Of a stretch of DNA of 64,000 bases, positions 1-64,000 are shown piece after piece. The position numbers were made by a program, and so were the translations under genes. Source of the DNA: Zygnema circumcarinatum SAG 698-1b (Eukaryota; Plantae; Zygnematophyceae); contig CM074807.1 of assembly GCA_037447605.1 (NCBI GenBank), positions 2,676,327-2,740,326 of the forward strand, read 5' to 3'. The notes beneath the pieces are model-generated. The model saw only the letters and a program-made list of their open reading frames with translations, searched no databases and was not told the origin of the DNA. How positions within the stretch are numbered: position 1 is the first letter of the stretch; the number at the start of each line of letters is the position of its first letter.

Positions 1-109
1 GGTGAGGATTCCTGTCGCTGTTTGAATGTGAAGGAAGATCTGGTTATTGACATGCTGGTTATTTGCAACAGACGAAAAAGCTAATGGTTGGTTTTTCTTC
101 TCCTTACAG

Positions 110-2095
110 ATAGAGACCCTAAGCGACAGGCAGTGCCAGCCAGTTTCTCAGCTGAAGTTTGTCCTAGAAGCATTAGTGCAGGTGAGCACGCCTTTGCGGC
201 CGTTTATTCCTTATCGCGATTGTTTTGGGTTATGTATTTTTGAATATATTATTTTTGTGTTTTATGCTAGAACATTATCGTCATTTTTCTGCTGGTCGCA
301 TTTGTGTATCATTTGTGGAGAGAGATGGGAAGCTGCGTGAATTTAGGTCATTTGAAGGCAAGCACTACCTTAGCACCTACTTGTGATTCTGAACCTAGAT
401 TTGCACCTGGCGCAGTTTCTCATCGGGGGGCGTGTAACAAGTTTGGTTTTGGAGATTGTTATGCGCAGTACGTTGTTTTTGTGTGTGTGAAGTTTTGCAC
501 ATCGGCGGTGTCTCTTATTTCTTCTGAAATTTTGTCCAGATTGTACAATGTCGTCGAGTTTTGAAGTGGACGTACGCTTATGGCTACTACTTGCCTGAGA
601 CAGACCTTGCAAAGCGAGCATTTTTTGAATATTTACAAGGTGAGGTTGGACATTATCTTATGTTTGGCCTTCTGAGAAGGAACTAGGCACAGTTGTCGCA
701 CTAATTGGCTGCCATCAATGGGAGCTGTAAATTTCAGACACATTCGAAACTGGTTTTTGTCCCGGCAGGTGTTGCTACGAGTTCTTAACATAGTCTCTGA
801 CGTCTTTCAATATCAGAAATGCCTTAATGTTCTAACCCACTGATTCAATAGCATGTATACCTCACTTACTGGCTATTAGGGCTTGCCAGACTTAACAAAA
901 ACTTACGATAAGCATTACTATAAAGGAAAGATACGAAAGTACTGGTCTGCAGGCTGATCGCGACGTCCCCACAGTACTCGTTTTGGTATCAAACTTACGC
1001 AAATGTATTCTGACGACTTTCAAGTCTGATATGCCCTATTGAATGCAGGTGAAGCAGAGAATGGCTTGGAAAGATTACATAAATGTGCTGAGAAGGAACT
1101 TGAGGCTTTTTGTGGAGACGGGGGCGAGGAGCCTACCACTTCGTTCAATGAATTTCGAACAAAATTGGCTGGACTTACAAGGCAATTACCTTGACCACAA
1201 CTTGGCTCGAAGTTCATAGTCAATTCTTAATAGTGGTCATGAATTGTTCTACTTTTCTGTGTAATGAGGTCTCCGCTATGTCACCTCTCAAGTTGACTTG
1301 TAGGACAAAAAATGTTCAAAGGCGTTAATGGTTTCAACATTGCATGTCTGTGCATTCATTGATCTCTTAGACCTAGGCAACCGTAGCACAGGCGTTAATT
1401 GCCCTTTTCCCCATTGCCATCACAAATTGAAGAGCATTTACTTCTAGCTTGTGTATAAAAAACCCACAACATAGAAGTGCAGTCTACTGCGCCTTTCCCT
1501 TCAAATGACGAATGAAATGATATTTGGGGTTTAAATTATCTCTCGGTACGTTTCATAGTTTGGATCTTCTGGGTGGTGCATCGCTGACTCACCATCAGAT
1601 GGATATTTCATCAGTCTCTTGCCAGTTTTGAGGAGATCGTCGGAGACGTTAGGGCCGATAGGGTAACTCTCAAGTGTCAGGGATTATGACTTTGGTTGTC
1701 TTTTTCATTAGGCAAGTTGCACTATGGGCGGGAAAGTCAATAACTGATTTCAGGATTTAACTCCATTCTTTCATTAAGTGTGGAGCTATATACTTACACT
1801 CGCTCATGTTTTCTTTCTATGCAGCGTTACGCACACATATTTTGAGAATCTGGTACGAGCCTTGGAGAATGGATTGGCAGACGTTGACATTTCCAAGGCC
1901 AAGAAAGATCTCGCTGTGAAACCGGGTCAGAAGCCTTCTAGAGCTTCAAAGAAGCTAGTGAAGGAAAAGGGGGGTGCGAGCAGCAGCCAAAGGGGGGTGA
2001 ATGAATCTTCTCATTGGTCCTGTGAACACTGCACTTTGGCCAACCCTCTCAGTGTTAGGCACTGTACGGCATGTAACCTTCCCCGGACTGCTTGA
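110..2095 (+). CDS. ARI: Ariadne-type RBR E3 ubiquitin ligase, 3' part (Ariadne domain + C-terminal RanBP2-type zinc finger); 5' end lies outside the window
   Basis: Exons 110-181, 541-640, 1049-1181 and 1825-2095 splice in frame to [24 protein letters not shown]|[20 protein letters not shown]...FFEYLQ|[18 protein letters not shown]...[12 protein letters not shown]|[18 protein letters not shown]...[20 protein letters not shown]. This matches the plant ARI C-terminus as I recall it. Confidence 0.93.
1182..1824 (+). other. GC-AG intron in the ARI gene
   Basis: Keeping the conserved KLAGLT-S-VT junction in frame requires the donor AAG|GCAATT at 1182 and the acceptor ATGCAG| at 1824. No GT donor fits. 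Confidence 0.75.
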
Positions 2096-3708
2096 CAAGC
2101 CAGGACGGTGCAACTTCTGTATGCGTGTCGGGGCTATATTGGCTCTGTACTTGGCTTCAAGCTACAGTGACAAGTTGCTGTTCGGAGAGCATAGCGCAGG
2201 GCGGCTCACTAGAGGCAGAGCGGCATCCAGAAGTGTAGAAGATAATCATTCGGTTGTAACCATGTGCAGAGCAGAGGCCATAGGTACATCGATGAAGGAC
2301 TTGCATGTATTCTTGATGTGAGCTTGAGGACTAGCATGTACAGACACTAGGTGTCATCCCACAGCTAGTGGATGTATCTTCCGAGTCTATGTACAGTGGA
2401 GATTTGTAGATATAAGGCAGGTGTATGGGTGCCATGTCGTACACTATTTAGCTATTCAAGACGAGGCCAGGTTGCCATTCCTTTTTTTTGAAGTAAATGC
2501 TTTCCTCCTAGGTGTACTTAATTGTCTCACTTGCCGACCTCTTCTTACGTGTATTGACTGTTCGCCATTGTATTAGTGATCCCAGTCTGGTTGCGCCCTT
2601 CTGAAGGAGGAAGAAGTGAGGCTAATTTTGTCAGAGCCGGGTTGACAAGCTATATAACAGCAGGCATCGGCTTAAGGAGGCCAGCCCCGCTTAAGAAGAG
2701 AAACTTTCAACAATACTCAAACTTCAAGGTGCTTGGTGGGATGCCCTCTCCTCTGGCTGCCATCCTTGTCCTCACCCACTCCCACATGAGGGCTGAATTC
2801 CTGCACCCTGTCACGTCCTTTGGCACACTCGCAGGGCATGTTGGCTCTGGCGGTAAGAAGGCCCACTATCATGGGGAAGATAAACGCATGATCTGGGTCA
2901 TGACCTCTGATCATCCGTCCATCCATCTATACATAGTGAGGTTATATGGTTATTATGCGAAGTGGCTGTGAAAATTTGTTGCATAGAGCTTTACCTCTCA
3001 TCAGCATTTTTATGCCGTGTAAGGGAAGGGAAAGCAGGAAGGAGAGAACAAAAAAGCAATTTGTAAAAATTGAGTCCGACATTCACCAATCACAAATACA
3101 CATAAAAGCACAAGTTAAAAAGCAAGAAATGCCATATCTTAATGATAACATTTGCTGCCAATCTTATGCTGCCATTGAGATGTGAATATGAAAGGACAAA
3201 GTATTCTTTTGAAAATATTTTTTTATGCTTTTTCTACTTTATTAAAAAAAACCACTTTCAAAAAATGTTTAAGCGTATTGTTGTTGCTTCTTAAGAAAAC
3301 ATAAAGATAGTAGCTGTGTTATTTATTGGTGCTGTTTAATTGACTCAACACGTTGAACACTGTTTACTTTTAGCTTTTTTTTAACTTTCTTACAAAGCTA
3401 ACTTTCTTACAAAGCCTCTTGTTATTCTACGTTTCCACGAGCCTTGCCCTACCTTGCCTACCTTTCCCGCCCTTGCCTGAGGTCTCGTTCTCTCTCCATT
3501 GATGGCAATTGGAACGTCAGGAAGTAGACTAATAGAGGCTTTTGACGAACTCTAGCTCCAGAAACGTTTGCACATTTTTGGAAATGTTGATTGTCCCTAC
3601 TTTTTCTCTCTCTCTCCCTCCCCATTTCCCTCTTTTTTTTTTCTCTTTCTTTTCCCCCCTCCCTCTCCCTCATGAAGGTAAAGGTGGTTCCTACAGCTGC
3701 AATATAGT

Positions 3709-6263
3709 CTAACTAGGTCTCGTCGTAGGTCTGCACCTGCAGTGGTGCTTTTGAAGGAAGTAGGTGTCCTTTGTCAAAGGCAGGCTCATATAAGGCCCCG
3801 GTGTGGTGCTGGAGAGCCTGAGGCATAGTAAACCCTCCAGTTTCCGGGTTGCTGTGCGACGATGAATACGTGCCATTCTTAATACCTGAATAGGCAGAAA
3901 ACGCCGCCCCATCGCCCTGTTGATGTCCTGAATATGTACTCTGTCAACGGCTGCTCCGCTGCTCCCACCTATTGGCGACCTTGCAGTGCTTTCCCTAGCT
4001 CGACTTGCATATAGCGGAGGCATGGAATTGGCTCCATACAGAGAAGCGACTGCATCTGCAGCCTGTTGCTCTTTGGGACCAGAAGGAGGCCCTGAAGAGA
4101 GCACGGAGCCGCTATGTGGGGAGTAGTGGTAGGGCGAGTAGGCAGCCTGCTGCCCTTACCCGCCTTTGGAGTGCGACTGCAAGAAGGCTTGCTACCGGTC
4201 TGTCTGCTCTGCGAGTTTCTTTTCTGCTACACTTCGCCAATCTCCACCATTCGCTGCATCTCCGACCGAACAGATGTTTAGTCAGACAGTATTCAACTTC
4301 GTCACTCATCACTATGTGAGCCTTACAGTGGCTGTCCCGGACCCCATTCGCTCCTGCTCTCGCACTACCCTCAATACAACTCTACTACCAAATGCAATTT
4401 CCGGCAATCCCCACCTGTTTGTGCATGCTCTGCATTCTCCTCAGCAGTCTAAGCTCGTGTTAGTGTTATTGTCTGGTCTAGAAACTGCTGCTCAAGATCC
4501 TTCAAAGCCTCTGCTCCAACGGCATTCCTAGTAGTCCCACTGTCATCATAACCGACTTCCATATCCTCCTTCCCTGCACTTGCTCCTGCCTGGGAATTAG
4601 AGCGAAAAACTGCAAGATCCCCATGAGCGCTAATAGTTGCAACTTCACCATAAGAGTTGAACTCTCCCTCCCTGCCGCTTTTGGGAATAGTGGAGGCTGT
4701 TGGCCTGTGGGGTCTCCCTCGCACCGATAGGGGCATCGTAGGCTTCTGAACTCCTGACTGAAACTGCAGCAAGAGCACATATTCTGGGTTAGGAATTGGC
4801 ACCATAGGAGACTCAGAGGAGCAATTATACAATGGTCCATTCTGGCTGCTGCAAGAGTGGTCAAAACAGGCTCACTTTCATCGTAGGGAGCAGCTGACGA
4901 ATACGGAGGAGCGGCAAACCCAACCGTCGTGGCAGCTCCTGCAGATTCCCATTTACGTCGTGGTTCTAGTTGGGCTGCAATTTGCTCTGTCATACGGTAA
5001 TCGGATTCTAAGTAGACTGCTCTCCTTGTGCTTTTCCGCCAGCTTCTTCAGTCACTTTGCGCTGCGCCTGCTTCTGCCACTCCTCTTCTACTTGCTTTAG
5101 TATGGAATTCACTGCATCCTGTGCTTTTTCACTTTCTCCTAGCTGGAGTCAGTTATGTGCACTGTAAATGACCCATCTCCAGCCACCAGATTTTCCTCCA
5201 AGTTAATGCGGCATCCTGAGCTCTTTTCTATACCTTGAATGACAAAACCACCTGTTCCCATTAAGCGCGGCTTCAAGCGTCGATCCTTGATGGCCATCTT
5301 CTGCACATGCTCGCCCGGCCGTGCACCTCCACCCAGAGTGGTAGGGGCAACCCTGAACCCATGCAGGAGGCACGAGTCAGGAGAGTGGTACAGGAAGCCT
5401 ACAGGATAAGGAAAGCACAGCCTACATTTCTGTTGGCAAATTTGTCCGGATTGGGGGATTCAAGGACTAGGCCTTGACCAATTGCCATTCGGAACCGGAA
5501 CGCTTTTGGTTCCCAGCAACTAACTGTTCTGTGACTTGTTCCATATACAGGTGCAGCTGCTGGTAGAACTGGGTCAGCTTCACAAATGCGAGCAACGGGC
5601 ATGAATGACCAAGAAGCACTCCAAACGACAGCCGTCACCTGGCCTCTTGATCACGACTACAGTACAAGGCACAATACACCTGAAACTTGACTTGACTTTG
5701 GAAGGGAGGAGTAGCAGAATGACGAGAAAGTGGAGTCAGCAACAGCTGCCTACTCATGAACAAAGACTTTTCCAATCTAAGGATCCTAAAAATTTAATCC
5801 CAAGAGAGCAATTTCCCCGTTACGAGAAAGATCTGTTACCAATGCTCTGACCAATTGTGTGCATCATCCCTACAATGTGGTGCAAGGAATGAATCAACTG
5901 TTATGCATGCCTCTACCTTAGAGACGAAGAGGAACAAAGTGTAGTACTTCACCTGTGCAAAGTGCCCCATCTCTCCGCAAATGCGACAAGTAAGCTCCTC
6001 CTCTCTTCGCCGTTTCCAATTTCGCTCCATGGCCTTCGCCCTGGCATCCAACAATTTGGCCTCACGAGTAGTGAAGTCCGTGGGCCGCTCATTGGGATCA
6101 CAAGGAGTTTCCCGCTCCTTTGAATTTTCTCGAACCCTGGATGACGTACTCTCCTGATTTTGAGATACCATACGGGTGCTATCACGACCTGCAGCGGGGC
6201 CAGAATATTCTCCGCAAAGAAATCATCATCATCATCATCCTCTACATCTTCCTTGGAAGCCAT
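3709..6263 (-). pseudogene. Decayed zinc-knuckle (CCHC)/KH-like RNA-binding gene, similar to Arabidopsis AT3G62330
   Basis: Recognisable pieces: MASKEDVEDDDDDDFFA / EYSGPAA...PTDFTTREAKLLDARAKAMERNWKRRREEELTCRICGEMGHFAQ|GCP / TTLG...RLMGTGGFVIQGIEKSSGCRINLEE / KAQDAVNSIL / ALKDLEQQFLDQTITLTRA. Joining them needs frameshifts near 6211, 5344-5347, 5125-5129, about 5010 and about 4835, and there are in-frame TAGs at 5139-5141 and 4449-4451. The 3' end coordinate is approximate. Confidence 0.78.
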
Positions 6264-6833
6264 GACCAGCGCAGTCACTACTGTTCCGAAGGTTCAAAAT
6301 GAAGCGGCAGTTGCCCCAGGGTGGCCGGAAGTAGGTTCCTTCCAATGCTCGAGCAAGGGAACCCGGAACGCTGACAAATTTATATTCACAGAGCCCCTCG
6401 ACAGGTTCCTGACGGTCTCATGATACAGCTTGCGAACTAAAGCTGTGGTTTTTTCAAGCGACAGAACGAACAGGATAGCCCACTTATTTAGAGCCGCAAG
6501 AGAACCTTCCGCTGTGCAATGCAGGACCTTCCACAGCTGTAAATAGGCCACGGGGCAGGCAAGACGACAAAGGGTCCCTATCGTTCAGCGTCCTCGCTGT
6601 TAGAACCGTTCGTTTAAATCCAGAGGGTCATTACAAGCACGTCTTGAAAAATCAAGAAGGCTCTTCAAAGAGGGGAATTAGAAAGAGAACAAATGCTGCG
6701 GTCGGAATTTCTCAATCACTAATACGCCTATGTTCCAGGAAGTCCGCTGACATACTAACGACCTATAGAGACTACACGGCTAAGAAATGCAAGCTGCTCC
6801 CAGATTTTGCAGCCTAAAATAGTCTACATAGGA

Positions 6834-7010
6834 TCACTTAGCCGTGGCAATATGCTGTGTTGCGGAGAGCTTGCTTTTATCCTTGAGAAGCTCATCCGTG
6901 GCAGGAGGGTGAAGAGAGGAAGCCCCCGCGGGAGGCGTAGCCATGGCCTCCAGGTAGTCGTCTCTGTCCTCCGGACGGAACTCCAGGCGGGAAGGCTTCC
7001 TGTGCAGCAT
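6834..7010 (-). CDS. CDC26: Anaphase-promoting complex subunit CDC26 (58 aa, single exon)
   Basis: MLHRKPSRLEFRPEDRDDYLEAM matches the CDC26 N-terminal signature (MLRRKPTRLELKxDDxEE). Size is typical. ATG is at 7010, and a likely 5'UTR intron acceptor (TTTCTAG) lies about 65 nt upstream. Confidence 0.85.
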   Translation of the reverse strand: MLHRKPSRLEFRPEDRDDYLEAMATPPAGASSLHPPATDELLKDKSKLSATQHIATAK

Positions 7011-7491
7011 CTCGCCTCCAGCCCCAGGCCCAGCCCTGGAGGCAGAGTAACAGCCTCCCCCTCCTGCCAGACCTAGAAAGAGCCGAAACAAAAATGAATG
7101 GAGGAAGGCTTGCAGTGGAAGGCCGCGACTCGCCGTTGGATGTCGCTCTCTGCGCCCCTTCCTCACTTCTCTCCTTCTCTCTATCCTCCACCCTCGCAGC
7201 CTCTTTTTTGTCTTTTTCCTCGGCAGCCTTCTCTCTCACACTCACTGTTACCATACTCTAGCCGCCCGTCTCTCCTTTCCTCCATGGTCCAACCTCCCCT
7301 TACTTTATCCTTCCTTCCTTCCTTACCTCTTTCCGCCGCAGGCTCTTTCCTCTTCACTCTCTGATCTTTCACCCATTTCGCACACACATGCACACATTAA
7401 CCTTGAACGATATATTCCTTCGCCACCTCTGTTAGCCGCATTGCCTCCGCTCGTCCTCTCTGCATCTCCTCTTCTGCTTTCCGGCTATGCG

Positions 7492-9619
7492 ATGAAAAGA
7501 GGGGGGCTCAAAGGACGGCGGCCGGAGGGGACGGATGGGTCCGACCACTCCTTTCGCATGACGGTGGAAGACAGTAAGGCGCCTTTTGCTATTCTCATAG
7601 GAGCGTGCTGCGTGGCAGTTTTGCGCTGGTAATTGCGGGACCCTTAAGGATGCTGTCCATCAGCACAAGTGTCTATAGTTTGGGGAAGTGGAAAGATAGA
7701 ATGGGAAGTGGTTTGGTGTTAAGTTTCGGGTTTCCAGAAATGTTACGCAATTCTGCAGATGACACATGTGAGCACAGGTGACAGGCACACCTATAACTAG
7801 TCCACCCAAAACACACCTCGCGCTCTCGCACACGTACATCGCTATGGAACGATTGAAAGCAGCGGTGGAATCCAAAAATCAGTTTTCAGAATGAGAAGCT
7901 GCAAAGACATCAAATATCTTGCTTAAAAGCTGAGCAGTTAGAAAACCCTAACGGCTCTTCCGGCCCAAAAAACTGGTTCTGCAGGATACAAAAGATTGGC
8001 TGAGACTCGGATGCAATTGAAGAAGCTACTACCTGTGCAGGTGGGCAATAGCTGGCAACAGTGTTCAATAGCTTCGTAGTGTCTGTCTCTTAGTCCACGA
8101 GTAGCAGGAGCCCATTCAATAGTGGCATTTTTTAGGGTTTACTTCATCATTGTCAAGGACTTTCCATCTTTACTTTTTTTTTTTTGTTTGGCTCACCGAA
8201 AAGTGATTGGAACCTCTTTAGTTGTTCCACCCAAAAAGCTTTGAGTATGACCTAAACCTCTTTCATGATTAAGCGAGATTTGGTGTGGGATGCCCTTTCA
8301 TATCGAGGTTAGAATGGGAGAATTCAGCGTCAGATTTAGTGCCATTTGGCATTTTCATTGTCTTACCTGCACGGCTTACTGCACTTCTCGGTCATCTTGA
8401 ACGATATCCGATCATACCCATGATATCCATTAGTTATCCTATTTCCTCAAGGAACTGTCGACCTCCAGATAACGCCCTATGTCTGCCTCCTGATCATTCC
8501 TGTGATGAGATCTCAGCACAGACCATGTACATTGTCATCCGAGGTATTTGGGCGATGGTATTGCTGGGCAACGGGAGACAAATCGACTATTCCGTAGTGA
8601 TCATGCTCCTTTTGGGAGCAAGCGCATCATGGATGGGCACCATGTGTGAGTACCTTTGCCATGCATCCAACTCAAGTGCCAGATTGGCCACCCGAACTTT
8701 TTCGTGCTCATTGCACAGAGCATCTCGCCATCTTCTATACCTCCTCAGCATGCAGATCTTCTTTCCGATCACTTACGCTGTGCTTCGCCAACAAGGAGGT
8801 TTGCTGATATGGGTTGTATGCATATATGCTGCTGTGCAGCTTTGAAAGGGACCCGGCCATACACTTTACGCTTCTACGTCCTGTTCACAATCGGAGCCAT
8901 TTGCTTCGCACTCGGCCCAATGGTGACTGGGAAGGTTCTGACCACGGTAAGCTCATTGTGACACCTGTAGATGGTCAGAATTGGCGAGAGCTCCACTAGA
9001 TTCAATCATCATTTGCTGCTATTCAGCTATCTAAACTCTGCACGTACTTGTAACTTAAGCAAGGTCTACTACTGATGCCTTTCAAACGTCAGTTTTTTCT
9101 GTTCTATTTCGTCATGTTTTTTTATGTTGATCCTTGCCTTGTGTTCAAAATTGGCGGTGTGGCCTCCCTCGAGAAATTCAGATTCTCGATCAGTATGATG
9201 AGGCGGAGATTTCCAATGACTACACAAACGTCTGCCTTTCGCTCGTTGAAGCCGGTCAAGACTTCGTCGGTCAGCACTCGCCTTCACTCCTCATTCTTTC
9301 GGTTAAGTTGTCAATTTCCATGCTTGACATTGCTTCTCAGTTGCAGATATACTTGGGGTCTTTAGGGATCTTTAGGGTTCTTCTCGTTTTTTAGAGTGGG
9401 TTATGAGATGACTTGCTTCTTTTTCTGTTGCTTTTTTTGCTGCTTCATTTTCTGCTGCTGCTGCTATTGTTGTTCTGCTGCTGTCCTGCAGGAGTGGCTA
9501 CGCAAGTGGTGGTGCTATTTGTGGCGTCCTCCATGGCCAGTGCCATGGCCCGGAACAAGTCGCCAAAAAGCGACTACGACAGATTCATGGGGCGGACCGA
9601 AGAGGATGACAAGAAGTGA
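7492..9619 (+). CDS. JAGN1: Jagunal homolog (ER membrane protein), 6 exons
   Basis: Exon 1 carries the RPEGTDGSDHSFRMTVED jagunal motif. Exons about 7492-7573, 7985-8040, 8522-8645, 8840-8947, 9182-9268 and 9491-9619 splice in frame to a multi-TM protein ending with di-lysine EEDDKK*. Confidence 0.85.
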
Positions 9620-10935
9620 CATGTCCTTTGGGTATGGGGACTTCTGTTCTATAAAAATACATAAACAATAATAGATGACCACGACGACATTTTTCCAATT
9701 TTTTTGCTCCATTACAAAAAATTGTAAAGCCGCATGAGACAATGGTTCCGTAGCCCACACTAGTTTTGTGAATACCTGGAAATTCTTGCCGGTTAGACCT
9801 TGTCACAAGCTACTGTACAATGCTGTGGTATTGCATTTTTTACAAGAACTGCATTATTCTTCAACCCGCACTTCTACTGTTGGCGGCCGACAAAAATTGT
9901 TTTGTCAACCCATCGACTGCCGGTGCGAGAAAGCCCAGGGTTCTTGAAAAGGAAAACTCGGTTTGAATTTCAAAGAGAAGATGAAGGACATCGTCGTTGT
10001 CGTCGTTTTTATTGTCTGCATGTTCATCATCGCCAAGGGTCCCCCTCGGCAAGTCGCCATTTTACCAAAACCATCCGTTGGCAGTGCTCTTTTTGTCCCC
10101 TTTGGTTGGTGATTCGCAAGGTTGCCGATAGAATCCGGCATATGTCCCGTTAGCGATATAGAAGGCAAGTATCTGCCAAAAATAAAGAAAAAGGGCTTCA
10201 CAAGTCTGGTTTATTCTCTTTGCTCTGTGAACGACCGCCTCCCATTGCCCAATAAATACTTCCTGCCTTATATTGGGCGGACATTCCACACCTTTGTTCG
10301 TATTTGTGGTAGTCGGTGGTGTGTGGTTGTTGTTACTAACCTGCAGCCAGCACTTTCTCCCCACAGGGAAAGACTTGGGGCACTTGCTACTGGGGCTTGA
10401 TGAATGCTACTTTGAAAAAGTAACATTGTTTGTTCACCAAACACGTTGTTCACCGGTGCTTGCATGTTTGTATTCTGTATGCACAATGTAAACTACAGGA
10501 TGCAGAGTGCACTCCCTACATCCGGCATTGTGCACTCTGCAATATACAGTTTGCCTTCAGAAGCAAAAGTGAAAAATTAAATGCAAAACGTCAGAAGGCA
10601 GAGAACAGCCTTTCCATTTGAATTGTGAATTCTTCATGCAATACTTTTGAACTAAGAATTCTTCGTGCAAAAGTGCAAAATGCGGAATGCAGAGCACATT
10701 CTCTCTATGCCGCATGTTGCATTGAAGCCGTGCGGCGGATGCAGATGGCGGCCAAGTCCCTGCAACCACCCGGGAGCGGGCTGGCGCGGGCGCGGGTGCT
10801 GGCTCCCGCTGCCCCTCTGCCCGGGCGCGCGCGGGCGCTGACGCTGCCTCGCTCGCTTGCTCCCTTCCTTTCGCCCTCCTCCCTCCCTCCCTTCTCCCTC
10901 GCTTCGACGAGTGGTCAACAAAAGCCAGAAAGGTA

Positions 10936-10953
10936 CCGTACCGTACGGTACGG
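10936..10953. repeat. Perfect 18-bp palindrome CCGTACCGTACGGTACGG in the LYR/BIG upstream region
   Basis: The sequence equals its own reverse complement and contains three GTAC cores. Confidence 0.8.
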
Positions 10954-11232
10954 ATGTTTCCGCGAACGGAGCGTCGGGCCGTTCCATGCGCGCCGTTCCG
11001 CGCAATTCCGCAAATTCCATTGTGGGTCCCAAAGCGTGCGCTGCTCTCGCGGAGCGAGGGACGGTTGGGCGCTGACTGGGCAGACAGGCAGGCGCCCGAG
11101 CAGGCAAGTGCTCCAACAGCCGCGGGAGGCCGCAGTATTGGGAGGAGGGAGAGGGAAGATGCGCGAGGGGGAGGGAGGGAGGCATGGCGTGAGCATGTGG
11201 CAGGCTGCTCCCGTGCGCACGCGCGACAGGTC

Positions 11233-11496
11233 ATGTCGGTAGGCTCTCCGCGGAGCTCAGCTGTTGCCCGAGATCTGTATCGGAGGCTCTTGAGGGAGGC
11301 GAAGGCGTTGCAGTCTGCCAAGGTCTCTCGGAAGGTGCAGCAGAACATTCAAGACTGTTTTAGGCTTTACAGGGGGACGACGGATTTGGCTGCGCTGGAG
11401 CGACTTTTGCTAGACGGAGAAGCTGCACTCCTTCTCCTCGGCCAACTGAAAGCTCTTCCTCGCGACCTCTTTGAAAGTGTGTTTTCAGAATTCTAA
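11233..11496 (+). CDS. LYR-motif (Complex1_LYR-like) small protein, 87 aa, intronless
   Basis: MSVGSPRSSAVARDLYRRLLREAKAL...NIQDCFRLYRGTTDLAALERLLLDGE has the LYRxxLR motif, the conserved F and the three-helix spacing of LYRM proteins. Confidence 0.8.
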   Translation: MSVGSPRSSAVARDLYRRLLREAKALQSAKVSRKVQQNIQDCFRLYRGTTDLAALERLLLDGEAALLLLGQLKALPRDLFESVFSEF

Positions 11497-11603
11497 GCGA
11501 TATTTTTTGGCTGTATTTTATGCAACTCATTTCAGAGAGCGGTTGTGTCATGTGCATTTAAGCTTCGCAGCCACTAAAATCTTCTGTATAGACGCTGTGC
11601 CCT

Positions 11604-14600
11604 ATGGCAACAAAGAGCTCTGGTCAGAGTAAGCTTGCACGGTTGGTGGTGCCTACATTGGAGAAGATCATTAAGAATGCTTCTTGGAGAAAGCATTCAA
11701 AGCTAGTGCAGGAATGCAAGACTGTTATTGAGTGGTTCCAGCGACGGCCTTTGCCAAACCGCCCAGAATCAAAGGCTTCTCCTTTAAAAGCCGTTTCCCA
11801 GCCGCTTAGAGATGATCCCTCAGGCAGTCAGAGCCTGGCTGGAGACCCTTCCGGAACAATTCCTCCACCGTCGCCCCAGCCAATCCATCCAGCAGTTAGG
11901 AATGGACTTGCCGAACAGCCTGAAGCGGTTCAGGGAAAAGTTGAGGGGGCTGAACCTGCCAATGAAGCAGTTGCCGACGGATCTGGAGCGGCCGTAATTT
12001 CTGGAGAGCCTCAAGCTGCTAGCTTAGCAAGCCCAACTTCATCTGCTGGCACTCCATCCGACGGAAATGTGGTCGACAATGGCATACCAAAGACTCCTCT
12101 GCCCGTGGAACAGACCACTAAAGCTGCTGAAGCGTTACCAGGAGACGAACTACAGAAAACTCCCGAGGCTCCGATAGAGTATCTATTTTTGTATGATGAA
12201 GGTAATCACCCTTACAGTACAAAAGAAGCAGAGTTTATCATGCACCCCCTGCACTCAGCTTGCGAGACCCTGTCACCAAAGGTTGTAGAACCTGCTTTAG
12301 ATTGCTTCCAGAAAATGATCGCCCATGGACATCTCAGGGGGGAAATGGATCAAGGCAATTCATTAGTAGAAAACAAGTCTCTTTTACGCGTGATGGATTC
12401 AGTCTGCCGCTGTTACGATATGGCAGATGAATCGGTAGAGTTGCTTGTTTTGAAAACTCTGCTTTCGGCAATATCATCGACCTCTGTGCGAGTGCATGGA
12501 GAGTGCCTGTTAAAGGCTGTCCGGACATGCTATAACATTTTCCTGGGCAGTAAGGTGCCAGTGAATCAGACCACCGCCAAAGCATCTTTAACTCAGATGT
12601 TGGTGATAGTTTTTCGAAGAATGGAAGCAGACTCGTCAACAGTGCCTGTGCAGCCTATTGTTGTGGCTGATCTTATGGAGCCCGCGGAGAGGTCATCCTC
12701 GGATCAAAATGTGACTCAGTTCGTGCAAAGTTTTATTACCAAAGTAGTTCAGGAAATCGAAGTAGTGTTTACTCCAAGCACACCATTGAAAAGCTTAAAG
12801 CACGACGGTGCTTTTGACGCAACAGTCACTGAGGACAAGGATTCGACAGATTTGTTGGGGGAAAGTGATAAGGATATGTTGGATGCAAAGTACTGGGAAA
12901 TAACAATGTACAAGAGTGCCATGGAGAAGAAAGGATCGCCAAGTGTACTGGCCATAGGAGACGTGGACATAGAAAAGGATGGGGATATTGAAGTGCAAAT
13001 CACCAACAAGCTTAGGCGTGATGCTTTCCTCGTATTTCGTGCACTTTGTAAGTTGTCTATGAAGAATCCTCCCCAGGAAGGTGTTATCGATCCTTTTGCA
13101 GTTCGAGGAAAAATTGTGGCTTTGGAGCTGCTCAAGATCATGTTGGAGAATGCAGGAGCAGTTTTTAGAACCAATGAAAGGTGAGTTTTTGAATTGGCTT
13201 GATAATATAGATGAGAGTAGGCAAGCTTCTGATGCTTAAGGTGAAAATTCTGGAACTAGGGATGCCTTATCTTGCTCATGCTTGCAAGTACCTTGCGACA
13301 TGTTATTCAAATGTAAGGAACTTGTCTTTCAGTTGCTTTCGGACTAGCTGTTGTCGTGAATCAAGAGGGCTACAAAAGTAAATGCGCAATTTTTATCAGA
13401 ACATATCAGTTTTGCACCTTGTTTGACATTTCCTGCAAAGAGGTCTCTGATGGCTAACGTACACATGCCATTCCTCTTTTTATGGAATTGTTCGAGTTGA
13501 TGTCATTGAATTGTGTGCAACATAGATCCAACTTAAGCGAGCAATGGCCTATTTGAGAGCTCAAGCTGTTACGAAAACCTTTCACTAATGTGGCCTACTC
13601 AGAAGTAGGAAACTCCTTTGATGCGAGAACTTAAAACTATGTGTCTTGTGCTGCTGACAGGTTTATTGGAGCTATGAAGCAGTATCTCTGCTTATCGCTT
13701 CTGAAGAACTGTGCTTCTTCTTTGATTGCTGTCTTTCAGCTCTCGTGCTCAATTTTTATGAGTCTAGTATCACGTTTCCGGCCAGGCCTCAAAGCTGAAA
13801 TAGGTGTCTTTTTTCCGATGATTGTTTTACGAGTTCTTGAGACTGTGGCGCACGCCAATTTTCAACAGAAGATGATTGTCCTGCGGTTTCTGGAGAAGTT
13901 GTGTGTGGATCCTCAAATTTTGGTGGACATTTTCGTCAATTATGACTGTGATGTTGATGCCTCGAACATCTTTGAGAGGTATGTCTCACACCTTATTTCT
14001 TAACTTTCCTGTGGTTAATGTGCTTGTCCTTTCTTCCCGTCTATATCTTGTTTCCCTTCCATGAATTGAGAAAGCATGTGTGACATCATCGTGGAAAAGT
14101 TCGTTGCAAACTACTGGAGGCAGACATAGATAGATGAAGGTAGTACACTCCAGGTAAGCATGTATTCATTTGAGAATCCACCAGGAACCTCATCGCAACG
14201 ACTTGAATAATCATAATGCTGTTATTCCTCAGATTGTTGGGTCAAATGGATCCTGTAGTTGTGGTTTGAAATTACAGGTTTTTAACCATCTATGCTGCAT
14301 ATTATATTCGAAGGTTTCCCTGAAGCCTCCCTCGGATACTGGCGGTTGACTGATCTATGCATGGTTGGCTAGTGTATGTGCCAAGCGGAAACGAGCTCCA
14401 TTCCATTTCCTGTGTTTCTTCTTCTTTTACAGGAAGACCTGTGCGGTTTTGTGAGAAAAACTGAGCAGGATAGTCCTTTTGGATGTGTTCCCTGTAGTGC
14501 GAATGAGTTGATAACGCCGCATAGGTTGGAGTATGTTTGTTTCATGTGGACAGAACGGTGAATGGCTTACTAAAGACAGCACAAGGAGTACCACCGGGAG

Positions 14601-17600
14601 CAGAAAGCACACTGAATCCCGCTCAGGATACGCAGCTCAGACTCGCCGCTATTAAATGTTTGGTGGGAGTCCTGCGATCCATGGGCAACTGGATAAACCG
14701 TCAGATGCGCATTTCCGATAGCGCATCTGTGAGGGCAACAGAGGGCGATGATTATGCTTTGCATGACGTGGCTCTGTCTGCCGATGGGGCTATCGATGAC
14801 GTGCATCCCGACAGTCATGATGGGCGGCAGGAGGCAGCAGCCAATCAGGGGGAGCCCAGGGAGGTCGCCACTTTTGAGCAGCGGCGGGCCTACAAGTTAG
14901 AGTTTCAGGTGTGCTTGGAGAGCTTGGACAGGTTAAAGTCGGTTGAGTCGAGTGTTTTGGTCTATCAACGCATCCTTGTGGGTTGCTTCTTGATGTTTGC
15001 AGAGGGCTGGTCAGTCAGGCTAGGCAGAATTGTCGGACTTTATGAAATGAGTGCCATTATGGCGTTGCTAACATGTGACTAGAACCGTCAGAGTCCTAAG
15101 CATCAGTTTCAACTGAGGAGGGCCTAATCGAGGATCGGAGTGTCATTTATGGAATGAAAAAGTCCTTTGAGCGAGCATTTTTTGAAGCTCTTCTCGGTGC
15201 TGTGCTGTGGCGAGCACAGGAAGGCATCAATCTCTTTAATAGGAAACCAGCAAAGGGCATCGATTTTCTTGTTAAGGCAAAGAAGCTTGGAGAGAGTCCG
15301 GAGGATATTTCAGCGTTTTTGAAGGCGGCAGAAGGACTCGATAAGAGCATGATTGGAGACTACTTGGGGGATCGTGATGAGACCTCGATAAAGGTTATGC
15401 ATTGTTATGTGGATTCATTCAACTTCCAGGTATGACTCCCCCTTAGCTGCTTGACTGATATCCACTACCTTACATTCTCATTTTATATGATATAGTGAGG
15501 GAGGAGCCCCCATTGTGTTTCAAGCTAACCTGATAGATGTCTCTACGAGTTGCTAATGGAGTAAATGGTTTTCATTTTACATAACTCTGTAGCACTCCAC
15601 TCACCAGCAGAATTTGTCTGCTGTTGTGAATGCAGGAATTGGAGTTTGACGAGGCAATTCGAGCCTTTTTAGAAGGCTTTCGATTACCTGGCGAAGCTCA
15701 AAAGATTGATCGGATCATGGAGAAGTTTGCTGAGCGCTATTGCCGATGCAATCCTCGGGACTTCACTAGTGCCGACACTGCATACATTTTGGCCTACTCT
15801 GTGATCATGCTCAACACTGACGCACACAATCCAACTGTTAAGAACAAGGTGCGGATAGTGAACTCTGGCCTCATAATGGCCACATCAATGTAGAGCTGGT
15901 TAGCAGTTCTTCTAATGTACAGTTCCGGTTTTTTTCCTTTCAAGTCTTTGGGCTACCCCTCTTCCCGCCTTATCCCCCCCTTTTCCTTTCTTCTTCAAGC
16001 GAGAGTCTCGGTAAGAAGTGTGTTTATGACAGATGGAACTTCGTTCTGCAGATGTCGAAGATGGAGTTTATTCGTAACAACCGCGGCATTGATGACGGGA
16101 ATGACCTTCCTGAAGAGTTCATGAGTGGCCTGTATGATAGAATCATCAAGAATGAAATAAAGATGAAAGCTGATGTGCTGAGCAACAGCAACAAGCAGGC
16201 AGCGCAGCAGAAAAACACAATGCTCGGCCTTGACGCAATCCTCAATCTCGTCGCCGGCCGCAGCCGCGCCGCAGCGCCCGCAGAAACAAGCGATGAAGTT
16301 ATCCGTCACATGCAAGAGCAGTTCCGTGCTAAGGCCGGGAAACCTGGGTAAGAAACAATCCAAATAGACTTTCAAGCTGGACAGGAGTACATAGAGCCTG
16401 TGTGAACAACGCTTCATCGAATACTACTGTGCAGCCTTGAGTTGCAGCCTTTTGGATTATTTTGAGGAAGTGGGCTTGAAGCTTAGCACAAGGGAGGGCT
16501 TGCTCATTCAAAGAGCATACATTGGACGCACGGATCCATTTCTGAAAAGCCACTTTTGGAAGCTCTTCTGAAATAGCTCTTTTTTGTTGCAGGTCTGTAT
16601 ACTATGCTGCATCTGACATAGAAATCATTCGTCCGATGGTGGAAGTCGTCTGGGCGCCTATGTTGGCAGGTTTCAGTGTGCCACTGGATAACAGTGAGGA
16701 TGAAGTGGTCACTTTCCAATGCCTTGAAGGCTTTCGTCATGCCATCCACATCACAGCTGTGATGTGCATGCAGATGCAACGGGACGCGTTTCTCACCTCC
16801 CTTGCGAAGTTCACTTCGCTGCACTCAGCAGCAGATATTAAGCAAAAGAATATCGATGCCATTAAGGTAAGTTGCCAGCCGACCATTCTCTATGCTTGTG
16901 GACTCGGGCATTGCTGTGAGCCTGGTTTGACTTTGAGTAACTACAGTCGCCAAGGACTAATTGCCGCAATCAACTCAGCACTTAAGCAGTTCCCAGATTG
17001 GTGGGAGTTTGTGAAAGAGCTCAAAGGACCGACGGTGCTTTAGCTGATATGAGGAGGTTGCAGAAGATAGGAGAATGCTGGAAACCTGGTGCAGGATTTC
17101 AGGTTTGACTTACGACAAACAAGTATTGACAATGCTTGCGACCCGCGTGAAGACCGATACTGACCTATTCACTCCTTATGTTGGGGCAGGCTATAATTGC
17201 CATTGGGGATGAAGATGGCAACTATCTGCAGGAGGCATGGGAGCACATCCTTACATGTGTGTCCCGATTTGAGCACCTTCACCTTATTGGGGAAGGGGCC
17301 GCACCGGACGCGACTTTTTTCGCCGCTCCTATTGCTGACGCGGAGAAAGCCAAAAACAGCAAGCAGCCATCACTGCGTCGCAAGGTGCTACTTGCTTCTG
17401 TTGTCTTAGCTCGTCCCTTCTTTCAGAAGTGGACCATATTGCCATTCGACATTTTCCCTTCATCTTTTAGAAAACTCTAATCTTTCTACTAAATTGAATA
17501 AGAGGGTTCTGCTATCTTTTCTCAATTGACTGTGAGTAAGGTGAAGGGTTGGGGCAGGTCCCGGGCAGGCAGGTTCACTATGAGAAGCTCGCTCGCAGGG

Positions 17601-20600
17601 GGTCATACGACAGTACAGGTGTGGGAGGGCAGGCGACGGGCACTGTGAGTGCGGAGCAGATGAATAACTTAGTCTCCAACTTGCATCTCCTGGAGCAGAT
17701 AGGCAGCTTTGAGTTGAGCAAAATTTTCACGCGGAGTGATCGGCTGAATAGTGAAGCTATAGTGGATTTTGTCCAAGCCCTCGTGAAAGTTTCACTGGAG
17801 GAGTTACGGTCGCCATCAGATCCGCGAGTGTTTAGCCTCACCAAGATTGTGGAGATATCGTAAGACCCAGCTTTCTGTCAAACTGCAAATTTGCTTATTC
17901 CTATGTACTTTCCCTTGGATGGGCAATGGCTCTAGTGTTTTTTAATGTAAAAAACCCATCCTATGCTTCTTCTATCATAACAGGTAAAATTCAACCATGG
18001 TAGACCTGCTTCCGTCGCATTTGCTCCACACTACTTTGATCAGAAGACTCAGAATTTTTTCTTGCCCGAGGGAATGCCTGGTGGGGCAGGCACTTCAATA
18101 TGTCAAGAATTCGACTCGTTTGGTCCCGCATGTGGGCGGTGCTGGCAGACTATTTTGTGACAGTTGGGTGCATGGAAAACCTCAACGTCGCCATGCATGC
18201 CATCGATTCGCTGCGCCAACTGGCGATGAAGTTCTTGGAAAGGGAGGAGCTTGCCAACTACAACTTCCAGAACGAATTTTTGAAGCCTTTTGTGGTGGTG
18301 ATGCGTCGGAGCAAAAGCGTTGAAATCCGCGAACTCGTCATCCGATGTGTCAGCCAAATGGTCTTTGCACGTGTTGCCAATGTGAAGTCTGGGTGGAAGA
18401 GCATGTTCATGGTGAGCTGGCTGGCAACCATGAATCAGTACAATTTCAGACTTCTTTATTCAAGAATTTCTTTGGGTGTTGAGGTTGAGTCTGCATGAGT
18501 AGCTGCTGGACAGGCGAGGCGTAGAACAGATGACATGCTTTTCAGAGAAGGACAAGCTGTACCCACTGTGTTGAGTGTGGTAGGACTTACGAAGGTCTAT
18601 TTTCTGTTACTCGTTGCAGGTTTTCACCAATGCAGCCAATGATGACCATAAAAACATTGTCTTGCTTGCTTTTGAGACTATTGAGAAGATTGTGCGCGAA
18701 TACTTCCCTTACATAACAGAAACTGAAACGACGACCTTCACCGATTGTGTAAATTGCCTCATTGCTTTCACCAATTCACGGTTCAATAAAGATGTGAGCC
18801 TTAATGCCATCGCATTCCTTCGCTTCTGCGCCCTCAAGCTTGCGGAGGGGGAGCTTGGCGCATCTGCTCTTGACAAGGACGGGAAAGAGCCGCAGACCAA
18901 GCGACCTTCTCTTCCTGGGGATGCCAATGGCGGGATATTCACAGACGACCATCTCTACTTTTGGTTCCCTCTTCTTGCAGGTGAATAACCTTCACTATTT
19001 TCCCCTTCGAGTTTTGCATGTCGTCACGATGGTAGGCCGTGGCCCGCACCAGCTTTATGGGTTACTTTTCTAAATTGAAGTCAGTGAGCTGGTTACTTCC
19101 GCACAAAGCTTAGAACCCGTTCCACTTCTTGGGTTTTTGTAGTGCATGACTGAAGTTGGGCTGCTTTGTTGTTTCCACTTTCATAGGTCTTTCTGAGCTG
19201 ACCTTCGATCCTCGGCCTGATATCCGAAAGAGTGCCCTTGAGGTGCTGTTCGACACACTGCGATTCCATGGCCACATGTTTTCACCTGCACTGTGGGAGC
19301 GAGTATTTGACTCTGTTCTCTTTCCCATCTTTGACTATGTGAGACGGGCCAGTGAGCCTCGCCCTTCAAGACGTGGGGCAGGAGGAAAGGGAGCTGAAAG
19401 TGCAGAGCAGAGTGAGAGAGACCAGTCGGAACTCGAGATGGATGCTTGGCTCTATGAGACATGCACTTTGGCCCTGCAGCTCGTGGTTGACCTTTTTGTG
19501 AAGTTCTATGCTGTGGTGTCGCCGTTACTGAACAAGATTTTAACGCTGCTCACGGGGTTTATCAAGCGACCCCATCAGAGCCTCGCAGCAATTGGGGTGG
19601 CTGCGTTTGTGCGGCTTATGAGCAATGCGGGGGAGTTGTTTTCAGATGACAAGTGGAAAGAGGTAAGGTTCTCTCCTCGACCTTCTCGAGTCGATTGAAC
19701 TAGTTGGTGACTTGGTATTCAAGTAAGGTTTTCTGTAAGTTCCATGCTGCACAGAATCATGTCCAATCGATCTTCATACAAGTTGCTGAATCCTCCACTG
19801 GAACAGGTCTATGGGAGACCTTGAGCTCTTAGGGTGTGATGAGCCCTTCAGTGACTGCAGATGCCGGTTGTGTTGCAAATTTTCTTTTGACAAAGTAAAT
19901 TTTTTAGTCAGAATTTTTGTGTGCAGATAGCTGCAAACAGTGTTCAATGCGATGCAGGTGATCAAGTGGCATTGAGGATGAGGTGGGGATGGTTTGGGTT
20001 TTGTGCTGGGCAGGTCCTGGAAGCTTTGAAGGATGGAGCTACTGCTACTCTTCCCGACATGGCGGGTGTTGTGCGAGCGGCGGAGGCAGAGGATGATGAG
20101 GATGATGAGGAAGAGGAAGGTGGAGGACAGCTACATAGTACACAAAGCTATGAAGACGATGAAAATGTTTCTTGGCGGAAGGGCCCTGCAAGTCTGCAGC
20201 ATGCCATTGCGGATGTGCGGTGCAAAATTGCGGTACAGCTGCTCTTGGTGCAGGTGCGGAACTTACTATCTTTTGGAAATTGGCAACTTTCGGTAGTAAA
20301 CCTTAGACTTTTGACAATAGTAGCCTGACAATCAGTTTTCTCAGCTTATGTCAGTACCTTTTGAAGGTTGAGTTGGTTTAACAGTTAGGTTTGTAAAGCA
20401 GGTGTGAAAGGAAGTAGGCTGTCTGCATGACCCTTTGGGCCTCCCTTTCCATTTTCACTGACGGAGAAATCCGTTCCCTCTTGCAGAAGAAAGCCATGTA
20501 TCCCGTGGTGCCCTAATCATTACTCCCGATATTTTGTGCAGGCCATGACAGAGATCTACGGCATGCATGGCGGTTCCTTGTCCTCATCCTTTGTGCTGGT

Positions 20601-21346
20601 CCTTCTAGACACCCTCCACATTGTGGCAGCTCACGCTCATGCGGTGAACAGCGATCACATTCTTCGCTTCCGCCTGCAAGAGCTGCGAACAGCCACAGCC
20701 ATGCCGGACCCCCCCCTGCTGCGTCTCGAAAGTGAGGCATTCCATGCGTACCTGGGAATGATCCAACGTCTGCCGCAGGACAAGCCCGACCTCGCTCAGG
20801 AGGTGGATGTGGAGCTTCGCCTCGTTCAGTTATGTCAGGAAGTTTTGCAAGTGAGTTTCCAAACCCACACTGTCCCACATTCTCTCTGAAGTTTGTGAGG
20901 CCTAGTAATCCCCACGCTGCTCAAATGCATTGAAACGAATGATCATGAAGTCGATGTTTCTGCAGTGCTCAAGTCGTTGCTTTGAGTAGAAAATGCGTTG
21001 TCTGATGCTCTTCCTTGTGCGCTCGTGACAGGTGTATGTTAGCACAGCAGCAGGGGGTCTGGCCCCCTTGGCAGATGAGCCCAGCAATGAGGCGCAGGCC
21101 GCCCACTGGGCCATGCCTTTGGGCTCCGCTCGCCGCAGAGAGCTTGTGGCTCGCGCGCCCCTAGTGGTGGCCACCCTGAGAGCCGTGGCGGGCCTGCAGG
21201 ACCCCGCCTTCAAGGAGCACCTCTCGCGCTTTTTCCCCCTTCTGGCGGAGCTTGTTAGCTGCGAACACGGCTCTGCGGAGGTGCAGATAGCGCTCAGCAA
21301 TATGTTCTCGTCAAGGATAGGGCCCATCCTACTGCATGCTCGGTAG
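11604..21346 (+). CDS. BIG: Brefeldin A-inhibited ARF guanine-nucleotide exchange factor (BIG1-4 clade; DCB-HUS-Sec7-HDS), about 15 exons
   Basis: N-terminus is [22 protein letters not shown]. The Sec7 catalytic motif [17 protein letters not shown] and [14 protein letters not shown] are present, as are HDS motifs ([27 protein letters not shown]) and the C-terminal [14 protein letters not shown]. All exons splice in frame with GT-AG. Confidence 0.97.
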
Positions 21347-22628
21347 TAATGTATTGGATTTTTGTGGAGCTGTCTCTCGGAGTAAGCTTCTAACAGAGGG
21401 GAGATGCACCGGCTGAGTAGTCGTAGACGCAGTTTTGAACTGAAGTCTTTGGTTACGGGGGGGGGCGCAAGGTAGGATAGGCCGTGCAGGACAGGCGGGC
21501 CCAGAAGGAAAGGCATTTCCACTAAATTCTCTTCGGCATCGGCCACTGTGTGAACGCAAGGAAACTCGTTATACGATTCTTTAGTTTTTGTTAGTTAGTT
21601 TTAGTTGTTGTAATGAGAGCTTGGTCTCATACGTCCAGGGAGATAAGGAAACAGAGAAGAGAAAGCATCAGCGCCCAAACATGGTCCATTAACAACTTTC
21701 AACATGGAGCATTAGCAAGGAACAATACGACTTATCACATGTGGGAGGTGACCTGTCCACAAGGCAGCGATTGTAGTTCTGGTAATAAGGGTCGCCTCAA
21801 ACGGACTCACGGAGTTAGAGGGGTCATTTGCCATGCCATGAATTCGCTGACTCCGTGGAGGACCTGGAGTCACTTGCGGTTGACTATACAGGCGCCCTTG
21901 TTGGCCTTACAAACGCCTCCCAGAAACTCCTCAGGCATACGATGCTGACGTATAGGCACCATCCCGAGATTCAAAGGTAGAGAGAGAGGAGAGGGAGCGA
22001 GTGAAAAAGGGTGAGAGCGACTCTTGCAAAATACCTGGCCAGTTGCATTCCACGCAACAACGTCCACAGCAACAACATCTTTTGGATATGGACATTAGAG
22101 GCCAATTCACGCAAACACAATTCATTCGCGGTACGGATTGCTATGTCTTCAAAAAAGATGAAAAATCGTTATCAGATTTCCTAACACAAGCAGCAGACCC
22201 CCTTCTTGCTTGCTGCTTTAACCCTATGTTGTCTATTTTGTCGCATTGTACAATGCAGAAGCTTCTGTTGGCCTCTTCCTATGCTACTTCATGGGCCTAT
22301 GCAGCGCTTACAGCCTCGTGCTGCAAGAGAATGCCCATTACTGAAGCCAACCCACCGATGCCCTACTACGACCCACTGTCTAACTTCTTTCAGCTTCTTT
22401 GTCGAAACATGACATCACTTGACATGACGTTCCTTCCTCTTGAAGCTGCCCAAACTCGCAATGTTTCCGCTCTTCAACTCTCTCGTTTCTGACAGCGTGT
22501 TATTTGTGAGCGGCCACATTACTTCCAGCTTTCCACTCTGCATATATTCTGTACAGCCTATTAAAGCGCTTGCTCGTATGGACAAATGGATCTTGAAACC
22601 TAGTCGTTGCATCTTTCCCTAGTTGAAC

Positions 22629-25600
22629 TTAGAAACTAGCCTTCATCAGACGAGGCCGTGCTGCAATGAGAATTTCCCCATAGGCCTCGCTCTGCTCCAC
22701 ATGAATGTAGTCTCTTGTAGCCAACACCTGCAAGGAGCAGGAAAGGCCAATTACACCTTGTCCCGGGTTCCCTCTACTGCTGCTGCGTATCCCATACTGT
22801 GAGTTTGCTCCCTCTCCTCTGCGGCGAAACAAAAACAAACATAATAAATTTCTTACCAGTGTCTCAAAGAACATGCGCGCCGCCTCCTTACGAGTCTTGC
22901 CTGTCACCATGTTGTCCATGGACAGTTGCGGTGGAGACACCTCCCCAGCGGAAGGGGGGTATGTCTGCCCACCAAGTCCATCGAATGTCTTCTGCAAATA
23001 CTGTCCGACATCTCTGTATGAACAAGGCCCAAAAGGAATCCTTTCCCCCAGTCATGAGCGCACGGTCCATTCCAACTTTGACATGATGCGTAAACGACAT
23101 GGTATCGAAAAAACATCATTATTTGAAGGATGCGAAACAGTTTCTCAACGAACAGTCCATTCCGGCAGAGGACAAGGGTGGTACACCCAGCTACATCTGT
23201 TACAGCCCTTCAAACAACGGTAGATTTACAAATGTCCCTAGAGTAACGACGGCATACAAGCACCAGAAACACTTCAGATTGCCAAAATGGCATAAAAGCT
23301 CATGAAAAGCAAACTTCCCAGAAATTGACTAACCTCGTCCGCAAAGACCAGCTGCCGTCTTTCTCGCCCCTTTGACTGCTTGGTTGGAAAGCACCCTCGT
23401 CTGATTCAATGGTCCCTGTGAGAAAAGAGCGGACAAAGGTAATTTAGCCATTGAAGCCCCATGGCAAGCAGCGAATTGCAGAAAGTCTATCTAAACGCTC
23501 ACAAACCTGCATCTGCCGCATCTCCTAAAAAGTTTAGGCCCTCCGCATACGCCTGCACAAGTCCACTCCACCAACATAGCCTGCGTGAGTAATAGGGGAA
23601 ATCCGACACTTAAGAAAGCAGAATGAGCATCAATTAGCACTATGCATTCGTTTGGGCACAACTGTACTTCGGTTTTCTACACACGCGCAGCCATAGGAGG
23701 TGTCAAACTCTGCAGCCATAAGGAATGCGCTCTCATACTGCTGCTTCGCCAGTATTCTCGGCCGTCTCCGTTGGAGGTGGAGGCTGCGGCGTCGCAACAG
23801 ATGCAGGACCTTCAAGGCCCTCCATGGCTGCCCAGTCCACTTCCACAGCTGGCAATACATCCGTATCCGTGGGAAAAGGATCACCTTCCTCGGGCAAAAG
23901 GTGTGTACCTACCCAAACATAAAGAGCCACCAAAGAATTCCCAGTTGTCAGTCTATCAGTGGAACAACTCCACACCCAGTAAACGCACGAAGACTCAGCT
24001 ACACGAAAAATACAGAAAGGCAAAAGAGGGGAGGCCATGCCTGATTGAATTGCTGGGGATGCTGGCACAGCCTCGACATTGACGTTGACATCTGGCAACT
24101 CTCCGGCAGGAACATTCTGTACAGTCGCAGGGACGTCCTCCACACGCTCAACCAACACTTCCACCCTCCGCAATGTTCGCTCATCCTCCACAACAACTGC
24201 TTCAGCAATGGCCTCCGCAGTGGCTTCCTCCCTTAACTCTGTGTCTACCTCGGCAGCTCCACTCTCAGCTATGGCCGGCATTTCAGGCTGTTCACGGATT
24301 TGTAACTCCACATCTGCAACCTTTGCAACACTCTCCCCTGCTTCCTCCATGACTACATCCTCCAGACTGTCCCTTGCAATCACCCCTTCTGCAACAGCTT
24401 CTGTGAACTCAACTGGGCGACTTTCCTCCATTTCTCTCAATCCCATCTCGCCTCCTGCTGCCTGCGGTTCCACCATCTCTGCACCTTGCCCACTTATCCT
24501 TTCGTCTACCTCCATTGCAGGTTGCTGTGCATCACTGAGAGCTCTTTCATCTCTTCCTTCAATTGGAGTAATTCCTGCAGGAAGTTCCTCAGTTGCTCTC
24601 ACGTCAAAATCTTCTTCGTGAGGCTGCTCTTCGTCTATTTGAAGTGGAGTTCTTCTAACTCCCTCTGCTTCCTTCTGAGGAACACGTGCTCCATCAGCTC
24701 CATGAATACGGTTATAGAGGCTCACAATCTTGTCAGGTAGTCCTGCAGCCTCCCTTGTTTGTACTCATTGAGAATCCCTTCTTAGCAGGCCAATGCCCCG
24801 ATCACAGTAGCATATGCCAGGGATGTGACTTAACATGGCACATCTGCATTATTTGGATTGATGCAGAGACCAAAAGGAGAAAATAACGTAGTTCATTCCA
24901 TCAACAGTAAACCTAAGGGATGGTTGGTGAGACCCACCCTGTACAGCTAAATGATCAAAGATGTCAGCTCCAAGGGCCAAAGGCCTCCTCGGTTCCTGAA
25001 ATCTGGCAGTCCTGCGACGAACTCTGCGAATATCGCTGGTGTCCACCAGCTGCTGCCTCATTACTCTGCATTTCAAAGCCAGCTAGTCTAGTAAGACTAG
25101 GGATCCCATAGCAGAAAAGGGAACTTTTCACTAAGGTTCAATTAAAGTATGAAATGGGAGTGCAATCCCATTCTCAGCATCTCGCATCCCTAAAAAAAGC
25201 TGAGGAAATAACGTCCATAAGACGAAAACAGACGTGAAACGGCAAAACATGAGTGAGACGCACTCGCTGGGAAGAACAGTCGAAGCATCAACCATCGCCT
25301 TCCGCTTGCGTGGTGGGCGAGGGGGCAGTCCGCCGGCAACGGGAGGAGCAGATGTATCACGATGAGGAGGTCTAGGGGGAGGAGGAGGTGGTGACGGAGC
25401 TCTTGGAAGCTCAGGTGTTGCCTGCACAGCAATTTCTGGGGTCTCCATATCTGCAGAAGGTAAGTGAACAGATCAATAAGTATTAGGGGATAATGATGGC
25501 AATTTATATGTCTGTCAACACGTGCTCTGCGGGCATATTCTGTTACCAGGCAGATTTCATCACTTCCTTGACAAGTAAAGAAGCCTTCCTCACCTGGGCC

Positions 25601-28600
25601 TACAGGCGTCCGTGCTAAGATATCTCCCGTATGAGCATCTAGAGGAGTTGCCAGAATATCTGGCAACAGTGCTCCCCCCCGACCTATGCTAGGAGTAGCA
25701 AGAGATTCTCTCTCTCTCAGAGGCACTGCCTCTTCCTCGACATGTGCAGGAGTAGCTGCTCTCAACTCCTCCGACGCCTTTGCAAACAGCTCCACTTCTT
25801 GAGGTGCCTCCGCGATCTCTTCAGCCACAGATCGAAGCTTCTCGACATCAGGCACCTCTTCTTCCTCTGCACCTTGTGGGAGCAACTCTGCTTCTGCTTG
25901 AAACTGAACTTCTTCAAGCCTCGCTCCCTCTTCACCTCTTGCGAACTCCAGTTGCACGGCTACCCCCTCAGCCTGCAAAACACTTCCTGGAAGCGGCTCA
26001 TTCACAGTCTCTTCTGTTCGTAGTGCCTCTGTTGCAACTTCCACTTCTGTTTCCCTCTCTGCCTCCATTCTCTCCTGCGTTTCTTCCACCACAGGTATCT
26101 CTTCTGCCTCTCCAATTTGTTGTTCGGGTAACAGACCAGATACTCCGATATCCTCTCTTTCCCTCTCCTCTGTTTCTTCCACATGTCCTTCCTCCATTGT
26201 CGTATCCATTTGTGGAGCATGTCTGCAATAGCCTCATTATCCCAGCACCACAATCAGAGTCCGTCCTAGCAGTCACAAGAAAAGCATGTCAACAAACAAG
26301 TTATTTGTTTTAAAGTTGAGAAACAACCACAAGTAATAGACATTTATTCTCGGTTGGAAACATACTCCTCATGAAGCGTTTCTGTTTGCACTTCTTGCCC
26401 CATGGCCTCCATCAGTACCTCTGCTGCTCTTTCTGCTTGGAGAGTTGTCTCCAAGCTCTCACCCCCAGCCTCATGCTTCTCCATCTCCAAAAGCAGCTCG
26501 TCTCTCTCTGGGACTTCCTCAAAGAGCTCTGTTGCCTCCCAATACCAAGCTCGCAATTAGCAAAAAGTTGTTAGGAAAAACCTGAACAAGCCAGTATTCC
26601 TGTTGCAGAGGTCTATCCATTTCAGACAAAAGCCTCTTGCAGTATCAAGCCGTTTGCTGCAAGTCCAGGAACAGACAGCGTCTAAAGAATAAAAAGGAAT
26701 ATCAAACAAGAAAAGGTAAGCTACAATACGATAGGCCACGATGGGAATCAATCTTGGAAGTAAGGAAAGAAGATCGTTGCATAAAATTGTAAGAAATGCT
26801 TATGATAAACTGCAGAATTTACCCTCTTAAACATCATACAACTTGGTGCACAGTGCAGGGCATTGGAGTGATCCTCTCCATATGCAGACATGCTAAGAAC
26901 CATATGTGCTGTCTACAGGGAAAAAATATGCAGACTTGCAACATAAAATCAAGAAGGCGGATATGCTGAAGGAAAAGTGACTTGTCTCTGAAATGGGCCT
27001 ATTGAGAGGAACATTACGATAAAAGTGGGAAAATTAACCTAACGAAGAAATCTGTCAACAAATCGACAATTTGGACTCTTAACGGATGAAAGAGTTATAG
27101 CAGAATTCTCATTTGGTCCTGTTCTCGACTACCACGAGTCAATTCACTCAAATCACAATGAACTCAGTTCATGCTTCAACAAACAACAACTAATCCTTTC
27201 AAGGAACAATGACCATCTGAGTATCTACAACAGGCAGAAGGGAACAGACCCGCACCATTATCCCTTATCATCTGAGAATCATAGAAATAATCGTCAATTT
27301 CTGCCTCCTGCAATGTGATTCGCTCCCGAGTTGCATAAAGTTCCGCTTCACTTCGACTGCATGAACCGGCGCACCCCTAGTCAGTTCCTTCCAAAACAGA
27401 TAAGCTTACTAATTTGCGCTGAGAGCAGAGTGGTGGGTGGTAATGACAACCAAAAAGAGCCGATAATCCAGCTATACGAGTTAAAAAATCAACCGCGACA
27501 AGAGCAGCACTGCGCAAGACTATGGGGAAACACTCACGAAGGACCGATGGCTGACAAATCCGGAAGCTCAAGCATTTCAAGGTTGTAGTTTTCAGGTATA
27601 GTGATGCTGTGAAAAGGTGCTGTGGTCGCATCAGGTGGAAGATCTACTGCCCCTGTATTGAATGCCTGTTTAATCTTCACCAAGGTATCGCTGCAGTCCG
27701 CGTATAAGTAGCCAACCTGCAACAAGACAGCATGCATGAGCAGCTGTACCAGGATGAGGGAGAAAGGAGGAAGCCAGAAAAGGAAAAGGCTCGGGATAGA
27801 ACAACGAAATAAGTCCTTTGCGAAACTTCGACAATAATAAACTTCATTTGAGAACAACCGACTCCGCATGCATACGCAGATCGTGCAGCTCCCAAAGAAG
27901 CGAAGTCAACCAGCGCCTCACCGCTGTTAAGAGAGCTGCAAAGTGAGTGCTATACACACCTTCTTGGAGTAGATGCGCACAACGCCCAACAGTAAATGTC
28001 CAGAAAGCCGCAGTGCAATAGGCACCTCTGGAAAAAGGATAGAGTCTGGAAACCACATCACCCGGTTAACTCCCCGTACATTAAAGGCAAGTGAAGGCTA
28101 TTGTGTATTCTTTTAAAATTTTAAAGGAACAATGAAGAGAACAAACCCAACCACGGAACTTGTTGTCATTTCGATGGTCTTGCCCACTTGTCGTCACCAG
28201 TCATTCAAAGCAGGACGTCTAGCAATACAAGCAGCATAAAATTCACCACGCTGAAATGGAATGAATAAGTCACAATATTGGTACTTTAGCAGCCTGAAAT
28301 TTCGTCATCACTTCTTTGCCCAAGACAAAGCAAAAGGAAAAAGGTACAAATGGGCGCCTTTTAAAGGCAACTATGCCAGCTGGCTATTAAATGGGAGACC
28401 TTTCAGAAAAGAAGGCGCTTGGACAATTGAAGAAGGCTAATACAAGAAGCAGTCTTAATAATTTTTTTCTTCACAGCTTTATACGAGCAACGCGACCCGC
28501 AGCAAGTATACGGTGGCCATAAGAATGATGGCATCCGTTAGCTGATGCCCTAATTCTGGTATCTGCGAGCCCCCCGTCCTGCTTATCCAGGATGACAAAG

Positions 28601-28787
28601 GAAACGTTCATATGAAAAAAAAAATCAGCAGTGGGACTCGGAATTAAAGCAGCAGATGCTCACCCACGGACACAGAGATGTTGGTCTCATAAACCTGGTT
28701 CTTGCGCAGCTTCCGCTCCAGGTGAGCTGCAATCCATATTGTGGCCAGAGGCCCCCTCTTGGCCAAAATAAAGGGAGAGTAAAACAT
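22629..28787 (-). CDS. RAD21: Cohesin kleisin subunit RAD21/SCC1 (SYN4-like)
   Basis: N-terminal domain: MFYSPFILAKRGPLATIWIAAHLERKLRKNQV|DSILFPEVPIALRLSGHLLLGVVRIYSKK|VGYLYADCS. A long acidic middle region follows. C-terminal winged helix: GKTRKEAARMFFETL|VLATRDYIHVEQSEAYGEILI*. Confidence 0.95.
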
Positions 28788-29666
28788 GGCGCCTCTTCGT
28801 TCTTAGCGACCAAACAAACGCCTCTAGGTACTCTCCGCCTCCAGAACGAAGCCGCCTCCGCTCAGCCTCAGCTTCCCCTGCTGCCTCCCCCCTTCCCGCT
28901 GACAGGCGCGCCCTAGCAGGTGCTACCAAAGGTGCAGCGCGCGGCCCTGCGGGGGGTGTCTGAGTGCGCGTGCAGGGCGGCCTCCTCCCTCCCTCCCTCC
29001 CTGCTTGCTTGCAGGCGAGTGCCGGAGGGGGGCCTGCCAGCGGGCGGGCGGGCGCGGGGGGCCCTTTTGCTTTCGGGGCCCAAATTTGAAAAACGAACAC
29101 GCGCTCTCGCCGCGAGCGCTCGTTTGCGCGCGAACGCACTTCAGCGCAACGAATTGAAATATTCAATCGAATTGACATAACAACATCGGCAGCACCACCA
29201 GCAGCAGCTCTTGCAACACGCCGTGCCGCCCGGCGGCGGGCGACCATGGGATGGGATGGGATGGGATGATGTGGCGGAGCATGGGGAATGGGGCCATGGG
29301 GCCATGGCATGGCATGCTCAGGTGTGCGCATGTGTCGAACGTGGCCGGCCGCGAAAGCGAGTGCGAGGGAGCGAGAGAGTGAGCATGCGAAGTCGATGTT
29401 CTCGCGCCGGGCCGGCGAGGGAGGGAGGGTCCCGGCGGGACGGACGGGCCCCTCTTTTGAGCCCTTCGGGAACAAACAGTCCTACTAGTGCCGCACCGCG
29501 CGGTGGCGCCCGACATGCGGACGGACTCGCGCGATAGATAGCAGGGAGCCACGGGATGTCGATTCAACGATGGCGTGTGGCTGGGTGCGCCAGCCGATGG
29601 TTGCAACCATTGGCAATGAGACGATGACTGAACCCATTTGCACCTAACTATTGGCAATGGTTGGCT

Positions 29667-29852
29667 GGCCTGGTCCCGTCCCCCAATGGTTGAATTCATT
29701 GCCAATGATGTTTGCCGGATCCGCCAACCAACGGATGGTTGCAAACCCTGCCAATGGTTGGCCTGGTCCCGTCCCCCAATGGTTGAATTCATTGCCAATG
29801 ATGTTTGCCGGGTCCACCAACCAATGGATGGTTGCAACCACTGCCAATGGTT
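29667..29852. repeat. Two-copy 93-bp tandem repeat, rich in CCAAT and short palindromes, in the RAD21/fusion-gene divergent promoter
   Basis: The unit GGCCTGGTCCCGTCCCCCAATGGTTGAATTCATTGCCAATGATGTTTGCCGG... starts at 29667 and again at 29760, near-identical. A related degenerate half-unit lies at about 29596-29666. Confidence 0.9.
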
Positions 29853-30135
29853 GGCTATCCGTAGACCGTCCGCGCGACGAAAGGTCTCTCGAAACTTCGC
29901 GCCACGCGACCGTCCGACGTGGCAGTCCGGATCGCGGAAAGGTGACTGCGTGCGGCCAGCGGGCGCCACGTGGCGCGGTAGGCCCCGATGGGCGGGCGAG
30001 CTGACGCCAGCTGGCGTCAGAGCGCTCCTCCACGGTGAGGTCAGCAGGGAGAGGGAGGAGGGAGGGAGAAGCTGTCTTCTCGGGAGGCAGGAGGGACGGA
30101 GGGAGCTGGAAGCAGAGCTCGCGTTGCTCTCCGCC

Positions 30136-33100
30136 ATGGCCACCGTGCGCCGCAAAGCTTCCGACGCCTTCGTGAAGGCGCTGGAGAATGAGAACATCGA
30201 GTGCGTCCTGCGCCTGTGGCAGGGGCAGGGGGGCAGGACCTTAATGCAGAAGCAGGGAAAGAAAAGTTTGGGTTTGAAAGGCGTTGACTTTAACGTAGGC
30301 CCGTCCTTGCTGCTGCCACTTCTGATACCTTGTTTTTGCACATGTTCGCATCAGGTACATATTTGGCATTCCTGGAGAGGAGAATCTTGACATCTTGAAC
30401 TCCTTGAGGGAGTCCAGCATCAAGCTGGTGGTGACGCGCCATGAGCAGGCGGCGGGTTTCATGGCGGCGACAGTTGGCCGCATGACTGGAAAGTGCGGCG
30501 TGTGCCTCTCAACATTGGGTCCGGGAGCCACAAACTTTGCAACTGCAGCAGCATATGGGCAGCTGGCCGGCTTTCCTATGGTGAGCGCTTGATCACAGTG
30601 CCTGCATCCAAATGCCGGCATTGGCGCTCCGGGACAGATATCGAAGCTCTTTCGAATCTTTGTTTTCGAACGTTCTGAACTTGATTGAGTTAAATAAACT
30701 AACATTGTTACGAATGCGGGGCATTGGGACGCTTCCAGTTGATGATCACCGGCCAGAAGCCGATTCGGAAGAGCAAGCAAGGCTCCTTCCAGGTGGGCTT
30801 CTCACGCTTTCAGAAAGGTGAATTGACCGGAAGCACTTTTCTATGAATGCAGGAGTTTAATCACGATAAAAATTGCCTTTTGTGTGCAGATTGTGGATAT
30901 TGTCGAAAACATGCGTCCTATAACCAAGGTGCCTTCTCCTGCCTCCTTTACTTTACTATTATATAAAGATAAAAAAAAAAATAGCCATTCTACTGTGAAG
31001 AATATTTATGATGGTTGTCCTTGAGATTCAGCGAATCCGATAGACCTCAATAAAGCTAAACTGAATTTAAGCTGCACTGATTTCTGCAGTACACGAGGCA
31101 AATTGCGGATGGCGACCTTGTCCCTTCTTGTGTCCGGGAGGCCATCCGAGTGGCAGAGGAAGAGAAGCCCGGGGCTGTGCATCTAGAGCTTCCTGAAGAT
31201 ATTGCAGAAACGCTTACAGATGTTCCGGTGTTTCCCGTTCACGAAGTTCGCCGCCCCATTGCTGAGGCGAAGGCCATAGCCAAGGCGGTCGCAATGATAC
31301 AAGCAGCGTCACACCCGCTGCTGCTCATCGGAGCCGCTGCAAACCGAAAGCGCACACGCAAATCGTAAGGCGTGCCACTCCCTTTTCTTTCCTCTTCTTG
31401 ACTTGCCGTTCTTTCTGTCTCTGTTTGTCCTATTGGCAGCTAGTGCAAGGTTTCGCCTTTCTATTTCTTTCTCTAACTATCGCTTTATCTTTACGTTCCT
31501 GTCTTACAGCCCTTCTCCCCTCCTTTTCTGTGTGGGCTGCAGGCTCCGAGAGTTTGTAGATGAGTTAGGCATCCCCTTTGCCACAACGCAGATGGGCAAG
31601 GGCGTCATTACAGGTGGGGAGAGCCCCTCTTCCTTTAGTCACCTCGATTAATCACTTCTGCAGTAGAATCTCACTCTCTATATGGAGCTTGCCCTGCAGA
31701 GGCCCACCCTCTATACCTCGGCTGCTGTGCTCTCTCTGCTAAGGACTATCCTCACAAGTGCATCGACCACGCGGACCTTATCGTGAATATTGGGCATGAC
31801 ATTGTGGAGAAGCCCCCCTTCTTTATGGTGTGAGTTTTTTCAAGCTCTAATCTCAGTCTGTGAATATGGAGAGAGGGGTGCTAGAAGAGCGTCTTAGTGG
31901 GTGGTGTGGGAGAGGCTGCTCAGGCATGGGAAACCGCCTGTCGTCATTCACATCAACTTTTACTCCGCCAAAGTGGACAATGTCTACTTCCCACAGGTGG
32001 ATTTCCCTCTGCCACCTTGCAATTGGAGGAGGACCTGCAAGTCGAGCTTGAATTTGTTGCGTAGAGCTAAGTGTGAGTGGCGGGAAAATCCGAATAAGAG
32101 AGTGACTCGGAACGCCGCCTGTGTTGCAGCTCGAGGTGGTTGGAGATATTGCTAATGCCGTATGGCAATTGAAGGAATCTTTGAAAAGGCAGTCTCAGTG
32201 GGACTTCAGCTTCTTCATGAAGGTGGCACATTCAGCGTCTCGTCTTTTGCTTAATTTTCTTTTTTTATAAATTCATTCTCTTTCTTGGCAGAGACAGCTG
32301 GTCTCTGCAATGAAGGACTCATATTATAGGCGGAGCTGTACAGGTGAAGGGGGAGATGGACGTGCATTTGGCAAAGGGAATGGATTCCACGCAGTTCCCC
32401 CTGTGCCCACAGCGTATAATCGCAGGGCTCAGGTAATCAATCTGCTTCACAGAATATGCGGTGCAGAAAGTTAGCCCAAAAGCACCTTGGGGAATGCTTT
32501 CTCCCGTAGTGAAAAAATGCCTCAATTCTGAAATGGGGGCAAAATGTGGGAGTGGGATGCAGAAAAGCACTGCCAGATGACGGAGTGGCCTGCCTGGATA
32601 ATGGTGAGCCTCTCTCCTATACTTTTGTGTGCGCTTTACATGCATGAGGATAGTTGTAAGGAGCAAGCAAAGATGAGAGCAGCATGCTACGACATGTTAT
32701 CAAATCTGAAGTGGGCTATCCTGGGAATTTGCATCTCAGGAATGTACAAAATCTACTTTGCTCGAGCATTCCGGGTAAGGTGTTGTAAACCTTCGTGCTA
32801 AGCACAGCTCTGAATGCCTACTAATTAGGATTTAAAATCAATCTCCCTAAATGTCATACAGATGATGCTCGTTGTTCTTGTGACATTGTCTTGAATTCTC
32901 AAAAGGAACGCATTCTTCTAGTTTTTCCCGGAAATAAAGGCTTGATGCATGCATGCATGCATGCATGCATGCATCCAATGCAGGCATATGAGCCCAACAC
33001 TCTGCTGCTCGACAACGCTCTCGCCACTATGGGGGCCGGTCTACCCTCAGCCATGGCTGTTTCCCTTCTGTATCCCGAAAAGAAGGTGGTCGCAGTGTGC

Positions 33101-34240
33101 GGGGACGGAGGCTTCATGATGAACTCGCAGGTGTGTGGGAGAGGACCATTTACCAAAGGGTTTTGGAGTTCTGTTTTAAGGGTATTTTGCTGGGGCTACT
33201 TTGATTTCATGGTTTCGATGTTTCGTTGAGGGGGTTTGTGAGCGGTCTGCAGGAAATGGAAACAGCGGTGCGACTCGGTCTAAATCTCACCGTCATTTTG
33301 CTAAACGACAACGGATATGGCATGATAAAATGGAAGCAGGGCACTGCCGGCTTTCCCAAGTGAGCTGGAATGCTGTTTATGTTGAAAGAGAGAACAGCGA
33401 AACTCATGATTATACGGGTGAAAAACAAGGGTGTTGTACATAAGAGGTGCAAATTATAAAGTCACTCTCTGATGCCAGTTACTGTGAGTTTTTGACAATT
33501 CTGGTGGGCCCGTTGCAGCTATGGACTGGACCTAGGCAACCCTGATTTCGTCAAGTATGCGGAAAGGTGAGTGAAAACGTTTCTATTTGACTTTGAAGAG
33601 TGATAATGCCGAAGCAGAAATGGAGAGCAAGTAGAGAAATACAGCTCAGGAAGGGTACTAAGAATAGAAATGCAGCAAGAATATCGAATCAGTTGCAAGC
33701 TCCTTTAAGAAGTTGAAGTGAATGATGGCAATTTCAGGGCTGCCCTGAAATTGAAGGGAAAAAAGGAAGGAAGAAGAAAGAAGGGAAACAAAGGAGAAGA
33801 AGGAAGGGAAGGGAGAAGGGAAGGGAAGAAGGGAGAAGGGAAGACAAGAAGAGACAAGACCTGAAGGGAAGAAGGGAAGACAAGTCCTGAAGGGAGACAA
33901 CTCTATCATATGTGATGATGGTCAAGGGCACAGCTATGGCGCTAAAGGCTACCGTGTTGAGAGTCCGGATCACTTCGAGGAGCTTTTGGAGGAGTGCCTG
34001 CACAAGGGCCCCCCCGGAGTCAAACTCATCGAGGTCCGACCAATGCGTACCATTATGCTTCCAAGCACTTGGTCTCGTTTTCGCTACTTCGTTTTAACAT
34101 ACAGAGCGAAGAAGGCTCATCATGGGTTGGATGGATATATGCCGCGTGTGTAGGTGCCTGTAGATTACACGTGGGCCAATAAGATGCTCGACACCGAATT
34201 GCCAGGCTTGATGGCCAATCATCATCTTCAAAGCACGACT
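30136..34240 (+). CDS. N-terminal half: ThDP-dependent acetolactate-synthase-like enzyme of the PRK08322 type (17 exons)
   Basis: Spliced translation: [33 protein letters not shown]...[10 protein letters not shown] (catalytic Glu)...[10 protein letters not shown]...[14 protein letters not shown]...HLELPEDIA...TTQMGKG...[11 protein letters not shown]...[15 protein letters not shown]...[11 protein letters not shown]...[10 protein letters not shown] (ThDP/Mg motif)...[19 protein letters not shown]...VPVDY. Confidence 0.93.
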
Positions 34241-37200
34241 GTAAGTTTTGACTTGCAAGAAAGATAAGTCAAAAAAAAATTGAGGTGTGTTAAGAGGATG
34301 ACTTGACAGATGGTTTCAGAAATCGCAGCGTTGCTAACTGTGGAATGTATTGATCCTTCTCACAAGAATCTGAAAAATCAAAAGCCGACTAGCCGTGCTT
34401 TCAAATACTCTCTCCTCTGATCACATCGAATGCATCCTTTGGCAGAATGTTTCAAGTAAGAATTATAATAAGTTCTGACATTTGAGGGCCTCGACATGGT
34501 GCAGGTGATCTCTCCCGCTCTCGCAGATGCCACATCGGTACCCAAAACATGCGATACGGATTCTCAAACCGTTCCTTTTGAGCAGAAATCTCCACCAACT
34601 AGTGATGTCGCACAACCTGCGGCAGTTCCTCCTTCCCCTTCTCTCCCTCCACCCAAAGAGAAAGAACCTGAAAACAGTTTCGAGGCAGCTCCAAAGCCTT
34701 TGCCACCATCATCTGTGAAGGTTTATCCCTTTTACTTGGCAAACAAGCCTGTTTTTGCCAATCAGGACTTGGACATAATTAATAAGTACAACGGAGAGGT
34801 GGGAGCCAAGTGTGCGCTTGCGCATGCTCGTGACATCGACACTGCCATTGCGGGAGCTGTGAGGGCGACCAAGGCCATGGCCGCCATGGGAAGCTTCGAG
34901 AAGAAGGCAGTGCTGGAGAAGGTGGTGGCGGAGGTGAAAGATCGCTTTGAGGAGTTTGCTCAGTCTCTCTGCCTGGAGGCAGGGAAGCCCATCAGGTGAG
35001 CTGCTCGAAGGAGTGAAGTGAGAGTGAGAGTGAGAGAGCCGACGGGAGGGAAGGAGGGAGGGAGGGACGGGCAGTGCGTTTGAAAAACTTCACTGAAGAA
35101 TGGGAAGGGGGAATTCTCTTGTATGAGTACAGAGATGCACGAGGGGAGGTGCAGCGGCTTATCGACACCTTCCAAGTCGCAGCAGAGGAGAGCGTTCGCA
35201 TGTACGTTTGGGATATGTAGAGGGAAAACAAGCACCATGGCTGCTCGGTGAGCATGGATGGCTACATGCAGGGCTGAGTTGGAGAGGGAGGCATGGCAGG
35301 TATGGGGAGTATGCGCCGGCCGACATCTCAGAGCGCGCAAAGGGTTATCAGACTCTGGTGAGCTATATAGAAGAGATAGTCTCAGTCTCAGTCTCCTCCC
35401 ACTCCCCTTTTGTTTTATTTCCGGAACACTGAGTTATCGATGGATCCGTAAGAAAAGTGGCGGCTTGCAGCAATGGCATTCCCGTGTAATGATGAGGCGA
35501 ACTTAGCGCATGCAGGTCCGGCGATTCCCGATTGGACCCATCAGCATGGTCAGCCCTTTCAATTTCCCTCTAAATCTGGTGAGTTCAGCTACTCACCTTC
35601 CTAGATTCCACTTTAGAACCCTCTTAGACCCTTCTTCTGGTCAACCGCGCTGCGGAGCATTCCAGATCTCCTCCTATTGCGATTAGTAAATGGGCCTTAA
35701 TGCGTGCTGTGATTGGGGATCAGAAACTGCATATACTCTTCTATTCTCGTTGAAGTGAGAAACGGGTGCTTAGCCACTAGACAGTGACCAGCATCCTTAT
35801 CGTCCTTTCACCTACTTCCTTTTCCTACTTCTTACTTGTTCTTCTTATTCGTCGTACAGGCCGCTCATAAAATCGCTCCCGCCATTGCTGTGGGCTGCCC
35901 CTTCGTCATGAAACCTGCGAGGTGGGCCCAACTTTGTAAACGATGTGCAAATTATTCTCAGAGTAATATGCGTAAACGAATCTTCTGATCAAGTTAGAGC
36001 AGCTATTGCGTGCAAAATTTTTAGTTCCTATCCAAGCCCACGAGTAACACCTGCTGTAATGCACTCCATTATCTCATGTGAACCTTTTTTGACTTCAACT
36101 TTGAACCGGTCTGCGAGCGCAGTCGAACTCCTATTGGAGCTCTGCTCCTTGGTGACATTTTGTCGCGATGTGACCTTCCGGAGGGTGCCTTCTCCATTCT
36201 GCCGTGTGCGAGAGATGGGGCGGACCTTTTCACAACAGATGAACGCTTTAAGCTGCTCTCTTTCACGGGCTCCCCAAGTGTACGTGCATGAATGACCAAG
36301 AACGATACACCATACAGTAGCAAATTAAAAGCTTCAAAAGCTGCAAGACCTGCCCAAGAGCTTGCCTATGCATAACCTCACGGTTCGCTCGTCTTGCAGG
36401 TCGGGTGGGCTATGAAGGCGAAGGCAGGAAAAAAAAAGGTGGTGTTGGAGCTGGGGGGCAATGCAGCCTGCATAGTGGAGGTGGGCAGTCTTTACCTCTT
36501 CCAAACTGTACCTTCTTACTCGGAAATGAGGTAACTAACTAACTAACTAATTGTGGTTTCAACAATGTTTCCGGTGCATTGCAGGACCTCGTGCCGGACT
36601 TGGAAACAGTCGTGTCGCGAATAATATTCGGGGCCTTCTATCAAAGTGGGCAGTCTTGCATTAGCGTACAGCGCGTCTATATTCGGCAGGTACATCTCTT
36701 TTATCTGACCGCAGGCTTGCTCCTTCTACTGGAGTTTCCGACGAAACTTTGGAGTATTGCTTGACATGCACTTCTTACTGAAAGCTACCTTTACTGTTAC
36801 TTAAGTTAGACGGTCGAGTTTGCAGGAGCTTTACAACACAGTGAAGACAAATTTGGTTGAAAAAGCTTCAGCTTTGAAAAAGGTACGATTCTTTCAGCTG
36901 GGCTCCAAAGCATGCTTTCAGCGCTTATCATCGTTCGAGTCAGCTCTCCATTCAAGTCATATATTGTCCTCCGCAAGTGCTCAGGATTCAGAAATCTTCC
37001 CGTAAGCCCACTCAATCCCTTTCATTATGTTGTATATGTTCGAGAGGTATCTGATACTGTATGGTTTTCTGCAGGGCGATCCCTTCGATGAGAGCACCTT
37101 CATAGGGCCGATCATTGCCGAGTCTGAAGCAAAGCGCATCGAATCGTGGGTCTCGCGAGCGGTCGCAAATGGGGCAAAGTAAGTAAAGCGAATTTTGCGC

Positions 37201-37993
37201 TTGCGCACGCTTATGAAGTGGTGAGCTCTTAAAACTGTGTTTGGTGATTGATGCAGAGCTCTCTGTGGAGGAAAGCGGGAGGGAGTTTTCTATGATGCAA
37301 CGGTCCTTGAAGACGTTGAACCTTCCATGGAAGTGAGCTTCCTTGCTTGAGACCACATTCTGTTTGTCCTGTTTGTGTTTGGTGAACTTTTGTATGACCA
37401 ATCTCTTCTGATGGTTTCCCGCCCTCCTCTCATAGTAAATCCTTAGCTGTTCAAACCATGGAAGGTATGCTCTGAGCTCCTTTCTCCGACTGCCCTTTGG
37501 GACAGGTGCATGCAGAGGAGGTTTTTGGGCCGGTCGTGGTTTTGTATCCATACTCCGACTTCAAGGCTGCAGTGGAGGAGGTGAACCAGTCCAAGTTTGG
37601 GCTCCAAGCCGGCGTGTTCACTACTGACTTCAACAAGGCATTCTACGCGTTTGAGCAGCTGGATGTGGGAGGGGTCTGCATCAACGACATCCCCAGCATG
37701 CGAATCGACTCTCAGGTGGGCCCTCAACTGCAGCCTTCTCCTGGGCGTGTGGGTGATGTGAACCTTTTCTCCTCACACAGTACAGTACAGTGCTCTCCTG
37801 ATCATGCTTTCGGACTATAGGGGGCGTGCAGTAGGGCTGACGTGTCTGGGTGTGGGAGAGGCGGGTGCTGTTGCAGCCGTACGGCGGAGTGAAGGATTCT
37901 GGGCTTGGTAGGGAGGGCATTCGGTACGCCATGGAGGACATGACAGAGCTGCGAGTGATGCTTATGCGTAATGCGGGGAAGCTTGTTTCCTAG
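30136..37993 (+). CDS. Predicted fusion protein: bacterial-type ThDP-dependent decarboxylase (ALS-like/OgdA family) + Pro-rich linker + ALDH21-type (succinic-semialdehyde) dehydrogenase; about 30 exons, roughly 1,100 aa
   Basis: Both halves are intact (see the next two features). The junction intron 34241-34504 (ACT|GTAAGT ... CTGAC branch point ... GTGCAG|GTG) joins ...ANHHLQSTT to [11 protein letters not shown]... in phase 0 with no stop. Confidence 0.78.
34505..37993 (+). CDS. ALDH21: C-terminal half: linker + aldehyde dehydrogenase family 21 (13 exons)
   Basis: [10 protein letters not shown]...[29 protein letters not shown]...SPFNFPLNL...KPASRTP...FTGSP...VLELGGN (catalytic Glu)...[12 protein letters not shown] (catalytic Cys)...EEVFGP...[30 protein letters not shown] closely follows moss ALDH21A1 as I recall it. 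Confidence 0.92.
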
Positions 37994-38694
37994 ACACGCG
38001 CTGAACCCTTGTCAGTGGCCAGGAGTTTGCTTTCTCCTCTCCTCTTTTCTTGTGCAGGTGGGTTGGTTGGGCGCACTTATAAGGGCGTATGAGATGTGTG
38101 TATGTCGTGTATTTATATTGACCTTATGGGAGGAGAATCTTGTGACCATGCTGTCAATGACCTCATACAGGAAGAGTTGGAACCTACAGAGTTCATCAGA
38201 GCAGTTATTCCATTTTTTTTTATTTTACTGCAATTGTTTGACCACATTGCAGCTCCTCTAGCAATTAAACTATGCGCAGACATTACTGCGCTCGGCCATA
38301 AAAAAAACACCGTGGTTTGGAGAGAATGCCAAACCTGAGCATCATGCATGTCCATGTACCATCATGTTTGAACATGAAGGATGGTGCATTAAATCTCATG
38401 TCTTACATAGCTCTCTCCTTGTTCAAAAGCCATGACCATGATATTCAACGCCATCCTTGACACAGGAGGAAAACACAAAAAGGACAGCGATGTCCTAACT
38501 GACTTGCCTGCAGCGTGCTCCTTCACAGTGATCCTGTTATCTGCTGTCTAGTGTTTGCATAGACTTAAATTGGCTGCCGAAGGTGATTGAATTCCTGCAG
38601 GTTGACCTCCATTTCACAGAGCAGGCCGTAATCAGTGAAGTCAGACCATTGCGCCTCCCAGCGGTTGAGGGGAAAGCTTCTTCAGTAAAGGCTT

Positions 38695-41117
38695 TTACCG
38701 CAGGTCCACCATGTACCAGGGGGACTCAAGCTCCTTCACTGGTGTAATCCACTGCTTCAGCTTGGGCAGCTGCCGGGCGAACTTGACGACATGCCACCCT
38801 TTGGTGGTGGAATCTTCAACCATCGCTCCCGCCTGGTCGTAGGTGCATATAGAAATCTCGGCATGTAGTCGAACGGCGAGGACAAAGAACATATCATCGT
38901 GGTATTGCTCCAACTGAGGAACCAGGCTCTGCAGCCCAAAGCCTCCGCGGCCATCGTCCTGCCATGAAGGCAGCAACAACACTCCCAAGACTATCACTAA
39001 TCAATCTAATGTGCAACTGCCAGCATGTCCTTCGATTTGTTTGCAAATAAATAAAACCTGAAAGTTTACCTGACCATGTATGAATGTTAATAAACAAACT
39101 TTACATGTGACTCTCACAAGAACCTTCACTTCAGATCGGATACAGGAAAGAACAATGAAACATATTCCAGCCGGCCAGCTCACCGCAAAGGAAAAGTCAA
39201 AGTTGACGAGCCGGGCAGAGTCCACCTTCTTCACTGTGTATTCCACTCGCAGGTTTTGTTCTTTCCACTTTGGAATGTGTTTGTACTTTCCTATTGTCTG
39301 CTTATAAGCGATCTGTTCTCCATCCCAAAACCATTCATAGCATGTTTGATACACCCTGAACCGGTTTATCACAAACATTGATTTCCAGGAAAGTGGCATA
39401 GGGTTAAACATATGGTCTGCTAGTGAAAGAAACTGCATCCAGACTATTTCACATCCTTAACAGTACTTTTAAAAATGGAGGGAGGATTTCGAGTCTGCAG
39501 AATCACGAGGCAGTAAATAGGATAACAAGAAAGGTGTACCAGCCACATGGAAGTTTCTAAACTAAATTCTCCTTAAAGGCAGTTCTGATTGCAAACGAGA
39601 GAAACGACGACTCACATCAAATGCCGTCAACATCGGCGGAGAAACCATGTTTCTCATTGTCTCAAAATCACCCTTGCCAAATAACTCTTGAACTGCCAGA
39701 AAACAAGATTGCTATGTCAGGATCCAGAAAATAATCAGTTACAATACTCGAACTGCACTATAAGTGCAGGCGGGCAGGAAAATGCTTCAGGCCGTGCTGA
39801 GCAAGCAAACAAAAAAACCGAAGGGTCCTTGAAGCATTCAAAGAAAAAAAGAGTAAACCAGCTTGACTCCTCAAGCATGTAGCAAAGCTGCAACTTCAGC
39901 TTATCTTCGAAAAGTGTGAACGAGAACAGAGCAGGCACAGTCCGATATTGAACACATTGCCTCCTAAGTCATTTAGTCTTGTTAATGCCGTTTTGTCAAA
40001 ATAACAACTGACCGGTTATGAAGGCATGCTCTGCACCCTCCAAAAAGTCCTCCACGTCGAACTGTGACTCCAACATGAATGAGTGGAACTTTAAGTAAAC
40101 TGCCATCTGCCACTCCAACACAGTAACGTAGTGAATACCTGAACCCAGTCAGTAAATGAAAAACATCGAATACGCTGATTTCAGCATCAACGCTCAAAGA
40201 GTCACTCCATGGCATACGGTCTGATAAAACGTATGTGATGTAAGTAACAGTATCAAGCCGGTCATTTACAAGATGTGTGCTGCACTAACACTTCGTTATT
40301 GCGCAAGTATCTTAGAATTTTCAACAGCCAAAGTCGACAGTGGCAGGCCAGTAGGATTTTTGAATTAGAAAAAGGCAACCCGTATGACGTGCTTGAACAG
40401 GCTGCAGCTGGCTTACAAGTAAATCAACATTTTCCAATTGCAAGTTCTCTAGGAGTAAACTATAATTAGCAAAGATCACAATTGCAAAAACCTATTAAGT
40501 CCAAGCTGGTTTTCATAACTTACCTTAATTGAGGTCCAAAAGTCCATCAGAGAGTGACTCGGCTTTTGTTTTGATATATCGAAAACAACTTTGAAGGGTG
40601 TAGATGAACTTTCTGTGTTCATCTTGTCGGATGTGCTTTCTACCTGGGGAGTAACATCCTCTATGTGCTGTCTAGTTTCTTGGTTGCTGCTTCCTTGGGT
40701 TTTCACCGTCTCTTGATCGACATCCTTCCCTGACGTCCCTAATTCATCCGCCTTTGACGATTCTGATGAAGAAATTGGTCCCTCCTTCATGAGTGGGGCT
40801 CTTGAACTTATTTGTAACTTTTCCTTTTCTTCTCTTCTTTTTTTGTAGCTGTGGCTGCCCCGCCTAAAGGCTGTTGGAATGGGAGTACCTGCAAGATGTG
40901 AGCTTGTGCCATCCACATAATAAGAGACACCTGTTCTTGTATCTAGATTTGCAGAAGTGTTTAGTTCGGAAGCAGATTCAGAGGACACGAGACATCCGAG
41001 TCGCAACGTGTGCCAAGCAGGTGTCAATCCGGACTGGCCCAGGGATGAGGCGATGCCTGATGAAGCCAAAATAGCTTGCAGAGCCGCCTTGCAGCCCTTA
41101 CGCTTGAGTGCAGCCAT
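38695..41117 (-). CDS. Tim44-like domain protein (MAIP1/Mba1-like), probably mitochondrial
   Basis: Exon 1 (41117-40524) has an Arg/Lys/Ala-rich N-terminus. Later exons give FDVEDFLEGAEHAFIT|VQELFGKGDFETMRNMVSPPMLTAFD and LAVRLHAEISICTYDQAGAMVED...WHVVKFARQL...SPWYMVDLR*, which is the Tim44-fold pattern. One internal exon boundary is uncertain. Confidence 0.7.
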
Positions 41118-41416
41118 GGCAACCTGCTTCCAACGCTAGAACATTGCCTCGTCCTCACAGAAAGTGGCAGAGCTGAAAGGTTTGGAGCCGCGGAGATGTC
41201 GAACGGCAGCGCAAACGAATGCTGCCTCCGCTGGAAGCAGGATGGCCTCCCACTCGGCAGAGCAGGGAGCTGCGCGGACCTTCAATTTTTCACATTATTA
41301 GCTTTGTGCGCTGAGGGCTTTTGCGAGAATATCAGCTTGCAACCAGGAACAAGGTCGGGTAGAGAGGGGCTTCAGCATCCTTCGAGATTGCAGGCCTGCG
41401 CTCTTCTTTCTTGACG

Positions 41417-43956
41417 ATGACATCGAGATGGCAGTCTGTAATACCTTTGCGGGAGTCTTTGGGGCTTACTTGCGCATGTGGCATGGAGTCTGTTCGGTTA
41501 CAGGAGAGGAGGACTGGAAGCAGTCAGAGGATGCAAGCTTCAGAATTCTGCAAGAAGGGAAAAGCCTATGGTGCTGAAGAAGGAACTCGTTGCTCCCGCG
41601 CATCCAGTAAAGTCTGTTTACAACAAGGTCATTATTGCAACATGGAACGGCAGAGTGGGATTTGTTCGAAATTAGGAAGCTTACATCATGTGAAAAATTC
41701 AAGAGATATTGCAGCTGCTGGTTGGAGGATCTCTTTTGTCGGAGGCACCTTTCTTGAAAAAGCACCAGGCTCTTTATGCCGAGCGAGTTCAAGTGAAGGC
41801 AGTCACGATGCTGGAGTGGCTTCGGATGATGTACGAAGCTTTACATCGCATTTGCATTTCAATAACAAAGCTTGAAAGTATGCGATAACAGAACAAATGG
41901 CCCTGCTTTTCGTTTTTTGTTTCTTTGATTGGTGGCGGAGTTCTATGACAAGGCTGTTATTTTTTTCCTATAAAGCTTGAGAGAGCAGGATATTTTGAAT
42001 CCGTTGAATTCACTCCTCCTCACTTTGGCTTGGTGTACTTCATTGGAGCATGTTGGGCCGTCCACCTTGATAATTCTCCGCTTAAATGCAAAGTGCATTG
42101 TTTATTAAACGAACGACAGTTTTGACGCATGTTCTTCCCTTGCCGCGTGTTTGTACATTTTGCCTGCTCAAACAGATTATCAAACAACTGACCGAAGGAA
42201 GCAATTTGCTCAACAGAAAATGTCAAGGTGTTCAGTAGAGATTCCCAATTATGTTGATGAAAGTCAAGGTACAAGCATCAGAGGAATGGGAACTGTTCTT
42301 CATGAACAGTCTGCATTTGTTTCGCTGAGTTATTTGAAACTGTGAAATCTCTTGGCTCATTACACCCTGGACCCCCCTTATTGCACCCTGGACTGCTGCT
42401 GCTGTGTGCAGCCCCAAAACTCAGCGTTGAAAATAGAGCAGCTTCAAGTGGAGTTGGACCATGCAGTACGATCAGAGCAGTATGAGTTAGCTGCTCGACT
42501 TCGAGATCGCTTGCGGTACCTCATCTTTCACTCTTGCGAACCCTTCAGTTAGTGGAACCATAGGGTTTTGTGAGTTGTACAGAATAAAGCATAGAAGGTA
42601 TCGTAGACAAAGCTCTCTTTTGATTAGTCATTTCTTTGATTGACAGTCGAGCCCAAATGTTTCTGAATTGTTTTGAAGAGAGGCAACCGAATCGACTTCA
42701 AGGGGAAGGAGGGAACTGATCAGGGTCAATGCCATATGAATGTCAGTTGAGAAGTCAGTCTGCCTTTGGAACTATCTGTTTGAGCAGCTTACTGTTTTCT
42801 ACAGCTAGAAGAAAAGCATGTTCTTGTGCCATAATCGAATGGCCTGTCGTTGGGGGGCAGAATATTGCAGGAAGATGATGAAGCAGCCGTCCTAGCTGCT
42901 AATGCACTCTTCTACCGCGCATTCGCGAAAGCGGATCTGAGGCTCATGCGTCGAGTTTGGGTAAATGCCGAGCATGTGCAGTGCCTTCACCCAGGAAACA
43001 ACTGCATTTCTGGATATGACCTGGTAAGAGTTCTTCTTCCATGTAACTCTCTCATTAATCTATAGGGCACGTTTTCTCTTCTCTGTCAATATCTATACTT
43101 TCAGATTTCCCTACTACCTTCTTTGTCTTTCATGGCGGCAAGCCCTGCCTTTCATACATTTTGTTATCTTTCAGGTGTACCTGCCATGTCTGCTATCAGG
43201 CTTCCAAGTACCACACTTTGCTTTTTGCTTTTTGCTTTGCTTTTGAGTAAAGGAACGTGACTATCGCAATTAAAGTCCAGTGAACCACGTGGCGACCAAG
43301 AGCATGAATTTAGCCTGCTGAACTCCAAACGCGCAAAATTAGAATATGTTGCTTGCTGAAGAGCTTGACGGCTTGCACTTACCTTTGAAGATTTCTGCTG
43401 AAGGGATACAGAGGTGGCGTGTGCATGTGTTGCAGGTGATGGCCAGCTGGGAAGCAGTTCTGAGCAGTGCTCGGGAGTACCGCATCGACCTTGAGGATGT
43501 GCGCGTGCACACCAATGGGACCATGGCGGTTGTTACCTGCGTGGAGGTCATCCGAGCAGCTGGAGGCGCAGGCAGGTTGGTCCCATACCTCCGTCCTGAC
43601 ATCATGGGTGTGATGCGCTATCATGCCGGAAGCTCTATGCTGTAGTTGCGGGGATACATGGAGAGAGTTAGTTTTTTGCAAAGACCCTTTGTAAGCCATT
43701 GTTCGTCATCGCTAGCTTCATACACATTGGCAGGCGCTGTCTAAGGTCGTTAATACGAAACGAGCTCGTCGCTGCTTTGCAAGTGTTCTCTTTTTACGTT
43801 TTGACGTTTGTGTACTCTACGTTTTCATGTTGGCTCAAGCATTGGATGTCTGCGATGGGCAGGATAGCTGCAACAAATATTTACGAGAAGCAAGGGAATG
43901 AGTGGCGCATATGTCTGCATCACGGGTCCCAGGTGCCGACGTCACTGTTTGCATGA
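41417..43956 (+). CDS. UVR (UvrB/C) motif + SnoaL/NTF2-like domain protein (SKIP8-like family), likely plastid-targeted
   Basis: Exons give IEQLQVELDHAVRSEQYELAARLRDRL (UVR motif), then ANALFYRAFAKADLRLMRRVW...CLHPG...ISGYDL|VMASWEAVL...IDLEDVRVH...VTCVE|ATNIYEKQGNEWRICLHHGS*. The long Ser/Arg-rich N-terminus fits a transit peptide. Confidence 0.85.
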
Positions 43957-44701
43957 GCCGGCGCTGCACACGCTGAGCACAGCTCTGCTGGAGAAGAAAA
44001 GAGTACCCTCTGTCTTGGGGTGGCAGGAGGCACTTTGTTTCGAGTGGGTTTCAAGTCGGCTGTGGCGTAATGCGTGGGATTCAAGGATGCCCACATCGCG
44101 ATGGTTTGAGGCACAGCAGTAGAGGATGCCAGACCTCACACTTTTTAAGGCATAGCTGCGGATGGTTTATGGAGACGAGCAAGCCTGGCGCTGTATTGGA
44201 AAGTTTTTTAAGTACACATTTTGTTGCAATCACGTTGCTGCAAGTGCACGATTCGCCTTTGTTTCAGTTGCATCAACATCATCATATCCGCATGGTTCAT
44301 ATCTGCGAGACTTCCCCCCGCGCAGGGTGCAACTTCGTGCACCTTTTTCAAAAGTCGGGGGAGCCAAAGGTTGGCCGCGAGCTGCACAGAAGGGAAAGGT
44401 GTGGCCCACAACGGCGGGCCGTGCGCCTACCTCATCTTCAATGTGGATAAGACCGTAAGGGAAAAACAGATGGCGGCACCACCGTAGTACGGTACGGCAC
44501 GCGGACGTGACGCGCTGAAGGGGGAGTGCACCTGGTCGTAATCGCGTCGAGAGGAGCCCAGGTGTGAAAATAGAATAGGCAATGTCAAATGTTGGACCGC
44601 GGGGCCTATGCACGGCGATGGCCGTACGGTTCAACGGGACGGAACTGCGGACTGCAGCACGCGCCTGCACAGGGAATTGCCTCGTGTCGCGTTCCATGTA
44701 G

Positions 44702-44770
44702 TTAGGGTTTGCAGATGGTTTACTGAACGGAGTTCAGGGTTTGAGTTTCAGGGTTTGAGTTTTAGGGTTT
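44702..44770. promoter_or_regulatory. Cluster of telo-box/telomere-like motifs (TTAGGGTTT, TTCAGGGTTT x2, TTTTAGGGTTT)
   Basis: Four AAACCCT(A/G)A-like motifs lie within 70 bp upstream of the 45221 gene. Isolated telo-boxes also occur near 7943, 46371 and 51277. Confidence 0.55.
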
Positions 44771-45220
44771 GCAGGAAAGCTCTGAAGGTGCAAGCAGGGC
44801 CTTGCTGAGGAAAAACATTACTATTCTGAGCACAGGAATGCTGGGAAGAGCATAATATATGCTCCGCCTGTTTCTGTTTTTGGCTTATAAATCGATGGCT
44901 TCCTCTTCTACAGTTGGTCCTTGCGCAGCAGGATGAGTGGGCGCAGAGAGAGAGAGAGAGAGGCAGCCTCTCCTCCAGCTTTGCCTCTCTCTCTCTCGCC
45001 TTCTCCCTCCCTCGTCCTTCGTCGCACGCACTAATGTACGGTCAGACGGCTGAATTGAATGTACAGTACTGTACAGTAAGGTCGTACATTTGTAATGTCG
45101 TACACTCTGCCTCTGAGTAGTGCCCGTAGGGCCGCCCTCTGCCTCTGGGTGGTGCCCGTAGAGGAAGGGGAGGGAGAGAGGGAGGGAGGGAGAAAGAGAG
45201 GGAAGGAACTGCAAGGAGGT

Positions 45221-48189
45221 ATGAGGCGTATGCTCGTCCTGGCGGCCACTGCGATCTGCTACTTTTCAGCGGCGGGTGTGAAGGTGGATGGCAAGGAGAG
45301 TTCTGAAGGTGAAGCGGCTTTAGGGTTTGCTTTCGTATTGCATGGTGGGGGCCCTTATGGGATCCACTCTGTTTTTTTTTTAATGTATGACGCGCAAGAA
45401 AAGAGCTTGCCTGCTTACGCTTGTTTCTAGGGTTCGTCTTCTCTGTGCTTAATATGGTGCAGCTCAAAATGTCTGCTGGAACGGTCCTGCCGAAGCAAGG
45501 CAAGGTGTGGCTGGCGGACCCGCATATGAAGGAACAAATTATGTGGCAGGCGGCGCAGATTATAATATGCACATTTCAGGTGGACCTCTGTTTGTGATTT
45601 GCATACTTTATAAAAATGGTTGTTTTTAGAAATGGTTGCTGAAAAAGCTGTATTCATTTACCGCTCATGAATTATATTAGGGCTAGGACTTGCTGTGGGT
45701 CAAAAGGATCGCATTTGGGTGAGTCGTCGGGCTAACAGTTGTGTTGGATTGAAACAATTGCCTTAGGCAAGTCGTCAAACCCGTTTACAGGTTCTGACTA
45801 ATGTCTTTTTCCTTGTAGACTAATTCTGTATGGTTTGTTACGACAATTCAGGTAAACATTGTTCAATTTGTCTCGTCGGCATGAAATGCCAATTCACTCT
45901 CAAGTTTTCCTCTAATGCTTTCTTCGACTACACGCTGACAGCGTACCCTGAATTAACAGTCCTCCTCTCAGGTTAGTCTCGCCTCCTCTCTCTCTATCCC
46001 CCCCAGCCTGTCTCCTCTCTCTGCTTCTCTACACAACATGTGGGACATGCAAAGGTCTGTCGACCTCTAGGTTTGACATAGTTGTGGATTTCTATGCGTA
46101 ACTGTGCTCCGTTGGCTAGGACTAAACAGTTTCGGAGCAGTATTGCTTGTACAGGCCCTGCATTGATGCATGGAACCACTCAGAAAAGCCTGGAGGTAGC
46201 GTCCGGGTGGGAGTCCGTATACACAGTGAGCTATCAGACATGGGACGCAGGCAAATACATTCTCACTATAGACGCCGACTGCCCTAGGTGAGTCTCCGCG
46301 AATTCGAACGTAATCCAAAAGGCTTGAACAGAAATGGAACCCTATCGACCGTAGGAGTCCAAGCCCTATAAACCCTAAGGAGGGTGTGCAGACGGCTTGG
46401 CCTGCCAGGAAGGTTGGAGACAAGCCCTCCGTGCCGCTTCGACTAGTGACACTGAAACTGAGGATCTATGCTAAATCACGGAGAGAGCGGCATGTGGCGA
46501 CCCCCTGCTCGTTAGGGATATATGGCCGCTGGATAGACGATCGCAAAAATGTCACCAATAAAGGAGGGGCTGTCATGGAGGGGAAACGAAGATCCCTAAA
46601 AGAGTGGGCTCAACATACAGAGGACGGAATTCCCCCGCCTCGCAACCGGGAATATTTACATTTCGAGCCCTACCCCTGTGCCGGGCCCCTACAGCCGCTG
46701 GGGACGTTCGCAGAGGTGCTGCTGGAAAAAAATATTCGGGAAATTTCTATTGTTGGAGATTCGCATCTGCGCAGCGTTTTTGCGCACTTGCAGACGCTTC
46801 TCATTGGTGAGCCCCCCTCACCCCCTCCTCTCTTTTCTTCCCTTTGTAAAGGAGGTTGGCGCAGTAAGTTCTATAAACAATTTTCATTTTTTTTTCCAAC
46901 CTTTATCCCCTTAAAGCATAAATTGCAGAAACATCCCTTCTGCACAACACTTTGAAAGAAAGCCATAGAAATGCAGGGAGCTTCAAAGGAGACTACCATG
47001 GGAACACGGTGTGGTTCATAAAGCACAGGCGAACTGGAGAGGCCCTGCGGATCAACTACTATTGGATGGAGGGGGTATACAAAGAAGGCGAGCACGGCTG
47101 CATCCGGTTGCCAAAGGGAGACCCATATTGGCCGATGTACAGCAACACATCCGACATCATAGTTTTCAGCGAGGCCGCATGGACATTTCGGGTACATTCT
47201 CGCATGTTCAAAGAATCTAAAGTTGCTTTTGGGTTTTTTTTAGCAAGTTCTTGCTGAAAGTTTTACAAATACTGTCGGTTGGTCGGCGGGAATGGGAGAG
47301 AGGGAGTGAAGGAGGGAGGAGGGCTTTCACACGCGGTCGTACGATTCTTGTGGCAGTTCTGCAAAGACCCAATTGGATCCTATATGCAAAGCCTTCCCAG
47401 GTTCATGCGCTGGAACATGGCCCTCCCTCACAAAGAGACCGCGCGCTTCCTTTGGCGGACCTCGCCTCCGTTTCCGACGACGGCGTTCGGATGCAGCTTC
47501 CGGAAGCGGCGGTCCTGCCACATGGCGTGGGCCAACGATTTTGCAAAGTCAGTGCATGCATGGCATGTCATGTCGCATACATGCATCGCCTGCATGCTTG
47601 GCATCGCATATCGCATGCATGCAATGGCATGGCCGAAGGATGCGGGAAGTTAAGAGAGGGGGAGGATAGGGAACGAGTGGGGAGGGAAGCAAAGAGGGGA
47701 TATAGTGGGCGAGAGACAGAGACAAGGGGGGAGAAGGAGTGTGGGCGGGAAAAGAGACGATAGGGAGGAGGGGTGTGGGGAGGAGGAGAGAGGGAATGGG
47801 GAGTGGAGAGGGAGAGTCGGGAGAGAGGTGGGGGAAGAAAGGGGGGAGTGGGAGAGGGAGTTTGGGAGGGGGGGAAGGAAAACGAGAGAGCGAGTAAGGG
47901 AAAGGGAAAGGGCGAAGGGAGGGGGAAGAGAGGGTCGTCATCTAAAAAGAGTGCTCCCTGTCCTGTCCTGTTTTGCAGGCTCCTTGCTCCAAATTTTGGT
48001 TTCAAAATTTTGGACCTGTGGCCTGTCGAAGCTCCGCGGTACGGCGACACGTGTTGGCGGGAGAAGAGGCGGGCCGTGTGGGTGAAGGACACGCACTACT
48101 CGTGCATGTTCGCGAACAACACGAAAGTGTATGGAGAGGTGGGGGAGGCCGTGCTGCGCGTCTTTGTGCACGCGCTGGCCAACCTGTGA
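45221..48189 (+). CDS. Secreted/endomembrane NXPE/PC-esterase-like SGNH acyl-esterase or O-acetyltransferase with an N-terminal Ig/filamin-like domain
   Basis: Signal peptide MRRMLVLAATAICYFSAAG; Ig-like GPALMHG...YTVSYQTWDAGKYILTI; catalytic-type IVGDSHLRSVF and C-terminal KDTHYSC; LWRTSPP motif; ends VLRVFVHALANL*. Confidence 0.7.
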
Positions 48190-49160
48190 CTGGCACAAAC
48201 CTGGCGTCGCAATCAGGGGGGGAACGGCTGATGGGTCTCCAAATACAGCTGCAGGCAAAGGGCTGCAGTTCTCACATGGGTTATGGCTGGGGATGGCTTT
48301 TGGCTTAAAGTTTAATATTCATGAATTTTATGGCCTGATCGGGAGCCAGTTCACAGTTGCTTGGGAATCAGGGTCAAGGGTTTACTGGTCGATTGTAAAT
48401 GTTTTCGCATCTGGTGACAGGAAACTAGAAAATCAGTTTGCAGGGTTTTGCGAGGTAATCTCTCACCTGGGAACTGGAATAACCAAAACTTTGCTTATTG
48501 TAAATAAATTAGCAATGTTGATCCTATCGGCATTTTTCTCGTCGTGGTTTTAAGATGCGTCCTTTGCGGAGCACTCTCGGCCGTCTGTGCGAGTTCAAAG
48601 TCGAGGGCCACTTTGTTGCAGTAAACCTCCATATCATGCGAAAAAATGTTTAAAATAGTTGGGGATAAATCAGATGATGGGGCTTCTTTCTCTCCCGCCT
48701 TTTCTCCCTTTCAAAGGGCATAGGGTCCTCAGGATTTTGGGTGTTTGAATGCGCTCTGTGCATGACAGCACATTGAAAAGCATGGACAAGCCCAACGTGT
48801 GCATGCTGCTGGGTAGCTCCTCCACAGCGTTCAACGCAGATACGGAAAGGCGCACAGTCTACAATTCCTTCAGTCAACCAGTTGAATGAAATTGAGCCAT
48901 GAAAACGCACACTTCACTGCACTTGAGCATTGCCGTGCAACTCGACGGCACTTCATACACGGCGTCCTTGTACACAACACGGACCTTTTCCATGTCCTCG
49001 ACTGCTTCAGAGATATCATACAACAAAGCGTTCAAAGGTCTTTACAAGGAGCTTTGTACATCTTGTGTACTTTGTACAGTACACTTCATTTCCTAAGGCT
49101 CCAAAAACAAAGCATACAAACTCTTTCTGCAAATCCCTCATTCCCAAGCCTTGCAAGGCC

Positions 49161-50905
49161 TCAGTTTAGGTTAAGGTGTTCCGCCAGTGCCTGTTTGGCC
49201 TGTGACTTAACAACGTCACCATGGCATGGCACCAGCGTATCCCAATCCCAGCCATTAATTCGCTGTAACTGCATGTAAAAGCGATCCTTACGATACAACA
49301 TGAACTGCTTGTAGAAGGGCAAGTAGACACGGTCCATACCTTGCTTCCACAACCAAGTAGTAAGGGGCGTCTCTTTTGAAGGGTAGTTCCAGAAAAGATC
49401 AGACACGAAAAAGGTTTTTGAGGGCTTGTGATGAAAGACTACCTGCACCCTTGCACGAACAATGAGTAAAATGGGTGCCCATTCAGACAATGCGCTTGCA
49501 GGAGGTGAAAAGTGGATAGCTGCACAGCCTGATCACAAATACAAAGTGCAATAGGACAATTTCTGATTTCCTCGTGCAAGCACACAGGAGTTCTCGGTAA
49601 GGGCTTTGTGCACACCTCGTTAAAAAACGGCTGCCTGTTGAATGGGTTGTGCTCACAATCAAGCCATGCAAGCTCAAATTCTTCTTTCCACTCTTCAGGG
49701 GGAACATCGGACTCCCCAACTGTTACCGAATATCTGATGTCCAGGCGCTTCTCCTTCAAGCCAGGGCAGGCTGCATTAGCAAACAGAGAGAAAATACATG
49801 AGAGGCTTACCTAAGATTGTAATACGACGATCGTCTAGAGCTTTCTTCAAACAAAACGTTGCGCTTTTTCTCCCAAGATACTGCTTAGAACACTTATCCA
49901 CACCAACAAATTGTTGCAAAGAGTTCAAAATGAATGCTGTAACGACTTGGCACAGTTCCATCTATTTTACTCTAAACTGTCCGCCCAAAAGGCTTGTTGC
50001 CATAGAAAAGGCCAAGTCGCTGATAGGCTCCATCCATGAGCTCACCATAGGCGATGGCGTTCGGATAGGCATCCAACCACTGCTGCGCAAACCTGCCCCC
50101 AGCAGCATTCTCTAACCAGCCTCAGATTTGGATTCCAGACGCCTACACAGCATTACAGCTGACTGCAGAAAAAAACTCCTCCTGACGTTTCTCATATTGC
50201 CACCACATATGCTCCTACATTTAATTTTCCTAATAAAAACTGAATGTCTCAATGTCCCTGCAGCAGCTGCTTATTTGCAGATATTGCAGCCTCACCCGCA
50301 GTGCTCGTAGTTAGGCGATACAACATATCGTAGTTCGCCTAATTTGTCAATCTCCTCCTTCAGCCCTGGAACCAACGGCACGGGTGAATGCACCCACAGA
50401 GAGCCATCGGAGAGGCGCACCACCGCCATTCTGCCTCCAACATCAATGCCATACCATAAGAATGGCCGCTCAGCGGCCCAAACTTGGCCCTTCACAACCT
50501 CCCTGAGAGGCTGTCCAGTAGGATTGGACCACACTTTCATAGTCTCCGCTCCAGGAGGCGGCGCAGCGCCGGCTCTAATTTGGAAAGAACGTCTTTTTTC
50601 TTTCCTGGAAGTAACCGCGCTTTCCTCTTTCGCCCATTTCGATTGTGAACTTCTTGAAAGTTGCGTTCCAGGAAAATAAAAAGCTTGGCCTGCAGGTAGC
50701 TGGAGCTGCAGAAATAAGACGAATCAGAGACGCCCCATCCTGGATAACCTTGAAGGTCGAACCACAGCGGAAAGAAAAGTATGCAATGCGGGGAAAAACA
50801 AGCCGATTAAAGAAGAGAAAGAACCTGCTTACGCGAGCCTGTACGAAGCCTCTGGCTGAGAAGCAACACCTCTCCTCCCGTCTGCAGCGCTGCTGCAGCA
50901 GCCAT
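49161..50905 (-). CDS. DUF4336 domain protein (metallo-beta-lactamase-like), likely plastid-targeted
   Basis: QVWAAERPFLWYGIDVGGRMAVVRLSDGSLWVHSPV...LRYVVSPNYEH|...FAQQWLDAYPNAIAY|...PFFNE|VVFHHKPSKTFFVSDLFWN...WDWDTLVPCHGD. A transit-like N-terminus is split by one intron. Confidence 0.88.
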
Positions 50906-51871
50906 GACTTAAGGTACGTCCCTTCGACTCTCCAAGCAAAAAATGTGACCCGGAAGTGGAAGAGTGGAAACGTCAATGCCACATCTCATTCGCGAGAAAA
51001 CACGCCTAACATATTTGGGCGAAGGCAGTGCACAAAGGGGCGTGTTTGTGTTACCGCACTCCCGTGAAACGTCACGTCTGGGTCTACAGGAACTCGTTTA
51101 TGTTAAATGACGTCAATCAATTGTTTACCGTATAGCGCATAACATCGATTATGTAAGTGACACACGTCTGAAACGACACGTGGCAGATATCCTGCTAGAG
51201 CCACACCTCCACGTTAAGTCAAAAAGTGACGCATGTCTGCTTCCTCCGCTTCAGTTTTAGCTTCACTTCCAGCTAAAAACCCTAAAAACCCATCGCTTAC
51301 GAAACTCATCGTCACTTCTTTCGTGTACGAATTCCGGGTCGGGATCCGCTCCTCCACCGTACACAGCCTTACCGAAATGCGTACCTAGCCAATGCTGAAT
51401 TCGCCCGACAGGCTTACGAAATTGATTTGGCGATGGTCAAGCTCTGACTCCCCCTAATTTGGGCAGGAGTCTGTGGCTGAATCTTAGCGGCACCATTTTT
51501 AAACGTGTTGATCCATGCACGAATTTCTCCTCGGTGACGCTGCGATCTGATTGGCAAAATCTTCCGGTAACTCATCCGATTTGTATCGGATGTATCGTAT
51601 ATATAGATATAATCGATACAGACTGTATTGGCAACCTTATCCCTGATTGGCCTCCGATCCCGTCATTCTTGATTGTACGGCGTCCAACATGCGCCGTCGA
51701 CCTTGTTTACAAAGGGTTGTCACGTCAGAGAAATTAATAGTGAGAAGGAAACAGACGCGTGCGCACTCTGTAAAGCGGCGGCCTATGCTGTCGCTCCGCC
51801 TCTTTACCAGAGGGCCAGGAAAAGCGATTTTTCCTTCTGTTCTCCTCCCTCGCAGGCAGAGGAGAAAGGGG

Positions 51872-51960
51872 GGAGGAGGAGGAGGAGGTGGAGGAGGAGG
51901 AGGAGGTGGAGGAGGAGGAGGTGGAGGAGGAGGAGGAGGAGGAGGAGGAGGAGGAGGTGG
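51872..51960 (+). repeat. (GGA)n microsatellite with GGT interruptions, in the MEMO1 5' region
   Basis: About 30 GGA/GGT triplets are directly visible. Confidence 0.95.
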
Positions 51961-51975
51961 GCAAGGGCATGTGCA

Positions 51976-54713
51976 ATGAGGCAGCACGCGCGGATTCCCG
52001 GGGCCACACGTGCGGCTAGCCATGCCGGCAGCTGGTACAGCGACGATGGTAATGGCCCTGTGCTCGCGCCCTTCCTGTCTGCGCGCGACAGAGGCCTGCG
52101 GATCTTGTCGGCGCTTGTCTCTGTTTTCTGCAGGTCTCACGCTGTTTCCGTCCGAGGGGATGGGTGAATTTCTCAAGAAAATCGGGCAATTCTTGCAGTC
52201 CCGGAAAGGACTGCCATGAATTCTTTTTGTTAAGGTTTCAGGCCTGCTGCATTTGCTTTAGTGATGCGTGATAGTGAAGCGCGTAATTCGCATCTTATTG
52301 TCCTGACCAAGAGAAGATTATAAAAGCTAATGTTCTGTGGCTTTGGAGGCCTGCAGCGAATGCATTGGAGACGCAGCTGAGTGGATGGTTAGCAGCATGC
52401 GGAGTGAAGGGGTCTCCCCAAGCTCGAGCAATTATTGCGCCGTTAGTACACGCTCCCTACTTTAGCCTGATCCTTGCTGATGAGGATCAAAGCTAAGAAC
52501 CGGTTGTGACCCTTACACATCTTTCATAGTTTGCGTGTATTTCTAAAAACATTGCGATCGAATATTCGAAATTCGGCAAGGGAATCGCAAAGACATTCAG
52601 CTAGTTTGCCTAAACGTAAATTTTAGGAGTTCAAACGTTGATAAAGCGATTGCCAACATTAAATGCACGTAACTAGACGAATGTCGTACAGCGTGCTTCT
52701 GTGACATGGGCGCTGATGCTCCTGTATGATCATTTCATGACAACAGGCATGCAGGATTTCGCTACTCTGGCCGGTGTGCAGCCTACGCGTTTGCGCAAAT
52801 TGACCCGAAAGTGGTGTACGTTTTCCTCCCTATGGAAAGCCTTGGGAACTGAGGGAATGAGAGGATCGCTGAAAACTGAATATCAGATGAGTTTTGTGAG
52901 GTTCTGGACGTTCAAAAAAAATCGGTTTCTTTAAGTAAAGTGACTGCGCAGACTTTCTCGATGAGTTTCTGTATTTGCTTGTTCCCCATGTCTACGTTGT
53001 GCAGCAAACGCATATTTTTACTCGGGCCGTCTCATCATTACTTCACTCGAAAGTGTGCGTTATCGCCTGCTAAAGTCTACCAAACGCCTCTTGGCGATGT
53101 GCCCATAGACCAAGAAGGTGAGCTGCCCCTTTTGTTTTTTTTCCAAATCTCATGTATCTCATGTCTCATGTTCTATCCTCATTATATACCTCCCCTGTCA
53201 ACAGTTATACACAATCAATGTGCTGCATTACTGCACTCCGTTTCGTCTAAACACTTGCAGTTCAGCCTATGCTCTAATTCAGTCAACGTATTTGAGCAAA
53301 ATTCATTTGGCTGGAAGCTGGTTGGATGTCAATCTATTGTTATGCAGTGTATGCGGAGCTGAAGGCCACAGGACAGTTTGAGGAGATGGGAGCTTCGGTG
53401 GATGAGGCTGAACACAGCCTGGAGATGCATCTGCCGTACCTTGTGAAGGTGCTGCAGGGGTGAGCCTCGGCTTGCTCGCTCAGAGTAGACCGTTCCTTGC
53501 CGAGATGGCAAAGGGGTGAGAGGGCAGCCCTTCGTCCCAGCAGGGAGTACAAGAAGGTGGTCAAGAGTTGTTGTAAGTGCTGCAAGGAGGGTTCGCAGGA
53601 CTATGGCCAGTAGGGAGAGCATGTGAGGATTGACAGCTCTCGGTTTAGAAGCATTAGCCCGCAGCTTGACAAGGTACTAACGGGGATTTGGCAGGAACTT
53701 GTTGCTTGGATTTGGAGTCTTACTCCGTTTGTTCAATGGAGGTTTCGAGGTGTATGGCACTATGGAGCCCCCTTGCAAACGAGCATGTGTAATGAATTGA
53801 GCTTTGTCCTTGGATGGTTGCAGTCATGCATTCAGTTTGGTACCCATCATGGTGGGAGCGCTACTTCCGGAAGCTGAGGCCCGTTACGGAGCTCTGCTAG
53901 CCAAGTACATGGACAATCCTGCTAATTTCTTTTCCATTTCGTCCGACTTCTGCCATTGGGGAACGAGGTGAGATTCAAACTCTTTAATACGCTCGAGGTT
54001 ACGAGTGTAACTCTAGAGTCTCACTGTCCCTCCGCAGAAAATTCTGTGTGCTGCCCTACAGTAGATGCCACCTTCGTCCATATCACAGCTCGTGTGTCAG
54101 ACTGCTCTTCAATTTTCTCCAACTGCCTGTATTGCAGGTTCAGCTACACATACTATGAGCAGAGGCAGGGCCCCATCTACAAGTCTATAGAGGCCCTTGA
54201 TCGCAGCGGCATGGAACTTATCGAGGCTGGCGATCCGGAGGCATTCACTGAGTACTTGGCGCTGTATGAGAACACTATCTGTGGACGCCACCCCATTGGA
54301 GTTCTCCTCCATGTCCGTTTCTCGCCTTTGCTCTCTGAATGCCGCTGCAACATGTTGCCATACTCAGTTTGCAGGCTTGGAACAGGCCAGATTGTGAGGA
54401 AAACGAAGGGGTTTCAGCGCAGGCTTCAAGGGAGATGCACTGTGTTTGCCGTGCAAGTCTCGAGAGTTCAAACTGCCACGTTTTTCATTTCTTGTCCCTC
54501 AAAAGTCAGTCTTGACACCATGGACGTTGAAGGCTTAAGTTTGCAGCAAAGAAGAAGTCTGACAAAGTGTTACGTGTTTTGCAGCTCTTGAAGAACAGTA
54601 ACACGAAACTGAGTCTCAAATTCGTGCAGTACGAGCAGTCCTGCAAGTGCCGGCACATGGGCGATTCAAGCGTGAGCTATGCTTCGGCTGTCGGTTTGGT
54701 GGTTGAAAACTAG
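51976..54713 (+). CDS. MEMO1: MEMO1 family protein (AmmeMemoRadiSam protein B-like dioxygenase fold), 8 exons
   Basis: [13 protein letters not shown]|...RAIIAP|HAGFRYSG|[10 protein letters not shown]...TPLGDVPID|...[14 protein letters not shown]|...LVPIMVG...ISSDFCHWG|RFSYTYY...IEALDRSGM...[13 protein letters not shown]|...YEQS...DSSVSYAS*. Confidence 0.95.
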
Positions 54714-55224
54714 TGCCGTGCTTCCTCTTGTACAGATGAAAGAGACTATTATTATTATAGGATGCTGAGCAACCCATTGGAGGGCCATTCCTAAGCTGCA
54801 ATTTCTAGACTCAGGCTGCGACGTACTCTCTGTTTGTCTATTCTGCAGAACAGGACACTTTCGAAGACGCATCGACCGGAGTTGTTTATTGGAAGACACA
54901 GCGAACTATGAAGCCTTGCTCTCTGTCGACATCATTTTGTTTGAATGTGCGCTCAGATGGGCCGCCGGCAGTGTTTTTCATTAAACGTGGAGCCACTGGC
55001 CAAAGTCTCTGTTGATCCTGTGATTTTGTTCTATTGTCAATAGGGGGTGTCAGACTTAAAAATTGTTCGTAAGTTTGAGACCAGAACGAGTACTTTGGTG
55101 ACATCGCAATCCTGGTGCGGCGGAGTACTTACAAAACTTTTTTGTTCGTAAGATTTCGTTAAGTCTGACACGCCCTAATGCATTGCAAAAGGCGATTCTC
55201 CAAAGTTAAAAGACACAACTTGAC

Positions 55225-55380
55225 TTGATCTACCAATTACAGTACATGTTTGATCCAGCAACCAAATGTTGATCCACCCAATAAGGGTTGGTCCATCATA
55301 TAAATGTTGTTGATCTACCAAACAAACCTCGATCCACCCAAAATCTAGATCCACCAAACAAATCTTTACCCACCAAACAG
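55225..55380. repeat. Degenerate array of (T)TGATC(C/T)ACC(C)AA-like motifs
   Basis: About 6-7 irregularly spaced copies lie between the convergent MEMO1 and cyclin T 3' ends. Confidence 0.5.
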
Positions 55381-55740
55381 ACGTCTAGCCAGCAGTGGAG
55401 GCCACTGTTGCTGCTGACATCCTTTCACATGCCGCTGCTCAAAAACATTAAGTATACAGGGTGAGGCTCATAGATTCCATACGCCTGCCGTATTCACGGC
55501 ACATGGTGCGCCCATTGACATGAACAGCATGAAGTTTCCCACTTTCATCAGATATTGGCGAAGGAAAATAGGTGAAACAAATGTCTAATAGTGAGGATAT
55601 CCGCCGTTGCCATAATTGAGCACTGCCTGCCGATCATTAAAAAGCTCGCTGTCACAGAAATGTGTCTCCCAGCTACGTACAAAGGCAAGTGAGGCCAGAC
55701 CCTACCTTCAATTGCTCTGGGGACACAACACAACGCCCTA

Positions 55741-58700
55741 CTAGTGATGGCCATGCGAGCGTGGATATCTGCCCCTCTCTTTCTCCCGGTCCCCTTCTCG
55801 GTGCTTCTCCTTGTAATCTCTACCACGGTCTCCATCTGATCGCTCTGACTCCCTCTCCCTGTCCCTCTCCTTCTCCCTCTGCTCATGACCATGTGCTCGA
55901 TGACGAGAGTCCCTGCCATGCCCATCCCATCCACGGCCTCTCTCATCCCGATCCCAATCCCGCTTTCTATCATGATGCCTCCACCCATCAGGTGACAAAC
56001 GCCGCGAACGATCCCAGTCAGCTCCAGGACTTCTGCGGCGAGCCGCTCCTTCCTCGGGGGATGGCCCCCAAGGTCTATCTCTATCTGACACGGGACTGCG
56101 CTCATGGGCCATCCCTACAGGAGCAGTACTGCCACTCTTGCTTGGGCTCAAATGGCGGCGTGGAGAAGGGCTTCCACTGGCCCGTCTCAGGCTGCCCTGC
56201 CCCCTCGACGGAGAATTGCCCTCTCTCAGACTCTCGGGCCCTTCCTCCACTTCTCCTGACTTATTCGCAACTTCATGCTCTCCCGAAGTTTGCAAATGGG
56301 CGTTTTTCCCGTTTTCTAATTTTTGAACTTTGCTCGCCGCTACCTCTGTTGCTGTACCCTCCTCCTCAGGCTCCCAACGAGACCGCTTGCGATCAGCCCG
56401 TGAGCCTACTTGAGGGATCTCAGTAGCATTGGTTGGCTCTGCTTGAGCTGTAAGATGGTCGTCTGTACCAGATGCTTCAGCAGCCATTGAAGGGCCATGA
56501 GATGAAGGTTCCAACATCTCAATCACAGGAGCAATAGACACAGGCAACTCAGAGTTGGCCGCGGAGTCCTTCACAGCTTTCGACGGGGCTTTGGCTGCTT
56601 CTATCGTATCTCCATTTTGCTTATGCGGTGGGCATGTAGAACCATTGACCAGCTCTTGCTTTTCCGTCTGAGGGGCTCCGGTGGTGGCTACCACATCTTC
56701 CAACTCCGTAAGCAGCTCCTCGTCCAGATCTAACGATCCATTTAGTACAGAAGCTTGACCCGTTCCGCCATCTTTGGCACAAACAGCAGTCTTGACTGAG
56801 GTTGCTAGTTCACCCTGTCCCGTTGCGGTTTCGCCTGCAGAAGGAACCTGCTCAATTACATTATCTATAACCTGACTCTCCTCCTGTGACTGTCCCGATA
56901 ACACTTCTCCATTCTGCTCACCCGATGGACGGGAAGAAAGGACGACAGTCTCCTCAACTTCCTTTACTCCAGAAGGCACTTCATATGCAGTCGTCAGTAG
57001 TTCAGAAACAGAAGCATCAGGAGCCTGCTTCGATACTGCAGGCTCAGGCTCATCCACCTCCATCTCCACTTCCTCCTGCTCCTGTGCGACCTCAACAGTA
57101 CTTACAATCTTTGTACTTGCAGTCTCCCTGGAGGGCCCCTCTATGATCCCCCCTTCTTCCGGTTGCGTTTCGCTTCCATGCTCTTGAATGCCATTCGTGT
57201 ATTGCGATTCCAATGCACTGTCATTCTGTGTTGAAGCGGCTTTTACCTGCTCGTCGCCCTCAGCTGCCTCAATCCACACCCTGGAATTCTCAATAAGGTC
57301 TCCCGAAGCTCCACCATGCCCCATAACACCATTCACTTCAGATAGTCTCCCATCCTCAAGAGTGCCATTGGCTTTCCTCTCCCTCCGCTCGTGGTTCACA
57401 GGCCCCTGTCCAGAAGTTGTGGGAGTCCCCACTTTGGCCGCTGTGCCAGGACTGGGAGTGCAACGCAGGAGGGGTGCTCCTGCTGCAGCAAGTGAAGGCG
57501 TGGGAGGAAATGAGAGGCCTGAGGCAGCAGACGTTCTTGAACTATCCCCATCCTTGCGTTTGTACATTGACATAATCTGCCGTTCAACATCTGCAACATG
57601 CCCATCAACTGATCAGACTCTCGCATTCAGTGTCAGGAAACGATGTGCCTTGGCAATTGAACAAACTCAACCACACACTTCAAGGATCACCTCAGTGACT
57701 GGGGGAACAAAAGTAGTTGGGTAGTATCTTGCGACTTGAGAAAATCTTAACACTCCAGCAGCATCCAACGTGAGATATGTAAATGTCTCATGCTAAATGC
57801 TGAAGAGTTTATGTTTAAAATCAATATCAAATATCTCTTGAACTGGAAGAGTAGCTCCAGTGCTCCTGAATTAACATAATAGGTTTTGCAACGATTCAGA
57901 GTAAATCAAGAGATTCACAATGCGAGGACATGGAGATACATCCAAACAGCTGCTAAGCAAAAACTGTCGAATGTTAATTCATATCTATGGCATCGTCGGC
58001 CAACTCCGCATTTACTCCACACAGTTATGATGCCCGCTTGCATTCCCAACAGTTGGAAGCATGTGAACATCAGCTTGCTCCAACAAATCCATCTACCATC
58101 TATCTGCCATCTCATCGACCAAGCACAGCACCTCCCTCTGATACCAGATCTGCTATATTCTGGAAAGGTATAATTCCAAGGAGCCAAAGCACCATACTGC
58201 TACTTTGTTCTAGACCCACTAAAAAGGAAATGGAAGTCCTTGTCACAGACGGATTGAGGGAATAAATATAAGCAACACAGCTCATCCCTGAAAGATGTTA
58301 TTCCTTGCAACTCGCAGCTTTGTTTTCTGGAGTTAATTTTTACTCATCAATTCTTTTTATTTTGCAAGATAACTGACCGACAGAAACTCAACCATCAAAT
58401 CCCTCGCTTTCAAACTCCAAGCCTAGTTTTGCATTTACAACCGTACGATTAGACAGCATAGCAATTGAAACGGCTGCCACGGCTGCCAAGCTGTCACCAA
58501 CTTATAGCTCCACTAACAAAGCTCAGCAAAGGCTTTCGTGGTGAATTTAATCGTCCTATGTAAGTGCTGATAGAGGAATGGGTGCAATTTGCTGCCAAAC
58601 AGCAGAACCATCAAACGATGCTGAAACTTGATTGTCGAATCACTACAAAAAGAAGGGGGGAGGGGAGGTAGGGAACAAATTGCAAAACTACCAAAGCGCT

Positions 58701-61185
58701 GCTTCCAAAAGAGGGGAGCATACCCTTAAGAACCTCTTTCGTTGCTCCAAACCGCGCCCACCAGGGTTTGCCACCAGGAGATGTTGGCAGTTCATAGTGG
58801 ACCGTAGTGGCAGCGAGGTTGACGCACGCTACAGCAATGTCTGTAGAGCTGTGCGGCTGAAGGCAAAGCGTAGTCTTCAAGCTGGCAATCCCGAAGAGTC
58901 GGTAGCCACGCCGCACAAGGCACAGACCCTTGCTTTAGCCACCAGTTTGTGTGCAAGGTTTGCCATTTGCACCTTCTCAGTGCATGTTTTGCCACCAGGA
59001 GAATTTTACGTGATGGAAAACATGCATTCTTGACAACAAGAATTCAGGACAGGGTACATAAGACTTTCTCTCCAAGTCCTGAGCCACCCTAGCCCAGTTT
59101 GCGCTGCAAGAAGTACCAACCTGCAGTCCACCACAACATACAGATCCGCGCAAAATCCTACACAGCAGCTCAGGCCAAAAACACTGCTACAGGAAGCACA
59201 CCAAACGGATACAGAAAACAGAAGCAGAAACCAAACAAGACGTACTTGGCGACCACCTATAGTTCTCCGATGTATCTGACAATGCCCAGGTGAAAGAGGA
59301 TCTTGGACAGTCAAATGACCTTAAGAAAGCAGCAGCTGCCACTCAGTCTCACCGTAGTTCACAGCCATACAGCATTAATCACAGTCACTCCATGCTCACT
59401 AGCCAGGATAGACGCAAAAACATTCTTAATGTCCATTTAAAATGCTCCTGGTAGTCCAATGAAGACTTGCAAGGTGGATAACACTTATCAACTGCACATT
59501 CACAGGTTCACTTCCGACAAAAACCAGGAGAAAGATAGCACATAGTTTCTCATACCTGTCATTGGAGAAATTCCATGCGATCTGACAGAATTGCTCCTTC
59601 GTCCTATCTCCCTTTGTATGAAGTCCAAGCTCCTTAATGACTTTGCACAGCGGGCTGTGAGGATGGCTGGTACTGAAGTCAAAATCCAATGTAACAAGAA
59701 GGACTTCCTCAGCCTTGGTTATTCTCTCCATCTCCGCGAGTAAAAGCTTCTGTAACACAGAAATGAAGCAGATAAGACATTAGCCTTCAGATAAAAAATC
59801 ACCAAACAACAATACACATCAATTGACAGCTGTTTAAACTGGATATCCAACCCACTTTCACTTTCTTCTTCCTAGAGTGTATGTGACTGGCCTTGCTAGT
59901 TTATGCTATTACGAAGGGATCCTTACAAGGAGCTAAACGTTACAAAGTCAGGAAGTGAGACGAATGTTTAGAAGTTCGATATGTTCATTGAACCAACTAG
60001 CGTATCGACAGCTGCAGTTGTTCTGGAAAAGTATATTTCAGTGAAAAGGGAATATCAAATGTCTAAGAACACTCTCACAGATTTCAGCAATATTGCAGAA
60101 AAGTCCCAGCGGAATTGTCTATCTCGGACAGGACACTCATAAGCTATCCGCAAAGAGATGAAAAAAAATTATGAACGAAACTAAAGTTCACAAATGAAAC
60201 ACTGAATGGCGTGAGAACCCACCAAGTCCTTCTTTATCCTCTCAGCAGCTGCTGGCTCCTTCCTACTTCGAACGTAGTAGGCCGTTTCAGTGATTTTTTG
60301 AAGGCTTTTGAAATTCTCTTCTACCTTTCCAGCCAAGAGCAAAGCAGCTGCAGCTATGAGCTGCACATGGAAACGATTACCGTGGGTTAGGACAGATATC
60401 CATTACAAAAAGGTTCCCTACTAGAACAGGAATACCTGCACTACTTTTTGCTTTCAGCGATGCAAGAGAACATCTAACTCCTTCCCATTCTTCCCCGAAA
60501 AAACGACGAATAAGCCCATCTTCAACTCAAATCAACGTGCGATAGTGATGGGCTGTGAGAGCTCCATATCAAAAGCCGCAGCATATGTTTGACGATTGAA
60601 ACTTCTGTCCAGGGCTTTCCACAAAATGCACATGCAACTTGGGAAAAACAATTTAATCCCAAGACTGAATGCCAACTGGCCTGCGAAGATGACTTAGCTT
60701 TTCGGTAGAAACTTAGTGGCATCAAACTCTACAGCGTAAAGATACAAGGTAGGAGTCACGGAACTCAGGAACTACCGGATGAAACACCGGATGAAATGAA
60801 AAGTGACGCATGCGCAAGGTCACTCACATAAGCGTCGTTTTTTGCATGAGATTGAAACATGAAGAAACGCTGCCAATAGGTCATAGCCGTCGCAATTGTG
60901 TACTGGTTCCTGTAACAGCATCGACCCCTTAGTTACCAAACCGCTGGTCAAAGGGACTCTTGCAGAATTTCCACGCCGACCACAGTCCCGCATAAACTCC
61001 AAGCCTAAAGATTAAAGCGGTGAGCTTTCTTACATTTTGAGCATGAATCCGACATCGTGACAAAACGCCAGTGCGAGCCGTCTGGTCGAATTTTCGAGCT
61101 TGAGAGAGATACCATCCTTACTTGAAGGCGATTCTGTTTCAATCTGCTTCCGGGTGAACTGCCACTTTCCACAGGACGGCTGCAT
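55741..61185 (-). CDS. CYCT1: Cyclin T1 (P-TEFb cyclin) with a long acidic, RS/RD-rich C-terminal tail
   Basis: MQPSCGKWQFTRKQIETESPSSKDGISLKLE...MLK|MNQYTIATAMTYWQRFFMFQSHAKNDAY|LIAAAALLLAGKVEE|...EEVLLVTLDFDFSTSHPH...AWNFSND|SLKTTLCLQ...IAVACVNLA. The last exon is about 610 codons. Confidence 0.92.
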
Positions 61186-61805
61186 GGCCGTCGACACGAG
61201 CAAGCGATACAAAGAAAGAGAGAGAGAGAGAGGGGGGGAGGAGGAGAGAGTGAAAGAAGCCTGCGCCCCCGCCTCCTCCCTCCGCTGCTGCCCTCCTCGC
61301 TCCCTCTCACGTCCCTCTCCCTGCGCCCTCCGCCCTCCCTCTGCCTGCACGAAACCCTCCGAATGGCTCTCCAACAGCGCTACCTCGCGGTAATATATTT
61401 GGGACAAATGTCCAGGATGCCCGAAAATGTTTCGCCTGCCCTGGGAAACGTTTCACGGATCTCAACCGTAGATTTTGAACATCGACGGCCACTATTTTAT
61501 GCAGATGCCAGCCCGAAAAAGTCGGGTCGTTCCGCCCTCTTTACTGTAGCAGCAGTTGGCAGCAGGTACGGCGACGAATCCGTGGGGGTCGTTTTTCTTG
61601 AAAGCTCTCCAAAGCCTGCATCCAATTGGACATGTGCATGTGCATGTGCAGGGCATGGAAATGTGAACAAGAAAGAGGAAACGCAGATGATGGAACGTCC
61701 GCAGCTTCGTGTCGGACTTTGTAAAGCTTCTCTTGGTATTAGATTCTGTGGAATAGGAAGGAGTGGGAGAGGGAGGGAAAGGTAGGGGAGGAGGAGGGAG
61801 AGGCC

Positions 61806-64000
61806 ATGGTCGAAGTGAGGGAGGCTTGTAAGTATGGACTGCAGTGCTATAGGCAAAACCCGGAACATCTAGAGAGGTATTCTCATGGGGGAGATGCTTG
61901 TAGGGAGATGCAACAAGCGGAAAGCTCAGGCATCGATTCTAAGACATCTGAACGGACTAATCCAGAATTAATGGGAAACCGAGCCGTTTCTGAAAGAGGA
62001 AAGGATGGGATAGATGAACCTGGATATAACACACTGCACATGTTTGTAAAAGGGCGCGAGTCTAGTGAGCTTGGCGCCAACCTAGGAGTGAACATTTCTG
62101 AAGTTGATTATCAGCAGGAACGTAAGGGGAGTTACATCAGTGTGCCTGAGAAAGTCCTCACTGGAGACTCTCCCAAACCGGAATGTAGTGGGAGCTTCAA
62201 AGTCGTAGGCTCAGGAGATGGCAAGTTCTCGAGTACACAGCCGCGAGACTCCATCCAACAGCTGCCAGAACCAATAAGAGGAGGACTTTCTCTATTGCAG
62301 GAAAAGCCGCTTGTGGTTCTTTTGGGAGGGCCACCCGGTAGTGGTAAAAGCACATTTTGCGAAAGAATGATGAAGAATGCTTTGCGTCCATGGACAAGAA
62401 TTTGTCAGGTAATGCATTTTTTGGCTATTGTTGGCCACCGCCTTCATGAGAACACTATTTGATTTTAAGGAAACGATTTTGGGAACTTCAATTTTTCATA
62501 TGGCCTTGAATTTCAGTTTTTACTCTGTGTTAAACGCGTTGGACAACCATTACTCTGGACGGTTGCATGTACACGAAGCGTATTAGTTCTTTCCGTATGC
62601 TTCACAACTCCGATATCTCTCATACTGTATTCTCATGCCTTTCCAACTTCTTCAAAGCCGTCGTGTCCCCAGGACTTCATTGTGCACCAGCAACGAGCAT
62701 TAGTACAAATGCGGGGTGTGCCTTGTTTTTTCACCTCAAAAGCGGGTTATATCTGCGTACAATCTGCCGCTAGCTTTCCATCTGAAATGGACTGAGTGTT
62801 TGCAGTGATGGCTGTGCTGCAGGATGTCATTGCAAATGGAAAACGAGGGAGTCGGAAGCAGTGCTTAAAGTTTGCAAAAGCTGCTTTATCTTCTGGAAAT
62901 TCTGTGCTGATCGATCGCTGCAATATGAATGTCGAGCAGCGTGCTGACTTTGTGACTTTGGCTGCGAACATGGATGCGGAAGCGCATGCAGTTTTTTTTG
63001 GCCTTCCTCTCAGAGTGTGCATCGCCCGAGCGACAGAACGGCGATCACACGAGGGGGGGTTAGAGGTGATTGCTGAAGCTCAGCTACAGTCAATGGCTGA
63101 ATTTCTTAAGACTGTCTACCGGGCTGTAGAGAGCTGAATTCGTGTTGGAGGCAGTTTTGGGCGTTGTGGTCACGCATTTTCTCGATGGGGAACAGACTCC
63201 GGCAAAAAATGGTTAGAGTTGAAGCTGATGGAAGAGAATGCAAGGTCTGCTGTTCTGCTATTCCTGACCACGACTTCACTCTTCCTTTCAGAGTTTCTCG
63301 TTATTCTATTCTAAGAACTGAATGGGGCTGGAAGATTGTTGTGTGGCAACTTGCTATGCAGCCTTTCGGCTGGATATGCCTCGACCTCGACTGAACAGAT
63401 AATGTTTGACTGTGATGTTCCGGCAGGGACCAACAGCGGAAAGGATTGTGAGAATGACACATCGAAGTCGGTGCTTTCCAGTTCTAGAAGAGGGCTTTCA
63501 CAGAGTCACTATTTGTCAATCTGATAGTGAGGTTGATTCTATCATGAAGCTTTATAAGCAGCTCACACCGAATGATAAGCTACCAGGCGGCATTCATGGG
63601 ACCCTTCCAAAGGTGGGACAGACTCGAATGAAGAAGCCAAACCAGTCAGGCAACCTTTCAGGGTCTCCTCCTGGGGTGGGTTGCGGACTTGTAGGAAGTA
63701 AAAATAGTGGTGGAGTGAAGAAGATCAAGATCATGCAGGAAGAAAGAGACTGCGGACACGATCAGCCTGGAACTATGGGTATTCAATCAAATCATCCAGT
63801 TCTTTTTGTGAAGGGACGTGACCGGAGGACTTGTGCTGGCAAGGACGCTGAGCAGAGTGAAGGAAACAAACGAAGTGGTGGAGGCGACAGTCAGCACGGT
63901 GGTGTAAGGAATGATGATCAGCAGGCTCAGCCACTGGCTGCTACAGAAAGCGATGATCAGCAGGTCATATCCGGAGGCCGCTCCTAATTTTTTATGTATG
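61806..64000 (+). CDS. PBZ zinc finger + AAA_33/PNK-like P-loop kinase; 5' part of an aprataxin/'bHLH140'-like DNA-repair gene, probably continuing beyond the window
   Basis: CKYGLQCYRQNPEHLERYSH (PBZ/zf-CCHH); LLGGPPGSGKSTFC...WTRICQ|DVIANGKRGSRKQC...VLIDRCNMNVEQR...HAVFFGLPLRVCIARATERRSHEGGLE|...EEGFHRVTICQSDSEVD matches the kinase part of plant aprataxin homologues. Macro and HIT domains are not visible in the window. Confidence 0.8.

Follow-up and report, generated by a model that had tools for sequence, protein, structure and literature searches.

A Zygnema gene encoding a ThDP-dependent enzyme fused to an ALDH21-type aldehyde dehydrogenase

Results

Structure of the locus

The window analysed here, a 64,000-nt stretch of Zygnema circumcarinatum SAG 698-1b DNA, carries on its forward strand a gene whose complete coding region (30136–37993) was modelled as 30 exons, or 1109 codons and a stop, with GT-AG borders at every intron and a single open frame. 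The predicted product of 1109 aa consists of a 560-aa ThDP enzyme, a Pro/Ser-rich linker of ~70 aa and an ALDH21-type dehydrogenase. Exons 1–17 (30136–34240, residues 1–560) encode the ThDP-dependent half and are free of stop codons, with Pfam matches to TPP_enzyme_N on exon 2 (2e-24) and to TPP_enzyme_C on exons 13 and 14. The junction intron, intron 17 (34241–34504; 264 nt, phase 0, GTAAGT..AG), is followed by the 491-nt exon 18, which starts at 34505 and codes for the linker and the ALDH N-terminus. The linker occupies the first part of this exon (34505–34714, ~70 codons rich in Pro, Ser, Ala, Thr and Glu), while the ALDH21-type half (34715–37993) comprises the remainder of exon 18 and 12 further GT-AG exons, 19–30, with Pfam Aldedh matches on exons 18, 23, 29 and 30 and a stop codon at 37991–37993. 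A sequence-only reading of the same DNA had described such a fused gene, with a 17-exon ThDP enzyme that meets no stop before the donor at 34241 and a phase-0 splice to 34505 into the linker and ALDH21, and the model and the RNA contigs described below confirmed each of these observations.

Transcripts were assessed from assembled (Logan) contigs, in which rare isoforms are hidden, and the junction comparison covered the gene downstream of its 5' 3.8 kb. Each of four runs, all from different studies, contained one contig of 5.2–5.96 kb that skipped 34241–34504 as a GT..AG intron and joined all 14 junctions compared, including 34240|34505, the very junction at which the sequence-only reading had suggested looking for RNA. 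The loose 5' end of the RNA contig read exon 15, with an upstream length equal to exons 1–15 plus 15–55 nt, and the contigs extended ~2.5 kb beyond the stop codon. Contigs containing intron 17 amounted to 0–12% of the spliced-contig depth across the four runs, the upper value being reached in one of them. The locus represents a single gene, and its principal mRNA encodes the two-enzyme chain.

The ThDP-dependent half

P0159, an orthologue whose ThDP half is 78% identical to that of the window, scored 825 bits on NF006187/PRK08322 (cutoff 509) and reached none of the AlsS or AHAS cutoffs (446 vs 510, 395 vs 551 and 346 vs 538). Metagenomic cyanobacterial KGD-type proteins scored 869 bits on NF006187. 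These scores place the window ThDP half in the PRK08322 family, to which the cyanobacterial 2-oxoglutarate decarboxylases also belong, albeit in a different clade: identity to characterised KGDs was 41–43%, the clades were separate in the tree, and all eukaryotic ThDP sequences grouped as one clade (SH-aLRT 98). The cyanobacterial OgdA/KGD enzymes include SynPCC7002_A2770, sll1981 and MAE_06010, and the sole PRK08322 members to have been characterised act strictly as 2-oxoglutarate decarboxylases and do not use pyruvate (PMC10418658).

Alignment with MaKGD identified the codon of the cofactor-activating glutamate, Glu52 (30443–30445), as the equivalent of Glu50, whose E50A variant is inactive (PMC10418658), and the GDG of the ThDP-Mg2+ motif at 33101–33109, with Asp438 corresponding to Asp435. 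Lys389 (32748–32750) corresponds to MaKGD Lys386, which forms a modelled hydrogen bond to 2-oxoglutarate, and a ten-residue segment at 33307–33336 contains Asp465, Tyr468, Met470 and Lys474, equivalent to Asp462, Tyr465, Leu467 and Lys471. Lys389 and Lys474 were invariant in 164/164 members of the window clade, AlsS having Ala and Gln at these positions; the Lys386 equivalent was kept in 78/78 KGD-type proteins and the Lys471 equivalent was invariant in both clades. Both distal-carboxylate lysines are therefore retained in the window ThDP half, and their presumed role in substrate binding is a modelled one, derived for MaKGD from docking into a predicted model rather than from mutagenesis or a crystal structure (PMC10418658). 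The 13 examined MaKGD residues (taken from PMC10418658) were reproduced in cyanobacterial KGD-type proteins, with Gln254 present in 64 of 78. In the window clade, the MaKGD pocket differs at five positions (Gln254 to Ala/Asp/Ser, Val382 to Asn, Ala384 to Met/Val, His385 to Tyr and Leu467 to Met).

The ALDH half

Exon 29 found its best match in moss ALDH21 (PDB 5mz5; 1e-26, next 6e-18), and the ALDH half of P0159 matched the same structure at 2e-196; after moss ALDH21, the most similar solved structures were the unannotated 5J6B, 5KF0 and 5JRY. The best NCBIfam models were all below cutoff and included the sulfoacetaldehyde dehydrogenase SafD (339 bits), phosphonoacetaldehyde dehydrogenase (320) and SSADH (312), with lactaldehyde dehydrogenase also among the sub-cutoff matches. 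Equivalents of Arg121, Tyr296, Arg457, Arg228, Cys302 and Glu267 were present, so that the earlier description of a complete ALDH21 with its catalytic residues (Cys302, Glu267) was borne out. In PpALDH21, Arg121, Arg457 and Tyr296 bind the carboxylate of succinic semialdehyde (SSA; bioRxiv 10.64898/2026.01.13.699213). Arg121 aligned with Arg732 (35155–35157), Arg457 with Arg1067 (37701–37703), and Tyr296 and the catalytic Cys302 with Tyr906 and Cys912 in the motif YQSGQSC (36639–36659). The two carboxylate-binding arginines named by the earlier reading were both retained, Arg457 aligning with SMRIDSQ as proposed, but Arg121 aligned with the arginine of GEVQR and not with that of EESVR. All three ALDH types that are paired with PRK08322 enzymes have a basic residue at both position 121 and position 457.

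By these similarities the C-terminal half is identified as ALDH21 and not as cyanobacterial SsaD: the cyanobacterial partner ALDH matches 3vz1/4it9 at 2e-176, whereas a structure search with the window ALDH half returned no match to them at E<=1e-60. The closest structural and sequence match is ALDH21A1 of Physcomitrium patens (PDB 5MZ5), an NADP+-dependent SSADH of the cytosol (Kopecna et al., 2017); key residues are retained in the window domain, but the moss enzyme is a free protein of ~500 aa while the window domain sits in a chain of 1109 aa. Knockout of moss aldh21A1 lowers succinate by ~20%. The Km of PpALDH21 for SSA is rather high (181 uM), and SSA might therefore not be the sole or true substrate. 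Flowering plants are reported to be without ALDH21 (PMC7823795).

Distribution and origin of the fusion

A search for the same fusion elsewhere, as the earlier reading had suggested, found a ThDP half together with an ALDH21-type half in 26 database proteins. Fused proteins of Mesotaenium, Spirogloea, Riccia, Calypogeia and Ceratopteris aligned end to end (residues 6–1107) at 69–75% identity, and more distant fusions were found in a labyrinthulid and in green and red algae. The Zygnema genome is not alone in carrying the fusion, which is widespread among algae, liverworts and ferns. Linkers of the other eukaryotic fusions measured 43–120 aa and were of low complexity and not conserved. Persistence of the fusion in streptophytes, chlorophytes, a red alga and stramenopiles speaks for selection acting on the two halves as one chain. 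Fused proteins stand by the dozen in public databases under automatic names; no paper describing a ThDP-ALDH21 fusion was found in the literature searched, in agreement with the earlier statement that no such fusion is known to have been characterised in streptophytes. In moss, the ThDP and ALDH21 genes lie apart, with no ALDH within 10 kb of the ThDP gene, and a similarity search with the ThDP half placed no seed-plant orthologue above bacterial proteins.

The ThDP gene was followed by a co-oriented ALDH gene in 57 of the 73 bacterial loci with enough sequence, at a median gap of ~50 bp, and no conserved third gene (transporter, regulator or upstream enzyme) was found near the pair. This module, present in Burkholderia, Alteromonas, Paraglaciecola and Planctomycetota, resembles the window gene in its ThDP-then-ALDH order, in its residues and in 55–66% identity of both halves, but consists of two genes without a linker; in around half of the modules the ALDH is of a more distant type (30–42% identical). 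Another fusion, which arose independently and contains a second ALDH type (P0182–P0196; 1015–1048 aa, intronless), shares the window ThDP clade (60–63% identity) and the domain order, but its ALDH half is 33–37% identical and its linkers are 0–21 aa long. Since both halves are ~60% identical to the bacterial two-gene module, a cyanobacterial origin is not supported, and the best explanation would include descent from this widespread module rather than from the cyanobacterial ssaD-ogdA pair.

Discussion

The fused protein probably catalyses two consecutive steps, from 2-oxoglutarate to SSA and CO2 and from SSA to succinate with formation of NADPH. Its N-terminal half would be a ThDP/Mg2+-dependent, non-oxidative 2-oxoacid decarboxylase, most likely converting 2-oxoglutarate to SSA and CO2, and its C-terminal NADP+-dependent ALDH21 would oxidise SSA to succinate and yield NADPH, resulting in a route to succinate that would bypass both GABA and CoA. 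The chain has no N-terminal extension and is thus probably cytosolic, which would make the TCA bypass proposed earlier a cytosolic 2-oxoglutarate-to-succinate shunt and not one within the mitochondrial cycle. As free-standing relatives of both halves are homotetrameric, the fusion is probably a four-chain particle, in which the presumably flexible Pro/Ser linker would join the halves and place aldehyde source and sink next to each other at 1:1 stoichiometry. This proposed chemistry is well motivated; the substrates, coenzyme, location and oligomeric state given here are inferred, as is any channelling. Moss, in which ALDH21 was characterised as a free enzyme and the ThDP partner has a gene of its own, lends support to the idea that ALDH21 has an SSA source independent of GABA.

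Cyanobacteria reportedly have a similar bypass, described by Zhang and Bryant in 2011, made up of a 2-oxoglutarate decarboxylase (OgdA, SynPCC7002_A2770) and SsaD (A2771). Both systems would use a ThDP decarboxylase and then an NADP-type aldehyde dehydrogenase, with the NF006187 family, catalytic Glu, GDG...ND motif and two lysines in common, and the cyanobacterial KGD and ALDH genes are likewise physically coupled. The cyanobacterial genes are, however, separate and in reverse order (ALDH first), in a host without 2-OG dehydrogenase. The earlier interpretation consequently stood in part: fused mRNA, ALDH21 identity and PRK08322 family were upheld, and the OgdA likeness held for the family and the two lysines, whereas the window half, 41–43% identical and in its separate clade, is not an orthologue of OgdA, and the gene is no fused counterpart of ogdA-ssaD, its ALDH half not being related to SsaD at a comparable level. 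AdhE and PutA likewise combine, in a single chain, two successive activities that handle a reactive aldehyde (PMC12041015), but their first domains are unrelated, and channelling is shown there and conjectured for the window protein.

The same fused two-step design might act on another anionic 2-oxoacid, such as 2-oxoadipate (via glutarate semialdehyde to glutarate), oxaloacetate (to malonate semialdehyde), or 3-sulfopyruvate or 3-phosphonopyruvate (via sulfo- or phosphonoacetaldehyde to the acid). This is rather unlikely, even though the five altered pocket positions, the SafD and phosphonoacetaldehyde dehydrogenase scores beside that of SSADH, and the high Km all point towards it and any distal anion would suit the paired Arg/Lys residues: the sole characterised ALDH21 prefers SSA and reportedly binds its carboxylate through the three residues above, the characterised PRK08322 enzymes are strict for 2-oxoglutarate, and a bacterial module lacking a conserved transporter, regulator or upstream enzyme better fits a central metabolite. 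It is considerably less probable still that the ThDP half is an acetolactate synthase or other carboligase, with the ALDH acting on unrelated aldehydes and the fusion serving co-regulation instead of consecutive steps. NF006187 does carry the name 'acetolactate synthase large subunit', and the nearest solved structures were deposited as acetolactate synthases, but every AlsS and AHAS score was below cutoff and characterised family members decarboxylate 2-oxoglutarate without using pyruvate. Moreover, a carboligase releases no aldehyde, yet an ALDH follows or is fused in most lineages, a coupling that spans at least two fusion events and three ALDH types.

Two separate proteins might be mainly used in spite of a genuine fused mRNA, either through cleavage of the disordered linker, which is possible, or through minor isoforms. 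Retention of intron 17 would add 8 codons before a stop at 34265–34267, giving a 568-aa ThDP enzyme, and an in-frame ATG within the intron at 34496, 9 nt before the acceptor, could start a free ALDH. The long, low-complexity, unconserved linkers, the intron-17 contigs of the one run and the sufficiency of separate proteins in mosses are compatible with this; it is nonetheless improbable given that the spliced form predominated in 4/4 runs, that the ATG is absent from the mature mRNA and that the fusion was retained in such distant lineages. Finally, a gene model or read-through assembly that wrongly joined two neighbouring genes is very improbable. Logan contigs can merge overlapping transcripts, and those found here run well past the stop codon, but the junction is a precise phase-0 GT..AG splice in four studies, the would-be intergenic space is only ~230 nt, and the same architecture recurs in many other genomes and transcriptome ORFs.

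Both enzymes are encoded by one spliced mRNA

The gene model was built from three-frame translation combined with splice-site anchoring, which resolved the fused gene (30136-37993, + strand) into 30 exons, each with AG acceptor and GT donor borders, that form a single open frame of 1109 codons with its stop at 37991-37993. Exons 1-17 lie at 30136-30200, 30355-30580, 30739-30792, 30890-30928, 31090-31364, 31543-31613, 31700-31829, 31924-31996, 32130-32222, 32344-32432, 32563-32603, 32740-32774, 32984-33130, 33253-33359, 33519-33566, 33934-34033, and 34154-34240, and exons 18-30 at 34505-34995, 35133-35201, 35300-35357, 35516-35578, 35860-35921, 36123-36279, 36400-36480, 36585-36689, 36826-36882, 37075-37178, 37257-37332, 37506-37715, and 37877-37993 (all +). 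The ThDP enzyme proposed by the sequence-only reading was confirmed as a stop-free stretch of 560 aa over exons 1-17 with a GTAAGT donor after 34240, and so was its phase-0 continuation into a linker of ~70 residues (rich in Pro, Ser, Ala, Thr, and Glu) and then a complete aldehyde dehydrogenase (ALDH). In Pfam searches, first-half exons matched TPP_enzyme_N and TPP_enzyme_C, and second-half exons matched Aldedh.

Of the words sampled from 33900-35200, seven RNA runs from one organism contained 52-69%, close to the exonic proportion of this interval. RNA contigs of four runs from four studies were aligned to 33900-38050; one contig of 5.2-5.96 kb per run omitted 34241-34504 as a GT..AG intron, which bears out the predicted junction, and in all four runs the same contigs joined 14 of 14 junctions within 33900-38050. 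The loose 5' end of this main contig consists of the last 30 bases of exon 15, and the contig reaches 1508-1548 nt upstream of exon 16, equal to exons 1-15 (1493 nt) plus a short leader; the inclusion of exons 1-15 in the mRNA is read from this length and from the exon-15 end. Assembled contigs drop rare forms, and separate intron-17 contigs amounted to 12%, 0.5%, 4%, and 0% of the depth of the main contig in the four runs. Given the spliced contig and the low depth of intron 17, the locus mainly produces the spliced, fused mRNA.

Retention of intron 17 would add eight codons followed by a stop. An in-frame ATG at 34496 lies inside this intron, 9 nt ahead of the exon 18 acceptor (34496-34504), and a start at this site could yield a free ALDH carrying the linker as an N-terminal extension; the intron contigs that bear on such a start occurred at low depth only. 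An arrangement as two adjacent genes was ruled out by the precise phase-0 splice seen in four studies, by the 'intergenic' gap of ~230 nt that it would require, and by the conserved fusions found elsewhere.

The fusion occurs in other eukaryotes

The spliced model itself was used in local BLAST, MAFFT alignments, and trees, and single exons together with P0159, the Mesotaenium orthologue, served as proxy queries in database, family, and structure searches; P0159 is 78% (ThDP) and 81% (ALDH) identical to the two halves encoded in the window. A phmmer search with exon 18 matched P0029, a database protein of 1019 aa, at residues 494-628, and also returned fragments spanning the ThDP C-terminus, the linker, and the ALDH N-terminus. 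Searching for the same fusion with P0029 as query, as the sequence-only reading had suggested for algal and bryophyte proteomes, returned dozens of proteins of 1015-1390 aa with TPP_enzyme_N/M/C and Aldedh domains. Fused proteins were found in land plants (two species of Riccia, Calypogeia, Ceratopteris, and, as a partial sequence, Adiantum), in Spirogloea and Mesotaenium, and in Ostreobium, Bryopsis, Coccomyxa (two), Elliptochloris, Rhodosorus, Hondaea, and MMETSP transcriptomes, while Marchantia gene models were partial. Their database names are automatic, such as 'hypothetical protein' or 'NADP-dependent glyceraldehyde-3-phosphate dehydrogenase'.

Residues 6-1107 of the spliced model aligned to the streptophyte fusions at 69-75% identity, and this end-to-end alignment validates the gene model. 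Both halves with an ALDH21-type C-terminal half were present in 26 database proteins. The eukaryotic linkers measure 43-120 aa, are of low complexity, and are not conserved. The fused protein is likely cytosolic, because an N-terminal extension is missing from most of the fused proteins. In the ThDP tree, all eukaryotic sequences formed one clade (SH-aLRT 98) that includes a streptophyte subclade (100), with the window sequence next to Mesotaenium, Spirogloea, and the ferns.

The ThDP half shares a family with cyanobacterial 2-oxoglutarate decarboxylase

Against NF006187 (PRK08322), a family model named 'acetolactate synthase large subunit' with a cutoff of 509 bits, P0159, a moss protein, and a Marinobacter protein scored 825-881 bits, with P0159 itself at 825 bits; for the cyanobacterial KGD-type proteins, too, NF006187 was the top-scoring model, at 869 bits. 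P0159 fell below the cutoffs of the AlsS/AHAS models (446 vs 510 for PRK08617, 395 vs 551 for TIGR02418, and 346 vs 538 for TIGR00118), as did the moss and Marinobacter ThDP proteins. Compared with cyanobacterial KGD, the ThDP half has the N, M, C domain type, the activating Glu, and the GDG...N(D)N Mg-ThDP motif; N and C domains were detected on exons, and Glu52, Gly437-Asp438-Gly, and Asp465 are present. The nearest solved structure was PDB 13bb (1e-145), followed by catabolic AlsS at ~1e-98. PDB 13bb was deposited recently under the sole name 'acetolactate synthase', is ~50% identical by eye, and carries Met and Lys at the two lysine positions discussed below.

Cyanobacteria were absent from the best 80 loci of the genome-contig search, and a reference set was assembled instead from MaKGD, a characterised cyanobacterial 2-oxoglutarate (2-OG) decarboxylase. 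Peptide segments of MaKGD were deduced from mutagenesis primers listed in the PMC10418658 supplement, and one peptide, run as a degenerate DNA pattern on metagenomes, recovered 78 KGD-type proteins. Twelve of the 13 examined MaKGD residues were invariant in these proteins (Glu50, Val382, Ala384, His385, Lys386, Ala408, Met410, Asp435, Asp462, Tyr465, Leu467, and Lys471), and Gln254 was found in 64 of 78. In 59 of 99 KGD-type loci the gene directly upstream, on the same strand, encodes an ALDH, and one such neighbour, when searched, matched the Synechococcus succinic semialdehyde (SSA) dehydrogenase structures 3VZ1 and 4IT9 at 2e-176. The residue match and the neighbouring SsaD validate the set, and the recovered loci are bona fide ssaD-ogdA pairs.

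The description of the ThDP half as OgdA-like held as far as the shared family NF006187 and no closer, as the two are only 41-43% identical and fall into separate clades. Orthology to the cyanobacterial enzymes sll1981, A2770, and MAE_06010 was rejected by the tree, in which the KGD-type clade stands apart with 100% support and long branches between. The equivalents of Lys386 and Lys471 are invariant in 164 of 164 sequences of the window's clade, where AlsS has Ala and Gln. Of the six pocket residues that docking places in contact with 2-OG, both lysines and Ala408 are kept, and Gln254, Val382, and Leu467 are changed; in total, five pocket positions, none of them a lysine position, differ from MaKGD. 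Lys386 and Lys471 of MaKGD were modelled, by docking and not by mutagenesis, to hydrogen-bond and salt-bridge the distal carboxylate of 2-OG, and the cyanobacterial family members are strict for 2-OG and inactive on pyruvate (PMC10418658).

The second half is an ALDH21-type enzyme

The best PDB match of the ALDH half was ALDH21 of the moss Physcomitrium patens (PpALDH21, 5mz5), at 2e-196 for P0159 and at 1e-26 for exon 29 of the window, with three unannotated ALDH structures ranking behind it. Synechococcus SSADH was absent from the PDB matches of the P0159 ALDH half at E<=1e-60, and the KGD-neighbour ALDHs are only 30-35% identical to the window ALDH, so that this half does not belong to the cyanobacterial or enterobacterial Sad type (SsaD). 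PpALDH21 is a free protein of ~500 aa, whereas the domain in the window is the C-terminal half of a 1109-aa chain. In the ALDH tree, eukaryotic ALDH21 and bacterial operon partners formed one clade (99).

Arg121, Tyr296, and Arg457 bind the SSA carboxylate (2026 preprint, bioRxiv 10.64898/2026.01.13.699213). The deposited 5mz5 chain is numbered with an offset of 18 from the native protein (checked at three positions), and this offset places the three residues on Arg, Tyr, and Arg. Their equivalents in the window are Arg732, Tyr906, and Arg1067; both arginines expected to be retained are thus kept, but Arg732 sits in GEVQR and not in the EESVR motif named earlier. Bacterial operon partners retain these three residues in 21 of 21 cases, and ALDH21-type proteins in 46-47 of 47. 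The catalytic residues are intact, as had been claimed, with Cys912 (Cys302), Glu877 (Glu267), and the oxyanion Asn782 present. Arg228, whose loop reportedly closes over the 2'-phosphate of NADP+, has its equivalent in Arg838, and Arg is kept at this position in 42 of 47 ALDH21-type proteins.

A bacterial two-gene module and the origin of the fusion

The best 80 bacterial genome loci with the ThDP gene, which is 57-66% identical to the window half, were compared, and span Pseudomonadota, Planctomycetota, Verrucomicrobiota, Bacteroidota, Calditrichota, and others. An ALDH gene follows on the same strand in 57 of the 73 loci with enough downstream sequence, at a median gap of ~50 bp; 30 of these 57 ALDHs are ALDH21-type (55-66% identity) and 27 are of a more distant type (30-42%). 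A third conserved gene that might reveal the pathway was sought near the module and none was found, the most frequent other family occurring in 5 of the best 80 loci. The bacterial module is self-contained, because no other family recurs in more than five loci, a pattern that central metabolites as substrate and product would predict. At positions 121 and 457 the distant ALDH type carries Arg or Lys, with Tyr296 present in 17 of 20 sequences, and in the cyanobacterial SsaD type both positions are Lys; the three ALDH lineages paired with PRK08322 proteins are thus all basic where ALDH21 binds the carboxylate.

A set of eleven intronless proteins of 1015-1048 aa (P0182-P0196; loci L202, L203, and L204) combines the same ThDP clade with the distant ALDH type, with linkers of 0-21 aa and genes on compact contigs, and is a second, independent fusion.

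Transfer of ogdA-ssaD from the plastid was considered as a source of the eukaryotic gene and rejected: identity is 41-43%, against 57-66% to other bacteria, the ALDH belongs to a different family, the gene order is reversed, and the trees argue against it. Because of its place in the ALDH tree clade, the eukaryotic gene looks like a fused copy of the non-cyanobacterial module and not of ogdA-ssaD.

The ThDP-then-ALDH module was also seen in genomes of nitrifiers, Nitrospinae, methylotrophs, methanotrophs, and sulfur-oxidising symbionts (L009, L011, L046, L056, L065, and L076). Groups of this kind often have no 2-oxoglutarate dehydrogenase activity. In M. alcaliphilum, NADP-SSADH activity is high and 2-OG dehydrogenase was undetected (PMC5802761).

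The two halves are separate in mosses

Stand-alone ThDP proteins of 580-720 aa, with 70-77% identity to the window half, occur in Physcomitrium and Sphagnum. A remnant ALDH behind the moss gene was excluded, as ALDH-like sequence was absent within 10 kb downstream of the Physcomitrium ThDP gene. This gene (L201, Physcomitrium patens CM009341.2) has five annotated isoforms with different C-terminal tails (597-626 aa), and is followed by ~8.5 kb without a called gene. The biochemically characterised moss ALDH21 is the free counterpart of the window's C-terminal half, and its ThDP partner persists elsewhere in the moss genome.

A search with the moss ThDP protein returned moss and liverwort orthologues of at least 72% identity and then bacterial proteins only, at 63-67%; a seed-plant orthologue was not ranked among the matches of this search, and flowering plants are reported to lack ALDH21 (PMC7823795). 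The two halves thus share both presence and absence. Knockout of moss aldh21A1 lowered succinate by ~20%, and the authors of that study regarded cytosolic SSADH as hard to compensate for; the loss of succinate fits an SSA source beyond the GABA route.

Proposed function and significance

One mRNA, in one frame, encodes two enzymes that are intact, cofactor and catalytic residues included, and the coupling of the two activities is conserved, as an operon, as two separate fusions, and as shared presence or absence. By analogy with its characterised relatives, the first half would convert 2-OG to SSA and CO2, and the second, judging from moss ALDH21, would convert SSA to succinate with NADP+. MaKGD and PpALDH21 are reported to be tetramers, which suggests a four-chain particle in which the aldehyde may be made and consumed side by side. 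I consider the fused two-step design highly probable, and 2-OG and SSA somewhat favoured as its specific substrates. The term TCA bypass used in the sequence-only reading was narrowed to a cytosolic shunt, which is preferred over a bypass of the cyanobacterial style because a normal 2-oxoglutarate dehydrogenase is presumably present in the mitochondria of this organism.

The broadest reading, for which the case is evenly balanced, is that the gene encodes an ancient and widespread eukaryotic bienzyme, cytosolic and GABA-independent, that turns 2-OG into succinate and NADPH, so that the aldehyde supplier of the 'orphan' plant ALDH21 would be known. It would range over streptophyte algae, liverworts, ferns, chlorophytes, a red alga, and labyrinthulids, would have been split into two genes in mosses and lost in seed plants, and would derive from the bacterial two-gene module, itself an unrecognised OgdA/SsaD-like TCA variant that reaches well past the cyanobacteria to, among others, nitrifiers, methylotrophs, and sulfur-oxidising symbionts.

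The kind of system (a 2-OG decarboxylase with an SSADH) is known, and each half has characterised relatives. The fusion was undescribed in the literature searched, which included reviews on plant ALDHs and on the superfamily as a whole; new are the single-chain form, the ALDH21 partner, the eukaryotic distribution, the origin from a bacterial module that is itself unstudied, and the connection that ALDH21 gains to a ThDP enzyme. ALDH21 has so far been regarded as a cytosolic GABA-shunt enzyme of 'lower' plants, free-standing and induced by stress, and its cytosolic SSA source and high Km have so far been without explanation. In most lineages that bear it, ALDH21 is fused to a ThDP decarboxylase of the KGD family, and in bacteria the two share an operon; this pairing offers a testable answer to the question of the SSA source, namely that the partner makes the aldehyde.

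If true, early-diverging plants and many algae would have an extramitochondrial, CoA-independent, and NADPH-yielding shortcut from 2-OG to succinate that bears on their carbon/nitrogen balance and on desiccation stress. The bacterial gene pair now named 'acetolactate synthase' would then be a widespread variant of the TCA cycle, and the fused protein a natural compact two-step catalyst for making succinate.

Sequence features in and around the gene

At 29662-29855, ~280 bp upstream of the start codon, a 93-bp unit rich in CCAATGG/TGGTTG is repeated 2.1 times (94% match) and may be a promoter-proximal repeat. Intron 12 contains an (ATGC)n microsatellite at 32945-32987, and intron 15 is unusually long (367 nt), with a GA-rich low-complexity tract at 33753-33879. 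The fused-mRNA contigs run ~2.5 kb past the stop, over 38050 to ~40560, an extension that could represent either a very long 3' UTR or an assembly merged with a convergent transcript; on the minus strand, an ORF of 213 aa without a Pfam match lies at 40476-41117. Further downstream, ORF pieces at 42352-43645 (+) gave weak SnoaL-like matches (E ~2e-4 to 6e-4) and probably belong to a separate multi-exon gene, and an upstream piece resembles a UVR-type helix.
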